In this document: piece after piece, positions 1-64,000 of the stretch | How positions within the stretch are numbered: the stretch's first letter is position 1 | Layout of the letters: each line of letters begins with the position of its first letter | DNA from: Escherichia phage vB_EcoM_DalCa | Sequence record: NC_054908.1 | Direction: 5' to 3' (one strand) | Length of the DNA: 64,000 nucleotides | Program-made: the position numbers and the translations under genes | Notes under the pieces: model-generated | The model's database searches: none | What the model saw: the letters and a program-made list of their open reading frames with translations, nothing else | Told to the model about the DNA's origin: nothing

Positions 1-1
1 T

Positions 2-1342
2 CTTAAAAAATACGGAATTCCAGGAGTAGTAGCTCTTTATCCAGGCGAATTAGGCGATAAAATTGAAATTGAAATCGTATCTAAAGCTGACTATGCAAAA
101 GGAGCTTCTGCATTACTCCCAATTTATCCAGGTGGTGGTACTCGTGCATCTACTGCCAAAGCAGTGTTTGGATATGGACCGCAAACTGATTCACAGTACG
201 CTATTATAGTTCGTCGCAATGATGCTATTGTTCAAAGCATTGTTCTTTCAACTAAGCGTGGTGAAAAAGATATTTACGATAGTAACATCTATATTGATGA
301 CTTTTTCGCAAAAGGTGGTTCAGAATATATTTTCGCAACTGCGCAAAACTGGCCAGAAGGCTTCTCTGGAATTTTAACTCTGTCTGGTGGATTATCATCA
401 AATGCTGAAGTAACAGCAGGAGATTTGATGGAAGCTTGGGACTTCTTTGCTGACCGCGAATCTGTTGACGTTCAGTTGTTTATTGCAGGTTCTTGTGCCG
501 GTGAATCTCTTGAAACAGCATCTACTGTCCAAAAACATGTTGTTTCAATTGGTGATGCTCGTCAAGATTGCTTAGTATTGTGCTCACCTCCGCGTGAAAC
601 TGTAGTTGGAATTCCTGTAACTCGTGCAGTAGATAATTTAGTTAACTGGAGAACTGCAGCAGGTTCATACACTGATAATAACTTTAATATCAGTTCAACC
701 TACGCAGCAATTGATGGTAACTACAAATATCAGTATGACAAATATAATGATGTGAATCGTTGGGTTCCATTAGCAGCTGATATTGCCGGTTTATGCGCAA
801 GAACTGATAACGTATCTCAGACTTGGATGTCTCCAGCTGGTTATAATCGCGGCCAGATTCTTAACGTTATTAAACTTGCTATTGAAACTCGCCAAGCTCA
901 GCGCGACCGTTTATACCAAGAAGCTATCAACCCAGTGACTGGTACAGGTGGTGATGGTTACGTATTATATGGTGATAAAACAGCTACTTCTGTTCCTTCT
1001 CCATTTGATCGTATTAACGTTCGTCGTCTGTTTAATATGTTGAAAACGAACATCGGACGTAGTTCAAAATATCGTTTGTTCGAATTAAACAACGCGTTTA
1101 CTCGTTCATCATTCCGCACAGAAACTGCCCAGTACTTACAGGGAATTAAAGCTCTCGGTGGAATTTATGAATATCGTGTAGTTTGCGATACAACAAATAA
1201 CACTCCGTCAGTAATTGATAGAAATGAGTTTGTTGCAACATTCTACATTCAACCGGCTAGAAGCATTAACTACATTACCTTGAACTTCGTAGCAACTGCT
1301 ACTGGTGCAGATTTCGATGAGTTAACTGGTCTTGCTGGTTAA
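2..1342 (+). CDS. 18: Tail sheath protein gp18, C-terminal part (5' end lies upstream of the window)
   Basis: Reading frame is open from the window edge to the stop at 1342; sits immediately upstream of gp19/gp20 in T4 order; hairpin follows. Confidence 0.8.
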   Translation, partial: LKKYGIPGVVALYPGELGDKIEIEIVSKADYAKGASALLPIYPGGGTRASTAKAVFGYGPQTDSQYAIIVRRNDAIVQSIVLSTKRGEKDIYDSNIYIDDFFAKGGSEYIFATAQNWPEGFSGILTLSGGLSSNAEVTAGDLMEAWDFFADRESVDVQLFIAGSCAGESLETASTVQKHVVSIGDARQDCLVLCSPPRETVVGIPVTRAVDNLVNWRTAAGSYTDNNFNISSTYAAIDGNYKYQYDKYNDVNRWVPLAADIAGLCARTDNVSQTWMSPAGYNRGQILNVIKLAIETRQAQRDRLYQEAINPVTGTGGDGYVLYGDKTATSVPSPFDRINVRRLFNMLKTNIGRSSKYRLFELNNAFTRSSFRTETAQYLQGIKALGGIYEYRVVCDTTNNTPSVIDRNEFVATFYIQPARSINYITLNFVATATGADFDELTGLAG

Positions 1343-1358
1343 TACGGTGCATTCTAAA

Positions 1359-1376
1359 GGCCTGTTTCGGCAGGCC
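1359..1376 (+). terminator. Hairpin after gene 18 (GGCCTG-tttcgg-CAGGCC)
   Basis: 6 bp GC-rich stem; weak T tract. Confidence 0.4.
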
Positions 1377-1377
1377 A

Positions 1378-1385
1378 TATAAATA
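1378..1385 (+). promoter_or_regulatory. Late promoter box TATAAATA upstream of gene 19 (distal of two)
   Basis: Exact TATAAATA. Confidence 0.5.
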
Positions 1386-1436
1386 CACTATATCCTTAAT
1401 TCTTTAATTCTATATGCCCTAGGTTAAACATAGGGA

Positions 1437-1444
1437 TATAAATA
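1437..1444 (+). promoter_or_regulatory. Late promoter box TATAAATA for gene 19
   Basis: Exact TATAAATA about 15 bp upstream of the gene 19 ATG. Confidence 0.6.
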
Positions 1445-1458
1445 CTACAGAGGCTAAT

Positions 1459-1950
1459 ATGTTTGTAGATGATGTAACACGAGCGTTTGAATCTGGTGAT
1501 TTTGCTCGACCTAACTTATTCCAAGTAGAAATTTCTTATCTTGGACAAAATTTTACATTCCAATGTAAAGCCACTGCTTTACCAGCTGGTATTGTAGAAA
1601 AAATTCCAGTCGGATTTATGAACCGTAAAATTAACGTAGCAGGCGATCGTACATTCGATGACTGGACTGTTACAGTAATGAACGATGAAGCTCATGATGC
1701 TCGCCAGAAGTTTGTTGATTGGCAAAGCATTGCTGCTGGTCAAGGAAACGAAATTACTGGTGGAAAACCTGCAGAGTATAAAAAGAGCGCTATTGTTCGT
1801 CAATATGCTCGTGATGCTAAAACAGTAACAAAAGAAATTGAAATTAAAGGTCTGTGGCCTACTAACGTGGGTGAACTTCAATTAGATTGGGATTCAAACA
1901 ATGAAATCCAAACCTTTGAAGTAACTCTTGCTCTCGATTATTGGGAATAA
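1459..1950 (+). CDS. 19: Tail tube protein gp19 (163 aa)
   Basis: 163 aa, same length as T4 gp19; position between 18 and 20; two TATAAATA boxes upstream. Confidence 0.9.
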   Translation: MFVDDVTRAFESGDFARPNLFQVEISYLGQNFTFQCKATALPAGIVEKIPVGFMNRKINVAGDRTFDDWTVTVMNDEAHDARQKFVDWQSIAAGQGNEITGGKPAEYKKSAIVRQYARDAKTVTKEIEIKGLWPTNVGELQLDWDSNNEIQTFEVTLALDYWE

Positions 1951-1982
1951 AATGAATGGGGAGAAATCCCCATCCTGCTTAA

Positions 1983-3607
<1,625 letters not shown>

Positions 3608-3608
<1 letters not shown>

Positions 3609-3847
3609 TGGAAGGTTTAATTGAAGCTATTAAATCAAACGACCTCGTAGCCGCTCGTAAATTATTTGCTGAAGCCATGGCTGCAAGAACGACTGATTTA
3701 ATTAAAGAAGAAAAAATCGCTATCGCTCGTAATTTCTTAATCGAAGGTGAAGAACCTGATGACGAGGATGATGACGAAGACGAAGATAGTGATGATAAAG
3801 ACGACAAAAAAGACAAAGACTCTGACGAAGACGAGGATGATGAATAA
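3608..3847 (+). CDS. 67: Prohead core protein gp67 with strongly acidic C-terminal tail
   Basis: 79 aa; ATGA-type overlap with gp20 stop; D/E-rich C-terminus; T4 order 20-67-68-21. Confidence 0.8.
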
Positions 3848-4272
3848 TGCTTCTGATCCCTGAAACTCATGAATTAGTTCTCGAGAATGTCGAAGCACTT
3901 ATTCCTGAAGCACAGGGTCGCTTTGACGAATTGTCTTCTGCTTTAAATAAAGACGATATAAATACAATTGTCGAGAATATGCTTGATGATGAAACTGATT
4001 TAGCGGTTGCATTAGCTTCTATTAATGAAAATATGCCGTTAAATGAATTTATCGTTAAACATGTTTCTGCCCGTGGTGAAATTACTCGCACTAAAGATCG
4101 CAAAACCCGCGAACGTAATGCATTTCAAACTACCGGGTTGTCTAAAGCAAAACGTAGACAAATTGCTCGTAAAGCTACCAAAACGAAGATTGCCAATCCA
4201 GCAGGTCAATCTCGTGCTCAGCGTAAGCGTAAAAAAGCTCTTAAACGCCGTAAAGCATTAGGATTAAGCTAA
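3847..4272 (+). CDS. 68: Prohead core protein gp68
   Basis: 141 aa, basic C-terminus; start overlaps the gp67 stop; T4 gene order. Confidence 0.8.
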
Positions 4273-4910
4273 TGAATGAACCCCAATTACTAATTGAAAC
4301 TTGGGGTCAACCTGGCGAAATTATTGATGGCGTACCAATGCTTGAATCTCATGATGGAAAAGACTTAGGTTTAAAACCGGGTTTATACATCGAAGGAATA
4401 TTCATGCAAGCGGAAGTCGTCAATAGAAATAAACGTCTTTATCCAAAACGTATATTAGAAAAAGCGGTAAAAGACTATATTAATGAGCAAGTTTTAACTA
4501 AACAAGCTCTCGGAGAATTAAATCATCCTCCACGCGCTAATGTTGACCCGATGCAAGCCGCTATCATTATAGAAGATATGTGGTGGAAAGGAAATGACGT
4601 ATACGGACGAGCTCGTGTTATTGAAGGTGACCACGGTCCTGGAGATAAATTAGCAGCTAATATTCGTGCCGGATGGATTCCAGGAGTTTCTTCTCGTGGA
4701 TTAGGTTCATTGACTGACACAAATAAAGGTTATCGTATCGTAAACGAAGGATTCAAATTAACTGTAGGTGTTGATGCAGTATGGGGTCCAAGTGCTCCAG
4801 ATGCATGGGTAACTCCTAAGGAAATTACCGAATCACAGACGGCGGAAGCCGATACAAGTGCCGATGACGCCTATATGGCTCTCGCAGAGGCCATGAAAAA
4901 AGCGTTATAA
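4272..4910 (+). CDS. 21: Prohead core protease gp21
   Basis: 212 aa, same length as T4 gp21; order 68-21-22. Confidence 0.9.
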   Translation: MNEPQLLIETWGQPGEIIDGVPMLESHDGKDLGLKPGLYIEGIFMQAEVVNRNKRLYPKRILEKAVKDYINEQVLTKQALGELNHPPRANVDPMQAAIIIEDMWWKGNDVYGRARVIEGDHGPGDKLAANIRAGWIPGVSSRGLGSLTDTNKGYRIVNEGFKLTVGVDAVWGPSAPDAWVTPKEITESQTAEADTSADDAYMALAEAMKKAL

Positions 4911-4913
4911 ATA
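4906..4913 (+). promoter_or_regulatory. Late promoter box TATAAATA for gene 22
   Basis: Exact TATAAATA about 30 bp upstream of the gene 22 ATG. Confidence 0.6.
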
Positions 4914-4940
4914 TTATTATCTAAACAACAGGACTACAAA

Positions 4941-5750
4941 ATGCTTAAAGAACAACTGATTGCCGAAGCGCAGAAAATTGATGCTTCCGTTGCTCTTGAT
5001 AGTATTTTCGAATCAGTTAATATTTCTCCGGAAGCAAAAGAAACTTTCGGCACTGTATTCGAAGCTACCGTCAAGCAGCACGCCGTTAAATTAGCTGAAT
5101 CTCATATCGCTAAAATTGCTGAAAAAGCAGAAGAAGAAGTAGAAAAAAATAAAGAAGAAGCAGAAGAAAAAGCTGAGAAGAAAATCGCTGAGCAAGCTTC
5201 TAAATTCCTTGACCATCTTGCAAAAGAATGGCTCACTGAAAATAAATTAGCAGTAGATAAAGGTATCAAAGCCGAACTGTTTGAATCCATGCTTGGTGGA
5301 TTGAAAGAGCTCTTCGTTGAACACAACGTTGTTGTTCCAGAAGAATCAGTTGATGTTGTAGCTGAAATGGAAGAAGAACTGCAAGAACATAAAGAAGAAT
5401 CAGCTCGTCTGTTCGAAGAACTCAATAAGCGTGACGCATATATCAATTATGTGCAGCGTGAAGTGGCATTGAGCGAAAGTACTAAAGATCTGACTGAGTC
5501 TCAAAAAGAAAAAGTCTCTGCTCTGGTCGAAGGTATGGATTATTCAGATGCATTCTCAAGTAAATTGAGTGCAATCGTAGAAATGGTGAAGAAATCTAAT
5601 AAAGATGAAAGCACTATTACTGAGAGTATAAATACTCCTGATACTGAAGCAGCCGGACTGAATTTCGTCACTGAAGCTGTAGAAGATAAATCTGCACAAG
5701 GTGCAGAAGATATTGTAAGTGTATATGCGAAAGTCGCATCTCGTTTCTAA
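4941..5750 (+). CDS. 22: Prohead core scaffold protein gp22
   Basis: 269 aa, E/K-rich coiled-coil-like composition; TATAAATA upstream; immediately precedes gene 23. Confidence 0.9.
   Translation: MLKEQLIAEAQKIDASVALDSIFESVNISPEAKETFGTVFEATVKQHAVKLAESHIAKIAEKAEEEVEKNKEEAEEKAEKKIAEQASKFLDHLAKEWLTENKLAVDKGIKAELFESMLGGLKELFVEHNVVVPEESVDVVAEMEEELQEHKEESARLFEELNKRDAYINYVQREVALSESTKDLTESQKEKVSALVEGMDYSDAFSSKLSAIVEMVKKSNKDESTITESINTPDTEAAGLNFVTEAVEDKSAQGAEDIVSVYAKVASRF
5627..5634 (+). promoter_or_regulatory. Late promoter box TATAAATA for gene 23, inside the 3' end of gene 22
   Basis: Exact TATAAATA about 135 bp upstream of the gene 23 ATG. Confidence 0.65.
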
Positions 5751-5768
5751 TTTTAAAGGTTAACACAA

Positions 5769-7319
5769 ATGACTATCAAAACTAAAGCTGAACTTTTGAA
5801 CAAATGGAAGCCATTACTGGAAGGTGAAGGTTTACCGGAAATTGCTAATAGCAAACAAGCGATTATCGCTAAAATCTTTGAAAACCAGGAAAAAGATTTC
5901 CAGACAGCTCCGGAATATAAAGACGAAAAAATTGCTCAGGCATTCGGTTCTTTCTTAACAGAAGCTGAAATCGGTGGTGACCACGGTTACAATGCTACCA
6001 ACATCGCTGCAGGTCAGACTTCTGGAGCAGTAACTCAGATTGGCCCAGCTGTTATGGGTATGGTACGTCGTGCTATTCCTAACCTGATTGCTTTCGATAT
6101 TTGTGGTGTTCAGCCAATGAATAACCCGACTGGCCAGGTATTCGCACTGCGTGCAGTATATGGTAAAGACCCAATCGCTGCTGATGCTAAAGAAGCATTC
6201 CACCCAATGTATGGTCCAGATGCAATGTTCTCTGGTCAGGGTGCTGCTAAGAAATTCCCAGCTCTGGCTGCTAGCACACAAACCAAAGTAGGTGATATCT
6301 ATACTCACTTCTTCCAGGAAACTGGTACTGTATATCTGCAAGCTTCTGCTCAAGTAACAATTAGTTCTACTGCAGATGATGCAGAAATTAAGAAACAAAT
6401 GGAAGCTGGCGCATTGGTAGAAATCGCTGAAGGTATGGCTACTTCTATCGCTGAACTTCAGGAAGGTTTCAACGGTTCTACCGATAACCCATGGAATGAA
6501 ATGGGCTTCCGTATCGATAAACAAGTTATCGAAGCTAAATCTCGTCAGCTGAAAGCTGCTTACTCTATCGAATTAGCACAAGACCTCCGCGCTGTTCACG
6601 GTATGGATGCTGATGCTGAACTGTCTGGTATTCTGGCTACCGAAATTATGCTGGAAATCAACCGCGAAGTTGTTGATTGGATTAACTACTCCGCTCAGGT
6701 TGGTAAATCTGGTATGACCCTGACTCCGGGTTCTAAAGCTGGTGTATTTGACTTCCAGGACCCAATCGATATTCGTGGTGCTCGCTGGGCAGGTGAATCC
6801 TTTAAAGCTCTGTTGTTCCAGATTGACAAAGAAGCAGTTGAAATTGCTCGTCAGACTGGTCGCGGCGAAGGTAACTTCATTATCGCTTCCCGTAACGTAG
6901 TTAACGTTCTGGCTTCAGTTGATACCGGCATTTCTTATGCTGCACAAGGTCTGGCTACTGGCTTTAACACTGATACTACCAAGTCAGTATTTGCTGGTGT
7001 TCTGGGTGGTAAATACCGTGTATATATCGACCAGTATGCTAAACAGGATTATTTCACCGTAGGTTATAAAGGTCCGAACGAAATGGATGCTGGTATTTAC
7101 TATGCTCCATATGTAGCTCTGACTCCGCTGCGTGGTTCTGATCCGAAGAACTTCCAACCGGTAATGGGATTCAAAACTCGTTACGGTATCGGTATCAACC
7201 CATTTGCAGAATCCGCTGCTCAGGCTCCGGCTTCTCGCATCCAGAGCGGTATGCCTTCTATTCTGAATAGCCTTGGTAAAAACGCTTACTTCCGCCGTGT
7301 ATATGTTAAAGGTATCTAA
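5769..7319 (+). CDS. 23: Major capsid protein gp23
   Basis: 516 aa; N- and C-terminal regions match T4 gp23 as I remember it; late promoter inside the 3' end of gene 22. Confidence 0.95.
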   Translation: MTIKTKAELLNKWKPLLEGEGLPEIANSKQAIIAKIFENQEKDFQTAPEYKDEKIAQAFGSFLTEAEIGGDHGYNATNIAAGQTSGAVTQIGPAVMGMVRRAIPNLIAFDICGVQPMNNPTGQVFALRAVYGKDPIAADAKEAFHPMYGPDAMFSGQGAAKKFPALAASTQTKVGDIYTHFFQETGTVYLQASAQVTISSTADDAEIKKQMEAGALVEIAEGMATSIAELQEGFNGSTDNPWNEMGFRIDKQVIEAKSRQLKAAYSIELAQDLRAVHGMDADAELSGILATEIMLEINREVVDWINYSAQVGKSGMTLTPGSKAGVFDFQDPIDIRGARWAGESFKALLFQIDKEAVEIARQTGRGEGNFIIASRNVVNVLASVDTGISYAAQGLATGFNTDTTKSVFAGVLGGKYRVYIDQYAKQDYFTVGYKGPNEMDAGIYYAPYVALTPLRGSDPKNFQPVMGFKTRYGIGINPFAESAAQAPASRIQSGMPSILNSLGKNAYFRRVYVKGI

Positions 7320-7333
7320 TCTTTGACGATTTA

Positions 7334-7366
7334 AGGGACCTTCGGGTCCCTTTAGTTGTTTTTATG
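7334..7366 (+). terminator. Rho-independent terminator after gene 23
   Basis: AGGGACC-ttcg-GGTCCCT followed by a T-rich run. Confidence 0.7.
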
Positions 7367-7367
7367 G

Positions 7368-7375
7368 TATAAATA
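7368..7375 (+). promoter_or_regulatory. Late promoter box TATAAATA for gene 24
   Basis: Exact TATAAATA between the gene 23 terminator and gene 24. Confidence 0.6.
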
Positions 7376-7402
7376 AATCATATAAACTGAAAGGAAAGCG
7401 CA

Positions 7403-8686
7403 ATGGCTAAAATCAACGAACTTCTGCGCGAATCAACCACAACGAATAGCAACTCAATCGGTCGCCCAAATCTCGTTGCTTTGACTCGCGCTACCACTAA
7501 ATTAATATATTCTGACATTGTAGCAACGCAAAGAACTAATCAACCTGTTGCTGCTTTTTATGGTATCAAATACCTTAACCCAGACAATGAATTTACATTT
7601 AAAACTGGTGCTACTTATGCTGGCGAAGCTGGATATGTAGACCGAGAACAAATCACAGAATTAACAGAAGAGTCTAAATTAACTCTCAATAAGGGCGATT
7701 TATTCAAATATAATAATATCGTTTATAAAGTATTAGAAGATACACCATTTGCTGATATTGAAGAAAGCGATTTAGAATTAGCTCTTCAGATTGCAATTGT
7801 TCTTTTAAAGGTTCGTCTATTTTCTGACGCAGCGTCAACAAGCAAATTTGAAAGCTCTGATAGTGAAATTGCGGATGCTAGATTCCAGATTAATAAATGG
7901 CAAACCGCAGTTAAATCTCGTAAACTTAAAACTGGTATCACAGTTGAATTAGCACAAGATTTAGAAGCAAATGGATTCGATGCTCCTAATTTCTTGGAAG
8001 ATTTGCTTGCAACTGAAATGGCAGATGAAATCAATAAAGATATTCTGCAGTCTTTGATTACAGTGTCAAAACGCTATAAAGTTACAGGAATTACTGATAC
8101 TGGATTCATCGATTTGAGTTATGCATCTGCACCTGAAGCTGGTCGTTCATTATACCGAATGGTATGTGAAATGGTTTCGCATATCCAAAAAGAATCAACT
8201 TATACAGCAACGTTCTGTGTTGCTTCAGCTCGTGCTGCTGCGATTCTTGCTGCATCAGGTTGGTTAAAACATAAACCAGAAGATGACAAATATCTTTCAC
8301 AAAATGCCTACGGGTTCTTAGCTAATGGTTTACCGCTTTATTGCGATACTAACAGCCCATTAGATTATGTAATCGTTGGCGTAGTAGAAAATATCGGTGA
8401 AAAAGAAATTGTTGGATCAATTTTCTATGCTCCGTATACAGAAGGTCTTGACTTAGATGACCCTGAACATGTAGGTGCATTTAAAGTTGTAGTTGATCCA
8501 GAAAGTTTGCAGCCATCTATCGGTTTATTAGTTAGATATGCTTTATCTGCAAATCCTTACACCGTAGCAAAAGATGAAAAAGAAGCAAGAGTAATTGATG
8601 GTGGAGACATGGATAAAATGGCGGGTCGTTCAGATTTGTCTGTTTTATTAGGTGTTAAACTACCAAAAATTATCATTGATGAATAA
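7403..8686 (+). CDS. 24: Capsid vertex protein gp24
   Basis: 427 aa; gp23 paralogue by position and length; terminator before, late promoter upstream, terminator after. Confidence 0.9.
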   Translation: MAKINELLRESTTTNSNSIGRPNLVALTRATTKLIYSDIVATQRTNQPVAAFYGIKYLNPDNEFTFKTGATYAGEAGYVDREQITELTEESKLTLNKGDLFKYNNIVYKVLEDTPFADIEESDLELALQIAIVLLKVRLFSDAASTSKFESSDSEIADARFQINKWQTAVKSRKLKTGITVELAQDLEANGFDAPNFLEDLLATEMADEINKDILQSLITVSKRYKVTGITDTGFIDLSYASAPEAGRSLYRMVCEMVSHIQKESTYTATFCVASARAAAILAASGWLKHKPEDDKYLSQNAYGFLANGLPLYCDTNSPLDYVIVGVVENIGEKEIVGSIFYAPYTEGLDLDDPEHVGAFKVVVDPESLQPSIGLLVRYALSANPYTVAKDEKEARVIDGGDMDKMAGRSDLSVLLGVKLPKIIIDE

Positions 8687-8690
8687 AACA

Positions 8691-8716
8691 AAGGGACCTT
8701 TCGGTCCCTTTTTATT
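8691..8716 (+). terminator. Rho-independent terminator after gene 24
   Basis: AAGGGACC-tttc-GGTCCCTT followed by TTTT; overlaps the end of the rnlB continuation on the other strand. Confidence 0.7.
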
Positions 8717-8871
8717 TAACTTACCAATTCAATCCAAGCCGGACGAAGTACATCTTGTACCATTTTAACTAATTCCTTTTTAATCAAAGAAGGATTATCT
8801 GCTTGAGTTAGAGTAATACCTTCACGAGAAGTTTCTTCCAAAATATCTTGAACAGTTAGTCCCATCACCTT
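8716..8871 (-). pseudogene. rnlB: In-frame continuation of rnlB after the TGA: 51 further codons (KVMGLTVQDILEET...AWIELVS)
   Basis: Same frame stays open for 51 codons after the TGA; 282+1+51=334, the length I remember for T4 Rnl2. Confidence 0.6.
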
Positions 8872-9720
8872 TCAAAAATCCTTCGGACCAATTTCACCAA
8901 TTTTAGAAATAACGTTATTTACTCGGTTCAGTGTAACGTAGCAAGCTAAAATTCCCACCAATTTGTTATCAGCTTCTGATAGTTCAACTTTAGCTTTAAT
9001 AGGCTTATCAGACTTTTTCTTTTCACTAAATTTGGAATTCTTGCATTTGATGGCTACACGATTTCCATTATGAAGCCAAGAAGGACAACAAGGTTTCAAT
9101 ACATATCCTTCAGCGGTAAATACTTCGCCTTTGGCTTCAGCTTTCCAAACACATTTGTTAGCGTCAACTAATCCTGCATGGTCTACTGTAAAATTATAAT
9201 CTTGGACGACAGAATCTAAATCATTTGGCAATTTAATAAGCTCTTCAAATTTACCGCGACCTAAAAGTGGAGCCATTTTAAATTTAAATGTATTACAAAA
9301 TGATTCCATCATATAATCATCGACATAAGTCACATCACCACTTTCTGTAGTGACAATAATGTCAAATACATAAAAATCTTTATCGCCATAATCGACATTC
9401 TTCTGAATGCCAGGTCCAGCGAATTCGCCAAAGACTTGATAAGATACAACCGCTGAGGTTTCCATAATATCTTGTACTGCTTTAATAGAATCTTCGTAAT
9501 TCTTTAGAATAATTTCATACCCAAAGAAATCTTCAGCAGGAAGAATTGGTCCAGTACGTTTAGCGCAAGTTACTTTATCACGCTCAATAATCAATGAGAA
9601 ATTTGTGCCGTGAATCTTTTCACGAGCTACCCACTCCCCACCAGTCAATCCCAAGCTATAAAGTTTTTCAATAAATTTAGAGTTGTAATGATTTTCAAGA
9701 CTGCTATACTTTTTAAACAT
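8872..9720 (-). CDS. rnlB: RNA ligase 2 (Rnl2), N-terminal 282 codons ending at an in-frame TGA
   Basis: Motif I lysine at residue 35 (EKIHGTN); position downstream of gene 24 region; ORF stops at TGA 8872-8874. Confidence 0.85.
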
Positions 9721-9729
9721 AATTAATCC

Positions 9730-10008
9730 TCAAAATGTAATTTCTAACCAATCACCATCACGCTGATCACTATTGACTTTAAAGCTGAATCCTTCTTTTC
9801 TCAGCCAATCACCAATTTCTTCAGTAATCAATTTATCACGAGCAATACAATAATAACTAAAATGTGTTTTACCTTGTTCAGCTGCTTTATTAGCAAGTTC
9901 CGAAAAATCTTTAATAAAACATTCTAGTTTAAACTGTTTACTTTTAAGTGCTTTTTCTCGCAATTGATTAGCAAAAGATTCATTTTCATAAAGATCATAC
10001 TGTTCCAT
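9730..10008 (-). CDS. Hypothetical protein (T4 24.2 position)
   Basis: 92 aa ORF in the minus-strand early block between rnlB and hoc. Confidence 0.6.
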   Translation of the reverse strand: MEQYDLYENESFANQLREKALKSKQFKLECFIKDFSELANKAAEQGKTHFSYYCIARDKLITEEIGDWLRKEGFSFKVNSDQRDGDWLEITF

Positions 10009-10210
10009 TTTTCACCTTTTTATTGATATGTCTTTTTCTATAGACGACTTTTTCTCGAGTTTCAAATTTATTCTTAGCAGTCATAGCTCGAGCCCATAAT
10101 ACAGCCACTTCTTTTGCCTGTAAGTTTAATTCACGAGCAATTTCAATGAATGACTTTCCAGACTCATGAAGCGTAAACACCACAACCTCAGTTCTCATAA
10201 TTAATCTCAT
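9995..10210 (-). CDS. Small hypothetical protein with possible helix-turn-helix (T4 24.3 position)
   Basis: 71 aa ORF; GKSFIEIARELNLQAKEV resembles an HTH; overlaps the upstream ORF end. Confidence 0.5.
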   Translation of the reverse strand: MRLIMRTEVVVFTLHESGKSFIEIARELNLQAKEVAVLWARAMTAKNKFETREKVVYRKRHINKKVKNGTV

Positions 10211-10267
10211 GTTATCGAGTTGGTGCCATTATATACATCATTTTCTGATTGTGTTTTGCGTGCTTTC

Positions 10268-10294
10268 AAAATGAAGAAAGGGGCCGAAGCCCCT
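10268..10294 (-). terminator. Rho-independent terminator after hoc
   Basis: AGGGGC-ttcg-GCCCCT followed by a T-rich run on the minus strand. Confidence 0.6.
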
Positions 10295-10299
10295 TATGA

Positions 10300-11715
10300 T
10301 TATGGATAGGTATAGATGATACCAGTTTCTAAAGCAGTTTTATGAATGATGTATCCATTACGCGATTCTTGGACATCAACTTCTGGATAGTCTTTAATCA
10401 TCTTCTGAAGAGTGTAACGATGCAGGTAGTATTTACTATCTGGGTCGTCAGTTTTCCAATCTTTACCTTCTTCGGTCATTTTTTGGATTTCATCCATAAC
10501 CCACCAACCGCACCAGATATAAGCTGAAGTACGATGTGGAAGAGGATGAACATAAGGTAGTTCACCTTCTGGTTCAATTGGAGTCCGTTCAGCAATAACA
10601 ACTTCAGCTGTTGAACTAATTGTCTTTGAAGTGTAATTATCTTTAGTTAATACTGCTTCAACTTTAATTGTATGAGTACCCGCTGAGGAGGTATCAATAC
10701 TATAAGTATTAGTAGAATTACTTTCTGCTACGTTGTCTTTCTTCCAAGAGTACACAATATTAGTATCACCAGGAGCACCAGTAACAGATGCTGTTAAAGT
10801 TGCAGTTCCACCAACAGTAGTATTAACTGATGGCGGAGATAAAGAAATGGTGGCACTATTAAATGTCGCATTATTAGTTACTACTGTTGCTTCTGCTGAA
10901 ATTTCTTTTGTAACATAATTTGTTGCAGAAACAGATGCGGTGCATTTAAGAGTTTTACTTCCGACTTCGGTCGGAGTGAATTTATACGTAGCAGAAGTTG
11001 CATCCGGAATATTACTGTCATCCATTGACCATTGGAATGTTATAGTAGCACCTGAAGGTGCACTAGAGACATTTGCAGTTAAAGTAATAGGAACACCAAA
11101 GACTGTAGTCGGAGACTCGGGTGTAATTTTTAGCGTCGAAGAATTAGCCTTTTTATTTACAGTCAAAGAAACCGCTGATGATTCTACTGTTTTATCAACG
11201 TAATCAGTTGCAGTCACTGTGACAGAGCAAGTTATAGACTTAGTTCCTTCAGTTGTTGGTGTATATTCAAAGGTTGATTGCTTTTGACCGTCAACATCGA
11301 CCCCGTCAACTTTCCATGTATAATCAATAGCAGCACCAATAGGTTGATTGCTTACATTAGCAGTGAATGTTGTTGCTGTTCCAATTTCTACTGCCGCAGG
11401 AGAAGCCGGAGTAACAGTGATAGTGGAATTATTTTCTTTCTTATTAACAGTGATAGTTGTTGATGCTTCAGCTATTTCCGGATCTCCTGCGGAAAGTGTA
11501 TTAGTTGCAACCACTTTAATTTTTTTTGTTCCTGCTGGAGAAGCAAGAGTATAATCCATTGTAGCAGCCGTAGAGCCCTGTGTTATATCATCTACAGTCC
11601 AGACGTATGTAATAGTACCGTCTGGGGTTTCACCTGCAGGTGTAGCAGTGAATGTTTGTGAACCTCCAATAACCCCTGTAGGAGTTAGAGGAGATAACGT
11701 GACAGTGAATGCCAT
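10300..11715 (-). CDS. hoc: Highly immunogenic outer capsid protein Hoc, four tandem Ig-like repeats plus C-terminal domain
   Basis: 471 aa; repeated ~95 aa units with T.TA...I.Y.W..D pattern; W-rich C-terminal domain; position next to inh. Confidence 0.85.
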   Translation of the reverse strand: MAFTVTLSPLTPTGVIGGSQTFTATPAGETPDGTITYVWTVDDITQGSTAATMDYTLASPAGTKKIKVVATNTLSAGDPEIAEASTTITVNKKENNSTITVTPASPAAVEIGTATTFTANVSNQPIGAAIDYTWKVDGVDVDGQKQSTFEYTPTTEGTKSITCSVTVTATDYVDKTVESSAVSLTVNKKANSSTLKITPESPTTVFGVPITLTANVSSAPSGATITFQWSMDDSNIPDATSATYKFTPTEVGSKTLKCTASVSATNYVTKEISAEATVVTNNATFNSATISLSPPSVNTTVGGTATLTASVTGAPGDTNIVYSWKKDNVAESNSTNTYSIDTSSAGTHTIKVEAVLTKDNYTSKTISSTAEVVIAERTPIEPEGELPYVHPLPHRTSAYIWCGWWVMDEIQKMTEEGKDWKTDDPDSKYYLHRYTLQKMIKDYPEVDVQESRNGYIIHKTALETGIIYTYP

Positions 11716-11724
11716 AAGTTATCC

Positions 11725-12405
11725 TTATTTTAATGTTATGAAAGAAGAATTACGAGTTTCGCGAATTAGAACTGATCCATCGCGATTAATATAATAAATT
11801 AAGCTAAATAATGTTTGGTGTGCTGACGCATGTTCAAAACTAGTTGGGTGAGATTTCCAATCCGGAGTTTCAGCAATCCATTGATAAATCCACCAAGGAA
11901 CAGTGCAGAATCCTGGATTTTTTCCAATCAGTTGAAGATTCGGACTAAAGTTTTCCGGAAGAGTAAATACAGACGGCTTTTCAGATTCAATAATCTCAGC
12001 TACAGCTTGTTCAAACTTTTCTTCAACAAACGGAGTGTCTTCAATCAAAACTGAGGTATTTTCAGGAATTTTATCCGTTTCTACTACTTCAATTTTAATG
12101 TCAGATTTAACCGGAGAATCAATCAAAAGTGCTGCTTCTGGATTGACTTCTTCATCGTCATATTTTAATCCCTCTGCGGCATCAGCAGCATCAATTAAGT
12201 CTTTAATAGATAACCCATCAGTCTCCGGCATAGGTTCACTAGCGAGCTTCTGGAGGGCTTCTTCAATATCAACAACGATATTATCAAAAGATTTATTCTT
12301 TTTGACCTTTATACCAAACTGTTCAGCATATTCAGCTAATTTAGCTTTAGCTTCTTTGTTATCATCAAGAGCCTTCAGCTCTGCAATATAATCTTTATCT
12401 ATCAT
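11725..12405 (-). CDS. inh: Inh, inhibitor of prohead protease gp21
   Basis: 226 aa, same length as T4 Inh; between hoc and uvsW. Confidence 0.75.
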   Translation of the reverse strand: MIDKDYIAELKALDDNKEAKAKLAEYAEQFGIKVKKNKSFDNIVVDIEEALQKLASEPMPETDGLSIKDLIDAADAAEGLKYDDEEVNPEAALLIDSPVKSDIKIEVVETDKIPENTSVLIEDTPFVEEKFEQAVAEIIESEKPSVFTLPENFSPNLQLIGKNPGFCTVPWWIYQWIAETPDWKSHPTSFEHASAHQTLFSLIYYINRDGSVLIRETRNSSFITLK

Positions 12406-12418
12406 AATATTTCCTCAG

Positions 12419-12426
12419 TATAAATA
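12419..12426 (+). promoter_or_regulatory. Late promoter box TATAAATA for uvsW
   Basis: Exact TATAAATA 30 bp upstream of the uvsW ATG in the divergent inh/uvsW spacer. Confidence 0.55.
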
Positions 12427-12455
12427 TAGATATATTTATTACATGGTATTTAGAC

Positions 12456-13967
12456 ATGACTGACATTAAAGTACATTTTTATGATTTTAGTCACGTGAGA
12501 ATTGATTGTGAAGAAAGTACATTTCATGAACTCCGTGATTTCTTTAGCTTTGAAGCTGATGGGTATCGTTTTAATCCGAAGTACAGATATGGCCACTGGG
12601 ATGGACGAATCCGTCTGTTAGATTATAATCGTCTTCTTCCATTCGGCTTAGTCGGGCAAATTAAAAAGTTCTGCGATAACTTTGGCTATAAAGCCTGGAT
12701 TGACCCACAGATTAACGAAAAAGAAGAATTATCAAGAAAAGATTTTGATGAATGGCTTTCTAAATTAGAAATCTATTCAGGAAATAAAAGAATTGAACCA
12801 CATTGGTATCAAAAAGATGCAGTGTTCGAAGGATTAGTTAATCGTCGTAGAATTCTTAATCTTCCAACATCCGCAGGTAAATCTTTAATTCAAGCTCTGC
12901 TTGCTCGGTATTATTTGGAAAATTATGAAGGCAAAATTCTTATTATTGTTCCAACAACTGCTCTGACAACTCAGATGGCTGATGACTTTGTTGACTATCG
13001 TTTATTCAGTCATGCAATGATAAAGAAAATCGGTGGTGGAGCATCAAAAGATGATAAATATAAAAATGATGCACCAGTCGTTGTTGGTACATGGCAAACT
13101 GTAGTAAAACAACCGAAAGAATGGTTCTCACAGTTTGGAATGATGATGAATGATGAATGCCATCTTGCTACAGGAAAAAGTATTTCATCTATCATATCAG
13201 GTTTAAATAACTGCATGTTCAAATTTGGTCTATCTGGTTCATTACGTGATGGCAAAGCCAATATCATGCAGTATGTTGGAATGTTTGGTGAAATATTTAA
13301 GCCAGTAACGACTTCTAAGTTAATGGAAGATGGACAAGTAACTGAGCTAAAAATTAATAGTATTTTTCTTCGCTATCCCGATGAGTTCACTACTAAATTA
13401 AAGGGAAAAACTTATCAAGAAGAAATAAAAATTATTACGGGGCTTAGTAAAAGAAATAAATGGATCGCTAAATTGGCTATTAAGCTTGCACAAAAAGATG
13501 AAAACGCTTTTGTCATGTTTAAACATGTATCACATGGTAAAGCTATTTTCGATTTAATTAAAAATGAATACGATAAAGTTTATTACGTATCAGGGGAAGT
13601 TGATACCGAAACCCGCAACGTAATGAAAACCTTAGCTGAAAATGGTAAAGGAATAATTATAGTAGCTAGTTATGGTGTATTTTCTACTGGTATTTCAGTT
13701 AAAAATCTGCATCACGTTGTTTTAGCGCACGGTGTTAAATCAAAAATCATTGTATTACAAACAATCGGTCGTGTATTACGTAAGCATGGTTCTAAAACAA
13801 TCGCAACAGTCTGGGACCTCATAGATGACTGTGGTGTCAAGCCAAAATCTGCTAATACTAAAAAGAAATATGTTCACTTGAACTATCTTTTAAAACACGG
13901 CATTGATCGTATTCAGCGCTACGCAGATGAAAAATTTAATTACGTAATGAAAACAGTTAATTTATAA
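12456..13967 (+). CDS. uvsW: UvsW DNA/RNA helicase
   Basis: 503 aa; Walker A-like PTSAGKS, DECH box; TATAAATA about 30 bp upstream. Confidence 0.9.
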   Translation: MTDIKVHFYDFSHVRIDCEESTFHELRDFFSFEADGYRFNPKYRYGHWDGRIRLLDYNRLLPFGLVGQIKKFCDNFGYKAWIDPQINEKEELSRKDFDEWLSKLEIYSGNKRIEPHWYQKDAVFEGLVNRRRILNLPTSAGKSLIQALLARYYLENYEGKILIIVPTTALTTQMADDFVDYRLFSHAMIKKIGGGASKDDKYKNDAPVVVGTWQTVVKQPKEWFSQFGMMMNDECHLATGKSISSIISGLNNCMFKFGLSGSLRDGKANIMQYVGMFGEIFKPVTTSKLMEDGQVTELKINSIFLRYPDEFTTKLKGKTYQEEIKIITGLSKRNKWIAKLAIKLAQKDENAFVMFKHVSHGKAIFDLIKNEYDKVYYVSGEVDTETRNVMKTLAENGKGIIIVASYGVFSTGISVKNLHHVVLAHGVKSKIIVLQTIGRVLRKHGSKTIATVWDLIDDCGVKPKSANTKKKYVHLNYLLKHGIDRIQRYADEKFNYVMKTVNL

Positions 13968-13969
13968 GG

Positions 13970-13981
13970 GCTTCGGCCCTT
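13970..13981 (+). terminator. Short hairpin between uvsW and uvsW.1 (GGGC-ttcg-GCCC)
   Basis: Tetraloop hairpin followed by TTT; possibly attenuating. Confidence 0.35.
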
Positions 13982-13992
13982 TGGAGAAAAAG

Positions 13993-14223
13993 ATGTTACT
14001 AGAATTTAAACAATTTCTTTATGAAGCTTCTATTGATGAATTTATGGGTAAAATTGCCTCTTGTCAAACATTAGAAGGTTTAGAAGAGCTTGAAGCTTAT
14101 TATAAGAAAAGAGTTAAAGAAACTGAATTAAAAGATACTGATGACATCTCAGTCAGAGATGCTTTGGCAGGAAAAAGAGCTGAATTAGAAGATTCAGACG
14201 ATGAAGTAGAAGAAAGCTTTTAA
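13993..14223 (+). CDS. uvsW.1: UvsW.1 small acidic protein
   Basis: 76 aa from ATG 13993 with GGAG RBS; separate frame just after uvsW. Confidence 0.75.
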   Translation: MLLEFKQFLYEASIDEFMGKIASCQTLEGLEELEAYYKKRVKETELKDTDDISVRDALAGKRAELEDSDDEVEESF

Positions 14224-14278
14224 ATTAAAAAAGGCCCAACCAAAAAGGAAGGGCCAAAACTATAGACTAAAGGTCACA

Positions 14279-14446
14279 CTATAGCAAAAGTTGTGTTTCA
14301 TTTAATTGTTCTTCCGAACTTTCTGAAACTGGTAGTTCTTTAATGTAATTATAGCAAGGCCCAGGATGTACAGGACCTTTGTCTGTTTCAACAACCAATG
14401 CAGAATCGATTGGAGTTTTACAGACAACACAAATCTTATCTGACAT
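14279..14446 (-). CDS. Small Cys-containing protein (55 aa, MSDKICVVCKTPIDS...) not in ORF track
   Basis: ATG with GAGGAGA RBS 6 nt upstream; co-oriented with the uvsY cluster; C-x2-C ... H-x3-C spacing. Confidence 0.45.
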   Translation of the reverse strand: MSDKICVVCKTPIDSALVVETDKGPVHPGPCYNYIKELPVSESSEEQLNETQLLL

Positions 14447-14474
14447 GATTGTCTCCTCTGAATTATATATCTAT

Positions 14475-14699
14475 TTATACAACTCTCATATGCATATCAA
14501 TGCCCATATCTTTAGAATAAAAATATTCATCAAGATATCCGGCAAATTTTCCTTTAATATAAAGAACATCTTCACCGCACGGGTGGTCGGCCAGGATACG
14601 AATATCCTGACGCTTAAGATTATGCTTTTTCATTAAGAATTGAATTTCCGTTTCAAATTCTTCTTCATAATTAAAAGCATCATCAATGCTATATCTCAT
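14475..14699 (-). CDS. Hypothetical protein immediately downstream of uvsY
   Basis: 74 aa ORF whose start overlaps the uvsY stop (coupled). Confidence 0.6.
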   Translation of the reverse strand: MRYSIDDAFNYEEEFETEIQFLMKKHNLKRQDIRILADHPCGEDVLYIKGKFAGYLDEYFYSKDMGIDMHMRVV

Positions 14700-15112
14700 T
14701 ATTTTCCAGCCTCAAATGCTCGCATGTCTTGAATATGCTTAATAGCAAATCCACGTGATTTAATAGCATCAAGAGCTCCGCTACAGAAATCTAATAAAAT
14801 CCCCCAATACTGTAACGAGGTATCAACCTTTAAAACATCCTTATCAGCTGATAGAACTGTCTTCATTTCTGATTTCTCGTAACGATCCATACTAAATTCA
14901 TCACCATCTCCTCGTCCCGAGTAGTAGTCTAATTTAGCTTTAAGAGCAACTTTTTTCTGTGCATCAATTCTAAGCATTTCCTTTTTAATACTTGAATGCT
15001 TATTAAGCCATTTACTATATAACATCACATTATTAGCTGCTTCATACTGTAATTTAGTCGAATCTATAAATACATCTTTCTTCAATTCTTCTTGAAGATC
15101 TTCTAATCTCAT
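14699..15112 (-). CDS. uvsY: UvsY recombination mediator
   Basis: 137 aa, same length as T4 UvsY; MotA-box middle promoter upstream. Confidence 0.9.
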   Translation of the reverse strand: MRLEDLQEELKKDVFIDSTKLQYEAANNVMLYSKWLNKHSSIKKEMLRIDAQKKVALKAKLDYYSGRGDGDEFSMDRYEKSEMKTVLSADKDVLKVDTSLQYWGILLDFCSGALDAIKSRGFAIKHIQDMRAFEAGK

Positions 15113-15152
15113 ATTGTTCTCTATTCAATTGTTATTGGATGGACTTAGATTC

Positions 15153-15179
15153 ATTATACCACGTTTTAACGTGAAGCAT
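15153..15179 (-). promoter_or_regulatory. MotA-dependent middle promoter for uvsY (MotA box ATGCTTCAC, 12 nt, TATAAT)
   Basis: TGCTT core of the MotA box consensus about 12 bp upstream of an extended -10 (TGgTATAAT), 40 bp before uvsY. Confidence 0.55.
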
Positions 15180-15577
15180 TATACTCTATTACTGGAAGCC
15201 AATTGCAGTTTTATCTGCTCAATATCATCAGGGTTATCGATGACCGAACAGCGTATTTCTACTATCAGAGTATAATCATCATAAACTGGTATCACATTAA
15301 CTGCTAATTTATCAATACGTGGCTCATAGTTTCTTACTGCGCTTTCGATATTGCGCTCAACTGTGTCAGCAGTAAGAGGAGTCATATTTTCAAAAAGCTG
15401 GTCTGATAAATCACATCCAAATTCAGGGTCAAACGGTCTTGAACCTTTTCTTGTTGTAATAATTCCCAAAAGACTGTTTTTAATTGACCTTAATCCAAGC
15501 GATCTGGAAACATCTTTGTTCCAATCCATTTTCATTTCTGGGTCAATGTCAGAATAAAGCTTATTAATATTTGCCAT
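15179..15577 (-). CDS. 25: Baseplate wedge protein gp25
   Basis: 132 aa, same length as T4 gp25; coupled to gp26 upstream. Confidence 0.9.
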   Translation of the reverse strand: MANINKLYSDIDPEMKMDWNKDVSRSLGLRSIKNSLLGIITTRKGSRPFDPEFGCDLSDQLFENMTPLTADTVERNIESAVRNYEPRIDKLAVNVIPVYDDYTLIVEIRCSVIDNPDDIEQIKLQLASSNRV

Positions 15578-16203
15578 TATAGTAACTCAAAGAACTCTTT
15601 GAGGCCTCTTATTACATGAGCATGGGTTTTTCCACACTCTGGACACTTAATTGGAACAGCCAAATAAACGGTAGGTTTTAAAAGCATATCTTTTATAGCT
15701 ACAATATCTGACTCTGTGATGATAGAATATAAATCTTCTAGTTCCTTTTCATTTAAGTCTTCAACTGGAATGCTTTCCCCGTTAGCATGAATCGTTTCTA
15801 TGCATGATACTATCATGTGGGCTATATTTTTATCATCAAAAATTTTAGGGTATTGGAATTTAATTTTAATGTCACCCAGTGTATACCAGAGGTCTTCTGG
15901 TGCATCTATTTGTGTATGTAATAGATTTATATGGGTTGGTATTTCAGTTCCACAGGTGCACTTCCAAGAGTTTTCGTGATTAACTTCACCAAGAGAATGC
16001 GCCCATAAATGAATCAGTAATAGTTCTGATTCTTGGCGGTTTAAATCTTTTGCATTTGTACAGTCTTTGATTAGCTTTTTAACAATCTCTTCTACTGAAC
16101 CATTCTTTTTAGCAGTAATAAGTTCTAGATATTCTTTAAGCGTGAATGCGCGACAATTGATTATTTTAGAACCAACTCTCACATCAAATTTGTATTCATA
16201 CAT
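15577..16203 (-). CDS. 26: Baseplate hub protein gp26
   Basis: 208 aa; divergent from gene 51 across an intergenic region with TATAAATA boxes on both strands. Confidence 0.85.
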
Positions 16204-16225
16204 ATTTTAGCTCCTTTATTTATCA

Positions 16226-16237
16226 TATTTATAAATA
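16226..16237. promoter_or_regulatory. Divergent overlapping late promoter boxes for gene 51 (+) and gene 26 (-)
   Basis: TTTATAAATA reads as TATAAATA on both strands between the divergent genes 26 and 51. Confidence 0.5.
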
Positions 16238-16254
16238 GAATAAAAGGAGCATCT

Positions 16255-17004
16255 ATGGCAAACATTATTCGTTGTAAATTACCAGATGGTGTTCATCGTT
16301 TTAAACCATTTACGGTAGAAGATTATCGAGATTTTTTGTTAGTTCGAAACGATATAGAGCATCGGTCACCACAAGAACAAAAAGAAATAATTACTGATTT
16401 AATTGATGATTATTTTGGAGACTATCCGAAGACTTGGCAACCATTTATATTTTTGCAGGTATTTGTAGGGTCAATAGGTAAAACTAAAGTACCGGTCACA
16501 TTTGTATGTCCAAAATGTAAAAAAGAAAAGACAGTTCCATTTGAAATATACCAAAAAGAATTAAAGGAACCTGTTTTTGATGTAGCTAATGTTAAAATTA
16601 AATTAAAGTTTCCTTCTGAGTTTTATGAAAATAAAGCAAAGATGATTACTGAAAATATTCATTCTGTCCAAGTAGATGAAATATGGTATGATTGGAAGGA
16701 AATTAGCGAGTCCAGTCAAATAGAACTTGTTGACGCCATCGAGATAGAAACATTAGAAAAAATTCTCGATGCAATGAATCCTATTAATTTAACTCTACAT
16801 ATGTCATGCTGTAATAAGTATGTAAAAAAATACACTGATATAGTAGATGTGTTTAAGCTATTAGTTAATCCAGATGAGATATTTACTTTTTATCAAATTA
16901 ATCACACGCTTGTAAAAAGTAATTATAGCTTAAATTCAATAATGAAAATGATTCCTGCTGAGCGCGGATTCGTATTAAAACTGATTGAGAAGGATAAACA
17001 ATAA
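16255..17004 (+). CDS. 51: Baseplate hub assembly protein gp51
   Basis: 249 aa; late promoter upstream; order 51-27-28-29. Confidence 0.85.
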
Positions 17005-18176
17005 TGAGTATGTTGCAACGCCCCGGATATCCAAATCTCAGCGTTAAATTATTTGAGAGTTATGACGCTTGGAGTAATAATAGATTTGTTGAATTAGCTG
17101 CTACTATTACCACATTAACTATGCGGGATTCTCTTTATGGTCGAAATGAAGGAATGCTACAATTTTATGATTCTAAAAATATCCATACAAAAATGGATGG
17201 AAATGAAATAATTCAGATTTCTGTAGCTAATGCAAACGATATTAATAATGTTAAAACAAGAATTTATGGATGTAAGCATTTTTCTGTATCTGTAGATTCA
17301 AAAGGTGATAACATCATTGCTATTGAATTGGGAACTATTCATTCTATAGAAAATCTTAAATTTGGTAGACCATTTTTCCCTGATGCCGGTGAATCTATAA
17401 AGGAAATGCTTGGCGTAATTTATCAAGATCGTACATTATTAACTCCAGCGATAAATGCTATTAATGCTTATGTTCCTGATATTCCATGGACTAGCACATT
17501 TGAAAACTATTTGTCATATGTAAGAGAAGTTGCTCTAGCGGTAGGAAGCGATAAGTTCGTATTTGTATGGCAAGACATCATGGGAGTTAACATGATGGAC
17601 TATGATATGATGATAAATCAAGAACCATATCCAATGATTGTAGGTGAGCCAACTTTAATAGGTCAATTCGTCCAAGAATTGAAATATCCATTAGCATATG
17701 ATTTTGTTTGGTTGACTAAATCAAACCCGCATAAACGTGATCCAATGAAAAATGCTACTATCTATGCTCATTCATTTTTAGATTCTTCATTACCAATGAT
17801 TACTACAGGAAAGGGTGAAAACTCTATTGTAGTGTCAAGGTCAGGTGCTTATTCTGAAATGACTTATAGAAATGGATATGAAGAAGCTATTCGTCTTCAG
17901 ACTATGGCGCAATATGACGGCTATGCTAAATGTTCTACTGTCGGTAATTTTAACTTGACTCCTGGCGTTAAAATTATTTTTAATGATAGTAAAAACCAAT
18001 TTAAAACAGAATTTTACGTTGATGAAGTTATTCACGAATTATCAAATAATAATTCCGTAACTCATCTATATATGTTCACTAATGCAACGAAACTGGAAAC
18101 AATCGACCCAGTTAAGGTTAAAAATGAATTTAAAACTGATACTACCACTGAAGAAAGTAGTTCTTCCGATAAGTAA
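17004..18176 (+). CDS. 27: Baseplate hub protein gp27
   Basis: 390 aa; ATGA overlap with gp51 stop. Confidence 0.9.
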
Positions 18177-18657
18177 TAAAGAAGTTTCTATTCCTAAGAT
18201 GGGTCTTAAACATTATAACATTTTAAAAGATGTTAAAGGTCCTGATGAAAATTTAAAGCTTCTTATTGATTCTATTTGTCCAAATTTATCACCGGCAGAA
18301 GTTGATTTCGTTTCTATTCATTTATTGGAATTTAATGGAAAGATTAAATCTCGTAAAGAAATAGATGGCTATACTTATGACATTAATGATGTTTATGTAT
18401 GCCAAAGATTAGAATTTCAATACCAAGGAAATACATTTTATTTTAGACCTCCTGGAAAATTTGAACAATTTTTAACGGTGAGCGATATGTTATCTAAATG
18501 CTTGCTTAAGGTCAACGATGAAGTTAAAGAAATTAATTTTCTTGAGATGCCAGCATTCGTTTTAAAATGGGCAAATGATATTTTTACAACTTTAGCAATT
18601 CCTGGCCCTAATGGTCCAATAACTGGAATTGGCAATATTATTGGATTATTTGAATGA
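18124..18657 (+). CDS. 28: Baseplate hub distal subunit gp28 (177 aa from internal ATG)
   Basis: Track ORF begins at a TTG inside gp27; the ATG at 18124 gives 177 aa; overlaps gp27 3' end. Confidence 0.75.
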
Positions 18658-20426
18658 AAAAGCCACAAGAAATGCAAACGATGCGTAGAAAAGTTATTTC
18701 AGATAATAAACCAACACAGGAAGCGGCTAAATCCGCTTCCAATACTTTATCTGGACTTAATGACATTTCTACAAAATTGGATGATGCTCAAGCTGCTTCT
18801 GAATTAATAGCTCAAACCGTTGAAGAAAAATCGAATGAAATAATTGGAGCAATTGACAATGTAGAAAGCGCAGTGAGTGATACTACTGCTGGTTCTGAGT
18901 TAATTGCTGAAACTGTAGAAATTGGCAACAATATTAATAAAGAAATCGGTGAATCACTCGGAAGTAAATTAGATAAATTAACGAGTTTACTAGAACAAAA
19001 AATTCAAACAGCTGGAATTCAACAGACAGGAACCAGCTTAGCTGTAGTCGAAAGTGCTATTCCCGTTAAAGTTGTTGAGGATGATACAGCTGAATTTGTT
19101 GGTCCATTATTACCAGCTCCTGAAGCAGTTAATAATGATCCTGACGCTGATTTTTTCCCTGCCCCTCAACCAGTTGAACCTAAGCGAGAGTCACCGGAAG
19201 AAAAACAGAAAAAAGAAGCATTTAATTTAAAATTATCTCAAGCTTTAGATAAATTAACAAAGACTGTTGATTTTGGATTTAAAAAATCCATTTCAATTAC
19301 TGATAAAATATCAAGCATGCTATTTAAGTATACTGTCAGTGCTGCTATTGAAGCTGCTAAAATGGTTGCATTAATAATGGCTGTTGTTATTGGAATAGAC
19401 CTACTGATGGTTCATTTTAAATATTGGTCAGATAAATTTTCAAAAGCCTGGGATTTGTTTAGCACTGATTTTAAAACTTTTTCAAGCGAAACCGGAACTT
19501 GGGGTCCTTTATTACAGAGCATCTTTGAATCTATTGATGAAATTAAAAAGTTCTGGGAAGCGGGAGATTGGGGCGGTTTGACGGTAGCTATTGTAGAAGG
19601 GCTTGGAAAGGTTCTTTATAATTTAGGAGAACTTATTCAGCTTGGAATGGCTAAATTATCAGCAGCAATTCTTCGAGTTATTCCTGGTATGAAAGATACT
19701 GCTGACGAAGTAGAAGGAAGAGCGCTGGAAAATTTCCAAAATTCTACTGGAGCATCTCTCAATAAAGAAGACCAGGAAAAAGTTGCGAATTATCAAGATA
19801 AACGAATGAATGGAGACCTTGGTCCGATAGCAGAAGGACTAGACAAAATTGCGAACTGGAAAACTCGTGCATCTAACTGGATTCGTGGTGTTGATAATAA
19901 AGAAGCATTGACAACTGATGAAGAACGCGCAGCAGAAGAAGAAAAATTAAAGCAGCTTTCACCAGAAGAAAGAAAAAATGCTTTAATGAAGGCTAATGAA
20001 GCCCGTGCCGCGATGATTCGTTTTGAAAAATATGCTGATTCAGCTGATATGAGTAAAGACTCAACAGTTAAATCAATTGAAGCCGCTCATGAAGACCTTA
20101 AAAAACGGATGAATGACCCGGATTTAAATAATTCACCTGCAGTTAAAAAGGAGCTTGCTTCTAGATTTGCTAAAATTGATGCTACTTATCAAGAGCTTAA
20201 GAAAAATCAACCTGAGGCCAAACCTGAAACTTCTGCTAAATCGCCAGAAGCAAAACAAGTCCAGGTAATAGAAAAGAACAAAGCACAGCAAGCTCCTGTT
20301 CAACAAGCATCTCCTTCAATCAATAATACTAATAATGTTATTAAGAAAAATACTGTCGTTCATAATATGACACCCGTAACGAGCACAACTGCTCCTGGTG
20401 TATTTGGCGCGACTGGAGTTAATTAA
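18654..20426 (+). CDS. 29: Tail tape-measure / baseplate hub protein gp29
   Basis: 590 aa; ATGA overlap with gp28; order 28-29-48-54. Confidence 0.9.
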   Translation: MKKPQEMQTMRRKVISDNKPTQEAAKSASNTLSGLNDISTKLDDAQAASELIAQTVEEKSNEIIGAIDNVESAVSDTTAGSELIAETVEIGNNINKEIGESLGSKLDKLTSLLEQKIQTAGIQQTGTSLAVVESAIPVKVVEDDTAEFVGPLLPAPEAVNNDPDADFFPAPQPVEPKRESPEEKQKKEAFNLKLSQALDKLTKTVDFGFKKSISITDKISSMLFKYTVSAAIEAAKMVALIMAVVIGIDLLMVHFKYWSDKFSKAWDLFSTDFKTFSSETGTWGPLLQSIFESIDEIKKFWEAGDWGGLTVAIVEGLGKVLYNLGELIQLGMAKLSAAILRVIPGMKDTADEVEGRALENFQNSTGASLNKEDQEKVANYQDKRMNGDLGPIAEGLDKIANWKTRASNWIRGVDNKEALTTDEERAAEEEKLKQLSPEERKNALMKANEARAAMIRFEKYADSADMSKDSTVKSIEAAHEDLKKRMNDPDLNNSPAVKKELASRFAKIDATYQELKKNQPEAKPETSAKSPEAKQVQVIEKNKAQQAPVQQASPSINNTNNVIKKNTVVHNMTPVTSTTAPGVFGATGVN

Positions 20427-20434
20427 GGAATAAT

Positions 20435-21529
20435 ATGGCAATTGTTAAAGAAATAACTGCTGATTTAATTAAAAAGTCCGGTGAGAAAATTTCAGCCGGA
20501 CAGAGTACTAAATCAGAAGTAGGAACTAAAACATACACAGCCCAGTTTCCAACTGGGCGTGCTAGTGGGAATGACACTACAGGGGACTTCCAGGTAACAG
20601 ATCTATATAAGAATGGATTATTATTTACTGCATACAATATGTCATCTAGGGATTCTGGAAGTCTCAGAACGATGAGATCTAACTACTCTTCTTCATCTTC
20701 TAGTATTTTACGTACAGCCAGAAACACTATTAGTAGTACAGTATCAAAACTATCAAATGGATTAATATCAGATAATAATTCAGGAACAATAAGTAAAGTT
20801 CCTGTTGCAAATATTCTTTTACCGAGATCTAAATCCGATGTTGATACATCATCACATAGATTTAACGATGTTCAAGATAGTCTTATTACAAAAGGTGGAG
20901 GTACTGCTACTGGCGTGTTAAGCAATATGGCTTCAACTGCAGTATTTGGAGCACTGGAAAGTATAACACAAGGTATAATGGCTGATAATAATGAACAGAT
21001 TTATACGACAGCCAGAAGTATGTATGGTGGTGCTGAGAATAGAACTAAAGTGTTCACTTGGGATTTGACTCCGCGTTCCACAGAAGATTTAATGGCTATT
21101 ATTAATATCTATCAATATTTTAACTATTTTTCTTATGGTGAAACGGGTAAATCTCAATATGCTGCTGAAATAAAAGGATATCTAGATGAGTGGTATCGCT
21201 CTACTTTTATTGAGCCATTAACTCCAGAAGATGCAGTTAAAAATAAGACGTTATTTGAGAAAATGACATCGAGTTTAACTAACGTTCTTGTAGTTTCAAA
21301 CCCGACAATTTGGATGGTTAAAAACTTTGGCGCAACTTCTAAATTTGACGGAAAAACAGAAGTGTTTGGACCGTGTCAAATTCAAAGTATTAGATTTGAT
21401 AAAACTCCGAATGGTAATTTTAACGGATTAGCTATTGCTCCTAACCTTCCAAGTTCTTTTACACTCGAGATTACTATGAGAGAGATTATCACGTTAAACC
21501 GTGCTTCTTTATATACGGGGACTTTCTAA
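20435..21529 (+). CDS. 48: Baseplate-tail tube junction protein gp48
   Basis: 364 aa; position. Confidence 0.85.
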   Translation: MAIVKEITADLIKKSGEKISAGQSTKSEVGTKTYTAQFPTGRASGNDTTGDFQVTDLYKNGLLFTAYNMSSRDSGSLRTMRSNYSSSSSSILRTARNTISSTVSKLSNGLISDNNSGTISKVPVANILLPRSKSDVDTSSHRFNDVQDSLITKGGGTATGVLSNMASTAVFGALESITQGIMADNNEQIYTTARSMYGGAENRTKVFTWDLTPRSTEDLMAIINIYQYFNYFSYGETGKSQYAAEIKGYLDEWYRSTFIEPLTPEDAVKNKTLFEKMTSSLTNVLVVSNPTIWMVKNFGATSKFDGKTEVFGPCQIQSIRFDKTPNGNFNGLAIAPNLPSSFTLEITMREIITLNRASLYTGTF

Positions 21530-22494
21530 TGTATTCTTTAGAGGAATTTAATAATCAAGCAATAAACGCAGATTTTCAACGTAATAATATGTTTAGCTGC
21601 GTTTTTGCGACAACTCCATCAACTAAAAGCTCTTCGTTGATAAGTTCAATTAGCAACTTTTCTTATAATAACTTGGGTCTAAATTCAGACTGGTTAGGAT
21701 TGTCTCAAGGTGATATTAATCAGGGAATTACCACGCTAATTACTGCTGGCACACAAAAACTGATAAGAAAATCAGGGGTTAGTAAATATCTTATTGGTGC
21801 CATGAGTCAACGTACAGTTCAAAGTTTATTGGGTTCATTTACAGTTGGTACATATTTAATTGACTTCTTTAATATGGCGTATAATTCATCTGGATTGATG
21901 ATATACTCTGTAAAAATGCCAGAGAATAGATTATCCTATGAAACTGACTGGAACTATAATTCTCCTAATATTCGTATAACTGGGAGAGAATTAGACCCTT
22001 TGGTTATTTCATTTAGAATGGATTCAGAAGCTTGTAACTATCGTGCAATGCAAGACTGGGTTAACGCTGTTCAAGACCCAGTAACTGGATTACGTGCTTT
22101 GCCACAAGATGTCGAGGCAGATATTCAGGTTAATCTTCATGCTCGTAATGGATTACCTCATACTGCGGTGATGTTCACCGGATGCATTCCAGTGTCAGTG
22201 AGCGCTCCTGAGTTATCATATGATGGAGATAACCAAATAACTACATTTGATGTTACTTTTGCATATAGAGTCATGCAGGCTGGAGCAGTTGATAGGCAAG
22301 CTGCGCTTGAATGGCTTGAATCTGCTGCTATAAATGGTATTCAAAGCGTTCTCGGAAATAGTGGAGGTGTTACTGGACTATCTAATTCGCTTTCACGACT
22401 CAGTAGATTAGGGGGAACTGCAGGAAGCATTTCAAACATTAATACTATGACAGGAATTGTCAATTCGCAGAGTAAAATATTAGGAGCAATATAA
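21529..22494 (+). CDS. 54: Baseplate-tail tube initiator gp54
   Basis: 321 aa; ATGA overlap with gp48; strong terminator follows. Confidence 0.85.
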   Translation: MYSLEEFNNQAINADFQRNNMFSCVFATTPSTKSSSLISSISNFSYNNLGLNSDWLGLSQGDINQGITTLITAGTQKLIRKSGVSKYLIGAMSQRTVQSLLGSFTVGTYLIDFFNMAYNSSGLMIYSVKMPENRLSYETDWNYNSPNIRITGRELDPLVISFRMDSEACNYRAMQDWVNAVQDPVTGLRALPQDVEADIQVNLHARNGLPHTAVMFTGCIPVSVSAPELSYDGDNQITTFDVTFAYRVMQAGAVDRQAALEWLESAAINGIQSVLGNSGGVTGLSNSLSRLSRLGGTAGSISNINTMTGIVNSQSKILGAI

Positions 22495-22498
22495 CAAT

Positions 22499-22528
22499 GG
22501 GGACCTTTCGGTCCCCATATTTTTATTT
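22499..22528 (+). terminator. Rho-independent terminator after gene 54
   Basis: GGGGACC-tttc-GGTCCCC followed by ATATTTTTATTT. Confidence 0.7.
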
Positions 22529-22813
22529 ACGGAATGAAATAAAAGCAGAAACTGAAGCAACTAAACTATCTTCAATATAAACTTCAATTTTTACCGGAGC
22601 TTCTGACTCAAATTTACCTGTTACTACACCCTGAAAAATACTTTCAGTCTGTTCTGGCTTTGAAAAATTTTCAGAAGGAAAAATTCCAAACTTTTTATCG
22701 GTTCCAAAAATTTTAATAAATTCATCATAAACTGCTTCATTGAAAGCGTTATCAGCGGGAATAACGCCCTCAACTACAAGTTCTTGACCTAAAAAGCGCA
22801 AAGAAGATTTCAT
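22523..22813 (-). CDS. Hypothetical protein downstream of the Alt pair
   Basis: 96 aa ORF with its own GTTTACA-17-TATAGT promoter-like element and SD. Confidence 0.55.
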   Translation of the reverse strand: MKSSLRFLGQELVVEGVIPADNAFNEAVYDEFIKIFGTDKKFGIFPSENFSKPEQTESIFQGVVTGKFESEAPVKIEVYIEDSLVASVSAFISFRK

Positions 22814-22844
22814 TTTGTGTTCCTCATGTTATGTAAGTAAGACT

Positions 22845-22873
22845 ACTATAACACAACATGATGGACTTGTAAA
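22845..22873 (-). promoter_or_regulatory. Early sigma-70-type promoter (GTTTACA-17-TATAGT) upstream of the 96 aa ORF
   Basis: Near-identical about 45 bp element also upstream of alc. Confidence 0.5.
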
Positions 22874-24931
22874 CTACATTTTGAACTTTTTAGACATTCC
22901 GTTAATGTTAACCAAAGAAGCTAAGATTTGAGAAACTTCATTTTCCTCTTCTTTTGATTCTTCTACAAGGAATTGATTAAATCCAGCCATTGGACGAACT
23001 TCACCAGTTTCCATTAGATGGTCTCCATCATATACTGATTCTTCTAATTGTTCAGAAGGAGGAACGATTGTACCTTCGATTAGATACTTGTTATAAGCAG
23101 TTTCTTTCATAAAGTACGTACTTACTTTATTAATCTTCAGTAAAATTCCACGTGGTAGAATAACTTCAGCTTCTGATGGAAATCCTGATAAATGACCCGG
23201 AACGATAACTTTGATTCGCTCAGCTCCTTTAATTACCATACCCACGCTAGTTTCAGCATCTTCATTAGCATATGTAGAATGACTACCCATATGCATCAAA
23301 TCTTCTGCATCAACAGAACCTTCTCCTTCGCCAGAAAATACTGCACCGGAATCATCTAGAGCCATATAGTTTTTACCATGCTCACCGAAGATATTTGGTT
23401 TAAGTGATGTCGATACGAAGTTCTTGAAATAGAACATTTTATTTTCAATATTGTGACGCAAAGTTTTAAAGGTAACTTCTTGTCCACGGTAAAGTGTAGT
23501 TCCTGGAGGAAGAACTGAACCTTTAGCGAATGCAGAATCCAGCGTCTCAATATGTTTAATAGCTCGTTCCATATATTCTTCACGGGTAGAATCTGGTTTA
23601 CCCAAAAGGAACGAGTTCATTTCAACATATGAATCTGCACAATAATCTTCAATTACGTCAGATTCAGCCTGAGTTAATCCTTTTGGAGTTACTTCAGTAC
23701 TTGCATATTCATATGCCTGAGCGGCAGATTCATTAATCAATTTATAAATGCCATTCATGACAAATTGAATAATAGCTGTCTTTTCATCTGGCGTAGCTTT
23801 AGAACCTTTAACTAAATCATTGACAATTTTCTTAATAACATCAAAACTATTAGAAATATTAATATCAGCAAGATCGCTTAAAATTTTATCAGTTTTATAA
23901 TCAAAGAATTCTTTATTCTTTAAATATTCTTGAGAACCTTGATATGTTATATCGCTCTGCAGCTTGATAGATGGATCGCGTAAACGTGCATGGGCCAATG
24001 CAATATGATTTCGGAAGTTTTCTAGTTCATAATCGTTAGATTTAAAACGAGAAGCACTTCTCATACCACCGATAGCTCCTTTGCTAAAGTTTGAACCAAT
24101 CTGAATAACGCCAGAGTTCATCGGACCTTCTGCTTTATATACCGGAACTTTAGATTCAAACTCTTGATATTTCTTGGCAGCAAAGCTATCACCCTGAAGT
24201 GAAGCATCAACAGTAGAATATTGAGCTTGTGCTGCTAATCGACGACTTATTTTAGTTTTCTGAATAACAGCTTGGTCCGTGCGCTTATCATTTTCTAAAG
24301 CAATAGAAGCAGCAACAGCGACAGCTTTAGGAACAGCATTTCCTGTTTTAACGTCTACATAAACATCACCGACCTTTGATTCAACTTTTGTGAATAACTC
24401 AGTTGAAATAGGAGGTACACCTGGAATGTCTTCTAAATTGGCATTTTTACGGTAAACCATAATATATGCATATTTCTTATCATAGTCCCAGATTTCCTTT
24501 AAAAGAACATATCGACCTGCTCCTTTAGTACGTACTAAACGGTCAGCAATAACTTGCATTTGACGAGCTGCGCCATTTGTTTTACTTTTTAGTACGCGGA
24601 ATAGGCATGCGTCGATTTTATACTGTTTCATTGTTTGAAGAGCAGTATCAAAAACGGCATTAATGACACCAATTGGATTTCCACCCAAGTTTCTAAGTTT
24701 AACCAGTGATAGTTTCTCATTAACACCTATCATTACGATATGCATCATTTTATCGCCTGGCTTAACGTTTTTATTCGTATCACCACCAGAGGTGTATGTA
24801 CAAAATCTAAATCCAGGAAGCACGCTTTCTTCGCCGGCTTGAATAGCAAAAATTTGTGGTATTTTATGCTTAGGATTTAAGTTAACAACCGGCGCCGAAG
24901 CGCCGTCAAATAATTCTGTAATAAGTTCCAT
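22874..24931 (-). CDS. Alt-like mono-ADP-ribosyltransferase paralogue (685 aa)
   Basis: N-terminus MELITELFD... near-identical to the neighbouring Alt; R-S-E motifs (TLYRGQ, FVSTSL, EAEVILPRG). Confidence 0.8.
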   Translation of the reverse strand: MELITELFDGASAPVVNLNPKHKIPQIFAIQAGEESVLPGFRFCTYTSGGDTNKNVKPGDKMMHIVMIGVNEKLSLVKLRNLGGNPIGVINAVFDTALQTMKQYKIDACLFRVLKSKTNGAARQMQVIADRLVRTKGAGRYVLLKEIWDYDKKYAYIMVYRKNANLEDIPGVPPISTELFTKVESKVGDVYVDVKTGNAVPKAVAVAASIALENDKRTDQAVIQKTKISRRLAAQAQYSTVDASLQGDSFAAKKYQEFESKVPVYKAEGPMNSGVIQIGSNFSKGAIGGMRSASRFKSNDYELENFRNHIALAHARLRDPSIKLQSDITYQGSQEYLKNKEFFDYKTDKILSDLADINISNSFDVIKKIVNDLVKGSKATPDEKTAIIQFVMNGIYKLINESAAQAYEYASTEVTPKGLTQAESDVIEDYCADSYVEMNSFLLGKPDSTREEYMERAIKHIETLDSAFAKGSVLPPGTTLYRGQEVTFKTLRHNIENKMFYFKNFVSTSLKPNIFGEHGKNYMALDDSGAVFSGEGEGSVDAEDLMHMGSHSTYANEDAETSVGMVIKGAERIKVIVPGHLSGFPSEAEVILPRGILLKINKVSTYFMKETAYNKYLIEGTIVPPSEQLEESVYDGDHLMETGEVRPMAGFNQFLVEESKEEENEVSQILASLVNINGMSKKFKM

Positions 24932-24934
24932 GAT

Positions 24935-26992
24935 TTATCCTTGAACGAACTTGTAAGGCATGTTTGCAATATCTATACAAGACGCAATAATTCCAAGAGA
25001 TGATTCTACTTTCTGTTTAACATTTGATGAAACAAATGATGCAAAGTCAACTCTGTCTTCTACTTCAATATCACCTGTCATTGCAACCAATTCACCAGTT
25101 TCCATTAAATGGTCTCCGTCATAGATTACCGATTCGGTGAGCTCTTCCGTGGTCATAACTTCAGCTTGAATAAGCTTGTTGTTAGTTTTAACTGTTCCAT
25201 CATTGTAAGATGCATCAGTTATTTTATTAACTTTGACCATTAATCCACGTGGCAAAATAACTTCCATTTCATTTGAAGGCGCTAAACTTCCACCGGGTAA
25301 AACAACATTGACTTTATCAGCCCCAGTAATAACCCATCCAATTCCGACTAAATTATCGCTAGAATTAACAAGCCCTTCATCATTTTTATCGATAGAAATG
25401 TTTAGACGCTTTTCATCTGGTAAAACACCAACAGCTGAATCAGTCATCCAAGTACCAAAAATGTTTGGATATAATGATGTTGATACAAAATTTCTAAAAT
25501 AAAAAACTCGATTTTTTACCAATGCTTCATATATTGAAGGTAACATTCGCTGTGAACGATATAAAGTAATACCTTTTGGCAATCGATCACCATTTTTAAA
25601 GGCTGAATCTAAATTATCAATAGCTTTTTCTATGTCAGATGCTGTCAAAATACTTGTACGCTCATCTGGATTATATAATCCCAAAAGAGCATTATTTATG
25701 TCTACATATCCTGAACCTACGTATTCACGAATTCCGCGTTTTTGTGCTGGTGTGTATTTAGATGAATCTTTATTTTCGACTATAGGATGTAATGACCATC
25801 CAGCTGTAAGAGCATATCCACGTAATTCTCTTCGAATAATCTTTGTTTTTATTGCATTCCAAGAATTTTGTACTAACTCATTTGCAGCATCTTGGTTTAA
25901 ATGCGAATGTTTGTTAATATTTCTTTCAAACCAAGCACCTTTATATTTTTCTAAAGTATCATCGACGATAGAAGCAATAGTTTCTAAAGTTTTTATTGAA
26001 GTAATAGATTCTTTTCGTAATTTTTCTAAAGCTTTATTTTTTATTTCTGCATTAATAATGGATTCTTTATCTTCAGGAATTATAGAAGCTTCTCTGAATG
26101 CCATCCCAGCTGTAACACTGCTAAGAGCATTCTCTAGTGCAAATCCTGAAGTAGAAATTACCGTTAATTCATTAGAATCAGAAATTAAAGGCGCGTCCGC
26201 TGGTTTATTTAATTCTGCCGCTGAAGCCTCAAATTTTTGAAACATCGGTGTTTCAAATCTAGAAGATTCCAATGACTGACTTTGTGCAATTGCTCTACGG
26301 GAAATTTTAACTTTAACGATTACAGCTTGGTCAGAACGTTTATCATTTTCTTGTGCAATAGATGCTGCAATTGCCTCATTTTTGGTTACTTGAGCTCCGG
26401 TATCTTTATTGATATAAACATCACCGACCTTCGATTCAACTTTAGTAAAGAGCTCGGTACTAATTTCCGGAACTCCTGGAATGTCTTCTAGTGATACATT
26501 TTTGCGATGTATAAGAATATATGCATACTTTTTATCATAATCCCAGAGTTCCTTAAGAAGGACGTATCTGCCACCTGAACGACTACGGATAAGTCTATCA
26601 GCAATAACTTGAATTTGTCGAGCTTGACCAGCGGTTTTAGACTTAAGAATACGAAGCATACAAGCATCAATTTTATACTGACGCATTGTTTGCATTGCAA
26701 CAGTAAAAACTGAATTGATATAATTAATTGGGCTTGGACCAAGACCTTTTAATTTAGCAATTGAACCTTTAGCAGTTAATGTAAAAGGAACAATATGCAT
26801 CATTTTATCGCCCATTTTTAAATCGCGATTAGTATCACCTCCAGATGTATAGGTACATAAACGAAAGCCTGGTTGTTCAATTGCATCATCAACATGAACT
26901 GAAAAAATTTGCGGTATTTTCTTCTTTGGATTTAAGTTTGTAATCGGAAGAGTAGTATCTTCGTCAAATAATTCTGTAATAAGTTCCATCAT
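24935..26992 (-). CDS. alt: Alt ADP-ribosyltransferase (685 aa)
   Basis: N-terminal packaging-type sequence MMELITELFDEDTT...; R-S-E motifs (TLYRSQ, FVSTSL, EMEVILPRG); adjacent to gene 30. Confidence 0.8.
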   Translation of the reverse strand: MMELITELFDEDTTLPITNLNPKKKIPQIFSVHVDDAIEQPGFRLCTYTSGGDTNRDLKMGDKMMHIVPFTLTAKGSIAKLKGLGPSPINYINSVFTVAMQTMRQYKIDACMLRILKSKTAGQARQIQVIADRLIRSRSGGRYVLLKELWDYDKKYAYILIHRKNVSLEDIPGVPEISTELFTKVESKVGDVYINKDTGAQVTKNEAIAASIAQENDKRSDQAVIVKVKISRRAIAQSQSLESSRFETPMFQKFEASAAELNKPADAPLISDSNELTVISTSGFALENALSSVTAGMAFREASIIPEDKESIINAEIKNKALEKLRKESITSIKTLETIASIVDDTLEKYKGAWFERNINKHSHLNQDAANELVQNSWNAIKTKIIRRELRGYALTAGWSLHPIVENKDSSKYTPAQKRGIREYVGSGYVDINNALLGLYNPDERTSILTASDIEKAIDNLDSAFKNGDRLPKGITLYRSQRMLPSIYEALVKNRVFYFRNFVSTSLYPNIFGTWMTDSAVGVLPDEKRLNISIDKNDEGLVNSSDNLVGIGWVITGADKVNVVLPGGSLAPSNEMEVILPRGLMVKVNKITDASYNDGTVKTNNKLIQAEVMTTEELTESVIYDGDHLMETGELVAMTGDIEVEDRVDFASFVSSNVKQKVESSLGIIASCIDIANMPYKFVQG

Positions 26993-27027
26993 AGCCTCTC
27001 TAGTGTTTATTCTATTTATAAAATTAA

Positions 27028-27045
27028 AGGCCCGAAGGCCTTTAG
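27028..27045. terminator. Hairpin between alt and the 62 aa ORF (AAAGGCC-cgaa-GGCCTTT)
   Basis: Perfect 7 bp stem with tetraloop; function not established. Confidence 0.4.
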
Positions 27046-27230
27046 TAATCTAGTGGTAAGAGAGTACGATATATTTCAAACTTTGGTCCTTTTTCATAGG
27101 CATCAAATGTTTCTGTAAATTTATTATAAGCGTATGCATCTACAAATTCGAGAATGACTTGTGATACAGAAGTAGAAACATCTCCACCTTCTTTTTGAGC
27201 AATGACAATTGTTTCTAAGTAAGCTTTCAT
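27042..27230 (-). CDS. Hypothetical small protein between gene 30 and alt
   Basis: 62 aa ORF overlapping the gene 30 stop by 4 nt; hairpin after it. Confidence 0.5.
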   Translation of the reverse strand: MKAYLETIVIAQKEGGDVSTSVSQVILEFVDAYAYNKFTETFDAYEKGPKFEIYRTLLPLDY

Positions 27231-28690
27231 AAACCAGTTACCTCATGAAAATCACCAAATACATCCTCGAATGTATTAGCTTTAGTTTTATCTTCACGTA
27301 AACGAATCGCAATCGGAAGAAATAATTTAACGTAATCAGTGCGGCCATCAGATTTTAACCAACCGTTGCATTCGCACTCTAGAATTTTTCCAATATAATA
27401 ATTTTGGTTTTCCATAATGCGAGTACGGTCAAGTTCATGTGATTTTACGCCGGCTTTGTCTTTTAAGCCTGAACCAGCATTTACCTTAATTTTTCCACAC
27501 TCTGACTCAAGAATAAATCCACCTGCTTTAGTAGGGTCTTTACGGTGAGGATAAATTCCTACAATTTTTAAATCAACATCAATTACTTCTTTAAATTTAT
27601 AGAGATTTTTTGAACGAGCATTTTCCCATAACCCATCAACGTTTTTGAGAATAATACCTTCAAGACCTTGATCAATATACTTTTTATAAATTACCTTAGC
27701 TTCATCTAGGTTATTTACTACCTGGTTTTCAATTAAAATTACTTTATCATAACCTGATGTCATTTGTTCTAGTTTAGAAAAACGTACATCATATTTCAAA
27801 CGAAATGCAGGAAGACCGTATATTTCTACCAACGGGACATAATCCCAGACCTGAAACTTCATGCATTGAGCTTCTTTTTCAGAAATGGTTCCCTTTAAAG
27901 ATTTATTGGCGATGCCATTAGATGCAGTACGTGATTCAGCTACTTCGGCGAATTCTTTAGCTTTACTAATTTCAGGATAAGCATCAAAAAGAAAATCTAG
28001 GCCTTCTGGCTCCTTTTCAACTTGCTCATGGTATACCAATTCGCCATCAATTAACACACCTTCTGGATGAATCTGGCGAGCTTCTGCAGTCATTTTGATT
28101 AACTCTTCCTTAAGAAGATCTAATCCTAGATATTCATTACCAGCTCGTGATAAAAGACGAACATCATCTAATTCATCACCTCTAACTTCAGCAAAACACC
28201 GAGCTCCATCAGCTTTTAACTGGGCAAAGGCTGGAAATTTGATATTCTTATTAATGCCTTTTTCATCATAAGAACTTGCAAGCATTTGAGGTTGTTCAGG
28301 AATTAAACCTGGCCAAACTTTGTTCGCAATAGATACTGAAGCACCACATTCAAGGTCTCGCATCATCACCCGACGCAAAACTTCAACATCATCTTTTTTA
28401 CCGTCAGTAATATATCCAGTTAATTCCTCAATTGCCGCATTTCCAGTCAATTTCCGAGTAGCTAACGTGAATTCAATGAAGTCAAGCATATCGGTAAGAG
28501 TCAACATTCCAAAACTCTGGGTAGCAATACCCGGTTTAGGCCATTTCTTGATATAATACTGTAACCCACGAGAATAAGTCAGACGATATACTCGTTTAAG
28601 CAATTCATTATCTTTATTCTTTTCAAGAATTGCTTGCTTCTGCTTAGTTGAACCAATAGATGCTATTTCGTTCAGAATTTTAAGAATCAT
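27227..28690 (-). CDS. 30: ATP-dependent DNA ligase gp30
   Basis: 487 aa, same length as T4 DNA ligase; KADG adenylation motif (QLKADGARCF). Confidence 0.9.
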   Translation of the reverse strand: MILKILNEIASIGSTKQKQAILEKNKDNELLKRVYRLTYSRGLQYYIKKWPKPGIATQSFGMLTLTDMLDFIEFTLATRKLTGNAAIEELTGYITDGKKDDVEVLRRVMMRDLECGASVSIANKVWPGLIPEQPQMLASSYDEKGINKNIKFPAFAQLKADGARCFAEVRGDELDDVRLLSRAGNEYLGLDLLKEELIKMTAEARQIHPEGVLIDGELVYHEQVEKEPEGLDFLFDAYPEISKAKEFAEVAESRTASNGIANKSLKGTISEKEAQCMKFQVWDYVPLVEIYGLPAFRLKYDVRFSKLEQMTSGYDKVILIENQVVNNLDEAKVIYKKYIDQGLEGIILKNVDGLWENARSKNLYKFKEVIDVDLKIVGIYPHRKDPTKAGGFILESECGKIKVNAGSGLKDKAGVKSHELDRTRIMENQNYYIGKILECECNGWLKSDGRTDYVKLFLPIAIRLREDKTKANTFEDVFGDFHEVTGL

Positions 28691-28956
28691 TGTTCATCCT
28701 TTAGAGTTTGGTTTACAGCTCTATTATAAATCAATTCATCATTAAGCTCAGTCAAAGACCTGTGGTACGTGGTTCTAACTTTATTTCCTTGCATCCAGTG
28801 CTTGACGTAAATGAAACCTTGCTCTACACATTTTTTAAAAATTCGTTCGTCTTTTTGAGCTCGGAATTCTGGATTGCATCTAAAAAATTGATTTACGTGA
28901 CCGTAATCACGTGTAGTATTACCTTCATTTTCATAAATAGTGTGAACAACAAACAT
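28687..28956 (-). CDS. Hypothetical protein (30.1 position)
   Basis: 89 aa ORF coupled to gene 30. Confidence 0.55.
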   Translation of the reverse strand: MFVVHTIYENEGNTTRDYGHVNQFFRCNPEFRAQKDERIFKKCVEQGFIYVKHWMQGNKVRTTYHRSLTELNDELIYNRAVNQTLKDEQ

Positions 28957-29810
28957 TAGAATGCTCCTTGGAAAATATTATCACCACTACCACTAGTAAG
29001 TCTATTAAAATACCCTGCGTCGCCAGGCTTAATATAACTCCACGTATGGAATGGATGCATCTGATGTGAGTGTGTATAATATGGATGATATGGATTATAA
29101 GGATTAAATCCAGGAGTTCTCCAAGTAGTGTTCCAACGAAAAGAATCGTTTTTAATCATCTTCTCAATTACATCTTTTATAACTTTTTCACTATCAAAAC
29201 TTTCTTTATTTTCCTTCGATGGAAAAAGCTTATTCTCTACATCATTCCATGTATAAACTCGCTGTGCAGTTTTTGGAATACTGTCACGTTCCCCTCGAGC
29301 CATCCAATAAACAGGAACATTTAATATTTCACTCGCGTGATCGCAGTGGTGAGCGAGATCGTCAATATAACAAATTACGTTATATTTTTCTTTTGCCTTT
29401 TTGAACAACTCTTCTTTTGAAGAATCATGACCACACATCAGTACTTCTGAGAAGGCACCAGGAAAAAGAGCATTCAAATTAAATTGACGATTCAGCAGAG
29501 CGTCAATAGAATCACCCAATGCTGTAACAGCTACAAAATTATAATCTTCTTTTAATTTGTTAATTACACACAGAGCATCTTTATATGGAGACAAGTAACG
29601 AATAAAATCTGAACGATTGTATTTTTCAATTAGCTTGACGCCAAGTTCTTCGTCACAATTAAAGAGTTTACCTGGAGAAATAAATTTCTCATCCTGGATC
29701 ATTTTTAAAATATGTTCTAACGGAAGATTATATTTCTGAGCAAAATAAGGAAGACCTGATTGCCAGCTTAAACATACTCCATCAATATCAGTTAAAATAG
29801 TAGGCTTCAT
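28956..29810 (-). CDS. HAD-superfamily hydrolase-like protein with His/Pro/Tyr-rich C-terminal tail (30.2 position)
   Basis: N-terminal LTDIDGV (HAD motif I DxDGx); 284 aa; C-terminus NPYNPYHPYYTHSHQMHPFH. Confidence 0.6.
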   Translation of the reverse strand: MKPTILTDIDGVCLSWQSGLPYFAQKYNLPLEHILKMIQDEKFISPGKLFNCDEELGVKLIEKYNRSDFIRYLSPYKDALCVINKLKEDYNFVAVTALGDSIDALLNRQFNLNALFPGAFSEVLMCGHDSSKEELFKKAKEKYNVICYIDDLAHHCDHASEILNVPVYWMARGERDSIPKTAQRVYTWNDVENKLFPSKENKESFDSEKVIKDVIEKMIKNDSFRWNTTWRTPGFNPYNPYHPYYTHSHQMHPFHTWSYIKPGDAGYFNRLTSGSGDNIFQGAF

Positions 29811-30271
29811 AGAGAGTCTCTTAATAGGTTTAACACATCAATAAATTCAGCTTCGGTTAGTATTGTATCATCTTTTGTTAGACCACTAGCCATGCTGTGC
29901 TTCAAAACTTTTCCTTTCGAGGCTTGTAATGCATCACGGAAGCCCTTGTTTTGGATCACTGCTTCAAAATATGCATTTGTGTATAATTCTTTCCACGCCG
30001 GGGAGTATCTTGAAAATGGAACTCCAAGCCAGAAGAGGGTCCCACGGTCCTGAGCTCTAGCATAAGACCTTCCAGCTTGTTGAGCGGCAAGCCCGGATAA
30101 CCCAAATATACGACGTTGTTGTTCAACGTTTTTTACCTTGCATCCTTGGAGGAATCCTTCAAGACCTCCAAATTGAATACCATCCATAACGAAAGGCCAT
30201 TGGGCGAAATTGCTTAATGCACATGATGGCCATCTAAAATTGCTTCTTATCTCTAGCTCAGACATTTTCAA
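29807..30271 (-). CDS. NADAR / YbiA-like (DUF1768) domain protein (30.3 position)
   Basis: 154 aa; SNFAQWPF..DG..F...E.FLQ pattern typical of the YbiA/NADAR family; call is from memory, not a search. Confidence 0.6.
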   Translation of the reverse strand: MKMSELEIRSNFRWPSCALSNFAQWPFVMDGIQFGGLEGFLQGCKVKNVEQQRRIFGLSGLAAQQAGRSYARAQDRGTLFWLGVPFSRYSPAWKELYTNAYFEAVIQNKGFRDALQASKGKVLKHSMASGLTKDDTILTEAEFIDVLNLLRDSL

Positions 30272-30464
30272 TACTTATAATTTCAACATCAGCCCAATGA
30301 CCATAGCAAGGAAGACGAAATTCAACTGGCCAGTTAGGGTCCTTTTCTAATATAATAGACTTAACTTGTGGTTCTTCATGTTCATCGGTATACGGACCTT
30401 TATACGTTACTTTATATGTGACCTTAATGTACTGAATTCCAAAAATCTTATTAATTATATTCAT
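30258..30464 (-). CDS. Hypothetical small protein (30.x block)
   Basis: 68 aa ORF, coupled overlaps on both sides. Confidence 0.5.
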   Translation of the reverse strand: MNIINKIFGIQYIKVTYKVTYKGPYTDEHEEPQVKSIILEKDPNWPVEFRLPCYGHWADVEIISIENV

Positions 30465-30658
30465 ACTAATTCCTTTAATCCATAGATAGGAGATAATTCA
30501 TCACCCATACGAAGGTCTTCATTTCCATCTACCCAGGAAACAATATAAGCCTCTTTTATTTGAACGTCTCTCCATTTAAATGCAGGCAAAACCTTAGAAA
30601 TTAATCCAGGTATACCGACTCCCTTTAATTCAACAGTTTGACCCAAAAAGAATTTCAT
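30461..30658 (-). CDS. Hypothetical small protein (30.x block)
   Basis: 65 aa ORF, overlapping starts and stops. Confidence 0.5.
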   Translation of the reverse strand: MKFFLGQTVELKGVGIPGLISKVLPAFKWRDVQIKEAYIVSWVDGNEDLRMGDELSPIYGLKELV

Positions 30659-30945
30659 TAGAACCTCATCTGAAATCCGTGCGATTTAACATTACCACCA
30701 CCAATGTCAGAAATATTAATTTCACTCGCAATTGAAGGGTCAATGTCAATTTCACGATTGAGTTTAATGATTGCTAGAGTATCACGTCCATTTACAGTAC
30801 GGAACTCTAAAGGACATACTACATTAACGTAGTTTTTAATCGATTCACTGGTAGGCTGCAAATGAGCAGGAAGGTCTTTAGGCGCCTTAGAGAAAACCAC
30901 TTCACAGAAATTTTTGCGGGTATCAAAATAAGTAGTCATAAACAT
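30658..30945 (-). CDS. Hypothetical protein (30.x block), about 95 aa from ATG with GAGGAAA RBS
   Basis: Track ORF runs through an upstream hairpin; ATG at about 30945 has a proper SD. Confidence 0.55.
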   Translation of the reverse strand: MFMTTYFDTRKNFCEVVFSKAPKDLPAHLQPTSESIKNYVNVVCPLEFRTVNGRDTLAIIKLNREIDIDPSIASEINISDIGGGNVKSHGFQMRF

Positions 30946-30958
30946 AGTATTTTCCTCA

Positions 30959-30974
30959 GTAAGGGGCCGAAGCC
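30959..30974 (-). terminator. Intergenic hairpin in the 30.x block (GGGGC-ttcg-GCCCC)
   Basis: Sits between a stop and the next RBS. Confidence 0.4.
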
Positions 30975-30985
30975 CCTGTTTTATT

Positions 30986-31363
30986 TTAAATATCAAATTC
31001 GTTAAGAACTACATCAAAGATTGCTTCAAGATGCTCAGGTTTAGCTCTGTTACTCAGAATATGACGAATCCAAGTTTTAACCAGAAGCTTACGATTGACG
31101 CCATTCCAACAAGGATGAGTCCCTAAATCACGTTGACGAAAATCATCATCCAGAGCGATTTTAAAAGAAGAACCTTCTTTCGTGATTGAAACCGTAATGC
31201 CATTTTCAAATCGCATATAAACGTAGTTAGGAGTCATATACTGTTCAATTTCGCATACTGATCCATTTTGATGTTTCCAAAGGCAAATAGTATCAATAGA
31301 ACCTGCAATACCGTTAGAAACATATTTACGTTCAAAGTTAATGTAGTTCATTTTATTCTCCAA
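30986..31363 (-). CDS. Hypothetical protein (30.x block)
   Basis: 125 aa ORF; early promoter-like element with flanking inverted repeat upstream. Confidence 0.6.
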   Translation of the reverse strand: MENKMNYINFERKYVSNGIAGSIDTICLWKHQNGSVCEIEQYMTPNYVYMRFENGITVSITKEGSSFKIALDDDFRQRDLGTHPCWNGVNRKLLVKTWIRHILSNRAKPEHLEAIFDVVLNEFDI

Positions 31364-31387
31364 GATGTTTAATTGCGGTACAGGTAT

Positions 31388-31416
31388 ATAATATCATATC
31401 CTGTACCAAAGTAAAC
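31388..31416 (-). promoter_or_regulatory. Early promoter-like element (GTTTACT ... ATATTATA) bracketed by an 8 bp inverted repeat
   Basis: GGTACAGG / CCTGTACC flank the -10 region upstream of the 125 aa ORF. Confidence 0.4.
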
Positions 31417-31418
31417 AA

Positions 31419-31751
31419 TTATTTTACTAATTTCCAATGCTTCATGTCAAGTTTGCCAACTTTTTTCATCTTCTCAATTAAGCGTTCGGCACGCTGGCGA
31501 GCTGTAACATAATACCATTCACCCAATTCATTTTGTTCAATTTTTCCAACGATTACTGTATTCAATTCATAAATCCAACCAGTAAAGAAATTATGAACTT
31601 GAATTGTAAAGGTGAAATCTGTTCCCATACCTTCTGTTGTTTCTACTTCAACAATATCACCTTCAACTGCCATTAAGAACCACATAGTTTCATCATATTT
31701 ACCATTGAAGCATTTAGTTTTAACTGCAGCGTTCAGATTAATCGTTTTCAT
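31419..31751 (-). CDS. Hypothetical protein (30.x block)
   Basis: 110 aa ORF; GTTTACA promoter-like element and SD upstream. Confidence 0.6.
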   Translation of the reverse strand: MKTINLNAAVKTKCFNGKYDETMWFLMAVEGDIVEVETTEGMGTDFTFTIQVHNFFTGWIYELNTVIVGKIEQNELGEWYYVTARQRAERLIEKMKKVGKLDMKHWKLVK

Positions 31752-31778
31752 TTTATTCTCCTTTGTTTGTGTAAGATA

Positions 31779-31809
31779 ATACTATCACAAAGGAACCATA
31801 CTGTAAACA
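31779..31809 (-). promoter_or_regulatory. Early promoter-like element (GTTTACA ... ATAGTAT) upstream of the 110 aa ORF
   Basis: Same architecture as the other GTTTACA elements. Confidence 0.4.
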
Positions 31810-31861
31810 ACTTTGTGCAATCTTTGGAAAATAAAAAAGGACTCCCGAAGGAGTCCTCAAC

Positions 31862-32038
31862 TTATGCTTTCTGCTTACCAAAACGAGAAGCATCATCTCG
31901 AAGAACCGCACGTGCTCGGCGCATGATCTTCTCAACAGTTTGATTGATACGAGAGTTCGACCCACGCTTGTAACCAGCGCGTTTAGAATCACCAACTTTC
32001 TTTTCAACTGCTTTCTTTGCTTTAGCTTGTTTTGCCAT
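31862..32038 (-). CDS. Small highly basic protein (about 58 aa, MAKQAKAKKAVEKK...)
   Basis: Encoded on the minus strand (reverse complement reproduces the track protein although the track labels it +); ATG at about 32038 preceded by AAAAGAG. Confidence 0.5.
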   Translation of the reverse strand: MAKQAKAKKAVEKKVGDSKRAGYKRGSNSRINQTVEKIMRRARAVLRDDASRFGKQKA

Positions 32039-32281
32039 TATAAATTCTCTTTTAAATGAAAATGCAGGACTTATTGGCATTGCCTGCGCAAGCCCTCAAG
32101 GGGAACATAGGTTTTGTATATTTACCGACAGGATAACCATAAACCCGTCATCATTCACATTCAAGAGGTACACCGTAAAACTGCCGGGGTCTTAAAACTA
32201 TAATGATTCGCAAATCATTAATCAGACAGTTCGACGGCTCCTCGATTTTAGCTCACACTAAGGCAGTGAATCTCCAATAAA

Positions 32282-32530
32282 TTACTTCAATGTTACCACA
32301 AAGTGACGAACTGCTTTTCGTGCAGCAGAAGCCAGAGGCTTAGCATATTTAAGTTCATCTTTTTCCTGAAGCTCAGCAGCTAATGCAGTTTGAGCAGGAT
32401 TCAGATGTTTGAAATAACGCAGGATTTCAAGAGCTTCGGCTTCAACATCAATAGATGCGCCATAGTTTTCGTGACCATTATTCCATGCGTTTCGTTGCAG
32501 TTCAAGAGCGTGTTGTAATTGTTTAATCAT
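32282..32530 (-). CDS. rIII: RIII lysis-inhibition accessory protein
   Basis: 82 aa, same length as T4 RIII; adjacent to gene 31; TATAAATA about 150 bp upstream. Confidence 0.8.
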   Translation of the reverse strand: MIKQLQHALELQRNAWNNGHENYGASIDVEAEALEILRYFKHLNPAQTALAAELQEKDELKYAKPLASAARKAVRHFVVTLK

Positions 32531-32677
32531 TTAAAAATTCTCGTTAGAGATTAAAACTCGGTAGTCACGTTCTTCTGAATTTCATCTTCTTTCGACAGAT
32601 CTCTCAGTTGTAGACTACCACATAGAATTGTTCGGTTAACTTATTATTCCGACACCCAATTCATATTATTATTTATA

Positions 32678-33013
32678 TCACTTATAAAGACACGGAATAG
32701 CTTTATAGTGACAAGTAACGAATTTTTGTTTAATTTCTTTTGGCTGCTTAAGACCCAGAGCTACAAAAGGATGCGGAACATTTCGAATTTGACCAACTGG
32801 AAGAGAAGTCAAATCACCAACTTCGCAGAAACCTTCAGGAACATCAGGACCGACAGAGTGAACTACACACAGTTCAGGAACTTCACCTTGAACACGTTTA
32901 CCGATAATAAGTCCTGATTCTGTAACTTCTTCATCACCGGCTTGTGCAGGTTCAGAAACTAAAATAACATATTCACCGACAGCACGAATTGGTAGCTGTT
33001 GTACTTCAGACAT
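32678..33013 (-). CDS. 31: Co-chaperonin gp31 (GroES-like)
   Basis: 111 aa, same length as T4 gp31; position. Confidence 0.9.
32680..32687 (-). promoter_or_regulatory. Late promoter box TATAAATA upstream of rIII
   Basis: Exact TATAAATA on the minus strand at the gene 31 stop, about 150 bp before rIII. Confidence 0.4.
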
Positions 33014-33069
33014 CGTTTTTCCTTTTTGTTAACAGATGAATTAATAATAACAAATAATTCTTAAAGCAT

Positions 33070-33378
33070 TTATTTACCAATAAATTGGAGCAAATGCTCA
33101 ACTTTCATACCATTAACGGAAATCAATTTGTCAATAGAAAAACCTCGCCATGCACCAAGTTCAACATCAAATACTGGAATCATATCAGTAGATTCTTTCC
33201 GAGTAGATTCAGTCAATTTACCAGTTTGCATGGTTGGCATAAAGTCAGCATCGCGAGTACCTTTCATAACACGAATAGTACCATCAGACTTTTCAAAAAC
33301 TACGTTTGAAACACCCATGGACAATTTAGTTTTCAAAATTTCACGAATTGCTACTTTTTGTTCAGTCGTCAGTTTCAT
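33070..33378 (-). CDS. Hypothetical protein (31.1 position)
   Basis: 102 aa ORF. Confidence 0.6.
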   Translation of the reverse strand: MKLTTEQKVAIREILKTKLSMGVSNVVFEKSDGTIRVMKGTRDADFMPTMQTGKLTESTRKESTDMIPVFDVELGAWRGFSIDKLISVNGMKVEHLLQFIGK

Positions 33379-33615
33379 TTATTTACCTATTACAGTTTTA
33401 ATATGAGTTGTTCCACGTTCTTTAAGAGTGGAAAGTAATTTTTGGCATTTTTCTAAATCAGATTTCCAACTATGTGGTCTATCAATACAAACCCAGTTTG
33501 ACTTATAATACTGCTTCCATTTAGAGAAAAAATACTTCTTATACTCTACAGCAAATGAAATGTTCTCGTTGGAATAAGAACTAATTGCTGTGAGCTGTAC
33601 CAAACGAAATTTCAT
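33379..33615 (-). CDS. Hypothetical protein (31.2 position)
   Basis: 78 aa ORF coupled to cd. Confidence 0.55.
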   Translation of the reverse strand: MKFRLVQLTAISSYSNENISFAVEYKKYFFSKWKQYYKSNWVCIDRPHSWKSDLEKCQKLLSTLKERGTTHIKTVIGK

Positions 33616-34196
33616 TATTCACCACAGAATTCGTTGATATTTTCCCAGTTTAACTTATTTAAGTTTTTCTTAGGAACATTAAACACTTCAATACCTGCAT
33701 TTCGCAGAATATCATCCCAGCCAGGTTTATTTTTATCGTATGTTTCACAATAAACCAGCTTTTTAATTCCAGATTGAGCTATTGCTTTTGCACAATCTGG
33801 GCAAGGAGAAAGTGTTACATACATAGTAGCACCTTCAATTGAAGAACCGTTTCGTGCAGCAAACAAAATCGCATTTAGTTCAGCATGAATTTCATTTTTA
33901 GACGACCATTCAGAGTGCGCGCTACGATGTTCTTTCGCCAATACAAAACGATCAGTTGAACCAAACGATACACATTCAGGCTTATGACCTTGAATGATAG
34001 TATGTTTAGGCTTATTCAGCAACCAACCTTGCTCAGCAGCATAATCACAGCAGTTCACACCACCTGCAGGTGAACCATTATATCCAGTAGAAATAATACG
34101 TCCATTCTTTTCAATTACTGCTCCTACTTTCCAGGAGCAACATTTTGATTCTTGTGATACTAAATATGCAATTTGAAGTACTGTACTCGCTTTCAT
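33615..34196 (-). CDS. cd: dCMP deaminase
   Basis: 193 aa; zinc-binding HAE and PCxxC motifs (HAELNAI, SPCPDC). Confidence 0.9.
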   Translation of the reverse strand: MKASTVLQIAYLVSQESKCCSWKVGAVIEKNGRIISTGYNGSPAGGVNCCDYAAEQGWLLNKPKHTIIQGHKPECVSFGSTDRFVLAKEHRSAHSEWSSKNEIHAELNAILFAARNGSSIEGATMYVTLSPCPDCAKAIAQSGIKKLVYCETYDKNKPGWDDILRNAGIEVFNVPKKNLNKLNWENINEFCGE

Positions 34197-34531
34197 TTCA
34201 TAATCACCAGATAAGCAGATTTAGCAGTTTCAACACGATAAATTTCGTGACGAAGTTTAGTTATACTTTTAATAACAGAACTAATTATATTCTGCCCATC
34301 TTTAAAGCGGTTTTTCTTATCAATAAAAATTGCGCCAACCATCTTTTTGTGAAGCTCAACCGGATACTTCGTCACAATAATAGCATCATACACAGAAGGA
34401 TGAATACTATTCACCAGAGTATCATTCATTAAAGTTATTCTAATGAACTTTGCTGTTTCAGAGTCAAGCGCTCTATGATCGCCAGTATCATTTTCAAGAC
34501 AATTATCAATTATATCAGTTAAATTCATCAT
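34193..34531 (-). CDS. Hypothetical protein (cd.1 position)
   Basis: 112 aa ORF, ATGA-coupled. Confidence 0.55.
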   Translation of the reverse strand: MMNLTDIIDNCLENDTGDHRALDSETAKFIRITLMNDTLVNSIHPSVYDAIIVTKYPVELHKKMVGAIFIDKKNRFKDGQNIISSVIKSITKLRHEIYRVETAKSAYLVIMK

Positions 34532-34764
34532 AGTACGCCATACACCCTTTGTGCTTCAACTAATCCATCAAAATCCAATTTGAGATGTGTTATTTGGTCA
34601 CCATCACCTGGATTCACAATTACTAATACCGAACGAGGAGTTTCGGTAATAACACGAACCGACGTTTCAGGAAATCGTTCAGAAACCTTATTTACCAATT
34701 CTTGAGCAAATAGTTTAACTTTTTCTTGGAATTCTTTAACAGTAATTGGTTTTTCGCTTAGCAT
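34528..34764 (-). CDS. Hypothetical protein (cd.2 position)
   Basis: 78 aa ORF, coupled. Confidence 0.55.
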   Translation of the reverse strand: MLSEKPITVKEFQEKVKLFAQELVNKVSERFPETSVRVITETPRSVLVIVNPGDGDQITHLKLDFDGLVEAQRVYGVL

Positions 34765-35285
34765 GTTGATCCTAGCTCCTTACTTTCAACATTTTTAACT
34801 AATTTGACAGAAACTAATTCAGCATCTTGGGTAATCATTACCGGACCTTCTTCATGCTCTTCAAGATATTCTAGAGCTTTCTTTTTAGCTTCTTCCTTCG
34901 TATCAGTTTGAGCATAGATATAGAACATACAACCAGTAATACCTACTACTTTCCACTTAATTTCTTTATCAGTTTTAATTTCAAATTTACTTACAGAATC
35001 ATCTTTTTGAACTTCTTCGAAAAAAGAATATTCTAACATATAAGCAATTGAAAATAACGGGCTAACTTTATAGGATTCACCCATTACATCAACAGCTTTA
35101 TACCAACAATCATCAATTTCACGTTTAATGCTAATAACATTTTTCGCAGGATCTATTTTTACTTTAAATGAATTTTCCCCAATAAACTGGGCAATTCGTT
35201 TATTAGCCCCGCAAGTTTCATTAAAAATATCTTTATATCCAGCTTTAAAGCGATAAACCTTATCTTCTTCAAACCATTCGCTCAT
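34758..35285 (-). CDS. Hypothetical protein (cd.3 position)
   Basis: 175 aa ORF with early promoter-like element upstream. Confidence 0.6.
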   Translation of the reverse strand: MSEWFEEDKVYRFKAGYKDIFNETCGANKRIAQFIGENSFKVKIDPAKNVISIKREIDDCWYKAVDVMGESYKVSPLFSIAYMLEYSFFEEVQKDDSVSKFEIKTDKEIKWKVVGITGCMFYIYAQTDTKEEAKKKALEYLEEHEEGPVMITQDAELVSVKLVKNVESKELGSTC

Positions 35286-35315
35286 TTCAATTTCCTCATT
35301 TGTTTTGGTAGAGCT

Positions 35316-35345
35316 ATAATATCACAACTCTACCGTAAAGTAAAC
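35316..35345 (-). promoter_or_regulatory. Early promoter-like element (GTTTACT ... ATATTATA) upstream of the 175 aa ORF
   Basis: Same architecture as the other GTTTACA elements. Confidence 0.4.
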
Positions 35346-35347
35346 TA

Positions 35348-35653
35348 TTAAATTGCTTTGAATTCTGATGTCTGTGATTCAAAGCGAATGTCGCCTTTGA
35401 TAACTAGCTCAGCATCAAGACCGAATACAACAATGATATGCGCGGAACCTGGATACAACGTAATGGCAATAGAATCCACCTGGTCTGGAAGCAAAGTGTT
35501 CAATACATGAGTCACTTGAGCGTGGATTCGAAGCTCAGCTGCATTATCAAGCTTTTCAAACATGTTATTAGCGATAATTTGGCTAAACACTACTTCTACG
35601 ATTTTAGAGTAAGTCGGAAACATATTTACCTCACATAATTTTCTTCGAGCCAA
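35348..35653 (-). CDS. Hypothetical protein (cd.4 position)
   Basis: 101 aa ORF. Confidence 0.55.
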   Translation of the reverse strand: MARRKLCEVNMFPTYSKIVEVVFSQIIANNMFEKLDNAAELRIHAQVTHVLNTLLPDQVDSIAITLYPGSAHIIVVFGLDAELVIKGDIRFESQTSEFKAI

Positions 35654-35826
35654 TCAATAACATCCAAAGCGTTATCAAAAGTTGCGCCATCTACTTTGTC
35701 TTCTGTTTCATAATCAAGAACATCTAGGCCTACTCTTCCGTCAACAATAGGCCATAGACAAAATAGATATTTCTTTTCTTTTTCAATTTTATCACAAAGA
35801 CGATAAATCTTTTCTAGGTTATTCAT
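35626..35826 (-). CDS. Hypothetical small protein (cd.5 position)
   Basis: 66 aa ORF. Confidence 0.5.
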   Translation of the reverse strand: MNNLEKIYRLCDKIEKEKKYLFCLWPIVDGRVGLDVLDYETEDKVDGATFDNALDVIDWLEENYVR

Positions 35827-36015
35827 ACGTTTTCCATGGTAAAGGCAGTTTAGTTTTCTTTACTGTTAGTTCAACATCAGGATTCTTTTCTCTTAATTTA
35901 AGGCATTCCTCCCATGCTCTATTTTCACTAGTGAATACACAAAATTGCCCATTACTAGTACCGACTAAACCACTATTTACAATAATAATAGCCCAAGTTT
36001 CATGATGCAAAGCCA

Positions 36016-36016
<1 letters not shown>
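35819..36016 (-). CDS. Hypothetical small protein coupled to the pseT stop
   Basis: About 65 aa from the ATG that overlaps the pseT stop (TAATG); the track ORF starts further upstream inside pseT. Confidence 0.45.
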
Positions 36017-37216
<1,200 letters not shown>

Positions 37217-37220
<4 letters not shown>

Positions 37221-37447
37221 TTATTTTTCTCAACCAATGATTGAATATAATCATGCAGGTCTTTAGATGCTTTACCCCACTTATTTTGATATTCATTTTT
37301 GAGATTAGCGCGTGATTGAGCTAATAAAACATCATTAGTTGGAGGTAAAGATTCTAATCGTTGAATCTGTCGTCCATAAATCATTGCAGCCATCTCGGAT
37401 TCATAAATTAATCCTTTTAGATGTTCAAATTGATACCATGAAATCAT
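37217..37447 (-). CDS. Hypothetical small protein
   Basis: 76 aa ORF coupled to neighbours. Confidence 0.5.
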
Positions 37448-37743
37448 TTACATTTATCCTCTTTTAGCTCTTGACGATAATAACATATCATAGTTTTCTG
37501 GTCATGTACATATCGTTTTACATCATTAAGCCAAATACGAAATTCCTGAGAATCTTCAAATGGCATACCTACCCAAGCTTTACCATCAATAACTTTAACT
37601 TGCCAAGATAGTTTAGCTTCGTCATATGACTTTATTTGTACAGGCCAATTAGGATGAACTGTTTCTTTCTTTACTTCTAGAGGCTTTGTCGAACAACCAG
37701 CTAGAAGACCAATAGATAATATTACTGCTGATAGTTTAATCAT
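37444..37743 (-). CDS. Outer-membrane spanin (o-spanin) lipoprotein
   Basis: 99 aa; signal peptide with lipobox LLAGC; 4-nt overlap with the upstream membrane coiled-coil ORF. Confidence 0.7.
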   Translation of the reverse strand: MIKLSAVILSIGLLAGCSTKPLEVKKETVHPNWPVQIKSYDEAKLSWQVKVIDGKAWVGMPFEDSQEFRIWLNDVKRYVHDQKTMICYYRQELKEDKCK

Positions 37744-38093
37744 TTAGAAAGGTCCTGGATGTCTTCTGCGAACTTGTTGAAGGAGTTGTTGATTTGTTTT
37801 TCAACCAATCCTGGCTTATGAGCCACCACATCCGCCTTCTTTGCGTCTTTGCGCAGCTTTTCATTTTCACGCTCAATAGCAGCAATCGCCTCACGATTTT
37901 TATTATTCATCGCATCAATATAATTATACTGAATTCGCAAATTATTTAATGCTAAGGCGTTTTCATTGGCCGTTTTTGTAATTTCTACAACAGACGTTTC
38001 TAATCTTTCTACCTTATTTTTTAAAATAATAGATGTTCCGCCAAATGCTATTACAAGTAATAGCAATCCAGCTGTAAAATTACTTACATGCAT
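37740..38093 (-). CDS. Inner-membrane spanin (i-spanin)
   Basis: 117 aa; N-terminal transmembrane segment then coiled-coil-like region; directly upstream of the lipoprotein. Confidence 0.7.
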   Translation of the reverse strand: MHVSNFTAGLLLLVIAFGGTSIILKNKVERLETSVVEITKTANENALALNNLRIQYNYIDAMNNKNREAIAAIERENEKLRKDAKKADVVAHKPGLVEKQINNSFNKFAEDIQDLSK

Positions 38094-38590
38094 AAAGTTT
38101 TAATAACCTCTATAATATCGTCTTGAGAAAGACCGTTAATTAAAATATGATGTTCAGCTGGAGATTTAGAAATTTTAAAGCATGCCGCAACATCTTCTGC
38201 CATATCCGATGCGCTACGATTTGGATTACTAATTCCAAGACGATGTTTTCCCGTCAAAGGATTAACGATGATGTAGCATTTGCAATTATTGATATGAACA
38301 TTAGGTTGAGTCTGATTAATAAACACTTCACAATCATATTTCGCAAGCTGATTTTCTAAAAAGACTTTCATCTCCTCAACCGCATCAGGAAGCATATCAC
38401 GGGCTTGCTCAAGACGACGATTTCGATATTCTTTAATGGTCGTTTTCCGCTTGACTTGCTTAGCTAAATCTTTCTTAAGATCGGTGATATATCCAACTCG
38501 ACGATTTCCTTTAAATACAGAAATCCCATCTGTAGTATCACCGTATGCTTCAACGACCATTTCAGTAGTAATAAGCTGTAAATCCATCAT
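38084..38590 (-). CDS. alc: Alc, inhibitor of host transcription
   Basis: 168 aa; position between rnlA and the spanin pair as in T4; GTTTACA-17-TATAGT promoter-like element upstream. Confidence 0.7.
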   Translation of the reverse strand: MMDLQLITTEMVVEAYGDTTDGISVFKGNRRVGYITDLKKDLAKQVKRKTTIKEYRNRRLEQARDMLPDAVEEMKVFLENQLAKYDCEVFINQTQPNVHINNCKCYIIVNPLTGKHRLGISNPNRSASDMAEDVAACFKISKSPAEHHILINGLSQDDIIEVIKTLCM

Positions 38591-38618
38591 AAAGTCCTCA
38601 TGTTATGTCAGTAAGTCT

Positions 38619-38647
38619 ACTATAACACAACACGAGGGGTTTGTAAA
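38619..38647 (-). promoter_or_regulatory. Early sigma-70-type promoter (GTTTACA-17-TATAGT) for alc
   Basis: Shares CCTCATGTTATGT.AGTAAG.CTACTATAACACAACA with the element at 22845. Confidence 0.5.
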
Positions 38648-38651
38648 CAGC

Positions 38652-40239
<1,588 letters not shown>

Positions 40240-40266
40240 AATAAAATGGGCCTTGCGGCCCACTCC

Positions 40267-41445
40267 TTAAAAGTATTTTTTAAAACTCATCATAACTTTA
40301 TCATCAACATCATTATCAATCTGTGCAACAAGATAAGATGACAGTTCTACTTCTTGCGGCGCGGATTGAACATTATCAGAATTAAGGTATTCACGAATCC
40401 AAGGATATGGATGTTTAACCGGAGCATCGGTAATCGGGCATGGAAGACCACACTGTTTCATACGAGATACAGTTAAGTAATCAATAAAGCTCCACATGCT
40501 ATTTGTATTTAATCCAGGAACATCGCCATCTTTAAATAAATGAACTGCCCAATCTTTTTCTTGGCGGTTAACTTCCATGAAAATATCAACTGCTTCTTGT
40601 TCACACTCTTGAGCAATTTTAACCCATTGATCGCCATCAGTACCAGATTGAAGTTGACGAATAATATATTGTGTACCTTTAAGATGAAGCTGCTCATCAC
40701 GTGCAATGAACTTCATAATCTTGGCATTACCTTCCATGATTTCCATGTTTTTATGGAAGTTAAAGGTACACGCAAAGGATACATAAAAACGAATAGCTTC
40801 CAGAGCATTGATAACGTGCAGACAGAGATAAAGCGACTTCATCAGGTCTCGTTTACATTCTTCCAAATGAGTGAGACTGTTTGAATATGCTTCTAAATCA
40901 TATTCATTTTCAGCAAAATAACTAAAGTTTTCTTTGGCGTTTTCCCAAATACGTGTCTTGTCCAGAACATCATCATAATAACGACCAATAGATTCAGCAC
41001 GTTTCATGATAGCTTTATCTAATACAATCTCATCAAATACCTTTGACGGATCAGTATAAAGATTTCGCATAATATGAGTGTATGAACGACTGTGAATAGT
41101 TTCACTAAAAGTCCATGTAGCAACCCATGTATCAAGGCTTGGGTCTGAAATCAATGACATAAGTACAGCAGACGGTGCACGACCCTGAATGCTATCCAGA
41201 AGTGATTGATACTTCAGATTATTAGTAAAAATATTCTGCTGATATTGAGGAAGCTTATTAAACTGTGCAGCATCCATCATTAAGTTTACTTCTTCAGGAC
41301 GCCAGAAAAATGACAACTGCTTTTCGGTTAAATCTTCAAAAACTTTATGACGTTGAATATCATAACGCGCAATACCAAGACCTGAACCAAAAAACATAGG
41401 TTCTTTTAAAACATCAACTGGATTTGTATTAAAAACTGTGCTCAT
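40267..41445 (-). CDS. nrdB: Ribonucleotide reductase small subunit NrdB, uninterrupted
   Basis: 392 aa continuous ORF; di-iron ligand-like E..H motifs; order denA-nrdB-nrdA. Confidence 0.9.
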   Translation of the reverse strand: MSTVFNTNPVDVLKEPMFFGSGLGIARYDIQRHKVFEDLTEKQLSFFWRPEEVNLMMDAAQFNKLPQYQQNIFTNNLKYQSLLDSIQGRAPSAVLMSLISDPSLDTWVATWTFSETIHSRSYTHIMRNLYTDPSKVFDEIVLDKAIMKRAESIGRYYDDVLDKTRIWENAKENFSYFAENEYDLEAYSNSLTHLEECKRDLMKSLYLCLHVINALEAIRFYVSFACTFNFHKNMEIMEGNAKIMKFIARDEQLHLKGTQYIIRQLQSGTDGDQWVKIAQECEQEAVDIFMEVNRQEKDWAVHLFKDGDVPGLNTNSMWSFIDYLTVSRMKQCGLPCPITDAPVKHPYPWIREYLNSDNVQSAPQEVELSSYLVAQIDNDVDDKVMMSFKKYF

Positions 41446-41496
41446 AAATTTTCCGCTTAGTTAATAGTTGGTGACTCGTCCGTGAGTCAAATTATA

Positions 41497-43761
41497 TCAT
41501 AATTTACAGGATGAACAATCTTCAGCTTTTGGAGTTTCTATTTCATAATCATCAGTACCAGAACCGTCACGGGTATTATGATAATAGAAATTTTTTCCGC
41601 CAAAATACCAGAAATACAAAAGGTCATCAATCATTATTGACATTGGAACCTTGCCTTTAGGGAAGATTTGGGGGTCATAGTATGTATTCGCCGAAGCTGA
41701 TTGACAAACCCATTTCAGCATAATAGCTACCTGCGTAAGATAAGGTTTATTACCTTTCTTAGCTAATTTCCATGTATAATCATAAAGGTCTATGTTATGC
41801 TCAATATTGGGCACGACTTGATTAAAGGAGCCCTCTTTTGATTCTTTAACAGAGACTGGTCCACGTGGAGGCTCGATACCGTTTGTACTGTTAGAAACTT
41901 GGGAAGATGACTCACATGGCATAAGTGCTGATAGTGTGCTATTACGGATGCCAAAGAGCTTAAGGTCTTCCCGCAGCGACGACCAGTCACAAACGTATTT
42001 TGGAGCTGCGATTTGGTCAATCTTTTTATTGTACCAGTCGATAGGTAATTCGCCTCGAGACCAACGAGTGTCTGAATAATATTCACAAGGTCCTTTTTCT
42101 TTGGCGAGTTTAATGGATGCTTTAATAAGTCCATACTGTAATCTCTCAAATAGTTCATGTGTTAAATCGTTAGCATCTTCATAAGAAGCAAAGTTACTTG
42201 CCAACCAAGCTGCATAGTTAGTAACACCTACACCGAGGTTACGACGCTTTTTAGCTTTTTCTGCTTCAGGAACTGGATATCCTTGGTAATCCAAAAGATT
42301 ATCAAGAGCACGAACCTGGACTTCTGCCAATTCATTAATTTTATCTTGGTCTTGCCAGTCAAAATTATCCAGTACGAATGCAGAGAGAGTACACAATCCA
42401 ATTTCAGCATCAGGACTATTCACATCATTTGTTGGAATAGCAATTTCACAGCACAAGTTACTCTGACGAATAGGTGCCTTTTCACGAATAAACGGAGTAT
42501 AGTTATTCGTATTATCAATGAACTGTACATAAATCCTTGCTGTTCCTGAACGTTCAGTCATGAGCAATTCAAATAGTTCACGGGCTTTAATACGCTTTTT
42601 ACGAATATTAGGGTCTTTTTCTGCTGCTTCGTATAATTCACGGAAACGGTCTTGGTCTTTAAAATAAGAATAATACAGCTCTCCACCCATTTCATGTGGA
42701 CTGAACAAAGTAATGTAATCGTTCTTTCCGAATCGTTCCATCATCAAATCATTCAGTTGAACACCATAATCCATATGACGAATGCGGTTTTCTTCTACGC
42801 CTTTGTTATTTTTCAAAACGAGAAGATTTTCAACTTCCAAATGCCAAATAGGATAATAAGCAGTAGCAGCGCCGCCACGAATTCCGCCCTGTGAGCATGA
42901 TTTAACAGCAGTCTGAAAATGTTTCCAAAAAGGAATAACACCAGTATGACGCACTTCACCCATGCCAATCTTAGAACCTTCGGCACGAATCATACCAACG
43001 TTAATACCAATTCCAGCACGTTTGGAGATATATTCAACAATTGAAGCAGAAGCCTTATTAATAGACTTTAATGAATCACCTGCCTCAATAACAACGCATG
43101 AACTAAACTGCCGAGTTGGAGTACGGCAACCAGCCATAATAGGAGTTGGTAATGAAATCTGTCGAGTAGATACTGCTTCATAAAAACGAATAACATGTTT
43201 TAATCTATCAACAGGTTCATCTTGATGCAATGCCATTCCAATAGTCATAAATGCAAACTGAGGAGTTTCATAAATTTGACCAGTGGTTTTATCTTTAACT
43301 AGATATTTTTCTTTTAATTGCATCGCCCCGGAATAAGTAAATTCCATATCCCGTTCGTGCTTAATTTTTGATTCTAAAAATGTAATTTCTTCTGCTGAAT
43401 ATTTTGACAACAATTCAGGGTCATATTTACCTTCATTTACACAGTAAGAAATATGGTCAATAAATGAACGTGGTTCATACTGCCCATAAACATGCTTACG
43501 AAGAGCGAACATTAGACAACGTGCAGCTACATATTGATAATCAGGCTCTTCAACCGAAATAGAATTCGCAGCGGCCTTAATGACAATAGTCTGAATATCA
43601 TCAGTTGTCATTCCATCACGGAGATAAGATTTAATATTTTCATATAATTCATAAGGATCTACTGATGTTCCCTCAGCTGCCCAAGATAAAACTTTAATAA
43701 TTTTTTGTGGGTCAAAGCTCTGAGAAACACCACTACTTTTGATAACATTAATTAATTGCAT
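41497..43761 (-). CDS. nrdA: Ribonucleotide reductase large subunit NrdA
   Basis: 754 aa; C-terminal CSSCKL redox cysteines. Confidence 0.9.
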   Translation of the reverse strand: MQLINVIKSSGVSQSFDPQKIIKVLSWAAEGTSVDPYELYENIKSYLRDGMTTDDIQTIVIKAAANSISVEEPDYQYVAARCLMFALRKHVYGQYEPRSFIDHISYCVNEGKYDPELLSKYSAEEITFLESKIKHERDMEFTYSGAMQLKEKYLVKDKTTGQIYETPQFAFMTIGMALHQDEPVDRLKHVIRFYEAVSTRQISLPTPIMAGCRTPTRQFSSCVVIEAGDSLKSINKASASIVEYISKRAGIGINVGMIRAEGSKIGMGEVRHTGVIPFWKHFQTAVKSCSQGGIRGGAATAYYPIWHLEVENLLVLKNNKGVEENRIRHMDYGVQLNDLMMERFGKNDYITLFSPHEMGGELYYSYFKDQDRFRELYEAAEKDPNIRKKRIKARELFELLMTERSGTARIYVQFIDNTNNYTPFIREKAPIRQSNLCCEIAIPTNDVNSPDAEIGLCTLSAFVLDNFDWQDQDKINELAEVQVRALDNLLDYQGYPVPEAEKAKKRRNLGVGVTNYAAWLASNFASYEDANDLTHELFERLQYGLIKASIKLAKEKGPCEYYSDTRWSRGELPIDWYNKKIDQIAAPKYVCDWSSLREDLKLFGIRNSTLSALMPCESSSQVSNSTNGIEPPRGPVSVKESKEGSFNQVVPNIEHNIDLYDYTWKLAKKGNKPYLTQVAIMLKWVCQSASANTYYDPQIFPKGKVPMSIMIDDLLYFWYFGGKNFYYHNTRDGSGTDDYEIETPKAEDCSSCKL

Positions 43762-44078
43762 AAGTCCTCAACTTGAAAATCGTCTTTAAACAATCGGTTA
43801 ACTATATGAGCTATTATATCACCATGACACGGCTTTGGTTTACATGTGCATCCTAGCCTCATTCCACGTAAAGGCTCTAAATGTGCTTTAGTTATTTCTC
43901 CGGATTTAATTCGACGTATAAAATCTTTTTTGAATAATTCAATGGCAACCTCCCGGCTGCCAGCATCTTTACCGACGTAATTTCCCCAAAATGTACCACG
44001 GTGAATATTAACATCAAAGTCGGATTTGTATTTATTCACTACCCGACATAGACGGCCCGCGCGGTGATAATTCGGCAT
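43752..44078 (-). CDS. Hypothetical Cys-containing protein between td and nrdA
   Basis: 108 aa; [12 protein letters not shown] cluster; overlaps the nrdA start by about 10 nt. Confidence 0.55.
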
Positions 44079-44295
44079 ATTGTTTTTCCGTTAAAACAGT
44101 AATATCGTAGTAACAGTCAGAAGAAGTTTTAACTGTGGAAATTTTATTATCAAAATACTCACGAGTCATTTTATGAGTATAATATTTTTTGCCATAAATG
44201 ATAATAGGCTGATTTGGTCCTGGAACTTCTAGCTCACTTGGATTAGGAAGTGTAAAAAGAACAACGTCAGAAGTATCTTTAAATCGTAAAATCAT
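44032..44295 (-). CDS. Hypothetical small protein between td and nrdA
   Basis: 87 aa ORF overlapping the td stop by 4 nt. Confidence 0.5.
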
Positions 44296-45152
44296 ATTGC
44301 CATTTTCCCTTTAATTGCTGGATGCGATTCATAATTTTCAAGGATAAAATCTTTCGGTTTCATGTATTCAGTTAACCAGTAAAGCTGTGTTTCGGTGTCA
44401 CAATTTCCAAACTCTATAGGCCAATCAATTTTAAGTTCACATAGTTCTTTAGGCTCACGACGTAAAATTTCTTTACATTGCTCAGTATGATTCATATAGA
44501 TGTGAGTATTACCACCAGAAAATATCAAATCTCCTGGGATAAGATTACACATCTTAGCCACAATATGCGTCAAGGCAGCGTACGAGGCAATGTTGAATGG
44601 CAATCCCAAGAAAACATCTACACTTCTTTGGTACCATTGTAAATCAAGATAACCATTACGCACATTAAACTGATAGAACATATGACAGGGCGGTAATGCC
44701 ATTTGATTGATTTCAGCTGGATTCCATGCTGAAACGATTTGACGTCGATCAGTTGGTAATTTTTTAATACGATCAATAGTTTCAACTAATTGATCCACAC
44801 CGCCGAAATCACGCCATTGTTTACCGTATATAGGACCAAGTTCACCACTATGATATCCTAGGTCTTTAGCCTGGTTTTCATAGTTATCGTCCCAAATAGT
44901 TTTACCTTGAATAAGACTACCATGTGTGCGAAGACGTAAATCATTAACATTGGTAGAACCGGAAATAAACCATAGAAGCTCAGCAATGCATGCATTCCAC
45001 GCAAGCTTCTTAGTTGTTACCGCAGGAAAACCTTTAGTTAAATCCCAACGTAATTTAGTACCGAACAAAGCAATTGTTCCTGTGCCTGTTCGGTCATCGG
45101 TTTCATAGCCATTTTCAAAAATGTCTTTAATTAAATCTTGGTATTGTTTCAT
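44292..45152 (-). CDS. td: Thymidylate synthase, uninterrupted
   Basis: 286 aa continuous ORF; active-site region [10 protein letters not shown]. Confidence 0.95.
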
Positions 45153-45197
45153 TTAGTACCTTATATAAATTATAATACATTTTATGAAGCTAAATAA

Positions 45198-45545
45198 TCA
45201 ATACGGTTTAGCATCAAATTTTCTCTCAATTTCAGGCGTGAAATATAATTCTTTACCGCGTTTGGAAAAGCGACCAATAATATGATAATTATTCTCATCA
45301 AACGTGATATTACCAATATCCATAGCTTTCAACCAAATATCGATATTTCTATCCAGCTTTATGTCAAAATTCCAATACGGTGAACTATTACCGAAAATAC
45401 TGCAAGCGGATTCAGTGAAACAACTGCTATAAATCTTGTCTTTAGGAACTACTAATTGATAGACACCTTTAATAAACTGAGGACCCTGCCACTTTGGCTG
45501 TTTCGTGTCTTTTTCTAATAGAATAGGGTAATAATTAAAATTCAT
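45198..45545 (-). CDS. Hypothetical protein located between frd and td
   Basis: 115 aa ORF flanked by short spacers; no recognisable nuclease motif. Confidence 0.6.
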   Translation of the reverse strand: MNFNYYPILLEKDTKQPKWQGPQFIKGVYQLVVPKDKIYSSCFTESACSIFGNSSPYWNFDIKLDRNIDIWLKAMDIGNITFDENNYHIIGRFSKRGKELYFTPEIERKFDAKPY

Positions 45546-45564
45546 ATTTCCGCCACGTGTTATT

Positions 45565-46394
<830 letters not shown>

Positions 46395-46404
46395 ATTATT
46401 TTCC

Positions 46405-46647
46405 TTAAACAGACTTTTTCACAATTTTCCAATCAGCTTTAAACTGCTCGACGTCAGAATGGTAAATCCAGAATCCTGCGCTTTCACCGTCTTCATAAAG
46501 CGGACACCCATCACATTCATCTTCCCATCCCATGCCACGTAAAAGGTGTTCAGCTTTTTCAACAAGTTCAGAATCTTTACCGATGATATTAAAATACCAT
46601 TTACCTCTAACTTCTGAATCTTTGATGCTCTGGCGTTGTAATCTCAT
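46405..46647 (-). CDS. Hypothetical protein (frd.x block)
   Basis: 80 aa ORF with TAAGGAGAATAAA RBS. Confidence 0.55.
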   Translation of the reverse strand: MRLQRQSIKDSEVRGKWYFNIIGKDSELVEKAEHLLRGMGWEDECDGCPLYEDGESAGFWIYHSDVEQFKADWKIVKKSV

Positions 46648-46657
46648 TTTATTCTCC

Positions 46658-46726
46658 TTAGCAAGCTTTAATCAAAAGATATAAACAGACCAACATAACT
46701 GCTGCCATAATATAAGGTGCGAACAT
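46658..46726 (-). CDS. Candidate 22 aa hydrophobic micropeptide (MFAPYIMAAVMLVCLYLLIKAC)
   Basis: ATG with GGAG 9 nt upstream; its stop lies within the RBS of the next gene; single TM-like segment. Confidence 0.3.
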   Translation of the reverse strand: MFAPYIMAAVMLVCLYLLIKAC

Positions 46727-46785
46727 TTTCTTTTCTCCATTAGTTTTGATAGGGTAATAGTATCACACTACTACCCTTCTGTAAA

Positions 46786-47151
46786 CTACTTTTTGAAAGT
46801 TTTTCGCAAAAGTTCAATGATTTCATCTACATTGTTTTCGTCAACAATGCAGTGAATTTTTGTTACGCCAGAAACTTTGTCTTTGACTTCATCTTCTTCA
46901 GAAGTCGGTTCTTTATACTCACGAAAACAATGAAATTCGTCTTCACAAACGTTAAAGTAAAAATGCTTTCCATTTGCGCATTCAATGTGTTTTATTACTC
47001 TAAATCCATCAACAAAGAAAGCTTCTTTAACTTCAAACCATCCGCCATTTTCTTGAATAATTTTAACTATTGCTGAATTAGAACGTGGGCGATAATTAAT
47101 AAATGTATCAATAAGTCTTGGAACAAGTTCATACTTTTTACCGATATACAT
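46786..47151 (-). CDS. Hypothetical protein (frd.x block)
   Basis: 121 aa ORF. Confidence 0.6.
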   Translation of the reverse strand: MYIGKKYELVPRLIDTFINYRPRSNSAIVKIIQENGGWFEVKEAFFVDGFRVIKHIECANGKHFYFNVCEDEFHCFREYKEPTSEEDEVKDKVSGVTKIHCIVDENNVDEIIELLRKTFKK

Positions 47152-47195
47152 TATGTTTTCCTCATTTTAACGGGGCTGTAATAGCCCCTTGATAA

Positions 47196-47423
47196 TTATT
47201 GTTCAATCAATCCCATGTAAAATTCTGCGTCTTCAGAATCCATACCATCACAATATTCATTAGCCATAAAGCGGGTGAGGTCTTCAAGAGGACCTTCAAT
47301 AACGATTTGAATACTCCAAAACTTAGAATCTTGCACGCTTGTGATACTAAGTTCAGGATAACGATTACGAATAATTTCTTCGATATATTCAAAATCAACG
47401 ATGTCAATATCAACTTTAGCCAT
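47196..47423 (-). CDS. Hypothetical acidic small protein downstream of gene 32
   Basis: About 75 aa from the ATG at 47423 with AAGAGGAAA RBS; track ORF extends further upstream. Confidence 0.5.
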
Positions 47424-47520
47424 ATTATTTTCCTCTTTAATCATCAGCAGTATTGCCGATAGTTGTATAGTACCATGGAAGGACAAGGATGTAAACCGTT
47501 TTGTGAAAAAATTTTTGAAA

Positions 47521-47545
47521 TAAAAAGGGGACCTCTAGGGTCCCC
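47521..47545 (-). terminator. Rho-independent terminator after gene 32
   Basis: GGGGACC-ctag-AGGTCCCC followed by TTTTTATTT on the minus strand. Confidence 0.7.
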
Positions 47546-47567
47546 AATTAATTAGTAATATAATCTA

Positions 47568-48476
47568 TTAAAGGTCATTCAAAAGGTCATCTAGGTCCGT
47601 GTCATCAGCACTAGATGAACTGCCAGAGCTTGAGCTCATAAAATCATCTTCAGTTTTTGTATTGAAGTCATCAACATTGAATGCATCCAAATCATCAGCA
47701 ACTTTATCAGCTTTCTTAGCAGCAGTTGCAGCAGCACCGCCCATCACAGCAGTTCCCATAACTTGACCGAATTTAGTGCTCAGTTCTTCAAACGATTTGA
47801 ATTTATCTTTAGAAGTCATTTCAGAAAGGTCAACCATTTGTTCGAACAGTTCTTTCTGGAAAGATTCATCGTCAATGTTTGGAATCGCAGATTGATTCAG
47901 GAATTTAGATTCGTCGTAGTTACTAAATCCAGAAACCTGTTTAACTTTCAGTACAAAGTTAGCACCTTCCCACGGACAAGTTACATCAACCGGAGTTTCA
48001 CCCATTTCAACATCAACTGCAATCATTGCGTTGATTTTATCCCAGATTTTCTTACCGAAACGGTATTTAAATACTTTACCTTCATTTTCTGGAGCAGCTG
48101 GGTCTTTTACTACAAGAATGTTAGCCCAGTAAGAAGTTTTACGTTTAACAAGACCGTACTCTTTATTGTCAGTGTTATACAAATCATTTTTACTGATGTA
48201 CTGACATACTGGACAAGAATCGTAATCACCGTGGGTAGATGAACAGTTTTCAATATACCATTTACCATTTTTCTTGAAACCGTGATTTACAAGAATTGCG
48301 AATGGTGCTTGTTCATCATTTTTAGACGGAAGAAAACGAATTACTGCTTGACCGTTACCCGCATTGTCGAGTTTCAGTTTCCACTCGCCTTTATCTTCAG
48401 AAGAAAAACCACCTTTATTTCCAGCCAGTTTAGCCATTTGTGCAGCGAGTTCAGCAGTAGATTTACGTTTAAACAT
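47568..48476 (-). CDS. 32: Single-stranded DNA-binding protein gp32
   Basis: 302 aa; acidic Ser/Asp-rich C-terminus; pseudoknot-like leader upstream; strong terminator downstream. Confidence 0.95.
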
Positions 48477-48508
48477 TTTTATTTCCTTTTTAATTTAATT
48501 AACAGTTG

Positions 48509-48543
48509 GTGCTATGACGATGTATGACCTCATAGCTGGTCAG
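48509..48543 (-). promoter_or_regulatory. Gene 32 mRNA leader pseudoknot-like element (translational operator)
   Basis: Minus strand UGACC-AGCUAUGA-GGUCA-uacaucg-UCAUAGC: two interleaved stems, followed by an A/U-rich stretch to the ATG. Confidence 0.55.
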
Positions 48544-48550
48544 TGAGGTA

Positions 48551-48576
48551 ATTATAATCTATTTATAATAAGCAAT
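48551..48576 (-). promoter_or_regulatory. Gene 32 promoter cluster (MotA-box-like ATTGCTTAT, TATAAATA and TATAAT)
   Basis: Minus strand reads ATTGCTTATTATAAATAGATTATAAT upstream of the gene 32 leader. Confidence 0.5.
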
Positions 48577-49229
48577 TAATACCTACAAGATTTCACAGTT
48601 TCAATGAAAACACTTTTAGCTTTCTGTGAATCAATATTTAAAATTTTTCTATAAGCCTTTAACTTTATAGAATAATTATTCCAGACTAAATTATCAGTCT
48701 GTTCATCATGTTTATCAATTATATTTAAAAACGAATCAAGCAAGATAAACGTTTCAAACGAAATTATATTCGATTGAAGTAGTTTAAAAATATAACTTGA
48801 TTGAACTTTTGGATTATACTCAAAGATTTCTTTAAAAGCAGAAACTTCAACTTTTTTACTAAAATAATAAATGTTGCGAATATCTTCTTCAAACTTAAAT
48901 TTAATTTGCTTTAAGCGTCCGATATATTCACGATAAAACACAAGTGCATCAGCGTCAGAGATGTCACCAATCCAAGCATCTTGGTTAGCTACAAGATTGC
49001 TAATAAAAATTAAAGTTAATTCTTTTAATTTATACTTTTCTGATAGCTTTTGGAAAAAATACTTATCCCTTCGCTTTTGATAAGCGGCATCAGACACCCG
49101 CATGCACCAATTATACTTAATTACATCATACTTTCCATTCATATGTTGTTTTATCATTAAGTATAATTTATAAACTGATTTACCATCAATGTATCTTTCA
49201 CCACCAGCAGGCATGCGGAGTTTAATCAT
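48576..49229 (-). CDS. 59: Helicase loader gp59
   Basis: 217 aa, same length as T4 gp59; order 59-32. Confidence 0.9.
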   Translation of the reverse strand: MIKLRMPAGGERYIDGKSVYKLYLMIKQHMNGKYDVIKYNWCMRVSDAAYQKRRDKYFFQKLSEKYKLKELTLIFISNLVANQDAWIGDISDADALVFYREYIGRLKQIKFKFEEDIRNIYYFSKKVEVSAFKEIFEYNPKVQSSYIFKLLQSNIISFETFILLDSFLNIIDKHDEQTDNLVWNNYSIKLKAYRKILNIDSQKAKSVFIETVKSCRY

Positions 49230-49564
49230 AGTAGAAAATCTAATGTATTAGTTTTTTCACAACGAACAACAGAAGGACGTAAAAGATTTTCGTCAATGGC
49301 TTCTGACTGAATTTTTTCAATTATACCCGAAGGAATAAATTTAGCAAATTGAGTTTCAGGAATAGAGTTTTCTTCCAAGAATGCTGTCGTAGCTTCAAGA
49401 TAACTCATTCCAAACTCTTCTACCATTTTTTCAATGATAAATCCATTTTCTTGACGATCGAGAAGCTTTGCTATTTCATCCTTTTCTTTCTTAATTGAAA
49501 GTTCTTTTTCTGAAAGTCCGGTCTCATCGACCGGACGAATATCATTTAGAGAAAACTGTGTCAT
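49226..49564 (-). CDS. 33: Late transcription co-activator gp33
   Basis: About 112 aa from the internal ATG; coupled to gp59. Confidence 0.85.
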   Translation of the reverse strand: MTQFSLNDIRPVDETGLSEKELSIKKEKDEIAKLLDRQENGFIIEKMVEEFGMSYLEATTAFLEENSIPETQFAKFIPSGIIEKIQSEAIDENLLRPSVVRCEKTNTLDFLL

Positions 49565-49811
49565 AAAGTTCAACTACCTCTTCAGTTTCAGCTTCAAACA
49601 CATCACGATTATCTTTATGATACAAAGCTAATAGACGATTAAACATCTTACCATCAACGCCAAGTTCATCTTTGGCACGAATTCGAATATCTTTAATCAG
49701 TTCATTATAACCGGAAATTTTCAGTTTATGATCAGATGCTTCTTTAATAAATTTAGCCAAGTCTTCGCCATGGATAGCTTCATCAAATTCAACCATTTCT
49801 TTTTTAGCCAT
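49542..49811 (-). CDS. dsbA: DsbA double-stranded DNA-binding protein
   Basis: 89 aa; position between rnh and 33. Confidence 0.8.
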   Translation of the reverse strand: MAKKEMVEFDEAIHGEDLAKFIKEASDHKLKISGYNELIKDIRIRAKDELGVDGKMFNRLLALYHKDNRDVFEAETEEVVELYDTVFSK

Positions 49812-49819
49812 TATTCACC

Positions 49820-50737
49820 TCAAAATTCATTAATGCTATTAGTTAATTTAGAAAGACCCGCTTTTACAAAATATGAATAAATTTTGCCACGCGGTGGTAA
49901 TTTATATGAATTATAGTAATTCACAATGTTTGAAGCAATATTATCAGGAATATAATCAAAATCAATTAGAACTAAATTTTCTTTATAACGATTATATTCA
50001 GATTCTGTGAGAAGCACCTTAGCTTGTTCACGGTCATTAGCAATAGCTTCAACGATTGAAGTTTTCATTGAAGGAGTTCGTTCACCTTCAACTTTGGTAA
50101 ACCAAAAGTCAGATCGTACTTTAACTGAAGCAACGTTATCCTTTTTGTCACCTTTAAGGATTTTAGTCATACAGTCAATTTCAGCAGAACCGCTTTTAAT
50201 TTTAACCCATTTCTTATGCATCGGTGACCATTGCTTAACATTTGGGTATTTGTGAAGCTGTGTAAAGTCACCATCCGACGAAATGATTAAAATCTTATGT
50301 CCTTCTAAAGAGAACTTTTTAACAAGAACAGCAATATGGTCATCTGCTTCATACTTATCAATATCCATAACAATGTATGGCATATAAGCTTTCAATTCAT
50401 CTATAACTTTATGACTGGATTCAAAATAACCTTCCCAGTCCCAAGTAGATTCTTCTCGTGCTTTTCCACGGTTTTTCTTATAATAATAAGCGAAATCACG
50501 ACGCCAGTATCCAGATTTCGCGTTATCAATACACAGTACAATTTTAGTGTATCCAAGCGTTTTTGCTTTTTTGACATTAAACTTAATTGAGTTCAATATC
50601 AAATGACGAACCATTGATAAATTAATTTTTTCTTTATCTGGGAAGTTTACCAGAGCAGTTGAAAGAGCAATTTGACTAAAGTCAATAAAGCAAATTCCTT
50701 CTTTGTAATCTTCATCCAGCATCATTTCTAAATCCAT
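49820..50737 (-). CDS. rnh: RNase H (5'-3' exonuclease / flap endonuclease)
   Basis: About 305 aa from the ATG at 50737; position before gene 34. Confidence 0.85.
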   Translation of the reverse strand: MDLEMMLDEDYKEGICFIDFSQIALSTALVNFPDKEKINLSMVRHLILNSIKFNVKKAKTLGYTKIVLCIDNAKSGYWRRDFAYYYKKNRGKAREESTWDWEGYFESSHKVIDELKAYMPYIVMDIDKYEADDHIAVLVKKFSLEGHKILIISSDGDFTQLHKYPNVKQWSPMHKKWVKIKSGSAEIDCMTKILKGDKKDNVASVKVRSDFWFTKVEGERTPSMKTSIVEAIANDREQAKVLLTESEYNRYKENLVLIDFDYIPDNIASNIVNYYNSYKLPPRGKIYSYFVKAGLSKLTNSINEF

Positions 50738-50799
50738 ATGAACCTCGTTCAATTAGTGAGATTTCTATTATATACTATCTAAATCTTAAAGTAAACAGG

Positions 50800-50807
50800 T
50801 ATAAATA
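50800..50807 (+). promoter_or_regulatory. Late promoter box TATAAATA for gene 34
   Basis: Exact TATAAATA about 35 bp upstream of the gene 34 ATG. Confidence 0.6.
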
Positions 50808-50841
50808 CTTATTATTGAAAACACAATAGGAGCCCGGGAGA

Positions 50842-53800
50842 ATGGCCGAGATTAAAAGAAAGTTCAGAGCAGAAGATGGTCTGGACGCAGGTGGCGATAA
50901 AATAATCAACGTAGCTTTAGCTGATCGTACCGTAGGAACTGACGGTGTTAACGTTGATTACTTAATTCAAGAAAACACAGTTCAGCAATATGATCCAACT
51001 CGTGGATATTTAAAAGATTTTGTAATCATTTATAATAATCGTTTTTGGGCAGCAACGGATAATATTCCAAAACCTGCTGGAAATTTTAATAGAATTCGTT
51101 GGAAAGCATTACGTACTGATGCTGTATATACAACCGTATCATCTGGACCGTATCAATTAAAATCCGGAGAAGCAATTTCAGTAGATACATCAGTTGGTAA
51201 TGACATTGAGTTTACTTTACCACCTTCTCCGCTCGATGGAGAAACAGTAATAATTCAAGATATCGGTGGAAAACCTGGTATAAATCAGGTTAAAATAAGT
51301 TCTTCAAATCAGAGCATTGTTAATTTTAGAGGTGAACAAGTACGTTCAGTTTTAATGACTCATCCAAAGTCACAGATGGTATTCATTTTTAATAATCGTT
51401 TGTGGCAAATGTATATTGCTGATTATAGCAGAGAAGCTGCGATTGTTACTCCATCGACTGCGTATCAAGCACAATCTAATGATTTTATCGTACGTAGATT
51501 TACTTCTGCTGCACCAATTAATGTTAAACTTCCGAGATTTGCTAATCATGGCGATATTATTAATTTCGTTGATTTAGATAAACTGAATCCACTTTATCAT
51601 ACAATTGTTACTACATACGATGAAACGACTTCAGTACAAGAAGTTGGAACTCATTCCATTGAAGGCCGTACATCGATTGACGGTTTCTTGATGTTTGACG
51701 ATAATGAGAAATTGTGGAGATTGTTTGACGGGGATAGTAAAGCACGTTTACGCATTATAACAACTAATTCAAATATTCGTCCAAATGAAGAAGTCATGGT
51801 ATTTGGCGCGAATAATGGAACAACCCAAACAATTGAACTTCAGCTTCCGACTGATATTTCTGTTGGTGATACTGTTAAAATTTCCATGAATTACATGAGA
51901 AAAGGACAAACAGTTAAAATCAAAGCTGCTGGTGAAGATAAAATTGCTTCTTCAGTTCAATTGCTGCAATTCCCAAAACGTTCAGAATATCCGCCTGAAG
52001 CTGAATGGGTAACAGTTCAAGAATTAGTTTTTAACGGTGAAACTAATTATGTTCCAGTTTTACAACTTGCTTATATAGAAGATTCTGATGGAAAATACTG
52101 GGTTGTACAGCAAAACGTTCCAACAGTTGAAAGAGTCGATTCTTTAAATAATTCTACTAGAGCAAGATTAGGCGTAATTGCTTTAGCTACACAAGCTCAA
52201 GCAAATGCTGATTTAGAAAATTCTCCGCAAAAAGAATTGGCAATTACTCCAGAAACGTTAGCTAATCGTACTGCTACTGAAACTCGCAGAGGTATTGCAA
52301 GAATAGCAACTACTGCTCAAGTGAATCAGAACACCACATTCTCTTTTGCAGATGACCTTATCATCACTCCTAAAAAGCTGAATGAAAGAACTGCTACAGA
52401 AACTCGCAGAGGTGTCGCTGAAATTGCTACGCAGCAGGAAACTAATACAGGTACTGATGATACTACAATCATTACTCCTAAAAAGCTTCAAGCTCGCCAA
52501 GGTTCTGAATCATTATCTGGTATTGTAACTTTTGTATCTACCGCAGGAGCTACTCCAGCTTCTAGTCGTGAATTAAATGGTACGAATGTTTATAATAAAA
52601 ACACTAATAATTTAGTTGTTTCACCTAAAGCTTTGGATCAGTATAAAGCTACTCCAACGCAACAAGGCGCAGTAATTTTAGCAGTTGAAAGTGAAGTAAT
52701 TGCTGGACAAAGCCAAGAAGGATGGGCAAATGCGGTTGTAACGCCAGAAACGTTACATAAAAAGACATCAACTGACGCAAGAATTGGTTTAATTGAAATT
52801 GCTACACAAAGTGAAGTTAATACAGGAACTGATTATACTCGCGCAGTCACTCCTAAAACTTTAAATGACCGTAGAGCAACTGAAAGTTTAAGTGGTATAG
52901 CTGAAATTGCTACGCAAGTTGAATTCGACGCAGGCGTCGACGATACTCGTATCTCTACACCATTAAAAATTAAAACCAGATTTAATAGTACTGATCGTAC
53001 TTCTGTTGTTGCTCTATCTGGATTAGTTGAATCAGGAACTCTCTGGGACCATTATACCCTTAATATTCTTGAAGCAAATGAGACACAGCGTGGTACACTT
53101 CGTGTAGCTACACAAGTTGAAGCTGCTGCAGGAACATTAGATAATGTTTTAATAACTCCTAAAAAGCTTTTAGGTACTAAATCTACTGAAGCACAGGAAG
53201 GTGTCATTAAAGTTGCAACTCAGTCTGAAACTGTGGCTGGAACGTCAGCAAATACTGCTGTATCTCCAAAAAATTTAAAATGGATTGTGCAGAGTGAACC
53301 TACTTGGGCAGCGACTACTGCGATAAGAGGTTTTGTTAAAACTTCGTCTGGTTCAATTACATTCGTTGGTAATGATACAGCTGGTTCAACACAGCCATTA
53401 GAATCATATGAGAAAAATGGTTATGCAGTATCACCATATGAATTAAATCGCGTATTAGCAAATTATTTGCCATTAAAAGCAAAAGCCGTAGATAGTAATT
53501 TATTAGATGGTCTAGATTCGCTCCAGTTCATTCGTAGGGACATTGCACAAACAGTTAATGGTTCACTAACCTTAACCCAACAAACGAATCTGGGTGCCCC
53601 TCTTGTATCATCTAGTACTGCTACATTCGGTGGATCAGTTTCAGCAAATAGTACATTAACTATTTCTAATACTGGAACGGCAACTCGTCTGATTTTTGAG
53701 AAAGGACCTCAAACTGGAACAAACCCGGCTCAAACGATGACAGTCAGAGTGTGGGGAAATCAATTTAGTGGGGAATCAGACACAACACGTTCTACCGTAT

Positions 53801-54711
53801 TTGAAGTTAGTGATGAAACGTCTAGTCATTTTTATTCTCAGCGTAATAAAGCTGGAAATATAACATTTAATATCAACGGTACAGTAACACCGATAAATGT
53901 TAATGCTTCAGGAACATTGAATGCAAATGGTGTAGCAACATTTGGTAATTCAGTCACTGCAACTGGTGAAATTATTTCTCGAAGCGCAAATGCTTTCCGT
54001 GCTATTAACGGAAATTATGGTTTCATTGTTCGCAATGATGGATCAGTAACGAATTTTATGCTTACTGCATCGGGTGATCAGACTGGTGGATTTAATGGAT
54101 TACGTCCTTTAGCTATTAATAATGCATCTGGCCAAGTAACGATTGGTGAAAGCTTAATCATTGCCAAAGGTGCTACTATAAATTCAGGCGGTTTGACTGT
54201 TAACTCGAGAATTCGTTCTCAGGGCACTAAAACATCTGATTTATACACCCGCGCTCCAACATCTGATACTGTAGGATTCTGGTCAATTGATATTAACGAT
54301 TCAGCCACTTATAACCAGTTCCCGGGTTATTTTAAAATGGTTGAAAAAACTAATGAAGTGACTGGACTTCCATACTTAGAACGTGGTGAAGAAGTTAAAT
54401 CTCCTGGTACATTGACTCAGTTTGGTAACACACTTGATTCACTTTACCAAGATTGGATTACTTATCCAACGACCCCAGAAGCACGTACCACTCGCTGGAC
54501 ACGTACATGGCAGAAAACCAAAAACTCTTGGTCAAGTTTTGTTCAGGTATTTGACGGAGGTAACCCTCCTCAACCTTCAGATATAGGAGCGATCCCATCT
54601 GATAATGGAATAATAGGTAATCTTACTATTCGCGATTTCTTGCGAATTGGTAATGTTCGCATTATTCCTGACCCAGTGAATAAAACTGTTAAATTTGAGT
54701 GGATTGAATAA
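50842..54711 (+). CDS. 34: Long tail fibre proximal subunit gp34
   Basis: 1289 aa; TATAAATA at 50800-50807; repeated ATETRRG.A.IAT motifs. Confidence 0.9.
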   Translation: MAEIKRKFRAEDGLDAGGDKIINVALADRTVGTDGVNVDYLIQENTVQQYDPTRGYLKDFVIIYNNRFWAATDNIPKPAGNFNRIRWKALRTDAVYTTVSSGPYQLKSGEAISVDTSVGNDIEFTLPPSPLDGETVIIQDIGGKPGINQVKISSSNQSIVNFRGEQVRSVLMTHPKSQMVFIFNNRLWQMYIADYSREAAIVTPSTAYQAQSNDFIVRRFTSAAPINVKLPRFANHGDIINFVDLDKLNPLYHTIVTTYDETTSVQEVGTHSIEGRTSIDGFLMFDDNEKLWRLFDGDSKARLRIITTNSNIRPNEEVMVFGANNGTTQTIELQLPTDISVGDTVKISMNYMRKGQTVKIKAAGEDKIASSVQLLQFPKRSEYPPEAEWVTVQELVFNGETNYVPVLQLAYIEDSDGKYWVVQQNVPTVERVDSLNNSTRARLGVIALATQAQANADLENSPQKELAITPETLANRTATETRRGIARIATTAQVNQNTTFSFADDLIITPKKLNERTATETRRGVAEIATQQETNTGTDDTTIITPKKLQARQGSESLSGIVTFVSTAGATPASSRELNGTNVYNKNTNNLVVSPKALDQYKATPTQQGAVILAVESEVIAGQSQEGWANAVVTPETLHKKTSTDARIGLIEIATQSEVNTGTDYTRAVTPKTLNDRRATESLSGIAEIATQVEFDAGVDDTRISTPLKIKTRFNSTDRTSVVALSGLVESGTLWDHYTLNILEANETQRGTLRVATQVEAAAGTLDNVLITPKKLLGTKSTEAQEGVIKVATQSETVAGTSANTAVSPKNLKWIVQSEPTWAATTAIRGFVKTSSGSITFVGNDTAGSTQPLESYEKNGYAVSPYELNRVLANYLPLKAKAVDSNLLDGLDSLQFIRRDIAQTVNGSLTLTQQTNLGAPLVSSSTATFGGSVSANSTLTISNTGTATRLIFEKGPQTGTNPAQTMTVRVWGNQFSGESDTTRSTVFEVSDETSSHFYSQRNKAGNITFNINGTVTPINVNASGTLNANGVATFGNSVTATGEIISRSANAFRAINGNYGFIVRNDGSVTNFMLTASGDQTGGFNGLRPLAINNASGQVTIGESLIIAKGATINSGGLTVNSRIRSQGTKTSDLYTRAPTSDTVGFWSIDINDSATYNQFPGYFKMVEKTNEVTGLPYLERGEEVKSPGTLTQFGNTLDSLYQDWITYPTTPEARTTRWTRTWQKTKNSWSSFVQVFDGGNPPQPSDIGAIPSDNGIIGNLTIRDFLRIGNVRIIPDPVNKTVKFEWIE

Positions 54712-54719
54712 GAGGTATT

Positions 54720-55835
54720 ATGGAAAAATTTATGGCAGAGTTTGGACAAGGATATGTCCAAACACCATTTTTATCGGAAAGCAATTCAGTAAGATATAAA
54801 ATAAGCATAGCGGGTTCTTGCCCGCTTTCTACTGCGGGGCCATATGTTAAATTTCAGGATAATCCCGTTGGAAATCAAACATTTAGTGCAGGTCTTCATT
54901 TAAGAGTTTTTGACCCTTCTACGGGAGCATTAGTTGATAGCAAGTCATATGCTTTTTCTGCTTCAAACAATACAACATCTGCCGCTTTTGTCAGTTTCAT
55001 GAATTCTTTGTCAAACAATAGACTTGTTGCTATATTAACTAGCGGAAAGGTTAATTTTCCTCCTGAAGTGGTATCTTGGTTAAGGGGAGCAGGAACTTCA
55101 GTTTTTCCATCAGATTCAGTATTGTCAAGATTTGACGTATCATATGCTGCTTTTTATACTTCTTCTAAAAGAGCTATTGCATTAGAGCATGTTAAACTAA
55201 GTAATAGAAAAAGCACAGATGATTATCAAACTATTTTAGATGTTGTATTTGATAGTTTAGAAGACGTCGGAGCGACAGGATTTCCAAAAAGAACTTATGA
55301 AAGTGTAGAGCAATTCATGTCAGCAGTTGGTGGAACTAATAACGAAATTGCGCGATTGCCAACTTCAGCTGCTATAAGTAAACTTTCTGACTATAATTTA
55401 ATTCCTGGTGATGTTCTTTATCTTAAAGCACAGTTATATGCTGATGCTGATTTACTTGATCTTGGAACTACAAACATATCCATTCGTTTTTATGATGCAT
55501 CAAATGGATATATTTCCTCGACCCAAGCTGAGTTTACTGGGCAAGCTGGGTCTTGGGAATTAAAAGAAGACTATGTAGTTGTTCCAGAAAACGCCGTAGG
55601 ATTTACGATATATGCACAAAGAACTGCTCAAGCAGGTCAAGGCGGCATGAGAAATTTAAGTTTTTCTGAAGTATCAAGAAATGGCGGCATTTCAAAACCT
55701 GCCGAATTTGGCGTCAACGGTATTCGCGTTAATTATGTCTGTGAATCGGCTTCACCTCCAGATATAATGGTACTTCCTACACAAGCCTCTTCTAAAACTG
55801 GCAAAGTGTTTGGACAGGAATTTAGAGAAGTTTAA
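54720..55835 (+). CDS. 35: Long tail fibre hinge protein gp35
   Basis: 371 aa; order 34-35-36-37. Confidence 0.85.
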   Translation: MEKFMAEFGQGYVQTPFLSESNSVRYKISIAGSCPLSTAGPYVKFQDNPVGNQTFSAGLHLRVFDPSTGALVDSKSYAFSASNNTTSAAFVSFMNSLSNNRLVAILTSGKVNFPPEVVSWLRGAGTSVFPSDSVLSRFDVSYAAFYTSSKRAIALEHVKLSNRKSTDDYQTILDVVFDSLEDVGATGFPKRTYESVEQFMSAVGGTNNEIARLPTSAAISKLSDYNLIPGDVLYLKAQLYADADLLDLGTTNISIRFYDASNGYISSTQAEFTGQAGSWELKEDYVVVPENAVGFTIYAQRTAQAGQGGMRNLSFSEVSRNGGISKPAEFGVNGIRVNYVCESASPPDIMVLPTQASSKTGKVFGQEFREV

Positions 55836-55839
55836 ACTG

Positions 55840-55865
55840 AGGGAGCCTTCGGGTTCCCTTTTTCT
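55840..55865 (+). terminator. Terminator after gene 35
   Basis: GGGAGCC-ttcg-GGTTCCC followed by TTTTTCTTT. Confidence 0.6.
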
Positions 55866-55866
55866 T

Positions 55867-55874
55867 TATAAATA
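55867..55874 (+). promoter_or_regulatory. Late promoter box TATAAATA for gene 36
   Basis: Exact TATAAATA between the gene 35 terminator and gene 36. Confidence 0.6.
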
Positions 55875-55897
55875 ATATTAAAATAAAGGGGCATATA

Positions 55898-56548
55898 ATG
55901 GCTGATTTAAAAGTAGGTTCAACTGTGGGTGGATCTGTCATTTGGCATCAAGGAAATTTTCCATTGAATTCAGCCGGTGACGATGTACTCTACAAATCAT
56001 TTAAAATATATTCAGAATATAATAAACCGCAGGCAGCTGATAACGATTTCGTTTCTAAAGCTAATGGTGGTACTTACGCCGGTCCAATTACTATTAATTA
56101 CGGGGTAAATAGTTATCTTCAATTAAGTAATAATGAAACCCCTATCCGAATTCGTTCTGGTGGCGGCACTGGTAATACTCTTGTAGTTGGCGGCTCTTCC
56201 GGTGGTATTAGTTTTAGACCTGCAGGTAGTGAAATCACTACTGGACAAATTACTATTACGCCAGAAGGTTTGACAACATTTACCAGGGCTGTAACGGCTC
56301 CATCGGTAACTGTTACATCTACTCCTTCCGCAGCATCTGATGTTACTCGCAAAGATTATGTTGATGGAGCAATAAATACTGTTACAGCAAATGCAAACTC
56401 TAGGGTATTACGCTCTGGAGACACTATGACAGGAAATTTAACTGCGCCAAACCTTTTTTCACAGAATCCTGCATCTCAACCTTCACACGTTCCACGATTT
56501 GACCAAATCGTAATTAAGGATTCTGTTCAAGATTTCGGCTATTATTAA
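55898..56548 (+). CDS. 36: Long tail fibre distal connector gp36
   Basis: 216 aa; terminator and TATAAATA upstream. Confidence 0.85.
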
Positions 56549-56556
56549 GAGGACTT

Positions 56557-59523
56557 ATGGCTACTTTAAAACAAATACAATTTAAAAGAAGTAAAACTGC
56601 AGGTCAACGTCCTGCTGCTTCAGTATTAGCCGAAGGTGAATTGGCTATAAACTTAAAAGATAAAACAATTTTCACAAAAGATGACTCAGGTAGTGTTATA
56701 GAATTAGGTTTAAAATATGGAGGAACAATTGATGGTTCTTTAACTGTTAATGGAAACATAATTGGAAATTTAACAGGTAACGCTGCAACTGCAACGAAAT
56801 TAAAAACAGCACGAAAAATTAATGGTATATCCTTTGATGGGTCAAAAGATATCACGCTAACTCCATCTGACATAAATGTCAATAGCACAACGTTTATAAA
56901 AAATAACGGCGAATTACCTGTTGATGCTAATTTAGATGAGTATGGGCCTGTTGAAGAATATCTTGGAGTTTGGTCGAAAGCAACTTCAACCAACGCTCAA
57001 CCAGCAAATAAATTTCCAGAAGAAAATGCTGTAGGTGTTCTAGAAGTATTTGTGGCCGGTCAATTTGCTGGTACTCAGAGATATACAACTAGATACGGAA
57101 ATGTTTATATTCGTTCCTTGACTGCTACATGGAACGGAGTAAACGGTCCGTGGAGTGCGTGGCGAAATATTCAATCTGGTACTCGTCCACTGTCAACAAC
57201 GATTGATCTTAATGATCTAGGAGGCGCTGAACACCTTGGTTTGTGGCGAAATAGTTCAAATTCCATTGCTACCTTTGACAGAAATTTCCCAGAAGAAGGA
57301 TCGTCCGCTCAAGGACTTTTAGAAGTATATGAAGGTGGAAACTATTCTCGCACACAGAGATATACGACCAGATTTGGTGTTGTTTATACTCGTTGTCTTG
57401 CTGCTGCGTGGGATGCTTCTGCGCCTAAATGGGGACCTTGGCAACAAGTCGGTAATGTCACACCGGCGACTTTCTATGACGGAGATCTGAATGATTTTAA
57501 AACTCCTGGGTTATATAATATTTTAGGCACTGATGCCGTTATTAACTGTCCTACCGGTGAAGGTTTACCAGCCGTTATTGTTGGTTTGCTGGAAGTTAAA
57601 CAGCGTGCTTCTGGTGGTGCTATTTTCCAAAAATTTACTACTGCCGGAACGGGTGCAACTACTCGCGATCGTATTTTTGAGCGTGCATATACTGGTGGTG
57701 TGTGGGGTGCATGGAACGAAGTATATACATCTTATTCCCTGCCAATTACTTTGGGTATGGGTGGTATTAAAACTCAATTAGCGGAGTTAGATTGGCAAAC
57801 CTTTGATTTTGTCCCTGGTAGTATGTTTAGTGTTCCTTTGAACAAAATAAAGAATATGCCAGCAAATATGGATTGGGGCACGATTGATGGAAACCTGGTT
57901 ATGTTTTCCGTTGGTCCTAGCGAACACACTAGCACAGGACGTACTGTTCAGATTTGGCGCGGCACCGTATCCCAGACAAACTACCGTTATTTTGTCGTTC
58001 GTGTGTTCGGTAATTCTGGAAATAGAACTTGCACAGTTCGTCGTGTTGTTCTTGAAGACGGATCACATACTTGGACTGCTAAACAAGATTTTAATGGCGC
58101 AGTTAACTTTAACTCTACTGTTAACCTTAATAACACTACCACATTTAAAACAGAAGTTAAATTTCGCTCATTGAATGCATTCCGTATGTATGGCGGAAAA
58201 TTTGGTACATTTTTACGTAATGATGGAGAGAGTCTTTATATTCTTTCCACCGACGAAGATGATCAAGATGGAAACTTTAATACAAATAGACCTTTCCGTT
58301 ATGAATTAAGAACTGGTGATGTTACTTTGGGTGGTGCTAGTGGTGCTAACGTTTTAAAATTAAAACGTGATTCTCTCACCGCATTTTTTGGCGGTGATAT
58401 TAACATTAAAGGCATGATGACTTTTGACGCCGGACGTTTAGGATCACGAGATTATTTTAAATTTAACCATTGGGGTGATAGTAATAATGCGCGTGATAAC
58501 ATTATTCAGTTAGAAGACAGCAAAGGCGCTCATTTTTCCACTGAACGTACTTTAGCGACTGGTGCAATTAAGACTAAATTTTTTGGTGAAATTGAATCCG
58601 ATGGTAAATTGGTTATTAAACGTCCGGGTGATTCTATTGTATTATCAACAACTGCTAGTAATTCTTTGCATATTCGCGGTGATATAGACGGGACTGGTAA
58701 CTGGTATATTGGTAAAGGTGGTGCTGATAATGGATTAGCGTTCTATAGTTATGCTACTAATGCTGGTGTATACATTACAAACGCAGGAGATATCTCGCTA
58801 AGTCCAAAGGGTGCCGAAATGGCTCAGGTCAATAACGTTCGATTATATGTTCATGGTGAACGTTGGACCGCTAGTCAACCAGGTGATTGGGGCAGTCAGT
58901 GGCAAGTGGAAGCGCCAATATTCGTCGATCATGGTTATGTTGGACCAGATAGCTATTATCCAATTATTAAAGGAAGAAGTGTAATCACCAATCAAGGGTT
59001 TGTAACTGCCGTCGATCTTGGTATTCGTCGTGTCCCTAACAATTGGGGGCAAGCAATTATTCGTGTTGGATCTGCAGAGGCATCGCCAGCGGCTGGACAC
59101 CCTAACGCGGTATTTGAATTTCATTACGACGGTACTTTCTATTCTCCTGGTAATGGTAACTTTAACGATGTGTATATTCGTTCCGATGGTCGTCTTAAGA
59201 TTAATAAAAAAGAGCTAGAAAACGGAGCACTTGAAAAAGTATGCCGACTGAAAGTTTATACATACGATAAGGTTAAGTCTATTAAAGATCGTAGTGTTAT
59301 TAAACGTGAAGTTGGTATTATTGCTCAGGATCTTGAAAAAGAATTACCGGAAGCTGTGTCTAAAGTTGAAGTTGATGGATCTGATGTTCTGACAATTTCT
59401 AACTCCGCTGTGAATGCTCTTTTAATTAAGGCTATCCAAGAAATGAGCGAAGAAATTAAAGAATTAAAAACGCCTTTCTTCACTAAAATTGCTCGCAAAA
59501 TTAGTAAATATTTTAAATTCTAA
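56557..59523 (+). CDS. 37: Long tail fibre distal subunit gp37 with C-terminal self-cleaving chaperone-like domain
   Basis: 988 aa; N-terminus [19 protein letters not shown] typical of fibre proteins; SDGRLK motif about 113 aa from the C-terminus. Confidence 0.9.
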
Positions 59524-59529
59524 CAACAA

Positions 59530-59548
59530 GGGGGCAACGCCCCCTTTG
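59530..59548 (+). terminator. Hairpin after gene 37 (GGGGGC-aac-GCCCCC)
   Basis: 6 bp GC stem followed by TTTGG; just upstream of the gene 38 RBS. Confidence 0.5.
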
Positions 59549-59558
59549 GAGATAAATT

Positions 59559-60359
59559 ATGGCAGTAGTTGGTGTTCCTGGTTGGATTGGTAGTTCATCC
59601 GTAAATGAAACAGGACAACGATGGATGAGTCAAGCGGCTGGTCAATTAAGATTGGGTGTTCCTTGCTGGATGAGTCAATTTGCAGGTCGCTCACGAGAAA
59701 TTATTCATACACTTGGAGCAGACCATAACTTCAATGGTCAATGGTTCCGAGATAGATGTTTTGAGGCCGGTAGTGCACCTATAGTGTTTAATATTACAGG
59801 TGATTTAGTATCATATTCTAAAGATGTTCCTTTATTCTTCATGTACGGGGATACGCCTAATGAATATGTTGTTCTTAATATTCATGGTGGTGTTCATATG
59901 TGGGGTCGTGGTGGTAATGGTGGATACACTCACTCGGGAGGCGACGGTAACGGTACACAAGGCGGTCATGTTATTCAAAATGATATCGGTGGACGGCTTC
60001 GTATTTGGAACTACGGTGTTATAGCTGCTGGCGGTGGCGGCGGTGGTGGTATTGCATATCGTCCACACTCAGGGGCAAACTGGCAAGATATCGGTGGCGG
60101 TGGTGGTCGACCTTTCGGTGGCGCTGGCGGTGGCGGTTATTCCGGTGGTGCTGCTTCGTATGAAGGTCCGGGTGGTGGTTATGACTATGGTAACGCACAC
60201 TCCGGCGCAGGTGGTAATGCTGGTGCTGCTGGTCAGAATGCATGGTCTGACGGCGGTAAAGTTCTTAAAGTTGGTGTTGGTGGTGCGTCTGGTCATGCAG
60301 TGTTTGGGTCTTCTCCAACTTGGGGTGCTGTTGGAACAATTTACGGACCAAGAGTATAA
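59559..60359 (+). CDS. 38: Receptor-recognising adhesin gp38, T2-type with glycine-rich motifs
   Basis: 266 aa; several poly-Gly stretches (GGGGGGG, GGGGG, GGAGGGG) separated by variable segments. Confidence 0.85.
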
Positions 60360-60389
60360 TTTGAATAAATATCCTTAAAAGGAGGGTCT

Positions 60390-61046
60390 ATGGCAGCACC
60401 TAGAATATCATTTTCGCCCTCTGATATTCTGTTTGGTGTTCTAGATCGCTTGTTCAAAGATAACGCTACCGGGAAGGTTCTTGCTTCCCGAGTAGCTGTC
60501 GTAATTCTTTTATTTATGATGGCGATTGTTTGGTATAGGGGAGATAGTTTCTTTGAGTACTATAAGCAATCAAAGTATGAAACATACAGTGAAATTATTG
60601 AAAAGGAAAGAAATGCACGCTTTGAATCTGTCGCCCTGGAACAACTCCAGATAGTTCATATATCATCTGAGGCAGACTTTAGTGCGGTGTATTCTTTCCG
60701 CCCTAAAAACTTAAACTATTTTGTTGATATTATAGCATATGAAGGAAAATTACCTTCAACAATAAGTGAAAAATCACTTGGAGGATATCCTGTTGATAAA
60801 ACTATGGATGAATATACAGTTCATTTAAATGGACGTCATTATTATTCCGACTCAAAATTTGCTTTTTTACCAACTAAAAAGCCTACTCCCGAAATAAACT
60901 ACATGTACAGTTGTCCATATTTTAATTTGGATAATATCTATGCTGGAACAATAACCATGTACTGGTATAGAAATGATCATATAAGTAATGACCGCCTTGA
61001 ATCAATATGTGCTCAGGCGGCCAGAATATTAGGAAGGGCTAAATAA
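60390..61046 (+). CDS. t: Holin T
   Basis: 218 aa; single N-terminal TM segment and large periplasmic domain; position after 38. Confidence 0.9.
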   Translation: MAAPRISFSPSDILFGVLDRLFKDNATGKVLASRVAVVILLFMMAIVWYRGDSFFEYYKQSKYETYSEIIEKERNARFESVALEQLQIVHISSEADFSAVYSFRPKNLNYFVDIIAYEGKLPSTISEKSLGGYPVDKTMDEYTVHLNGRHYYSDSKFAFLPTKKPTPEINYMYSCPYFNLDNIYAGTITMYWYRNDHISNDRLESICAQAARILGRAK

Positions 61047-61319
61047 TTATTTGTTCGTATACATCTCTAGATATCGATATACACCCTCAAAACCCTCGTT
61101 GAATTCGTCGATGAGGGTTTTCTTATCTTCTTGAGTTAATTCAGAAACAATTTTACGGAATGAATTCTGATTTAACTTTCTACCTTCATGCGTTACTCCA
61201 ATCTCATTCAGAAATGCAATAAAATTAGCACGATTCTCAACAATATCTTCTCTGGAAAATTTAATCAAAATAGACGCAACAGTAATAATTTCACGAACTG
61301 TATCAATGTTTTTATTCAT
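61047..61319 (-). CDS. asiA: Anti-sigma-70 factor AsiA
   Basis: 90 aa; TTTACA-17-TATTAT promoter upstream. Confidence 0.9.
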   Translation of the reverse strand: MNKNIDTVREIITVASILIKFSREDIVENRANFIAFLNEIGVTHEGRKLNQNSFRKIVSELTQEDKKTLIDEFNEGFEGVYRYLEMYTNK

Positions 61320-61331
61320 TAACTATACCAC

Positions 61332-61484
61332 TCAATTAGTTGACTTTGTTATAATATCATCAGACACTTGATTTGTAAACTGGTCTGTGTTATTTTCTTC
61401 AAAAATTTTTTCTACGAATTCCTTGAACGACTCGCGTTCCTGAGCTACATTATGCTCGATTACCATTTCAAGATTATGACTCAT
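61332..61484 (-). CDS. Candidate 50 aa ORF (MSHNLEMVIEHNVAQERESF...) not in ORF track
   Basis: Its ATG overlaps the arn stop codon (ATGA coupling); contains the asiA promoter in its 3' part. Confidence 0.4.
   Translation of the reverse strand: MSHNLEMVIEHNVAQERESFKEFVEKIFEENNTDQFTNQVSDDIITKSTN
61351..61379 (-). promoter_or_regulatory. Early sigma-70 promoter for asiA (TTTACA-17-TATTAT)
   Basis: Good -35/-10 with 17 bp spacer about 30 bp upstream of the asiA ATG. Confidence 0.5.
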
Positions 61485-61759
61485 TCGAAATAATCTTCAA
61501 TTTCGTAATCATGGACATAAATCATTATAGTTTTTAATACATCATCAATACTTTTTCCTGGAGCTGGAATTACGTAAAAATATCCTGCTTTTGAGAGGTC
61601 TTTATAAGTTCCAATCAAGAAATCATTATTCTCAAGATGTAACTCTTCAACTAATTCATTGACAATTGAATGGTATAGGTTTGGTAGAAACTTATATAGC
61701 TTTTCTAGAATATCAATTTTGATTGTGTATTGAACCACGGACTGAGAATCAATAATCAT
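61481..61759 (-). CDS. arn: Arn-like anti-restriction protein
   Basis: 92 aa acidic protein; position between asiA and motA. Confidence 0.75.
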   Translation of the reverse strand: MIIDSQSVVQYTIKIDILEKLYKFLPNLYHSIVNELVEELHLENNDFLIGTYKDLSKAGYFYVIPAPGKSIDDVLKTIMIYVHDYEIEDYFE

Positions 61760-61842
61760 AGACCTTCCCCTTATGTTTCTGTTTGCGATTAGATTCTTTA
61801 AACGCTTTCTTCTTATCCTTATGAACAGAAGCTTTATTAAAA

Positions 61843-62061
61843 TTATGCTTTGCGACTAAATTGTTCATAGTGCTGAATTACCTCTCTTAAACATTTGCAT
61901 GTGAATGAAAACTTTTTAGCTACACCACATTCAAATATATGTTCTCTTAAATCACGTGTATCAGTATATCCCATCTCAACAATAAAATGCCTTATTAGAT
62001 TTTTATCTTTATCATTGAGAGAATTAAAATAATCAGATTTTGAATTAATTTCCCTGGCCAA
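61843..62061 (-). CDS. Hypothetical small protein (arn.x block)
   Basis: 72 aa ORF. Confidence 0.5.
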   Translation of the reverse strand: MAREINSKSDYFNSLNDKDKNLIRHFIVEMGYTDTRDLREHIFECGVAKKFSFTCKCLREVIQHYEQFSRKA

Positions 62062-62341
62062 ATTGAATCACCTTCAGTTGACGTTTTAGCTCTTTTATCA
62101 TCTCTTCGTTCATCGCAATATAAAGATCGCGTAAAGCAGGTTTTATCATTCCATTTATTGGGGAACTAAATGGGCATACATAATCTTTTCCTACGAGCTT
62201 TTTAGTGAATTCCATATCACAAAACTGAAATGCAGGTTCATTAGCATAAATTCCCCAATTGGTTGACATCATTTTATTGGCATATTCCAATGCTTGGATT
62301 TGATTAGTAATTCCATCAATTTGAAACTTTTTAATATTCAT
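62045..62341 (-). CDS. Hypothetical protein (arn.x block)
   Basis: 98 aa ORF. Confidence 0.55.
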   Translation of the reverse strand: MNIKKFQIDGITNQIQALEYANKMMSTNWGIYANEPAFQFCDMEFTKKLVGKDYVCPFSSPINGMIKPALRDLYIAMNEEMIKELKRQLKVIQFGQGN

Positions 62342-62808
62342 TAGTAAAGGTCCTCGGAGTAAAGTTCTTTTTCACTACCACCACGTTCAATACGCACTTG
62401 TCCAGCGTAAGTTGCAATAATCATTGCTTCTTCACGTGTCCAGTAATTGCTATACTGGTCAATAAATCCTTGGTCTTCACCACAAACATGGTCTGATACA
62501 AGTTTATCACTTACCTGGTCAAGAACTTCAGCCATATCTTTAGAATAATGACGAGCACCAGGAATAACCAGAGTCCCACCATCTTTTAACTTAAAGCGGT
62601 TGGCTGCACACACAATTCGACGTTGATATTTTTCATTATTGTTCCAATGAGCTACTTGCCAACAGATTTCAGGAACCTCTTCTAAAACATCCTCTTCCGT
62701 ATATTCGGTGTAGTCGCCATAGGCCTGTAATTTAGCTGCTAGACTTTCTGGAGTTTCACGTAATAAAGCCAGGTCTAATAATTCAAGACGCTCTTTGAAG
62801 GTTTTCAT
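62341..62808 (-). CDS. Hypothetical protein (arn.x block)
   Basis: 155 aa ORF; ATGA overlap with the downstream ORF. Confidence 0.6.
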
Positions 62809-62960
62809 TTGGTTTCCTCAACACTTTTAATTTTTATAGCTTGTTTAGAACTTTCAAAGCATTGACAATATACTCTTACCGCATCAAACTGGTTGGCCGC
62901 TTTAAGATGGACTACACCTTCGTCGTTATAAAATTCTACGACAATTTTAAATGTTTTCAT
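62805..62960 (-). CDS. Candidate 51 aa ORF ([20 protein letters not shown]...) not in ORF track
   Basis: ATGA overlap with the upstream 109 aa ORF stop and with the downstream 155 aa ORF start. Confidence 0.5.
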
Positions 62961-63286
62961 TTAAACCATCCTTTAATACGTTGCCATAAAGTTTTCTGTT
63001 GAGCTTTGTTAACACCAATTGAACGAATAACTGGTTGAGATTCCTGAAATTCTTTATAATCAGCAAGGTAAATTTCGTAAGCTGCATCCGTAAATGAACT
63101 TATCGCTGCCATAAAATTATTGCGAATACCTACTGGAGCATCTTTACTTTCACGAATAATCATGTATTTACCAGTCTTAATCTTTACGATAGTTCCAAGA
63201 TAAGCTCCATGGTACCAGATGTCCCAACCCTCTTGAGTAGGTTCTACACAACGACGAAGTTCATTGACAATTTCTAACTTGTTCAT
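62957..63286 (-). CDS. Hypothetical protein downstream of motA
   Basis: 109 aa ORF. Confidence 0.55.
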   Translation of the reverse strand: MNKLEIVNELRRCVEPTQEGWDIWYHGAYLGTIVKIKTGKYMIIRESKDAPVGIRNNFMAAISSFTDAAYEIYLADYKEFQESQPVIRSIGVNKAQQKTLWQRIKGWFK

Positions 63287-63296
63287 TATTTATTCC

Positions 63297-63932
63297 TCAC
63301 AGTTCAGATGCTACAGTGATTACAGCTTCAATGTTTTCTGCCGAGCGTTTAATGTCAAGATACACATTACCGTTTTTAGCGATTTTACATGACATTCCGA
63401 TATCAGTAAATTTCTGAATATGATGTTCCATCATTTTGTATCCAAAAATTCGCATATTTCCATTATTGTTAATTTCAAAATTACGAATTCCGTGAGTGCG
63501 TTTTTCTAAAATGGCAAGATAATTACTACGATAAGTTTCAACCTTTTTAAGAACAAATCCATTTTCATCTAAAAGTTTTAACATGAGGTCTTTATCTTCT
63601 TCCATATCAGAAGTAATCTCACGAGCTTTACGAGTTGCTCGTTTTTTCAGTAGTTCAGGAGCATTTTCCTGTGCATATAAAGTTGCCGCATTTGAAATAA
63701 TATCCTGAGCTTCACCAGTAATGATTAATCCATCACCAGATTTCTCCACCAGGCCTTTTTTAATCAATACCCCAATATTACTATTAACTACTGCGTTACC
63801 TAAATCTGGATGCACCTCACGAACTTCTGCGGCTGTAATGAAATCTTTCTTAGCAATGGTAATTAAAATCGCAGCAGTTTTTTCATTCAGAACATCGTTA
63901 GAAGCTTTGATGATGTAAGTTACTTTAGACAT
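63297..63932 (-). CDS. motA: MotA middle-promoter transcription activator
   Basis: 211 aa, same length as T4 MotA; position. Confidence 0.9.
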   Translation of the reverse strand: MSKVTYIIKASNDVLNEKTAAILITIAKKDFITAAEVREVHPDLGNAVVNSNIGVLIKKGLVEKSGDGLIITGEAQDIISNAATLYAQENAPELLKKRATRKAREITSDMEEDKDLMLKLLDENGFVLKKVETYRSNYLAILEKRTHGIRNFEINNNGNMRIFGYKMMEHHIQKFTDIGMSCKIAKNGNVYLDIKRSAENIEAVITVASEL

Positions 63933-64000
63933 TTTAATCTCCGTTTCAGTTCATTTATTTGATAGGTCTATAGTATCATGTTTAAAGCAGAAGTAAACAC

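Follow-up and report, generated by a model that had tools for sequence, protein, structure and literature searches.

The 243 nt that separate rIII from gene 30.9 in Escherichia phage vB_EcoM_DalCa very probably specify a functional structured RNA read in the sense of the two genes, and we favour, with modest confidence, a role for it as a cis-acting leader or processing element of the mRNA, carried within the rIII-30.9 message. Judged by comparison with its relatives, the interval is under purifying selection, and is neither a neutral spacer nor a conserved protein gene. Absent from Rfam 15 and from the searchable literature, the element is classified here as an orphan structured phage RNA. 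It is a distinctive one, in that it is located in T4, is modular and has been transferred between phage families.

Locus and base composition

The stretch of DNA analysed here (64 kb of NC_054908.1, hereafter the window) comes from a T4/RB14-type genome, and the region of interest has an identity of 99.6% with phage RB14 and of 99% with T4. The local genes (cd, 31.2, 31.1, 31, rIII, 30.9 and 30.8) all lie on the minus strand. The whole non-coding interval occupies positions 32039-32281 on that strand, from the rIII stop to the start codon of 30.9, in the sense of both genes. These are the coordinates given by the original prediction and they are correct: the upstream gene of the same transcription unit, rIII (32282-32530, minus strand, 82 aa), and gene 30.9 (31862-32038, minus strand), which encodes a very basic protein of 58 aa with a predicted helical hairpin, flank exactly 243 nt. 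In T4 (AF158101) the corresponding interval measures 244 nt and is unannotated. We note that rIII is the lysis-inhibition gene of the T4 type.

The claim that this is an unusually long non-coding stretch is borne out, since positions 32081-32281 are the longest part of the 64-kb window without an ORF of at least 40 aa on either strand. All three sense frames of the gap are interrupted by stops, and no ORF of more than 29 codons is contained entirely within it. The stretch had also been called GC-richer than its surroundings; the direction of this difference holds (39.9% as compared to 36.2% window-wide), but the excess is weak. The sequence motifs that had been quoted are all present (CTGCCGGGGTC at 32181, GCCTGCGCAAGCCCTCAAGGGG at 32082, and GCAGG...CCTGC at 32064-32087 followed by AUUUUCAUUU on the minus strand), and the two hairpins that had been noticed turn out to be parts of a real element, namely the tip of the hairpin that we call H1 and the hairpin H4. 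Taken as a single sequence, the gap has a folding energy that is non-significant on either strand (minus strand, z = -1.3; plus strand, z = -0.6). It is the comparison with relatives, not the single sequence, that shows the gap to be more than a chance feature.

Conservation and coding status of the gap

The gap sequence is matched in 769 phage records. Nucleotide comparison with RB69 (Mosigvirus) gives an identity of 100% in H1 and 95% in the block at the 3' end of the gap, as against 86% in rIII and 88% in gene 31; with JS10 (Dhakavirus), H1 reaches 98% and the 3' block 89%, as against 84% in rIII and 74% in 30.9. In both comparisons the gap is more conserved than the genes on its flanks, which show the usual surplus of changes at third codon positions.

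The gap is at the same time a hotspot for indels. Close relatives are separated by indels of 1 nt, for instance GACG-GG versus GACGAGG and CCU-GUC versus CCUGGUC, and a further indel distinguishes CC-AAAACC from CCAAAAACC; because 1-nt indels separate such close relatives, a conserved ORF in the gap is ruled out. In Kuravirus and Vequintavirinae, likewise, no ORF is retained across H1 on either strand. ORFs have nevertheless been annotated over the gap in deposited genomes (68 aa in T2, 60 and 36 aa in Pinarejo, and also in phage 132), and an older T4 entry carries ORF D, of 97 aa, spanning the gap region. The T2 ORF begins with TTG and is disrupted by 1-nt indels in its nearest relatives L019, RB69 and T4. 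The original prediction had allowed that relatives might possess a protein-coding gene here that is frameshifted in our phage; the relatives prove to have no conserved gene at this position, the ORFs annotated in T2, Pinarejo and others being broken by 1-nt indels in their nearest relatives.

The 5' leader and hairpin H1

Straight after the rIII stop lies a 5' leader (32244-32281, minus strand) that comprises a 13-mer, TTTATTGGAGATT (32269-32281), a GGAG motif of the RegB type just past the stop codon (32272-32275) and a small hairpin, CACUgccuuAGUG (32256-32268), all on the minus strand. The leader is found in Tequatrovirus, in Gelderlandvirus and in some Dhakavirus-like contigs, and it is missing from RB69 and JS10. 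The minimum free energy fold pairs it with H3/H4 in a long-range helix, which we reject as a general feature because RB69 and JS10 have no leader. By eye, the leader sequence TTCACTGCC...AGCTAA resembles a type I-F CRISPR repeat; the repeat stem is not kept, the Rfam CRISPR-DR models give no match, and this assignment was discarded.

The leader is followed by H1, an irregular hairpin of 79 nt (32165-32243, minus strand) delineated by alignment, consensus fold and covariance model. The alignment comprises 18 distinct sequences from Tequatro-, Mosig- and Dhakavirus, Vequintavirinae and Kuravirus, and its consensus fold has 25 pairs in four stacked helices: P1 (GAGG/CCUC), P2 (GCCGU/ACGGU), P3 (AACUGUC/GGCAGUU) and P4 (UAAUGAUU-UGCG-AAUCAUUA), with conserved internal loops UGAU and UAGUUUUAAGACCCC. 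The apical helix P4 (32201-32221, minus strand), which includes the AATGATT-cgca-AATCATT of positions 32202-32219, contributes 8 pairs, 4 of them with compensatory changes. With its 25 pairs and small loops, and its position between rIII and 30.9, H1 is an irregular intercistronic double-stranded hairpin of about 20 bp or more, the form expected of an RNase III processing site.

Standard pairs make up 98.2% of the 450 sequence-by-pair cells of the alignment, and compensatory changes, drawn from four phage lineages, are seen at 12 of the 25 pairs. None of 500 shuffles reached this level of pairing, a control that overstates significance because the aligned sequences are related. When the 3' partners were slid by 1-3 columns, pairing was 28-63% and compensatory pairs numbered 0-2. 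We judge the covariation to be real, since the signal collapses in the slid control and different lineages compensate at different pairs. The same alignment fixes the strand: G-U pairs are invariant at alignment columns 11-86 and 17-80 and U-G is frequent at 25-72, and as these would be C-A mismatches on the plus strand, the RNA is the gene-sense transcript. All copies of H1 are co-oriented with the adjacent genes or tRNAs. The alignment with T4-like relatives that the original prediction had proposed as a check shows the gap to be conserved.

A covariance model built from the 18-sequence alignment finds a single match in the window (32157-32248, 117 bits). With the same model there is no second copy in the window, none in the T4 tRNA/rnaC/rnaD region (L029), and none at the distant Tevenvirinae loci of Jiaoda-, Kanagawa-, Karam-, Moon- and Muldoonvirus and an Erwinia phage. 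Some T4-like phages also do without H1; for instance, ECp13 retains 30.9 but has no H1. A kinship with the stable RNAs C and D of T4 was rejected, given that the model finds nothing in the rnaC/rnaD region and that the copy in the window lies between protein genes; a location in a stable-RNA or tRNA operon is confined to the copies of Vequintavirinae and Justusliebigvirus.

The 3' block upstream of 30.9

The 3' block begins with H2 (32127-32149, minus strand), a hairpin of the form GACGGG-uuuaugguuau-CCUGUC that shows covariation across lineages. The changes concern its base (AU:7 UA:2 GC:1; CG:8 UA:2 across genera), and the support that they lend to H2 is limited because variation is low. It is followed by a near-invariant A/U-rich single strand, G(G/U)UAAAUAUnCAAAACC (32110-32126, minus strand), recognized by its conservation and kept in every Tevenvirinae genus examined as well as in the Vequintavirinae phages A5-4 and LTH01. 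Next comes H3 (32093-32103, minus strand), a small hairpin CCC(C)-UUGA-GGG with a conserved CUU behind it; its stem is invariant, so conservation is its sole support.

H4 (32064-32087, minus strand; GCAGG-caaugccaauaagu-CCUGC) is a hairpin conserved in position. A hairpin occurs at this place in every genus examined, with a stem of differing sequence: GCGGG/CCUGC in L013, AACUGG/CCAGUU in CF-SP2, GGGAGC/GCUCCC in Karam-, Moon-, Jiaoda- and Muldoonvirus, and GAGAGGU/ACCUCUC in COW86c. As the stems differ completely between lineages, it is the structure and not the sequence that is conserved. The gap closes with positions 32039-32063 (minus strand), which hold a U-rich tail, AUUUUCAUUU (32054-32063), and the ribosome-binding region of 30.9, AAGAG (32047-32051). 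The tract has U at 7 of its 10 positions and degrades to AUGUAUUUCUCC or AAUUAUUACC outside the T4-like genera, the hairpin being present throughout. H4 with its U-run is not a canonical intrinsic terminator: the consensus scan does not call it, and it has a stem of 5 bp and a loop of 14 nt. A weak hairpin of low stability, AUUUUC/GAGAAU, is predicted over the Shine-Dalgarno sequence of 30.9 in the window, and a comparable weak one (UCUCC/GGAAGA) in distant genera, with few informative substitutions; as a feature, a hairpin covering the Shine-Dalgarno is suggestive only.

The order rIII, gap of roughly 260-370 nt, 30.9 is kept in Jiaoda-, Kanagawa-, Karam-, Moon- and Muldoonvirus and in the Erwinia phage. 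In at least 8 Tevenvirinae genera 30.9 is preceded by H2, the A/U-rich strand and a hairpin in the place of H4, and by H3 as well, save in Erwinia phage COW86c, where H3 is missing. The shortest natural gap, that of ECp13 at 119 nt, retains exactly H2-H4. The automatic cross-genus consensus fold of the 3' block is weak (-5.6 kcal/mol) because the length of H4 varies. From its standing linkage to the gene, the 3' block reads as a conserved 5' leader of 30.9.

An insertion site for RNA modules

H1 and H2 are joined by a short junction (32150-32164, minus strand) within which, at about 32156/32157, relatives carry an insert. There is none in T4 and the window, T2 and RB69 have about 45 nt, and JS10, Pinarejo and others have about 155 nt, including a 137-nt module that we call M. 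Module M is found in 404 records from at least 8 genera, at 86-100% identity, and is absent from the window and from T4. From eight diverse copies it is predicted to fold as a closed multi-helix domain with 44 pairs, of which 14 show compensatory changes; one hairpin, of the GNRA type, covaries from UCGA/UCGA through CCGA/UCGG to CUGA/UCAG. Module order also differs, being H2-M-H3-H4 in Jiaoda- and Kanagawavirus and M-H2-H3-H4 in Karam- and Moonvirus. Because M is optional and module order is variable, the site is a small island of independently folding RNA modules.

H1 in unrelated phages

H1 is also present in three groups of phages outside the T4-like genera, Vequintavirinae, Kuravirus and Justusliebigvirus. 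In the Vequintavirinae phages W70, A73, A5-4 and LTH01 a sigma-70-like promoter precedes it by about 150 nt, the stretch is free of protein genes, and behind H1 come the other members of this non-coding operon, among them two tRNAs and an RNA that is clearly homologous to T4 stable RNA D. One of these tRNAs was overlooked by ARAGORN and scores 35.8 bits with the Rfam tRNA model. In A5-4 and LTH01 H1 is followed by H2, and the Vequintavirinae copies retain a T4-type AAGAGAAUUUA just ahead of the first tRNA, from which it follows that the transferred unit spanned H1 to the Shine-Dalgarno region. In about 28 Kuravirus genomes H1 comes after the stop codon of an ORF and is itself followed by a strong intrinsic terminator, the terminase gene lying further downstream. 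In about 10 Justusliebigvirus genomes (e.g., that of phage arall) the entire T4-type gap sits within the tRNA cluster, and the 13-mer TTTATTGGAGATT is the homology used for its insertion into tRNA-Gln.

When IMG/VR, metagenome contigs and 185k bacterial genomes were scanned for the H1 pattern, true members came only from T4-like phages or Kuravirus; the remaining matches failed the H1 covariance model and were rejected. A BLAST search with the gap, and with the longest variant (H1+M+H2-H4), gave no match in E. coli genomes or plasmids. On this distribution, H1 appears to be an autonomous RNA module that has been gained, lost and moved between phages.

Database and literature searches

The covariance search against Rfam that had been suggested as a check came back without a family for the gap. 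Scans of the window region, of the gap alone, of five homologous loci, of a Moonvirus gap that carries M and of the Gelderlandvirus gap brought no Rfam 15 family to its gathering threshold in the gap or its homologues, and module M itself has no Rfam match. The best match in the gap, to DUF2815 RNA (RF03084), scores 14.5 bits against a gathering threshold of 41.2 (E = 5); membership was rejected on this sub-threshold score and on the failure of the match to recur in the Gelderlandvirus homologue. Matches to Atu_C8 and Phe_leader proved to be merely the terminator hairpin of 30.9. ARAGORN found no tRNA in six homologous loci, and the Rfam tRNA model found none in the gap.

Searches by gene name, by topic and with exact sequence strings found the element undescribed in the searchable literature; older T4 papers are largely not searchable. 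A known replication origin of T4 was also considered and rejected, as the mapped origins are not at rIII/30.9: oriA is near soc, oriC near rI.-1 and oriE near repEA, and oriF and oriG have been identified with uvsY and gene 34, respectively (PMC3016281).

The rIII-30.9 message and gp30.9

Expression of rIII and 30.9 is reportedly the subject of work by Driukas and Nivinskas from 2003 (Biologija). Downstream of 30.9 lies a strong intrinsic terminator (31837-31858, minus strand) with a 9-bp stem, a loop of 4 and a T-run, at which the rIII-30.9 message is likely to end. In phage Aplg8 this terminator is annotated, and our scan found no other consensus terminator. A consensus scan detected no promoter in the gap, and by eye there is no convincing early, MotA-dependent or late box on the sense strand. 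On the plus strand, TATAAATT at 32039 agrees with 7 of the 8 positions of the late-promoter box and is not retained in Dhakavirus. Early, middle and late promoters all contribute to the expression of rIII (PMC9409239). Given these promoters of all phases and a sole terminator after 30.9, we infer that the gap is transcribed throughout infection.

Homologues of gp30.9 occur in about 1000 records, and its PHROG is a family of unknown function. The protein has no Pfam match, no sequence relative in the PDB and no Foldseek match, and no RNA-binding homology was detected by these three routes. The single-sequence AlphaFold model is a helical hairpin (pTM 0.35).

Proposed function and alternative explanations

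The original prediction had offered three candidate roles for the stretch, a structured 3' UTR or processing site for rIII, a small RNA, and a regulatory leader for the downstream basic protein. What these have in common, a conserved, structured, non-coding RNA of the minus strand, is upheld by the covariation; among the three, the retention of H2-H4 beside 30.9 favours a leader for the 3' half. We propose that the gap would give rise to a modular RNA made within the rIII-30.9 message and ending at the terminator at 31837-31858. Since H2-H4 are tied to 30.9 in every genus, the 3' half would most likely act in cis, setting the level of 30.9 translation and/or determining the processing or partial termination of the bicistronic message, with feedback of the very basic gp30.9 on the leader as a possible addition. 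H1, where it is part of an mRNA, would most likely serve as an intercistronic processing or stabilising hairpin. Several observations stand against a cis-acting role. H1, and in A5-4 and LTH01 also H2, is found outside the context of 30.9, in tRNA operons and in a 3' UTR, and 30.9 persists in lineages where a module has been lost (H1 in ECp13, M in T4). Substitutions in H2 and H3 are few, the consensus of the block and the Shine-Dalgarno hairpin are weak, and gp30.9 lacks RNA-binding homology.

For the 5' half of the element, the settings of H1 in other phages speak rather for a processed or independent RNA, and those in Vequintavirinae and Kuravirus would fit a processed, possibly trans-acting small RNA equally well. 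One alternative, which we regard as a tentative second choice, is that H1, perhaps together with H2-H4, is excised as a stable small RNA that acts in trans, its position being incidental; it might, for example, sequester a host protein or defence factor as a sponge or decoy. The promoter-driven non-coding operon of the Vequintavirinae, with its two tRNAs and RNA D homologue, speaks for this, as does the Kuravirus succession of stop codon, H1 and terminator, which is the layout of a small RNA derived from a 3' UTR. H1 is, moreover, sporadically and horizontally distributed over four unrelated groups of virulent coliphages with its structure kept by compensation, T4-like phages vary in whether they carry H1 and M, and the GGAG after the rIII stop and H4 with its U-run could bound an RNA of about 220 nt. 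Against it, the element of the window has no consensus promoter or terminator at its borders, H2-H4 are always attached to 30.9 in the Tevenvirinae, no target can be proposed, and the only abundant small stable RNAs known from T4 map to the tRNA region. It is rather unlikely, though it would account for the horizontal exchange, the company of tRNAs and RNA D and the patchy presence among close relatives, that H1 and module M are accessory RNAs of virulent enterobacterial phages, self-contained in their folding, whose trans-acting target is a host factor or an anti-phage defence system and which serve as decoy, sponge or inhibitor.

We consider it improbable that M and H2-H4 form a riboswitch-like sensor controlling 30.9 by attenuation at H4 and its U-run or by masking of the Shine-Dalgarno, the window then holding a reduced version that lacks M. 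Such a sensor would suit the complex, conserved M found upstream of the same small gene in about 400 genomes, and the hairpin, U-rich run and weak Shine-Dalgarno hairpin directly before the start codon; but M is dispensable, being absent in T4 and the window while 30.9 and H2-H4 persist, the order of modules varies between genera, the U-run is not kept outside the T4-like genera, no Rfam riboswitch matches, and 30.9 gives no clue to a ligand. Very improbable in our view is a site that works as DNA rather than RNA, such as a replication origin, a promoter, or a recombination or homing target. The region is an indel hotspot, TTTATTGGAGATT served as recombination homology for the insertion into the Justusliebigvirus tRNA-Gln, and TATAAATT on the plus strand at 32039 comes near to a late-promoter box; yet this box is lost in Dhakavirus, the promoter scan of the gap is empty, the known T4 origins are elsewhere, no context has an adjacent nuclease gene, and strand-specific G-U pairs and compensatory changes are signatures of RNA. 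Least probable of all is a decayed protein gene, the gap being then a frameshifted remnant of the ORFs of T2, Pinarejo and phage 132 or of the 97-aa ORF D. The annotated ORFs of T2 and Pinarejo and the ORF D of the older T4 entry point in this direction, and a few of the differences between T2 and RB69 within the 45-nt insert look synonymous. The TTG-start ORF of T2 is nonetheless broken by 1-nt indels in its nearest relatives, the window has stops in every frame, no ORF is kept over H1 in Kuravirus and Vequintavirinae, the non-coding blocks are more conserved than real genes, and the RNA helices carry compensatory substitutions that include G-U intermediates. We infer, on balance, a cis-acting element of the rIII-30.9 mRNA.

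T4 is the reference lytic phage, and its genome map leaves the rIII-30.9 interval blank, so that an uncharted RNA element is now placed in a model where deletions, reporters and RNA mapping are routine. The spread of H1 and its company of tRNAs and RNA D suggest that phages may share a pool of RNA modules with host-directed functions. The analysis also flags spurious ORF calls in many deposited genomes, and the basic protein gp30.9 gains a regulatory context that can be tested.

Comparison with known systems

Among known phage RNAs, RNA C and RNA D of T4 (rnaC/rnaD, "species 1 and 2") are, like H1, structured RNAs with a length of about 80-140 nt. They arise by processing of transcripts that they share with other genes, and in the Vequintavirinae H1 shares an operon with an rnaD homologue. 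They differ in that there is no similarity of sequence or structure, that the T4-type H1 is found inside an mRNA and not in a tRNA cluster, and that a stable product of H1 is only putative.

In architecture, H1 may be likened to the RNase III hairpins of the T7 early mRNA (R1.1 type), which are likewise irregular, about 60-80 nt long, intercistronic and furnished with internal loops; by analogy, the upstream mRNA could retain a protective structure at its 3' end once such a hairpin is cleaved. The likeness to R1.1 is one of architecture only, and the internal-loop sequences of H1 are unusually conserved. T4 is not known to require RNase III for the maturation of its mRNA. The put-type antitermination RNAs of HK022 offer another possible parallel, as they are stem-loops upstream of terminators, H1 precedes the terminator in Kuravirus and the 30.9 terminator lies downstream in T4; a position before a terminator is non-specific, and Rfam holds no put model with which to compare.

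DUF2815 RNA (RF03084) resembles the 3' end of the gap in having a short hairpin and a Shine-Dalgarno before a small phage gene, and H4 and the tail align with it up to the AUG. For the favoured cis-acting role, a comparison might be drawn with the autoregulatory leaders of small basic RNA-binding proteins, such as those of ribosomal-protein genes and the operators of T4 RegA, gp32 and gp43. As compared to these, gp30.9 has no recognisable RNA-binding domain or structural relative, and the gap matches no Rfam leader. The resemblance would lie in the arrangement, a structured leader before a small basic gene, with the Shine-Dalgarno of 30.9, as in the autoregulatory leaders, in or beside a weak predicted hairpin.

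Length variants at the H1/H2 junction

At the junction of H1, the 79-nt covarying hairpin of the non-coding gap between rIII and 30.9, and H2, the hairpin 3' of it, many relatives carry an additional RNA that we term module M. In 404 phage records, the interval from rIII to 30.9 contains this highly conserved, multi-helix element of 137 nt, which starts GCGGCAAGUGCAUGC and ends CAACAGAUAAGAGC; its fold comprises 44 predicted pairs, with compensatory changes in 14 of the 44, and Rfam returned no match for it. Module M is present in JS10 (L005, ~790-945), in Pinarejo (L007, ~825-975) and in Jiaoda-, Kanagawa-, Karam-, Moon- and Muldoonvirus and an Erwinia phage (L085-L090), and it is absent from T4 and from the window, where the insertion point lies at ~32156/32157.

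Other phages have a third length variant, in which the same junction holds an insert of ~45 nt (UACUAUCAYGCGUCAGAAAAGNGUUAUCUGUNUAAGUCNUGG), as seen in T2 (L006), RB69 (L004), L011, L012, L014-L017, L019, L022 and L023. There are also natural deletion variants: in ECp13-type phages (L008, 899-1017) the gap is 119 nt long and lacks both H1 and the leader 5' of it. Gelderlandvirus CF-SP2 (L024, 630-677) keeps the leader, but its H1 is truncated and scores only 24.5 bits against the H1 model.

Annotation and signals around 30.9

Several GenBank records, for example those of HP3.1, AV113, Shinka, NBEco003 and OMNI12 for homologues of window 31862-32038, label gp30.9 or the gap as a "1,4-alpha-glucan (glycogen) branching enzyme, GH-13-type". 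This identity cannot be right, since gp30.9 has only 58-59 aa, a size incompatible with such an enzyme. Small ORFs have likewise been annotated within the structured RNA region of gap homologues (T2 PV648363 CDS0269, Pinarejo CDS0215/0216, phage 132_221 and COW86c_228; on the opposite strand, A73_157 and KP185 UNY41295); they show no conservation among close relatives and are probably spurious. Old T4 entries place an "ORF D" of 97 aa and 11.1 kDa at the gap.

A strong terminator follows 30.9 at 31837-31858, and the weak Rfam matches to Atu_C8 and Phe_leader within 31779-31861 are nothing more than its hairpin. An early-promoter-like site (TTTACA-17-TAGTAT, with TG; 31807-31779) lies between this terminator and 30.8. 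On the plus strand, TATAAATT at 32039-32046 agrees with the T4 late-promoter box at 7/8 positions and is directed antisense into the gap; given its overlap with the start region of 30.9 and its loss in Dhakavirus, the resemblance is probably fortuitous.

Copies in other phage groups

Kuravirus H1 copies (172-1, L026, 1505-1645; L080; L034) are flanked by the ORF23 stop codon and a strong intrinsic terminator, with the terminase large-subunit gene just downstream. Some Kuravirus genomes (KBNP1711, EP335) appear to be without H1; in these, the match covers no more than the initial 27 nt of the query, 5' of H1.

About ten Justusliebigvirus genomes hold a T4-derived segment of ~332 bp (e.g., phage arall, L027, 1467-1810). 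In it, the complete gap, extended by ATGG, is joined in frame to the final 27 codons of rIII, which yields a mini-RIII ORF of 28 aa. A direct repeat of 13 bp, TTTATTGGAGATT, borders the segment precisely at the tRNA-Gln 5' end, and most relatives have an empty site with a single copy of the 13-mer. The permuted order looks as if a T4 fragment, either circularised or duplicated in tandem, had integrated via the 13-bp homology.

In some Vequintavirinae phages (A5-4, L032, 538-1140; L033; W70, L025, 440-990), H1 belongs to a promoter-driven non-coding operon that encodes, in order, an uncharacterised RNA of ~140 nt, H1 (followed by H2 in some of the phages), a tRNA missed by ARAGORN that scores 35.8 bits with the Rfam tRNA model, tRNA-Met and an RNA clearly homologous to stable RNA D (rnaD) of T4.

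Follow-up and report, generated by a model that had tools for sequence, protein, structure and literature searches.

Intron-less td and nrdB genes in the T4-like coliphage vB_EcoM_DalCa

Phage T4 (NC_000866) carries a 1017-nt intron encoding I-TevI in its thymidylate synthase gene td and a 598-nt intron in nrdB, and a stretch of about 700 nt with nrdB.1 and the HNH gene mobE separates its nrdA and nrdB genes. The original prediction assigned a homing endonuclease ORF to each T4 intron; both introns are real, but the ORF in the nrdB intron is a truncated and defective I-TevIII relic of 98 amino acids (T4 annotation; PMC1865063). The nrdB intron interrupts the gene in T4 and not in T2 (PMC2790892), and variable occurrence of td and nrdB introns among T-even phages was reported in 1987–1989 by Pedersen-Lane & Belfort and by Quirk et al., as these works are cited in PMC2988022. 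T4 is an outlier in homing-endonuclease content (PMC2988022), and in a survey of T4 and its sequenced relatives, intron-encoded endonucleases are recorded for T4, T6, RB3 and LZ2 alone (PMC2993671, Table 5). Uninterrupted td and nrdB genes are thus ordinary, long known and the usual state of T4-like phages, with T4 as the exception, so that the surprise implied by the original prediction is misplaced; as a discovery, their presence matters little. MobE nicks T2 nrdB at nt 122–126, and codon 42 of nrdB is AAG in all phages without mobE (PMC2790892).

The stretch of DNA analysed here, called the window, comprises 64 kb of the genome of Escherichia phage vB_EcoM_DalCa, a Tequatrovirus, or T4-like coliphage. 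All genes and sites of the td-nrdB locus lie on the minus strand. The ORF list and Pfam matches give the block order frd, a 115-aa ORF, td, nrdA.2, nrdA.1, nrdA, nrdB and denA. Dihydrofolate reductase of 194 residues is encoded by frd (45565–46149; PF00186), and the 754-residue ribonucleotide reductase alpha subunit by nrdA (41497–43761; PF02867, PF00317 and PF03477), the DNA of which is 96–98% identical to that of T2, T4 and WilhelmHis. Between td and nrdA lie nrdA.2 (44032–44295; DUF5496) and nrdA.1 (43752–44078; DUF4326), present likewise in T4 and T2. The GIY-YIG protein endonuclease II, the product of denA (39829–40263; PF01541, phrog_1111), is 99.3% identical to T4 DenA by tblastn. It is a nuclease of host-DNA degradation and not a homing endonuclease, and its gene lies outside td and nrdB, directly downstream of the latter.

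Thymidylate synthase of 286 amino acids is encoded by td (44292–45152) in a single ORF free of internal stops. The protein matches PF00303 (Thymidylat_synt) over residues 2–286 and the profile over positions 1–266 of 266 (E=7e-96), with the catalytic PPCH motif at residue 154. In T4, the td boundaries are consistent with splicing: exon 1 ends with CTTGGGT at nt 549, the 1017-nt intron ends with ATAATG, and exon 2 starts with CTACCG. By blastn, nt 1–548 and 553–719 of the window td match nt 1–548 and 1570–1736 of T4 td, and the two proteins align with no gap over the junction FLG/LPF. The position of the T4 intron falls between 44604 and 44603 of the window, and the alignments to T4, T2 and WilhelmHis show zero extra bases between td nt 549 and 550.

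The vacant td site, the equivalent of the 38-bp I-TevI target as aligned to T4 (44593–44630), reads CAAAGAAGTGTAGATGTTTTCTTGGGA up to the insertion point and TTGCCATTCAA beyond it; the target size and the cut positions at -23/-25 are those given in PMC2988022. The window differs from the T4 site at 10 of the 38 positions, five of them in or beside the cleavage motif and spacer, and T2 differs from T4 at 6 of 38. The cleavage motif CNNNG is retained as CAAAG, which corresponds to CAACG in T4. The exon 1 part of td is 83% identical to T2 and T4, and the exon 2 part 72–73% to T2 and 72% to T4, while both parts are 99.6–100% identical to WilhelmHis; to judge from these identities, the window td is a divergent allele, common to WilhelmHis. 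It forms a local island of divergence, as the flanking genes are 95–98% identical.

The class Ia ribonucleotide reductase beta subunit, 392 amino acids long, is likewise encoded by one ORF without internal stops, nrdB (40267–41445). The protein matches PF00268 (Ribonuc_red_sm, E=5e-37) and has W48 within the sequence FFWRPEE, the N-terminal radical-transfer tryptophan of NrdB being described as essential (PMC2790892). By blastn, nt 1–676 of the gene match one side and nt 677–1179 the other side of a stretch that is 598 nt long in T4 and 1091 nt in WilhelmHis. NrdB aligns to the T4 protein with no gap over the junction FAC/TFNF; the T4 intron position lies between 40770 and 40769 of the window, and zero extra bases are present between nt 676 and 677 in the alignments to T4, T2 and WilhelmHis. 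The vacant site equivalent to the I-TevIII homing site, located by alignment to T4 and WilhelmHis (40755–40799), consists of AAGCTATTCGTTTTTATGTATCCTTTGCGT followed by GTACCTTTAACTTCC and contains one mismatch in 45 nt, at -8, relative to the spliced exon context of these two phages.

Upstream of this site, identity comparison delimits a hypervariable cassette at nrdB nt 481–640 (40806–40965), which ends about 36 nt before it. Identity in the cassette is 35–55% among the window, T2, T4 and WilhelmHis, while its flanks are 95–100% identical, and the window variant occurs at an identity of at least 99% in only 14 records (LZ7, EC121, wV7, AugustSocin and others). The step in nrdB identity between the two sides of the insertion site, from 83% in exon 1 to 97% in exon 2, was considered as a homing scar and rejected, since the low value for exon 1 is due to the 160-nt cassette together with T4-specific changes around the MobE site, and exon 2 is 96–98% identical in phages with and without the intron.

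The third position occupied in T4 is the nrdA-nrdB spacer, which in the window is 51 nt long (41446–41496) and in the alignment is empty where T4 has nrdB.1 and mobE. The T2 spacer is also 51 nt and differs by four substitutions. The positions at which MobE nicks T2 nrdB correspond to 41320–41324 by alignment to T2, and the surrounding region, nrdB nt 97–156, is identical to T2 at 60 of 60 positions, while the T4 DNA around this target differs. Codon 42 is AAG in the window and CGG in T4. With no mobE between nrdA and nrdB and AAG at codon 42, the nrd locus is T2-type as described in PMC2790892.

T2 (AP018813), the classic intron-less T-even recipient, has the same gene order and gene lengths (td 861 nt, nrdB 1179 nt), likewise has the 348-nt ORF that separates frd from td, and contains neither introns nor mobE; the 6.4-kb locus aligns to it as a single piece at 92.5%. 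The two phages differ in that T2 td belongs to another allele lineage and the T2 nrdB cassette is a different variant, 40–52% identical to that of the window over nt 481–600. The alignment to T4, in contrast, splits into five pieces, with breaks at the 115-aa ORF missing in T4, the td intron, mobE/nrdB.1 and the nrdB intron. The T4 exons are nevertheless orthologous: each Td has 286 residues, the two NrdB proteins are nearly identical except in the cassette, and the DNA of nrdA, nrdA.1, nrdA.2 and denA is 94–98% identical. WilhelmHis (Bas35, MZ501113; Tequatrovirus gee4498) is 97.3–97.7% identical over the aligned locus and has the td allele of the window (99.8%), also intron-less, but its nrdB contains a 1091-nt RB3-type intron with an endonuclease ORF of 229 amino acids, which the window lacks. 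Among the best 40 database matches, 38 are Tequatrovirus records co-linear with the window in one piece.

Covariance-model searches for introns had to be read with care. In a permissive Rfam scan, the group I intron model RF00028 gave no match in 39500–46500 at E<=10, nor over all 64 kb at E<=1, while as positive controls it found the T4 td and nrdB introns with 40.3 and 35.7 bits, respectively. Both scores are below the gathering score of 50 set for this model. At the gathering cut-off there was no match in the window, and none in the intron-bearing loci of T4 and WilhelmHis either, so that a scan at this threshold is uninformative. A negative Rfam result is therefore meaningful only in the permissive mode, and the real evidence is the alignment. 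As a point of method, the group I model at its gathering cut-off misses canonical T4 introns, and a negative result from it cannot certify a phage gene as intron-less.

Eight nested alternative-frame ORFs of 40–114 amino acids within td and nrdB showed no Pfam match at E<=1, and tblastn of I-TevI, I-TevIII (the T4 and the full-length WilhelmHis forms), MobE, SegD, SegE and SegG against the whole window returned nothing below E=0.3, nor any paralog of these T4 insertion endonucleases. Six T4 insertions at 96–164 kb, in the matching 68 kb interval compared for homing-endonuclease and intron insertions, are all missing from the aligned window: segD, segE, the nrdB intron, nrdB.1 with mobE, the td intron and segG. 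Insertions specific to the window relative to T4 (22874–24931, 34758–35285, 36918–37220 and 46149–46394) were considered as endonuclease genes, and none is one. The original prediction of a continuous ORF for each gene, with no intron-sized interruption and no GIY-YIG or HNH ORF inside, is borne out by these results; the gap-free alignment at the T4 exon junctions, a comparison that it had proposed, agrees with it, and of its proposed Rfam screen the permissive version stands while the gathering-threshold version is invalid. The td and nrdB genes contain no introns, and no observation contradicts this; the term intron-free does not extend to the entire phage, since nrdD, the third intron-bearing gene of T4, lies outside the window.

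The locus is almost certainly a T2-type architecture free of mobile elements, in which td and nrdB are ordinary, intact and uninterrupted genes and the positions occupied in T4, those of the I-TevI-encoding td intron, of the nrdB intron and its I-TevIII relic, and of mobE with nrdB.1, are vacant homing sites. Thymidylate synthase and the ribonucleotide reductase small subunit are encoded without interruption, and therefore no RNA splicing is needed for either; for annotation, no exons have to be joined. During mixed infection with a relative that carries the introns or mobE, the vacant sites would be cut or nicked, by I-TevI at -23/-25 in td, by I-TevIII at -14/-16 in nrdB and by MobE at nrdB nt 122–126, and repair from the donor genome would copy the element in together with a short flanking stretch of donor DNA. 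The phage is thus predicted to be the recipient, and not the donor, in homing and marker-exclusion crosses. That the empty sites are also cleavable is what we infer, and against it stands the equivalent of the I-TevI target, which departs from T4 at 10 of 38 positions.

Natural chimeras show that the td allele type of the window has been invaded before. Searches with chimeric queries found the td intron joined to a window-type exon 2 at an identity of at least 99% in 24 records, and several of these phages, namely Lutter, PTE-Eco15 and the Pu-Krd-SF series, match the window on the exon 1 side too. Lutter (NC_054924) has the td allele lineage of the window together with a 1016-nt td intron containing I-TevI, and its td is window-type apart from about 55 bp of T4-type sequence, a tract at td nt about 501–558 that runs from the I-TevI cut position to just beyond the insertion site and is the expected co-conversion footprint. 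This chimera shows invasion of the allele type at some time, and not cutting of the exact window sequence today. The reading of the positions as vacant homing sites is supported by the Lutter tract and the 24 intron-exon 2 records, the identity of the MobE region to T2 and the single mismatch in 45 at the nrdB site.

The same sites could have been emptied, and not never occupied, if an ancestor had the td intron, the nrdB intron or both and lost them precisely, for instance by recombination with an intron-less allele. Such a history is improbable. It is in keeping with the coexistence of intron-containing and intron-less alleles in very close relatives, such as WilhelmHis with its nrdB intron and near-identical td, and with an nrdB exon 2 that is 96–98% identical in all four phages compared, with or without an intron; this likeness means that the nrdB flanks cannot tell an emptied site from one never occupied. 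The td gene, however, is window-type on either side as far as the insertion site and has no T4-type tract like that of Lutter, although this test is weak, as the tract would be lost on recombination with an empty allele. The T2-type spacer and the AAG at codon 42, which fit the group of phages without mobE (PMC2790892), also speak against loss.

The td allele and nrdB cassette islands beside the vacant sites might be products of an arms race with homing endonucleases and not of neutral mosaicism, in which case they would represent target variants with partial resistance, or scars left by recombination, and contribute to keeping the lineage intron-free; we regard this as highly doubtful. Another proposal, that the divergent td stays intron-less through a homing site refractory to I-TevI, is very improbable and largely rejected. 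While td diverges between flanking genes of 95–98% identity and half of the ten differences in the 38-bp target fall in or beside the cleavage motif and spacer, the CNNNG motif is kept, 24 records have the intron in this allele type as judged by exon 2, several of the same phages matching in exon 1 as well, and the minimal conversion tract of Lutter is centred on the I-TevI cut site. Bryk et al. reportedly found in 1993 that I-TevI is tolerant of many target substitutions, which also counts against a refractory site. The chance that the introns are missing through mis-assembly or an origin from spliced transcripts is negligible, with nothing found in its favour, as the window, over its entire 64 kb, is genomic DNA in co-linear order that includes intergenic regions and spacers with promoters, T2 and dozens of genomes sequenced independently share the uninterrupted arrangement, and the free-standing, non-spliced mobE, segD, segE and segG are missing too.

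Between frd and td lies a conserved ORF of 115 amino acids (45198–45545; phrog_1928, function unknown), which T4 lacks, its frd and td genes overlapping. In WilhelmHis (Bas35) the ORF is annotated as a free-standing homing endonuclease, an assignment that was rejected, as it has no Pfam or PDB match and its PHROG has no assigned function. It occupies the same place between frd and td in 553 phage records, among them T2, RB14, RB7 and, at about 31% identity, distant T4-like phages of Klebsiella, which also argues against a homing endonuclease; the ORF is a long-resident gene missing from T4.

In the window, td (thymidylate synthase) and nrdB (ribonucleotide reductase small subunit) are each an ordinary gene without interruption, the homing sites are empty, and no new mechanism is involved. 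They belong to a T4-type nucleotide-metabolism block on the minus strand (window ~39.8–48.5 kb). Gene 32 (47568–48476) is the first in block order, followed by small ORFs, frd (45565–46149, PF00186), a 115-aa ORF between frd and td (45198–45545, PHROG 1928), td (44292–45152; PF00303 over residues 2–286, E=7e-96), nrdA.2 and nrdA.1 between td and nrdA (DUF5496 and DUF4326, respectively), nrdA (41497–43761), a 51-nt nrdA-nrdB spacer, nrdB (40267–41445, PF00268), the GIY-YIG gene denA (39829–40263) and then rnlA. Several Tequatrovirus genomes (G29, G4500, UTI-E2 and WilhelmHis) are 97–98% identical to this DNA, while none is exactly identical.

The exon junctions of T4, where both genes hold group I introns, were placed by blastn combined with a test of which candidate boundaries bring the exons back into frame. 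In T4 td, exon 1 ends with ...CTTGGGT at nt 549, the 1017-nt intron ends with ...ATAATG and exon 2 starts with CTACCG; in T4 nrdB, exon 1 ends with ...TTTGCGT at nt 664, the 598-nt intron ends with ...CATACG and exon 2 starts with GTACCT. The window has no extra base at the equivalent positions (44604/44603 in td, 40770/40769 in nrdB), the Td and NrdB proteins align to those of T4 without a gap across either junction, and neither ORF contains an internal stop. The catalytic PPCH motif of thymidylate synthase is present in Td, and W48 in NrdB. The original prediction, that each gene is one continuous ORF and intron-less, is therefore correct both as an observation and in its interpretation.

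A search for the intron core supports its absence independently of the alignment. At the Rfam gathering threshold there are no matches in the window, but the same scan is also blank on the loci of T4 and WilhelmHis, where group I introns are certain to be present, and this negative is therefore worthless alone. With permissive settings, the group I model RF00028 recovers both T4 introns, that of td with 40.3 bits (E=9e-8, T4 locus 9596–9826) and that of nrdB with 35.7 bits (E=2e-6, T4 locus 4509–4749). Both scores are below the RF00028 gathering score of 50, so that default Rfam annotation misses the canonical td and nrdB introns, and Rfam negatives for phage introns require a permissive threshold and a control. 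In this mode, with the T4 control positive, RF00028 has no match in window 39500–46500, which includes td and nrdB, at E<=10, and none across the whole 64 kb at E<=1. The third T4 intron resides in nrdD, which is located beyond the window.

The original prediction also saw no GIY-YIG or HNH ORF inside the two genes, and this was borne out: Pfam gives no match for eight alternative-frame ORFs nested within these genes, and tblastn of T4 SegD, SegE, SegG, I-TevI (the td-intron endonuclease), MobE (a free-standing HNH endonuclease) and NrdB.1, and of the nrdB-intron endonuclease I-TevIII (the T4 relic and the full-length WilhelmHis form), against the window gives nothing below E=0.3. DenA (endonuclease II), with 99.3% identity to its T4 counterpart, is the sole nearby protein of the GIY-YIG type; its role is the degradation of host DNA that contains cytosine, not homing. 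The genes segD, segE and segG, which encode free-standing GIY-YIG homing endonucleases in T4, are replaced by short vacant sites, of 60 nt at ~7330–7391 versus 789 nt in T4 for segD, 19 nt at ~12442–12462 versus 635 nt for segE, and 35 nt at ~48539–48575 versus 623 nt for segG. In the whole-window alignment, all six mobile insertions of T4 96–164 kb (segD, segE, the nrdB intron, nrdB.1 with mobE, the td intron and segG) are precisely missing, and the 64-kb window contains no recognizable homing endonuclease gene.

The architecture of the locus is T2-type. The region aligns to T2, an intron-less T-even phage, in a single 6.4-kb piece with 92.5% identity, whereas the alignment to T4 splits into five pieces where T4 lacks the 115-aa ORF and carries the td intron, the nrdB.1 and mobE insertion and the nrdB intron. 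The 115-aa ORF, annotated in WilhelmHis as a 'putative homing endonuclease', was rejected as such, having no Pfam or PDB similarity. Its family has no known function, and 553 phage records have it at the same place between frd and td, among them T2, RB14, RB7 and Klebsiella T4-like phages (~31% identity).

The lack of introns in td and nrdB is normal for phages of the T-even type, has long been documented and is no anomaly. The nrdB intron is present in T4 and not in T2 (PMC2790892), and with respect to endonuclease content among its relatives 'T4 remains the outlier' (PMC2988022), where the first reports of variable intron distribution are cited as dating from 1987–1989 (references 11–13). 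Intron-encoded endonucleases are confined to T4, T6, RB3 and LZ2 in Table 5 of PMC2993671, with none in T2, RB14, RB15, RB18, RB26, RB32, RB51/70 and RB69. Phage records with a match to the T4 td intron number 260, of which 197 match it at nearly full length; the RB3-type nrdB intron has matches in 129 and the td-nrdB locus in ~560 at >=80% identity, all rough counts from a redundant collection enriched in T4 laboratory stocks. Among the best 40 of the ~560 locus matches, 38 are co-linear in one piece. Even such rough counts show that carrying neither intron is common.

The td gene is an island of local divergence. With T2 as with T4, it shares only 83% identity in the part equivalent to exon 1 and 72% in that equivalent to exon 2, whereas T2 and T4 td are 95.8% alike and the genes neighboring td are 95–98% identical. 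Codon differences in the first 720 nt are mostly synonymous (76 versus 19 non-synonymous), while nt 721–837, the C-terminal part, are strongly divergent with 45–60% identity. WilhelmHis has the same allele without the intron and Lutter has this allele type with it. In Lutter, nearly all of the 188 informative td sites are window-type, apart from a run of T4-type sites at nt ~501–558 that begins shortly upstream of the I-TevI cut and stops just beyond the insertion site. Such a run is the footprint that would be expected of double-strand-break repair in homing. Chimeric queries, each combining a T4 intron end with a window-type exon, revealed 24 records in which the intron adjoins an exon 2 of the window type (>=99% identity); several of these phages match on the exon 1 side too. 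These records and the Lutter tract argue against an allele refractory to I-TevI; the allele was thus invaded in a sister lineage, and the window td is its vacant form. No T4-type conversion tract is found in the window td, which mildly favors a gene never occupied over one secondarily emptied.

The homing-site equivalents may be live targets for MobE, for I-TevI and at the nrdB insertion site, judging from their sequences. MobE-dependent nicks in T2 nrdB were mapped to nt 122–126 by Wilson & Edgell; these positions fall within codon 42, where every mobE-less phage has AAG (PMC2790892). Codon 42 is likewise AAG in the window, where nt 97–156 match T2 at 60/60 positions, while T4 has CGG and many further changes around the nick region. 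The 45-nt context of the nrdB insertion site (40755–40799, minus strand) departs from the T4 and WilhelmHis exon context at a single position, -8. The target of I-TevI spans ~38 bp, with cleavage at -23/-25 (PMC2988022). Its equivalent in td (44593–44630, minus strand) retains the CNNNG motif as CAAAG and differs from the T4 site at 10/38 positions, versus 6/38 in T2.

A jump in identity at the nrdB junction is not a homing scar, as it stems from a hypervariable 160-nt cassette (nt 481–640, window 40806–40965, minus strand, NrdB residues ~161–213) ending ~36 nt upstream of the insertion site. Identity in the cassette is 35–55% among the window, T2, T4 and WilhelmHis, versus 95–100% in its flanks. 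A four-residue length difference in a variable cassette, and not the junction, explains the NrdB length of 392 aa in the window, T2 and WilhelmHis versus 388 aa in T4. Only 14 records (LZ7, EC121, wV7, AugustSocin and others) share the window variant at >=99% identity, and their flanking DNA is not the closest to that of the window; the cassette thus looks like a module that moves by exchange.

Further ORFs, all on the minus strand, lack a T4 counterpart in place: a 175-aa ORF between cd.2 and cd.3 (34758–35285, phrog_3710), a 100-aa ORF between pseT and pseT.1 (36918–37220, phrog_2364) and an 81-aa ORF upstream of frd (46149–46394, phrog_3183). These three belong to PHROGs of unknown function and show no endonuclease likeness. 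A second, full-length Alt-like ADP-ribosyltransferase of 685 aa (22874–24931, minus strand; PF03496, E=6e-20) adjoins alt; in T4 this place holds just two short relic ORFs, alt.-1 and alt.-2, annotated as an old duplication of the alt start. No alignment to T4 DNA is seen over the distal long-tail-fiber region (~56711–60365), the equivalent of gene 37/38, in keeping with the mosaic adhesin region for which T-even phages are known.

Follow-up and report, generated by a model that had tools for sequence, protein, structure and literature searches.

td.1, a small accessory gene in the frd–td junction of T4-like phages and its probable loss from T4

A small gene between frd and td is already present in the records of several T4-like phages, under more than one name. 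It is called td.1 in the T2H and T6 entries (AY262132.2 and AY262134.2) and RB32ORF229c in RB14 and RB32, and its product forms the protein family PHROG 1928. The entries of these four phages annotate it as a hypothetical protein only, while the records of the BASEL phages label it 'putative homing endonuclease'. Our full-text literature search on td.1, RB32ORF229c and phrog_1928 found no relevant paper and no published function. Two described kinds of locus are close enough for comparison. Free-standing homing endonuclease genes of T4, such as mobE and segG, are likewise small ORFs that are variably present between conserved genes of nucleotide metabolism and replication. The T4 superfamily also has a 'plastic periphery', or hyperplastic regions, in which slots are filled by variable accessory genes. 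Here we compare with these systems the frd–td junction of Escherichia phage vB_EcoM_DalCa (NC_054908.1), of which one stretch of 64,000 nucleotides, referred to as the window, was analysed.

The ORF between frd and td

On the minus strand of the window the gene order is frd, then a 115-aa ORF, then td, with short spacers on the two sides of the ORF, as a preliminary description of this DNA had reported; the spacers measure 19 nt on the frd side and 45 nt on the td side (Table 1). The encoded protein is 99% identical in amino acid sequence to the annotated td.1 of T2H and T6. It matches phrog_1928 over residues 4-111 (E 1e-35) and is a full-length member of that family, and profile searches with it recover the PHROG 1928 family alone. 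These results establish that td.1 of T2H and T6, RB32ORF229c of RB14 and RB32, the PHROG 1928 member and the ORF of the window are the same gene at the same frd–td position, with no substantive difference among them. The ORF is therefore td.1, an already known accessory gene of T4-like phages, and an ordinary one within the early frd–td–nrdA nucleotide-precursor gene cluster of the Tevenvirinae.

The td.1 protein found matches in 587 phage records by tblastn, and in 361 of these the identity was ≥90%. Phages WilhelmHis and UTI-E2 are 99.4% identical to the window in this region. The preliminary description had presented the ORF as 'extra', in the manner of an insertion, and this framing is not supported in view of the T2H and T6 copies, the 361 close matches, and syntenic homologues in seven further genera and some Mosigvirus phages. 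Whether T4 and its relatives carry a homologue at this position, which would make the ORF core, had been left as a question; relatives do carry one at the same position, but T4 does not. The Frd of the window is 90% identical to that of T4 at the amino acid level, and BLAST against T4 td showed the T4 td intron interval to be absent from the td gene of the window. Composition gave no signal of foreign origin, with a GC content of 33% for td.1 against 36% for the window and a GC3 inside the range of the neighbouring genes. An hmmsearch with three profiles found no paralogue of td.1 elsewhere within the 64-kb window.

Table 1. Features of the frd–td junction in the window, and of related loci (L numbers) in other records
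Feature	Position	Strand	Basis or remark
td.1 CDS, 115 aa, ATG start	45198..45545	-	ORF list; PHROG 1928
frd (dihydrofolate reductase), 194 aa, upstream of td.1	45565..46149	-	ORF list; annotation in matching records
td (thymidylate synthase), intronless, contiguous 286 aa, downstream of td.1	44292..45152	-	ORF list
frd/td.1 spacer, 19 nt, Shine-Dalgarno-like GGCGGA	45546..45564	-	sequence
td.1/td spacer, 45 nt, td ribosome-binding site AAGG and AT-rich promoter-like stretch (…TAGCTTCA…TATAAT…)	45153..45197	-	sequence
Direct repeat copy at frd stop, GTGTTATTTCATTTA on plus strand, contains TAAATGAAA on coding strand	45557..45571	.	at indel boundary vs T4
Direct repeat copy at td start, GTATTGTTTCATTTA on plus strand	45141..45155	.	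416 nt from frd-stop copy
81-aa ORF between frd.1 and frd	46149..46394	-	PHROG 3183
Regions of the window without T4 mobile elements	40267..43761; 44292..45152; 47568..49229		
Tandem td.1 paralogue, between td.1 and td	L004:2817-3176; L005:2808-3155; L007:2809-3159; L008:2790-3143		
Tandem td.1 paralogue, between td.1 and td, further loci	L009:2787-3134; L010:2814-3188; L014:4332-4673		
68-aa ORF (MSNKLKVKDVPNAMALFICRQ…)	L011:1235-1441; L012:1235-1441; L013:1235-1441		PHROG 9550; Tequatrovirus fPS-65, G3G6, sutha
68-aa ORF relatives	L008:3148-3354; L014:4670-4879		

Occupants of the slot across T4-like genera

The 226 weaker tblastn matches (<60% identity) come from other T4-like genera, of which seven were examined: Kanagawavirus (ZX14), Mosugukvirus (PM2), Jiaodavirus (KP17), Gelderlandvirus (S16), Marfavirus (P545), Moonvirus (CF1) and Winklervirus (Kc304). 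All seven have a diverged homologue of td.1 directly after frd and before td, and the synteny of the family is thereby established, its members at the usual site lying on the same strand directly downstream of frd and upstream of td. In these genera and in Mosigvirus SF the td.1 start overlaps the frd stop by 1-23 nt, where the window has its 19-nt spacer instead. Identity to the window in the seven genera is about 28-46% for td.1, and in the comparison made alongside its neighbours it is 31-46% for td.1, 43-56% for Frd and 72-82% for Td; the divergence of td.1 is thus similar to that of Frd, which would fit a long co-residence with frd. The td.1 family is restricted to T4-like phages, and since it holds the same slot across genera, we regard td.1 as an old resident of this position and not as an insertion in the phage of the window.

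In six of the seven genera a tandem paralogue of td.1 (about 115-125 aa) precedes td. It belongs to the same PHROG, and hhalign relates it to td.1 with a probability of 99.4% and an E-value of 4e-21. What distinguishes the paralogue is a PTIxQYKRNPxKY insertion that follows the Q-K-K-W motif. Neither Tequatrovirus nor Jiaodavirus has this paralogue. On a metagenome contig carrying a td.1 of 63% identity, the genes run frd, td.1, paralogue, 69-aa ORF, td.

A further occupant is found in fPS-65, G3G6 and sutha, where a 68-aa ORF (MSNKLKVKDVP…, PHROG 9550) overlaps both frd and td; these three phages have the td intron and lack both td.1 and the T4 junction. The 68-aa ORF is present at ≥90% identity in about 135 records, and among 508 records it never occurs together with td.1. 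The Tequatrovirus slot is accordingly in one of three mutually exclusive states, namely td.1, the unrelated 68-aa ORF, or empty, and phages that infect the same cell presumably exchange them by recombining in the conserved flanks. Both in Marfavirus P545 and on the metagenome contig, the slot has as its third ORF a relative of the 68-aa ORF with 79-81% identity to it, across genera whose Frd proteins are only about 47% identical, and 43%-identical relatives exist in the unrelated Phapecoctavirus. Because of this conservation and these relatives, the ORF may be either laterally mobile or very constrained.

The junction resembles the hyperplastic regions in being a boundary between conserved genes at which alternative small ORFs (td.1, its paralogue, the 68-aa ORF, or nothing) are found. 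It differs from them in size, as the slot is tiny, holding one to three genes, and its td.1 family is conserved across the subfamily, unlike typical hyperplastic content with its fast turnover.

The empty junction of T4

In T4 (NC_000866) frd occupies 145109..145690 and td extends to 145112, so that the two genes overlap by 4 nt (ATGA) with no ORF between them, and the overlap given in the preliminary description is correct. A three-way alignment at the junction gives a clean 416-nt indel relative to T4. The same description had proposed a search for flanking direct repeats, and such repeats exist at the frd stop and the td start (Table 1); the two copies are identical at 13 of 15 positions, nine of which form an exact match (TAAATGAAA on the coding strand). 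Their spacing of 416 nt is the exact length of the indel, and the T4 junction corresponds to one merged copy of the repeat. We found the T4-type empty junction in at least 32 records, all of them T4 isolates and close kin, including T4T, RB55, RB59, vB_EcoM_112, HY03, SG1, G28 and F1. The 43-nt junction probe used for this was designed so that it is unable to seed in td.1-bearing genomes, and the figure of 32, which comes from an exact-word search, is a lower bound.

Spontaneous deletions in T4 typically end in short direct repeats. A deletion of 416 nt between the two TAAATGAAA copies would leave the ATGA junction of T4, and we infer this mechanism for its origin. As the T4-type junction is rare and equals such a deletion, loss of td.1 in T4 is more likely than insertion in the phage of the window. 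The explanation that best covers the observations as a whole, and which we consider probable, is that td.1 is an old resident of the slot and that T4 and its closest kin have lost it. The frd/td overlap of T4, rare as it is, would then be derived and not represent the usual arrangement, which corrects the assumption of polarity that comes with using T4 as the reference.

The main alternative is that the ATGA junction is ancestral to Tequatrovirus and Mosigvirus, and that td.1 was later recombined in from another T4-like genus. RB69 has the same ATGA overlap as T4, and its junction is common to 127 Mosigvirus-type records, so that identical empty junctions exist in two genera; td.1 is carried by a minority of Mosigvirus phages, among them SF, F2 and PTK (about 14 records at 90-95% identity). 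The gene is also often more conserved than its flanks, being 93% identical between the window and SF where Frd is 60% identical, a pattern that fits either constraint on td.1 with mosaic flanks or lateral spread. Since RB69-type phages also have an empty slot, polarity within their clade is less secure. Against re-acquisition, td.1 is the majority state of Tequatrovirus (about 347 records against 32), the family holds the same slot across the subfamily, and among 5.8 billion proteins there is no donor nearer than 66% identity. Moreover, deletion between repeats can recur and yields exactly this junction in both genera; in SF, td.1 is flanked on both sides by TAAATGAA, so the same deletion could recur there. 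We therefore judge re-acquisition improbable, and favour residence of td.1 followed by its loss.

Loss of td.1 through co-conversion with the td intron and I-TevI was considered and rejected as a general rule, because a chimeric-query search found td.1 and the td intron together in 79 records; intron homing is therefore no systematic remover of td.1. A transposon or MITE-like insertion was likewise rejected. The 9-nt direct repeat is present, but the td.1 locus lacks a transposase, and its terminal inverted repeats are not convincing: the only end-proximal inverted repeat matches at 14 of 18 bases in AT-rich DNA and is among 12 pairs of this kind within 751 nt.

Sequence around the junction is mosaic. 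Between T4 and the window, identity is 90-100% over the 200 nt that end frd and the 150 nt that begin td, and divergence is greater further out, with identities of 62-80% in the central 150 nt of frd and in td from about nucleotide 150 onward. Similarly, T2H and the window share only 86% identity in Td next to a td.1 of 99% identity. Such a pattern implies that several td and frd allele classes recombine within Tequatrovirus.

A second ORF missing from T4 lies on the other side of frd, its stop overlapping the frd start (81 aa; Table 1). T4 retains about 50 nt homologous to the 5′ end of this ORF, followed by a deletion of about 190 nt, and this remnant points to a second deletion next to frd, so small ORFs appear to have been lost from T4 on both sides of the gene.

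The homing-endonuclease label and the predicted protein

The label in the BASEL records raises the possibility of a selfish element at this site: a free-standing homing endonuclease gene, or another mobile cassette, would have entered the frd–td junction as td.1 and would propagate by cutting genomes that lack it. Close relatives within Tequatrovirus, and also within Mosigvirus, differ in whether they carry td.1, its neighbours on both sides are conserved genes in a part of the genome where T4 has I-TevI, mobE and segG, and the high identities to SF and T2H contrast with the divergence of the adjoining Frd and Td, respectively. This sporadic distribution is the one thing that speaks for the label. 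Across genera, td.1 diverges as Frd does and stays syntenic, and so differs from mobE and segG in being long diverged in place, not recently spread, and also in having tandem paralogues. The ORF has no Pfam or NCBIfam match to a nuclease domain (GIY-YIG, HNH, LAGLIDADG, PD-(D/E)xK or others), in agreement with the motif inspection of the preliminary description, and no such match is consistent in 45 relatives; a nuclease-type fold was not found either, again unlike mobE and segG with their HNH or GIY-YIG domains. Nothing in the BASEL paper specifically supports the label for this ORF, and neither frd nor td.1 is mentioned in two papers on the mobile elements of T4. We conclude that td.1 is very unlikely to be a homing endonuclease gene or another selfish cassette, and that the label in deposited genomes has no support in sequence or structure.

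Several mobile elements that T4 has in this region are missing from the window. It lacks the td intron and hence I-TevI; nrdB (392 aa) is contiguous and begins 51 nt after nrdA, with no mobE, nrdB.1 or I-TevIII intron; and gene 32 is followed after about 100 nt by a 217-aa ORF, which leaves no room for segG.

The coding reality of td.1 is well established. Codon differences from the T2H copy comprise 14 synonymous and 1 non-synonymous changes, and those from the Mosigvirus SF copy 24 synonymous and 8 non-synonymous, which indicates that the gene is under purifying selection. Searched with a td.1 profile, 1.84 billion representative proteins yielded 41 clusters at 50% identity and no more, all of stand-alone proteins of 95-139 aa except two short fragments, and conservation within the family reaches down to about 20% identity. 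From its want of a known domain or literature, and from its AT-rich DNA with promoter-like matches, it might be argued that the ORF is a non-coding spacer that happens to be open, or that it masks a regulatory RNA or a promoter region, but this is refuted, as far as sequence analysis goes, by the excess of synonymous changes, the conserved protein family, the confident structure prediction given below and an Rfam scan in which the best match was an insect lncRNA at E 0.1, and we give it almost no credence.

Td.1 is a protein of 13.7 kDa with a calculated pI of 8.5. The AlphaFold2 model, built from a 45-sequence alignment (pLDDT 93.2, pTM 0.86), has strands at residues 6-12, 27-34 and 62-64, a helix at 68-76 and further strands at 80-82, 86-96 and 99-104. 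The predicted fold is a compact beta-barrel with one helix, and is loosely OB-fold-like; nucleic-acid-binding domains of this kind that serve for comparison are HIN, Teb1/RPA, S1 and the N-terminal domain of RecO. Sequence searches of Pfam, NCBIfam, PADLOC and the PDB gave no match for the td.1 ORF, Pfam gave no consistent match for 45 members of the family, and a BFVD fold search had significant matches only to uncharacterised proteins of other T4-like phages. The family is thus a small one, predicted to be well folded, found only in T4-like phages and located inside a dTMP-synthesis operon, with no Pfam model and no structural neighbour. Beyond annotation hygiene, the importance of these results is small.

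The motifs Q-x-x-W, (K/H)G(I/V)Y and GRFxKxGxxxxF of the family are all present in td.1. Over 45 sequences, W19, G91, K95 and G97 are invariant, and Q16, G27, Y29, F93 and F102 are conserved at ≥90%; these nine positions are invariant or nearly so across both paralogue groups, as is R92 within the td.1 group. Such a set of conserved aromatic and basic residues is suggestive of a binding surface, of which it would be typical, more than of an active site. There is no catalytic motif. We tentatively propose that td.1 encodes a dispensable, non-enzymatic binding module co-expressed with dihydrofolate reductase (DHFR) and thymidylate synthase (TS). Q16, W19, Y29, R92, F93 and K95 would provide the contacts of Td.1 with nucleic acid or a protein partner; besides nucleic acid, the candidate ligands are a host factor and the enzymes of the dNTP-synthetase complex. 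Td.1 would be made together with DHFR and TS before replication.

On the minus strand, the td.1/td spacer reads …TTTAGCTTCATAAAATGTATTATAATTTATATAAGG…, and its layout, a MotA-box-like AGCTTCA ahead of a -10 element, presumably resembles that of T4 middle promoters. A scan for sigma-70-like promoters gave a match in the spacer region (45201->45172) that scores only 9/12, and in Mosigvirus SF the corresponding spacer is only 15 nt long and is without the promoter-like stretch.

Follow-up and report, generated by a model that had tools for sequence, protein, structure and literature searches.

The 64-kb window (the whole stretch of DNA from Escherichia phage vB_EcoM_DalCa analysed here, 64,000 nucleotides) is a Tequatrovirus (T-even-type) segment extending from gene 18 to motA, and the three sites at which phage T4 carries segG, segE and segD are very probably represented in it by endonuclease-free alleles of a kind common among sequenced T-even-type phages. 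According to this explanation, these intergenic regions would have been colonised in phage T4 by segG, segE and segD, which are free-standing homing endonuclease genes of the GIY-YIG type, whereas in the window the spacers would hold no more than the regulatory signals normal for the genes downstream. Since seg genes are passed on horizontally by homing, near-identical genomes differ in whether they have them, and lacking them tells little about lineage. The coordinates of the features discussed below are given in Table 1.

For a 6-kb piece around the site between genes 32 and 59, matches covering at least 80% of it were obtained in 489 phage records. Among the top matches to the gene 32 region were the phages WilhelmHis/Bas35 and UTI-E2 (98.5% identity) and G4498 (97.1%). 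No single database record matched the whole window; the best relatives, at 96.5–98.5% identity, change by segment, which is the usual mosaic pattern.

Table 1. Positions of genes, spacers and signals in the 64-kb window, in order along the shown strand.
Feature	Position	Strand	Length	Remarks
Gene 23, end	7319
Spacer between genes 23 and 24	7320..7402		83 bp	Empty segD site
GC-rich hairpin GGGACCTTCGGGTCCC, then T's	7335-7350			In the 23–24 spacer, terminator-type
TATAAATA for gene 24	7368-7375	+
Gene 24, start	7403
rnlB (RNA ligase 2)	8872..9720	-		Stop at 8872-8874
hoc	10300..11715	-	471 aa
inh	11725..12405	-	226 aa
Spacer between inh and uvsW	12406..12455		50 bp	Empty segE site
TATAAATA for uvsW	12419-12426	+
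uvsW	12456..13967	+
alt, first copy	22874..24931	-	685 aa
alt, second copy	24935..26992	-	685 aa
Acidic ORF in the cd.2–cd.3 spacer	34758..35285	-	175 aa	Absent from T4 and T2
Coiled-coil-like ORF adjoining pseT	36918..37220	-	100 aa	PHROG 2364; not in T4
nrdB, intron-less	40267..41445	-		Position of the T4 nrdB intron (I-TevIII), 40769/40770
Spacer between nrdA and nrdB	41446..41496		51 bp	Empty mobE (and nrdB.1) site; T4 junction 41445/41501
td, intron-less	44292..45152	-		Exon junction of the T4 td intron (I-TevI), 44603/44604; blastn junction 44600/44605
I-TevI homing-site region of td	44573..44633	-
ORF between td and frd	45198..45545	-	115 aa	In T2, not in T4 (td and frd overlap there)
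ORF between frd and frd.1	46149..46394	-	81 aa	PHROG 3183; in T2, not in T4
Terminator-like hairpin GGGGACCCTAGAGGTCCCC, then T run	47527..47545	-		Downstream of gene 32
Gene 32, single-stranded DNA-binding protein	47568..48476	-	302 aa	T2-length allele, extra codon nt 64-66
Gene 32 nt 226-239, GAAAACTGTTCATC	48238..48251	-		Candidate SegG target/immunity position
Spacer between genes 59 and 32	48477..48575		99 bp	Empty segG site
Gene 32 mRNA pseudoknot (translational operator), complete	48511..48542	-		Read directly from the sequence, by comparison with PMC535899
TATAAATA for gene 32	48560-48567	-
Gene 59, helicase loader	48576..49229	-	217 aa
gp37–gp38 region	56557..60359	+		gp37, 988 aa

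Gene junctions at the seg sites

Mapping of the window against the T4 genome with blastn gave clean junctions at 7330/7391, 12442/12462 and 48539/48575. The flanking genes, their order and their orientation are the same as at the T4 seg loci, and the flanks are approximately 91–98% identical over kilobases. At these junctions T4 has inserts of 623 bp (SegG, 210 aa), 636 bp (SegE, 205 aa) and approximately 790 bp (SegD, 223 aa), where the window shows unrelated spacer sequence of 35, about 20 and about 60 bp, respectively; the 623-bp segG insert of T4 replaces positions 48540-48574 of the window. The T4 annotation (NC_000866) places segD at 106561..107232 between genes 23 and 24, segE at 112057..112674 between inh and uvsW, and segG at 147909..148541 between genes 32 and 59; a review (Edgell et al., PMC2988022) lists the same T4 positions in a table of seg insertion sites and targets.

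A preliminary description of this DNA had placed the three T4 genes near these positions, in agreement with the T4 annotation, and had reported that the 32–59 spacer (about 100 bp), the hoc–inh–uvsW region and the 23–24 spacer hold no extra ORFs. The 32–59, inh–uvsW and 23–24 spacers measure 99, 50 and 83 bp, respectively, and the ORF scan gave the same picture: the only ORFs of at least 20 aa reaching into them are antisense ones, mostly lying within gene 32 or gene 24, while hoc and inh are separated by 9 bp with no additional ORF between them (hoc–inh 10300..12405, minus strand). Since the spacers are 50–99 bp long, no gene of approximately 200 codons is possible there, and the statistical question is trivial. 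A free-standing GIY-YIG (seg) or HNH (mob) gene, with an ORF of about 140–260 aa, is thus missing at each of these T4 sites and likewise in the 51-bp spacer between nrdA and nrdB.

Regulatory signals in the spacers

Each of the three spacers contains exactly one copy of the T4 late-promoter consensus TATAAATA, pointing to the downstream gene. The pseudoknot preceding gene 32 consists of stem 1 (TGACC/GGTCA) and stem 2 (GCTATGA/TCATAGC); the Rfam search of the whole window matched no family, the gene 32 operator included. In phage T4, the 5' part of this pseudoknot overlaps the segG reading frame, which Borjac-Natour et al. (PMC535899) read as the insertion of segG into an operator that was already there, and the promoters of gene 32 are located inside segG (PMC2988022). 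In the window, unlike in T4, the TATAAATA copy serving gene 32 sits in the spacer itself.

Searches for homing endonucleases and introns

A tblastn search with all 15 homing endonucleases of T4 against the whole 64-kb window gave a best E-value of 0.3; the check with T4 Seg proteins that the preliminary description had proposed was thereby run over the 64 kb and found no homologue. GIY-YIG and HNH profile HMMs, compared with the 885 six-frame stop-to-stop peptides of the window, gave a best E-value of 0.08, and the same pipeline recovered 15 of the 15 homing endonuclease genes when applied to T4. A scan of the window for the GIY...YIG motif was also negative. These searches cover the 64 kb; seg or mob genes may lie elsewhere in the genome, for instance at the sites of segA, B, C, F or mobA-D.

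The stretches of the window that do not align to T4 are located inside long structural ORFs (hoc, alt, gp37 and gp38) or in small ORFs. The small ORFs absent from T4, as well as several poorly characterised neighbours, showed no match to a nuclease family in Pfam, PHROGs or NCBIfam. Altogether, six of the six T4 mobile elements belonging to this range (segG, segE, segD, mobE, the td intron and the nrdB intron) are absent.

Two of the vacant sites have peculiarities of their own. The nrdA–nrdB spacer holds an inverted repeat, TGACTC...GAGTCA. The I-TevI homing-site region of td differs from the intron-less T4 junction at 17 of 61 bases (T2 differs at 8), all the changes being synonymous, so that the 19-residue peptide encoded over the region is unchanged; the CNNNG-type motif is kept as CAAAG. 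Within the window, divergence is highest in the 44–46 kb bin, where td lies, with approximately 86% identity to T2 and to T4. Judging from these bases, the td allele may be resistant to I-TevI.

Possible susceptibility of the empty sites

In a cell also infected by a phage with a seg gene, an empty allele would be cut and then repaired from the donor, which would require both the endonuclease target sequence and homologous flanks in the empty allele. The three sites are unoccupied and colinear with the donor flanks, and the identity of these flanks (91–98%) is enough for double-strand-break repair; the flanks thus appear adequate at the three sites, and the candidate target allele for segG looks T2-like. 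The preliminary description had presented the phage as a recipient in T4 marker-exclusion crosses, a claim of which the segG part alone is plausible, nucleotide 230 of gene 32 being A as in T2; the segD part is doubtful, since segD reportedly does not home.

The gene 32 comparison included eight segG-carrying and seven segG-less genomes, and nucleotide 230 was the best column. It is C (Thr77) in 8/8 carriers, A in five of the seven segG-less genomes and C in the other two; the window (position 48247) has A, encoding Asn77, as T2 does. The association has a Fisher p-value of 0.007, uncorrected either for the approximately 50 columns that vary or for common descent among the 15 genomes, and no column in the alignment of these genomes is a fixed difference between carriers and non-carriers. 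Nucleotide 230 lies 329 nt from the stop of gene 59, close to the distance between SegG insertion and cleavage, which is reportedly 332 bp. The window also has the T2 allele at most of the nearby sites of gene 32 that discriminate T2 from T4 (246, 264, 276, 295, 297 and 322), but it is unlike T2 at nucleotides 231 and 234. Taken at the level of sequence, these features make susceptibility to SegG plausible.

As for segE, whose endonuclease has its target in the inh–uvsW/uvsW 5' region, the inh–uvsW junction is that of T2 and is at least 99% identical in 445 records, but SegE homing was shown with phages RB30 and RB52 (PMC2330249). As for segD, the title of the paper by Sokolov et al. states that this gene does not home, and it was argued to be barely transcribed (PMC2988022); the recipient status of the window for segD is doubtful.

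The sites might also be empty and immune, their targets having drifted or been selected to a point where the T4 endonucleases no longer cut. This explanation is unlikely. At gene 32, the two departures from T2 stand right beside position 230 and speak for immunity, but position 230 itself and most of the nearby discriminating sites have the T2 allele. The 17 synonymous changes in the I-TevI region of td, against 8 changes in T2, and the title on segD mentioned above agree with immunity as well, whereas the inh–uvsW junction, 100% identical to that of T2 and widespread among phage records, argues against it. A further argument against immunity is that GIY-YIG endonucleases tolerate many substitutions; degeneracy is described for SegB (PMC2330249).

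The phage could be used as a natural recipient in homing tests for segG or segE, which would be of modest practical value, and the association of Asn77 and Thr77 with genomes lacking and carrying segG, respectively, offers a cheap testable guess at the determinant of SegG immunity.

Absence of seg genes and the T2 lineage

The absence of segG, segE and segD had also been proposed in the preliminary description as a mark of a T2-like lineage, and this claim was not borne out, even though the spacers and the gene content are T2-like. Phage T2 (AP018813; T2L in publications on marker exclusion) has spacers of the same three lengths, with the same late-promoter consensus, pseudoknot and hairpin, and the window differs from it by two mismatches in the 23–24 spacer, none in the inh–uvsW spacer and one in the 32–59 spacer. 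The 201-bp inh–uvsW junction is identical to that of T2, and the second T2 record, PV958097, also shows 100% identity. The alignment with T2 continues through each of the six T4 homing endonuclease gene or intron sites, and T2, like the window, is without mobE, the td intron and the nrdB intron. At the indel loci the gene content of the window is of the T2 type, including two full-length alt genes, the td–frd and frd–frd.1 ORFs and an adhesin-type gp38.

At the level of bases, in contrast, the window is equally far from both phages: its identity over 54,003 shared columns amounts to 95.07% for T4 and 94.99% for T2. Of the 2113 columns that discriminate T2 from T4, it has the T2 base in 967 and the T4 base in 1008, T2-like and T4-like stretches alternating along its length. 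The gene 32 of T2 differs from that of the window at 27 positions, among them nucleotides 231 and 234, and gp37 and gp38 of the window have only a remote relationship to the T2 proteins. By identity, the 64 kb compared do not fall into the species Tequatrovirus T2, the best matches (gee4498-type phages among them) belonging to other species and reaching only 96.5–98.5%; the usual species threshold is approximately 95% genome-wide nucleotide identity. The alignment to T4 and T2 that had been suggested as a check, made here for the window only, therefore supports colinearity with T2 and T2-like gene content and gives a base identity that is not specific to T2.

The distribution of the alleles among sequenced phages also speaks against a lineage marker. 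Counts made with short junction queries, unable to bridge an insert, revealed uninterrupted junctions in 355 of 498 matching phage records for the 32–59 site, in 445 of 605 for inh–uvsW and in 586 of 655 for 23–24 (71–89%). The phage records holding a protein with 95% or higher identity to SegG, SegE or SegD number 141, 159 and 54, respectively. The two counts are independent and agree, so at all three sites the empty allele prevails. At the same time, phages approximately 98% identical to the window carry segG, namely CHD94UKE2, which belongs to the same species as the best matches, and PYps35T. With the empty state in the majority and segG present in close relatives, the absence of the three seg genes is not a lineage marker, and the likeness of spacers and extra genes to T2 notwithstanding, it is improbable that their lack assigns the phage analysed here to a T2-like lineage. 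The data from the 64 kb lean towards a placement outside the T2 clade or in a clade mixing seg-plus and seg-minus genomes, and they warn that the absence of homing endonuclease genes is unsuitable for marking lineages.

An improbable loss of seg genes

Cycles of gain, decay and loss are expected of homing endonuclease genes in general. It is nevertheless quite improbable that the seg genes were once present here and were lost by precise deletion: the I-TevIII gene and mobA of T4 are indeed decayed copies, but neither the tblastn nor the HMM searches found a seg-derived remnant in the window, the 35 bp at 48540-48574 contain a functional-looking late promoter and equal the T2 sequence except for one base, and the T4 segG frame, extending over the 5' part of the pseudoknot, was read as an insertion into an older operator (PMC535899). 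In view of the missing remnants, secondary loss was rejected as the main reading.

The ORF between td and frd and other loci

The 115-aa ORF between td and frd belongs to a family of 17 representative clusters, nearly all of approximately 100–120 aa and none fused to a nuclease domain. Its invariant residues are Q16, W19, G27, G91, K95 and G97, and the family has no conserved acidic or histidine residue. No sequence match was found in Pfam, NCBIfam or PDB; the predicted model is confident and beta-rich, with a weak OB-like similarity and without a clear structural relative. The counterpart in phage WilhelmHis is labelled "putative homing endonuclease", a label for which no support was obtained, as no nuclease features were found. 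That the ORF is a homing endonuclease after all and the window not endonuclease-free, as this label and the insertion between two genes overlapping in T4 might suggest, is highly improbable given the family features above. There is just as slight a chance that it is an unrecognised free-standing selfish insertion or the DNA-binding partner of one, in which case a mobile element would be present even in this "endonuclease-free" segment.

Several other loci distinguish the window from T4, T2 or both. Codon 283 of the 334 in rnlB is an in-frame TGA instead of the GGA of T4 and T2, which truncates the C-terminal domain; the remaining 51 codons, a tail extending to approximately 8719, are 98% conserved at the protein level, and the TGA reflects either a nonsense mutation of recent origin or an error in sequencing. 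The two alt paralogues are tandem and full-length, as in T2, while the alt region of T4 has one alt and the short remnants alt.-1 and alt.-2. The acidic ORF between cd.2 and cd.3 matches PHROG 3710 (unknown function) and is weakly similar to the FRD2-like PHROG 622; it shows no nuclease signature.

The capsid decoration protein Hoc is longer than that of T4 (376 aa), and the centre of the gene (approximately 10575-11378) cannot be aligned to T4 or T2, which suggests, from the sequence, an extra or exchanged domain. The distal tail fibre protein gp37 matches its T4 and T2 counterparts only in the 66 N-terminal residues, with a C-terminus weakly similar to T2, and gp38, of the T2-type adhesin class, is 49% identical to its T2 counterpart and has no match to that of T4; the receptor-binding module differs from that of either phage.

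Comparison with other T-even-type phages

The endonuclease-free alleles described here are ordinary, already known and well-documented biology. Beyond annotation their meaning is small: the window adds common endonuclease-free alleles at three well-studied T4 sites, together with those of mobE, td and nrdB. Homing endonuclease genes are patchy even among the closest T-even relatives (Petrov et al. 2010), and the window fits this pattern. The gee4498-type Tequatrovirus phages (WilhelmHis/Bas35, vB_EcoM_G4498 and UTI-E2) are among the nearest to its gene 32 region. Annotation was checked for WilhelmHis and G4498, and both show the same empty site of approximately 99 bp between genes 32 and 59 and the same ORF between td and frd. 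In contrast, the phages CHD94UKE2, G3F7 and G3F10, members of the same species-level group as the gee4498-type phages, carry segG. Among sequenced T-even-type phages, T4 is an endonuclease-rich outlier, and the empty state found in the window is the common one.

Follow-up and report, generated by a model that had tools for sequence, protein, structure and literature searches.

Organization of the gene 59-gene 32 region

The DNA analyzed here is a 64,000-nucleotide (nt) stretch of the Escherichia phage vB_EcoM_DalCa record NC_054908.1, referred to throughout as the window. On its minus strand, genes 59 and 32 are separated by a gap of 99 nt, which holds most of the features described below (Table 1). 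The TAA stop codon of gene 59 (48578-48576) forms the 5' bound of the regulatory region, and the gene 32 open reading frame runs from an AUG at 48476 to a stop at 47568. Gene 32 is both the regulated gene and the regulator. Read 5' to 3', the leader RNA is UAA-UUGCUUAUUAUAAAUAGAUUAUAAUUACCUCAC-(UGACC)-A-(GCUAUGA)-(GGUCA)-UACAUCG-(UCAUAGC)-ACCAACUGUUAAUUAAAUUAAAAAGGAAAUAAAA-AUG, where parentheses mark the paired segments. An intrinsic terminator closes the transcription unit on the 3' side of gene 32 and is kept in five of six T4-like genomes. One further open reading frame, on the plus strand at 48282-48527 (81 amino acids, GTG start), lies antisense to the gene 32 start and leader and was taken as spurious.

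Judged by sequence, the window comes from a T2-like Tequatrovirus. Roughly 2460 phage records have a match to its gp32, those of T2-like phages at 99-100% identity, and a 301-nt query across the region matched 499 records of phages, almost all of them no less than 90% identical. The query is covered to at least 80% in 491 of these records, which thus have the arrangement without the segG gene.

Table 1. Features of the gene 32 leader and related genes in the window
Feature	Position	Strand	Remarks
Gene 32 (302 amino acids, single-stranded DNA binding protein)	47568..48476	-	Open reading frame; Pfam PF08804, E 9e-67
Gene 59 (helicase loader)	48576..49229	-	Open reading frame; Pfam T4_Gp59_N, E 2e-53, and T4_Gp59_C, E 7e-52
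Intrinsic terminator, end of gene 32 transcription unit	47527..47545	-	GGGGACC-loop-GGTCCCC followed by T run
MotA-box-like AATTGCTTAT	48568..48577	-	8/10 of WWWTGCTTtA; core TGCTT (48574-48570) intact; putative function
Late promoter motif, T4-type, TATAAATA	48560..48567	-	Within middle-promoter spacer; exact match; putative
-10 hexamer TATAAT	48551..48556	-	Perfect; 11-bp spacer from MotA box
AAUUA, RNase E-type motif	48549..48553	-	6 nt 5' of stem 1; candidate counterpart of T4 '-71' site
Stem 1, 5' arm UGACC	48538..48542	-	Starts at -66 from AUG; covariation at 4/5 pairs
Loop 1, single A	48537..48537	-	A in 13/13 distinct pseudoknot leaders; A was not demanded by the scan
Stem 2, 5' arm GCUAUGA	48530..48536	-	Covariation at 4-5/7 pairs; 100% of cells paired
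Stem 1, 3' arm GGUCA	48525..48529	-	Adjoins stem 2 with 0 junction nt (coaxial-stacking geometry)
Loop 2, UACAUCG	48518..48524	-	7 nt (T4: 5 nt)
Stem 2, 3' arm UCAUAGC	48511..48517	-	
A/U-rich operator segment	48477..48510	-	34 nt; 82% A+U; unpaired in minimum-free-energy fold
MotA	63300-63932		PF09158 and PF09114
AsiA	61050-61319		PF09010
gp33 (late co-activator)	49229-49573		Encoded in window; gp55 lies outside window

Interleaved helices and an A/U-rich segment

The initial annotation had proposed that the minus-strand RNA upstream of gene 32 can form two interleaved helices, UGACC/GGUCA and GCUAUGA/UCAUAGC, followed by a long, unstructured A/U-rich stretch up to the AUG. Both helices are present base for base, with 48542-48538 pairing with 48529-48525 in stem 1 and 48536-48530 with 48517-48511 in stem 2, and the stretch that follows has the length, composition and unpaired state given in Table 1. 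All 12 pairs are Watson-Crick, 6 of them G-C. Because the two stems interleave, they can form together only as an H-type pseudoknot. Taken as isolated hairpins, stem 1 and stem 2 have energies of -6.3 and -8.3 kcal/mol, respectively, and each is stable alone.

The A/U-rich segment contains AACUGU at 48507-48502, UUAA/UUAAA repeats at about 48502-48491, a UUAAAAA, and the Shine-Dalgarno sequence AGGA at 48487-48484, 7 nt 5' of the AUG. By analogy with the known operator, we propose that this segment would serve as the lattice for cooperative binding of gp32, occluding the ribosome-binding site.

Folding and chance tests on the single sequence

When the 150 nt upstream were dinucleotide-shuffled and scanned loosely for pseudoknots, with G-U pairs allowed and flexible loops, 19% of the shuffles reached 12 pairs or more. 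The pair count of a single sequence is therefore weak evidence, and the loose scan was dropped as a statistic in favor of a geometry-restricted scan and cross-locus controls. When the scan was confined to the classical H-type geometry (a 1-nt loop 1, no junction nt and a loop 2 of 3-10 nt), which was fixed after the data had been seen, the observed score was reached by none of 5000 shuffles. The nested fold of the region holds stem 2 only and is unremarkable, with a z-score of -1.5; as nested folding is unable to represent a pseudoknot, this result speaks neither for nor against the structure.

A permissive Rfam search of positions 47000-50000 returned no family at its gathering threshold and none for the gene 32 pseudoknot. 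The best match overlapping the element was to DUF2815 RNA, whose score of 19.1 bits (E 3.5) falls short of the threshold of 41.2; it aligned over the ribosome-binding-site part alone and was rejected as chance-level, as was an antisense snoRNA-like match (E 2.2). Since Rfam holds no family for the element, there is no curated model to score it against.

Comparative evidence for the pseudoknot

The decisive support for the pseudoknot comes from comparative data and not from the single-sequence tests. Gene 32 loci (L numbers below) were gathered from IMG/VR, GenBank phages and metagenomes. A pseudoknot of the same geometry was found in 31 of 162 gene 32 upstream regions, versus 10 of 1032 coding controls of the same length and 2 of 810 shuffled upstream regions. 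In the 31 positive regions, the 3' end of the pseudoknot always lies 29-54 nt before the start codon.

An alignment of 13 distinct pseudoknot leaders, A2, was evaluated by counting pairs with pseudoknot brackets. Across this alignment 96.8% of cells are paired, a figure inflated by five rows (L015, L026 and L115-L117) that came from a scan demanding pairing, while controls in which the 3' partners were slid by 1-3 columns give 28-50%. Both sides have changed at 9 of the 12 pairs, and a covariation score as high was attained by none of 500 shuffles. Stem 2 is paired in every cell, its second position occurring as C-G, G-U, A-U, G-C and U-A; the outermost pair of stem 1 is absent from 5 of the 13 leaders.

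As a check on circularity, a sequence-only nhmmer profile was built from the T2, T4 and RB69 types, which are the experimentally studied ones. This profile recovers L101, L021, L017/L086 and L018 at E values of 0.02 or lower and at the same place. In A3, the alignment of the seven distinct nhmmer-recovered leaders, 97.6% of cells are paired and 8 of the 12 pairs have changed on both sides, with slid controls at 24-50%. The covariation result thus held on the sequence-only subset. Conservation of the paired segments, on which the initial annotation had staked its proposal, is borne out by alignment: over the two sets, both partners have changed at 8-9 of the 12 pairs, pairing is kept in about 97% of cells, and the slid controls range over 24-50%.

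These data also bear on a simpler reading, that the 7-bp hairpin of stem 2 is the sole structure formed and serves as the operator, the complementarity of stem 1 being incidental. The nested minimum-free-energy fold holds stem 2 alone, stem 2 is the stronger of the two helices (-8.3 versus -6.3 kcal/mol), and the missing outermost stem 1 pair in 5 of 13 leaders would fit as well. Yet four of the five stem 1 pairs have changed on both sides and still pair, in 92-94% of cells; stem 1 always adjoins stem 2, and loop 1 is always a 1-nt A. Moreover, the NMR structure of the identical T2 sequence, as reported in a review (PMC3014915), consists of two coaxially stacked helices. We regard the hairpin-only reading as extremely improbable and treat the element below as a pseudoknot.

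The pseudoknot covaries cleanly in at least six lineages and is missing from many other T4-like lineages, so it is dispensable for gene 32 expression in general. Among the metagenomic contigs, L115-L117 carry a pseudoknot of the same geometry, GUCCG-A-GGUGUUG-CGGGC-8 nt-CAACAUC. The gp32 proteins encoded there share about 44% identity with that of the window and at most about 52% with that of any cultured phage. These contigs were found through the structure scan alone, and they are for that reason suggestive, rather than established, as a deep-branching uncultured T4-like lineage that shares the pseudoknot geometry.

Promoter motifs and RNA processing at the 5' end

Immediately 5' of the pseudoknot, the initial annotation had noted a MotA-box-like sequence, TATAAATA and TATAAT within 26 bp and had read them as signs of transcription in several temporal classes. 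The span is as described, running from ATTGCTTAT (48576-48568) through TATAAATA (48567-48560) to TATAAT (48556-48551). The MotA-box-like AATTGCTTAT, which overlaps the gene 59 stop codon, matches the consensus at 8 of 10 positions, the last two being off, and its 11-bp distance from the -10 hexamer compares with a consensus of WWWTGCTTtA and a spacing of 12 +/- 1 bp (PMC2988021). No difference in the stack is seen among the T2-type loci examined. In other lineages, TATAAATA lies 4-5 nt 5' of stem 1 (RB69-type phages, L017, L018 and L021) or 22 nt from it (L015 and L026), and a hexamer resembling TATAAT occupies a similar place in L087 and L115-L117.

Chance is the obvious alternative for motifs this short. 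The MotA box, TATAAATA and TATAAT might all be fortuitous, with RNase E-processed polycistronic transcripts from upstream as the only source of gene 32 expression. The region is A/T-rich, and TATAAATA is expected about 8 times per window (8 +/- 3; 18 copies are observed). A version of the middle-promoter composite with one mismatch is common by chance, and a simple sigma-70 promoter scan reported none at the gene 32 leader. On the other hand, the exact composite TGCTT-N13-TATAAT occurs only once in the 64-kb window, at the gene 32 leader, and the whole stack is invariant across the T2-type loci. At least four other lineages, with flanks that otherwise differ, have TATAAATA 4-22 nt 5' of the pseudoknot, and for gene 32 of T4 proximal promoters of both the middle and the late class are documented (PMC2988022). 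The unique composite makes chance unlikely as an explanation, as does the fact that TATAAATA turns up again at this position where the flanks are unrelated.

We therefore retain the promoter reading at the following strength: the stack is real as sequence and plausible as function. Its function is made plausible by the presence of MotA, AsiA and gp33 among the encoded proteins (Table 1) and by TATAAATA lying 4-22 nt 5' of the pseudoknot in several other genera. Together with the proximal middle and late promoters known in T4, the same features support expression in several temporal classes, as far as motifs can. A MotA-dependent transcript is predicted to start near A48544, about 7 nt after the -10 hexamer and 2 nt before stem 1. 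Judging from where late transcripts usually begin relative to TATAAATA, the late start would presumably lie near 48553-48555, about 12 nt 5' of the pseudoknot.

A processing site may lie in the same interval. In studies of T4 and its relatives, all gene 32 mRNAs are cut at -71 by RNase E, and the site is conserved in five T4-related phages (PMC3014915). When the leaders of T4, T2 and the window are aligned, the '-71' site of T4 falls between GCGA and AUUAUGCC, with GA/AUUA directly before stem 1. The candidate counterpart in the window is AAUUA at 48553-48549, where the exact position of cleavage is a prediction from the motif. In each lineage a promoter -10 hexamer, TATAAATA or an RNase E site sits such that the predicted mRNA start is about 0-20 nt from stem 1.

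Relation to known gene 32 operators

The gene 32 operator described in the literature comprises a 5' pseudoknot and UUAAA/UAAA repeats that overlap the ribosome-binding site, both of which are needed for repression; when gp32 is in excess of single-stranded DNA, it nucleates on the pseudoknot, and from there its cooperative binding extends across the ribosome-binding site (PMC3014915, PMC535899). Repression strictly requires the pseudoknot, on which gp32 leaves a footprint (PMC535899). The likeness to the T4 operator that the initial annotation had drawn agrees with this literature and can be refined, as the window leader, in which stem 1 has 5 bp and loop 2 has 7 nt, represents the T2/T6 version and has a pseudoknot identical to that of T2.

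Compared with T2 (L082), the 32-nt pseudoknot is the same in sequence and in distance to the AUG, and the promoter stack and A/U-rich tail are shared. The leaders match at 146 of 150 positions. None of the four substitutions falls in the pseudoknot, and the only intergenic one, a C in place of U at 48548, lies 3' of the -10 hexamer and 5' of stem 1. The T2 pseudoknot is known from NMR (PDB 2TPK; Holland et al. 1999 as cited in PMC3014915), which in that citation is described as two coaxially stacked A-form helices.

In T4 (McPheeters 1988 and Shamoo 1993, as cited in PMC535899), the architecture and stem 2 are the same, and alignment with the T4 leader shows a shorter T4 variant: UGCC-A-GCUAUGA-GGUA-AAGUG-UCAUAGC, where stem 1 has 4 bp including one G-U (UGCC/GGUA) and loop 2 is the 5-nt AAGUG. 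The T4 pseudoknot starts at -67 (PMC3014915, PMC535899), against -66 in the window. It is followed, as in the window, by ACCAACUGUUAA, UUAAA repeats and the Shine-Dalgarno sequence, with one extra AUUAA, that is, one more UUAAA-type repeat than in the window. T4 also differs in having the homing-endonuclease gene segG, which the window lacks, inserted between genes 59 and 32. As a consequence of this insertion, the T4 pseudoknot overlaps the 3' end of segG (PMC535899), and the proximal middle and late promoters of gene 32 lie within segG (PMC2988022). We find TATAAATA in T4 segG at about -158 and a TGCTT...TATTAT pair at about -236.

The Mosigvirus RB69 (Borjac-Natour et al. 2004), whose gp32 has been shown experimentally to be an autogenous repressor (PMC535899), has a pseudoknot of the same H-type geometry at the same position. 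Its stem 2 carries a compensatory change from U-A to C-G (GCUACGA/UCGUAGC), and AUACC/GGUAU makes up its stem 1. RB69 also has a longer A/U-rich tail, and its TATAAATA is just 4 nt from stem 1.

Outside the phages, Escherichia coli rpsO (S15) likewise has an autoregulatory mRNA pseudoknot at its translation initiation region, a parallel drawn in the review PMC3014915. The sequences are unrelated, and the mechanisms differ: S15 is reported to trap the ribosome on the mRNA, whereas gp32 occludes the site by cooperative binding.

Proposed autoregulation of gene 32

From this evidence we conclude with high confidence that the element represents the T2/T6 form of the translational operator of gene 32, accompanied by proximal promoters that belong to the gene itself. 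The leader is already known; it is textbook biology and not a discovery. Binding of gp32 to the leader and repression of its own translation have been shown for T4 and RB69 (PMC3014915, PMC535899), and from identity with T2 we infer that gp32 probably acts in this way on the leader of the window as well.

The proposed course of events is as follows. RNase E would cut transcripts from distal promoters back to a point just 5' of the pseudoknot, and other transcripts would begin at the stacked middle (MotA box and TATAAT) or late (TATAAATA) promoter, 2-12 nt 5' of it. Through trimming on the one hand and proximal starts on the other, each mature gene 32 mRNA is proposed to begin with the pseudoknot. 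Once free gp32 exceeds the available single-stranded DNA, it would nucleate at or next to the pseudoknot and spread cooperatively in the 3' direction along the UUAAA region, covering the Shine-Dalgarno sequence and the AUG and blocking initiation.

The position of the pseudoknot at the extreme 5' end could also be read in another way, as chiefly a protective structure against 5'-end-dependent decay by RNase E, with nucleation of gp32 being secondary or taking place elsewhere, for example at AACUGU or UUAAA. The placement, in all lineages, of a -10 hexamer, TATAAATA or RNase E site for a start within about 20 nt of stem 1 would suit such a role, as would the fact that gene 32 mRNA, processed at -71, is the most stable T4 message (PMC3014915). 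The retention of AACUGU repeats in lineages lacking the pseudoknot can be counted on the same side. In the literature, however, the pseudoknot is required for repression and contacted by gp32 in footprints (PMC535899). Furthermore, the stability and repressor roles are not mutually exclusive, and the anatomy fits both. That protection is the chief function seems quite unlikely to us, and we keep to the operator reading.

AACUGU in gene 32 leaders

The hexamer AACUGU, which in the window begins 3 nt 3' of the pseudoknot (48507-48502), is the most widespread hexamer among the 90-nt segments preceding gene 32, exceeding even the Shine-Dalgarno hexamer in this respect. It is present in 31 of 37 non-redundant gene 32 leaders, defined as those of phages with a gp32 at least 50% identical to that of the window, versus 64 of 2004 background chunks, a 26-fold enrichment. 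Its extended form is A-M-M-AACUGU-W-A-A, and the copy closest to the AUG lies at a median of -30. As a genome-wide repeat, AACTGTWAA was considered and rejected, with 4 copies in the window versus 2.6 expected.

Some lineages lack the pseudoknot and have hardly any intergenic space (L005-L011, L013, L020, L085, L106 and L109); they carry three to four copies of AACUGU within the end of gene 59. The copies fall in three reading frames of the gene 59 end, which argues for selection at the nucleotide level. A different repeat, AUACAA, is enriched in the gene 32 leaders of marine and cyanophage-like phages (32 of 59).

We tentatively raise the possibility, which we rate below even, that AACUGU is a conserved functional element of the gene 32 leader, acting as a sequence-specific binding determinant for gp32 or another factor or as a translational enhancer or standby site; it would then be wider in distribution than the pseudoknot and might substitute for it where the pseudoknot is missing. 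A search of the literature on AACUGU together with gene 32 found no description of the motif, only unrelated papers. The observation may be new, and it is the sole item here that might repay further work.

Implications

The gene 32 operator is one of the classic cases of translational autoregulation and among the best-studied RNA pseudoknots, and it is re-identified here in a T2-like phage. What the comparison adds is modest: clean covariation of the pseudoknot, the presence in each lineage of a promoter or processing site at the pseudoknot, and AACUGU. If the reading of the metagenomic contigs L115-L117 is true, the operator would be much older than the Tevenvirinae. Reviews leave open how phages without the pseudoknot autoregulate gp32, and for these AACUGU is a concrete, testable candidate.

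A widespread hexamer in gene 32 leaders

The hexamer AACUGU was present in 31 of the 37 non-redundant gene 32 leaders, compared with 3% of background chunks, a 26-fold enrichment. In these leaders it extends to A-M-M-AACUGU-W-A-A, and the median position of its last copy is -30 from the AUG. Lineages without the pseudoknot carry three to four copies, spread over three different reading frames within the 3' end of gene 59. Among the collected gene 32 loci (L-numbers; IMG/VR, GenBank phages, and metagenomes), the hexamer also lies upstream of gene 32 in L005 to L011, L013, L020, L085, L106, and L109. No enrichment of AACUGU was seen elsewhere in the window, and a literature search for the hexamer found no description of it.

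Over the same leader, an Rfam search returned a sub-threshold match to the DUF2815 RNA (RF03084) at 48474-48530 on the minus strand, scoring 19.1 bits (gathering score, 41.2) with an E value of 3.5; the alignment is confined to UUAAAAAGGAAAUAAAAAUG. The DUF2815 RNA motif is found ahead of genes for another family of phage single-stranded-DNA-binding proteins. The score of the match is at chance level.

Genomic arrangement around gene 32

Whereas T4 has segG, a GIY-YIG homing-endonuclease gene, between genes 59 and 32, the window and T2 lack it, and the window therefore holds the segG-less allele. This arrangement, scored as at least 80% coverage of a 301-nt query spanning the region, is found in 491 of 499 matching phage records. 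In T4, the gene 32 promoters were moved into segG by the insertion (PMC2988022), and the 3' end of segG extends into the pseudoknot (PMC535899). Towards its right end, the window encodes AsiA, Arn (a DNA mimic), MotA, and the T holin, with a gene order that matches T4.

Coordinates of features in the window and in compared loci
Feature	Sequence	Coordinates	Remark
AACUGU	window	48502-48507	minus strand, upstream of gene 32
59-32 region	window	48576-48476	compared with T4
59-32 region	T4 (L081, NC_000866)	147854-148542	
T holin	window	60390-61043	
AsiA	window	61050-61319	
Arn	window	61484-61759	
MotA	window	63300-63932	
Pseudoknot	L115, metagenome contig	526-558	structure scan only
Pseudoknot	L116, metagenome contig	525-557	structure scan only
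Pseudoknot	L117, metagenome contig	212-243	structure scan only

Leaders of uncultured and distant relatives

The pseudoknots predicted in L115 to L117 share the geometry of that in the window; they have a 5-bp stem 1, a loop 1 consisting of A, a 7-bp stem 2, and an 8-nt loop 2, and lie ~30 to 40 nt upstream of gene 32. Their gp32 proteins have ~44% identity to that of the window and at most ~52% to that of any cultured phage; these contigs represent an uncultured T4-like lineage.

Marine and cyanophage-like leaders (L028 to L080 and L119 to L174; gp32 identity below 50%) tend to have a short repeat that differs from AACUGU: AUACAA is present in 32 and AAUACG in 20 of 59 distant leaders, 17- to 38-fold above background. 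This suggests that gene 32 leaders have clade-specific repeated elements.

Follow-up and report, generated by a model that had tools for sequence, protein, structure and literature searches.

A Peptidase S74 chaperone domain, very probably self-cleaving, at the C-terminus of the distal long-tail-fibre subunit gp37 of Escherichia phage vB_EcoM_DalCa

The long-tail-fibre locus of Escherichia phage vB_EcoM_DalCa raises the question of whether gp37 ends in a self-cleaving chaperone that is removed before gp38 binds the fibre. We addressed this question computationally within a window of 64,000 nucleotides from sequence record NC_054908.1, and all nucleotide positions given here are those of the window. 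The locus is a long-tail-fibre block of a T-even phage, with the g34-g35-g36-g37-g38-t order seen in T2 and fPS-2. Open reading frames for a gp34-like protein of 1289 aa (50842..54711) and for gp35 of 371 aa (54720..55835) are followed by gp36 of 216 aa (55898..56548; Pfam Phage_T4_gp36), gene 37, gene 38 and a T holin recognized by its Pfam family match (60390..61046). Gene 37 (56557..59523, forward strand) is an open reading frame of 988 aa plus stop that encodes the precursor of the distal long-tail-fibre subunit, with a full-length mass of 108 kDa. The g37-g38 DNA is 98.3% identical to that of the Tequatrovirus Escherichia phage ph0021, where it is annotated 'long tail fiber protein', and 91-96% identical to that of many other Tequatrovirus genomes.

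The preliminary description had located the motif SDGRLK about 113 residues from the C-terminus of gp37. The motif occurs once in the protein, and from its serine, S876 (codon tcc, nt 59182-59184), there are exactly 113 aa to the end; the broader pattern SD.R.K is likewise found only once in the 988 aa. YTYDKV and the second string of 15 letters quoted in the same description are both present in gp37. The predicted scissile bond R875-S876 (codons cgt tcc, 59179..59184, forward strand) was placed from the sequence and from position 1 of the Peptidase_S74 profile PF13884. Cleavage here would leave an N-terminal piece of 875 aa and 95.3 kDa ending in NDVYIR, the computed length of which equals the 875 residues that had been proposed for the fibre portion, and a C-terminal piece from S876 to the stop of 113 aa, 12.8 kDa and pI 9.3. 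The extent of the predicted mature gp37 (residues 1-875; 56557..59181, forward strand) is given by the position of S876 and by the tip sequence N(D/N)VYIR, which is common to the gp37 proteins of DalCa, T2, RB7, ZN18 and fPS-2. The domain in question occupies the last 113 of the 988 residues, at the extreme C-terminus of the distal subunit.

What this C-terminal piece is was answered by profile and sequence searches. Pfam Peptidase_S74 (PF13884) matched gp37 at residues 876-934, covering profile positions 1-57 of 58 and starting exactly at S876, with an E-value of 1e-11 (45.4 bits) when the whole protein was the query and 3.3e-13 (50.2 bits) for the 113-aa piece alone; the curated gathering cutoff of the family is 22 bits. 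A match to Peptidase_S74 or chaperone profiles had been named beforehand as the check on this region. A sequence search of the PDB with residues 801-988 retrieved S16 gp37 (6F45_A, E 2e-5) and the tail fibre in 8JOV, and a profile search of the PDB based on 16 relatives returned S16 gp37 (6F45) at 7.6e-11 and the ICA domain of MyRF (7DC3) at 2.3e-4, and gained the GA-1 neck-appendage chaperone (3GUD). In the resulting alignments SDGRLK lies opposite SDRRIK (6F45), SDERLK (8JOV) and SDERHK (3GUD), with Ser, Asp, Arg and Lys common to all, and the alignment to 7DC3 begins at the Asp, one residue past the serine. The residue opposite S876 is, in 3GUD, the one that opens the GA-1 chaperone chain and, in S16, the second Ser of DLNVS^SDRRIKK (the caret marking the cleavage site). 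A tblastn search with the 113 residues found 1347 matching phage records, nearly all of which cover at least 80% of the query. An intramolecular chaperone domain of the Peptidase S74 family ('chaperone of endosialidase') makes up residues 876-988 of gp37. The resemblance to autoproteolytic chaperone modules that had been noticed from the letters was borne out, as the Pfam, PDB sequence, PDB profile and predicted-fold matches were all to S74.

The fold of the domain was modelled with AF2 as a monomer, using a shallow alignment of 16 sequences, and the model had a pLDDT of 80; a large protein search with gp37 residues 861-988 gave 21 matches, mostly fragments from Enterobacteriaceae assemblies. 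Residue n of the modelled construct corresponds to gp37 residue 860+n. The monomer model comprises an alpha/beta core, a beta-hairpin and a long C-terminal helix, and it matches solved S74 intramolecular chaperones only. The Peptidase_S74 core (residues 876-934; 59182..59358, forward strand), delimited by PF13884 and by the AF2 secondary structure, contains the SDGRLK loop, a helix at 891-897, strands at 900-906 and 914-921, and a second helix at 923-929. It is followed by a short beta-hairpin (residues 934-947; 59356..59397, forward strand) built from construct strands E74-79 and E82-87. From the fold match we infer that this hairpin corresponds to the 'tentacle' hairpin seen in the chaperones of T5 and K1F. 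The long helix (residues 949-985; 59401..59511, forward strand; H89-125 in the construct) is matched in the alignments by the terminal helix in 6F45, 8JOV and 7DC3; by analogy with T5 and K1F, its three copies in a trimer are predicted to pack into the chaperone's coiled coil. The comparisons of both hairpin and coiled coil draw on the published architecture of the T5 chaperone (PMC4690869).

The catalytic motif of the family is present in gp37. S876 is the first residue of the domain, and K881, the predicted general-base lysine (59197..59199, forward strand), lies five residues past it, giving an S-x4-K spacing identical to that of K1F S911/K916 and T5 S1264/K1269. All T2-type relatives whose sequence extends across the site have both residues. 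The K1F positions S911, K916 and R897 were read from a direct translation of the endosialidase gene, which gives IVT-S911-NGER-K916, and we take S911 and K916 to be the published catalytic pair. In the T5 L-shaped fibre protein pb1 the scissile bond is T1263-S1264; autoproteolysis is lost in the S1264A mutant, and the serine is activated by K1269 (PMC4690869). Autocatalysis was established from Ser-to-Ala mutants expressed in E. coli, in T5 as well as in a comparable chaperone domain, and R1250, located 14 residues upstream of the T5 serine and contributed by the neighbouring chain, was described as a folding-sensor arginine (PMC4690869). K1F has R897 at -14, the position matching T5 R1250. 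No counterpart of the sensor arginine was found at -14 in the gp37 sequence, where the residue is Y862; the arginines nearest to the site are R836 and R875, the latter at P1 and invariant in the VYIR^SD sequence of T2-type gp37 proteins. Because gp37 has no arginine at -14, the geometry that triggers its cleavage may differ from that of T5 and K1F.

The chaperone of gp37 also carries a basic and aromatic tail of 17 residues (972-988; 59470..59520, forward strand), delimited by its conservation among gp37 relatives. The tail comes after the coiled-coil helix, has an amphipathic 3-4 spacing, and is conserved in the gp37 proteins of fPS-2, RB7 and ZN18 but absent from T2 gp37; more distant tblastn matches end near residue 96-97 of the 113, short of the tail. 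By this distribution, it is a subtype-specific extension of the chaperone. Thus gp37 departs slightly from the S74 archetype in two respects, having a P1 arginine without an arginine at -14 and a 17-residue tail after the coiled coil. One could imagine that the T2-type gp37 chaperones constitute a mechanistic sub-variant of S74 in which the P1 arginine replaces the -14 sensor, and that in the RB7/fPS/DalCa subgroup the basic tail adds a function, such as binding to a membrane or partner during fibre assembly or control of the hand-over to gp38, although we consider this proposal unlikely.

Comparison with known systems showed that the closest precedent is found in the fPS phages, for which cleavage at DVYIR^SDGRLKI has been predicted (Salem et al, 2021; PMC7917993). 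Salem et al (2021) contains no virion proteomics of gp37. The cleavage-site sequence of fPS-2 gp37 is identical to that of DalCa, its chaperone domain is 98.2% identical, and the g37-g38-t order is the same. The two proteins, of 1018 aa in fPS-2 and 988 aa in DalCa, are closely similar over their last ~290 residues, whereas their N-terminal and central parts are mosaic and largely unrelated. The gp37 proteins of T2 and T6 are reported to undergo C-terminal cleavage before gp38 caps them (Trojet et al), and proteolytic processing of T2 gp37 is attributed to Drexler, Riede and Henning (1986), as cited in PMC3157838. T2 gp37 (AP018813, 1341 aa) has NVYIR^SDIRLK at residue 1243 and, like DalCa, it places the S74 domain at the extreme C-terminus with an adhesin gene, gene 38, downstream. 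Its C-terminal piece differs in being 99 aa rather than 113 aa long and in lacking the 17-residue tail, and identity over the aligned C-terminal region is 45%. In S16, gp37 is reported to cut off its own last 113 residues at DLNVS^SDRRIKK, thereby exposing the docking surface for gp38 (PMC7917993). The S16 gp37-gp38 tip (6F45; Dunne et al, 2018) resembles that of DalCa in having a chaperone of 113 residues and a homologous gp38 (E 3.8e-43), but the sequence before the site is DLNVS rather than DVYIR, and the arginine is at -6 rather than at P1. The S74 archetypes, the chaperones of K1F (3GW6) and of T5 pb1 (4UW8), are only 10-12% identical to that of DalCa, which is shorter (113 aa compared with 154 in K1F and 133 in T5) and has a much shorter 'tentacle' hairpin. 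Finally, MyRF (7DC3) is a membrane-bound animal transcription factor and not a virion fibre, and its ICA domain is similar because S74 domains descend from a common ancestor, not because the biology is shared.

Outside the chaperone, gp37 and its neighbours have several further features. Residues ~125-395 (56929-57741) contain three tandem copies of a module of ~85 residues with the pattern LNDxG...G.W...NFPEE..GLLEV...QRYTTR.G.VY.R...W..W..V; the first copy is 41% identical to the second and 25% identical to the third. Self-BLAST of gp37 reported no repeat pairs, Pfam had no match to the module at E<=0.01, and a PDB sequence search with the repeated N-terminal region had none. The copies look like repeated knob-type fibre domains. 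The hexapeptide NVYIRS, which almost equals the DVYIR^S of the cleavage site, occurs inside the first of them (residues 181-186, 57097-57114), and was rejected as a second S74 site since no D-x-R-x-K follows it. In the middle of gp37, residues 518-581 (58108-58299) match Pfam Gp34_trimer (PF21446, E 2.9e-13), which is the C-terminal trimerisation domain of gp34, a match consistent with the sharing of modules between proximal and distal fibre subunits. Residues 58-112 of gp35 (54891-55055) match Pfam PF15711, ILEI (interleukin-like EMT inducer/FAM3 fold), at E 8e-8 and 33.1 bits, exceeding the curated cutoff of 27 bits; one would not expect a family of this name in the hinge protein of a phage fibre. 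Immediately past the stop of gene 37, ahead of the Shine-Dalgarno sequence of gene 38, lies a GC hairpin, GGGGGC-AAC-GCCCCC (59530-59544), with a folding energy of -14 kcal/mol but a z-score of only -1.9 against shuffled sequences. A scan of this spacer called no terminator, because the T-run is short.

Gene 38 (59559..60359, forward strand) encodes a tail-fibre adhesin of 266 aa with Pfam matches to GP38 (E 1.1e-67) and Gp38_N (E 3.2e-19), and its PDB matches are to PP01 gp38 (9V85, E 2.6e-65) and to S16 gp38 (6F45_D, E 3.8e-43, residues 5-263). By these matches, gp38 is an adhesin of the T2/S16 type, predicted to dock on gp37 through its N-terminal domain and to bind the receptor with a glycine-rich one. 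A gp37 tip of the T4 type was rejected on the same Pfam and PDB matches, as this gp38 is of the adhesin type and not of the T4 chaperone type.

The identity of the domain, its fold, its catalytic motif and the adhesin type of gp38 are established in this analysis, and we regard it as very probable that gp37 residues 876-988 are a self-cleaving S74 chaperone that is released from a fibre of 875 residues, which is then capped by gp38. In the proposed sequence of events, three nascent gp37 chains would be put in register by their C-terminal domains through the alpha/beta core and a three-helix coiled coil, and the chaperone trimer would then nucleate and template the folding of the trimeric, beta-structured tip of the fibre. 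After the tip has folded correctly, K881 would activate the hydroxyl of S876 for attack on the R875-S876 bond in every chain, thereby releasing the chaperone trimer of 113-residue chains from the mature 875-residue fibre. The exposed NDVYIR tip would be capped by one gp38 molecule through a tryptophan-bearing N-terminal helical domain; docking through such a domain with conserved tryptophans has been described for S16 gp38. The order of these events, the autocatalysis and the release of the chaperone are proposed by analogy with T2, S16, T5 and K1F.

The same observations could be read in other ways. Resemblance by chance or through low complexity, with no functional domain behind it, has next to no probability, being refuted by Pfam E-values of 1e-11 to 3e-13, by the 1347 homologous records and by a fold match restricted to S74. 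Another reading is that an S74-like domain might help trimerisation and yet stay uncleaved on the fibre, with gp38 binding elsewhere or to the chaperone itself. Cleavage of DalCa gp37 is, after all, a prediction, and the protein lacks an arginine where T5 and K1F have their sensor. However, Ser and Lys are intact in gp37 and invariant in the T2-type relatives spanning the site, T2, which has the VYIR^SD.RLK site in common with DalCa, is reported to be cleaved, and in S16 the surface to which gp38 docks is exposed only once the chaperone has been released, so that permanent retention of the domain is very unlikely.

It could also be argued that gp37 does lose its C-terminal piece but that a protease of the host or the phage cuts it off, with no autocatalysis involved, as an arginine at P1 (R875) would suit a trypsin-like enzyme and the original work on T2, as cited in the later literature, established processing rather than its mechanism. 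We consider this most unlikely. The region is a full member of the S74 family in which the catalytic motif is conserved, and autocatalysis in that family was demonstrated with the Ser-to-Ala mutants of T5 and of a similar domain. The preferred reading remains that gp37 cleaves itself at R875-S876.

The S74 domain of DalCa gp37 is an ordinary one: the family is known, as is this site, and finding it brings no new biology. The mechanism of S74 chaperones has been known since 2007-2010. That T2-type gp37 is processed at its C-terminus has been on record since 1986. The significance of the domain lies in annotation and engineering, in that the mature receptor-binding fibre is predicted to end at R875. 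Thus, in fibre swapping, in work on gp38 docking and in virion proteomics, a gp37 of 95 kDa and a released fragment of 12.8 kDa would be expected.
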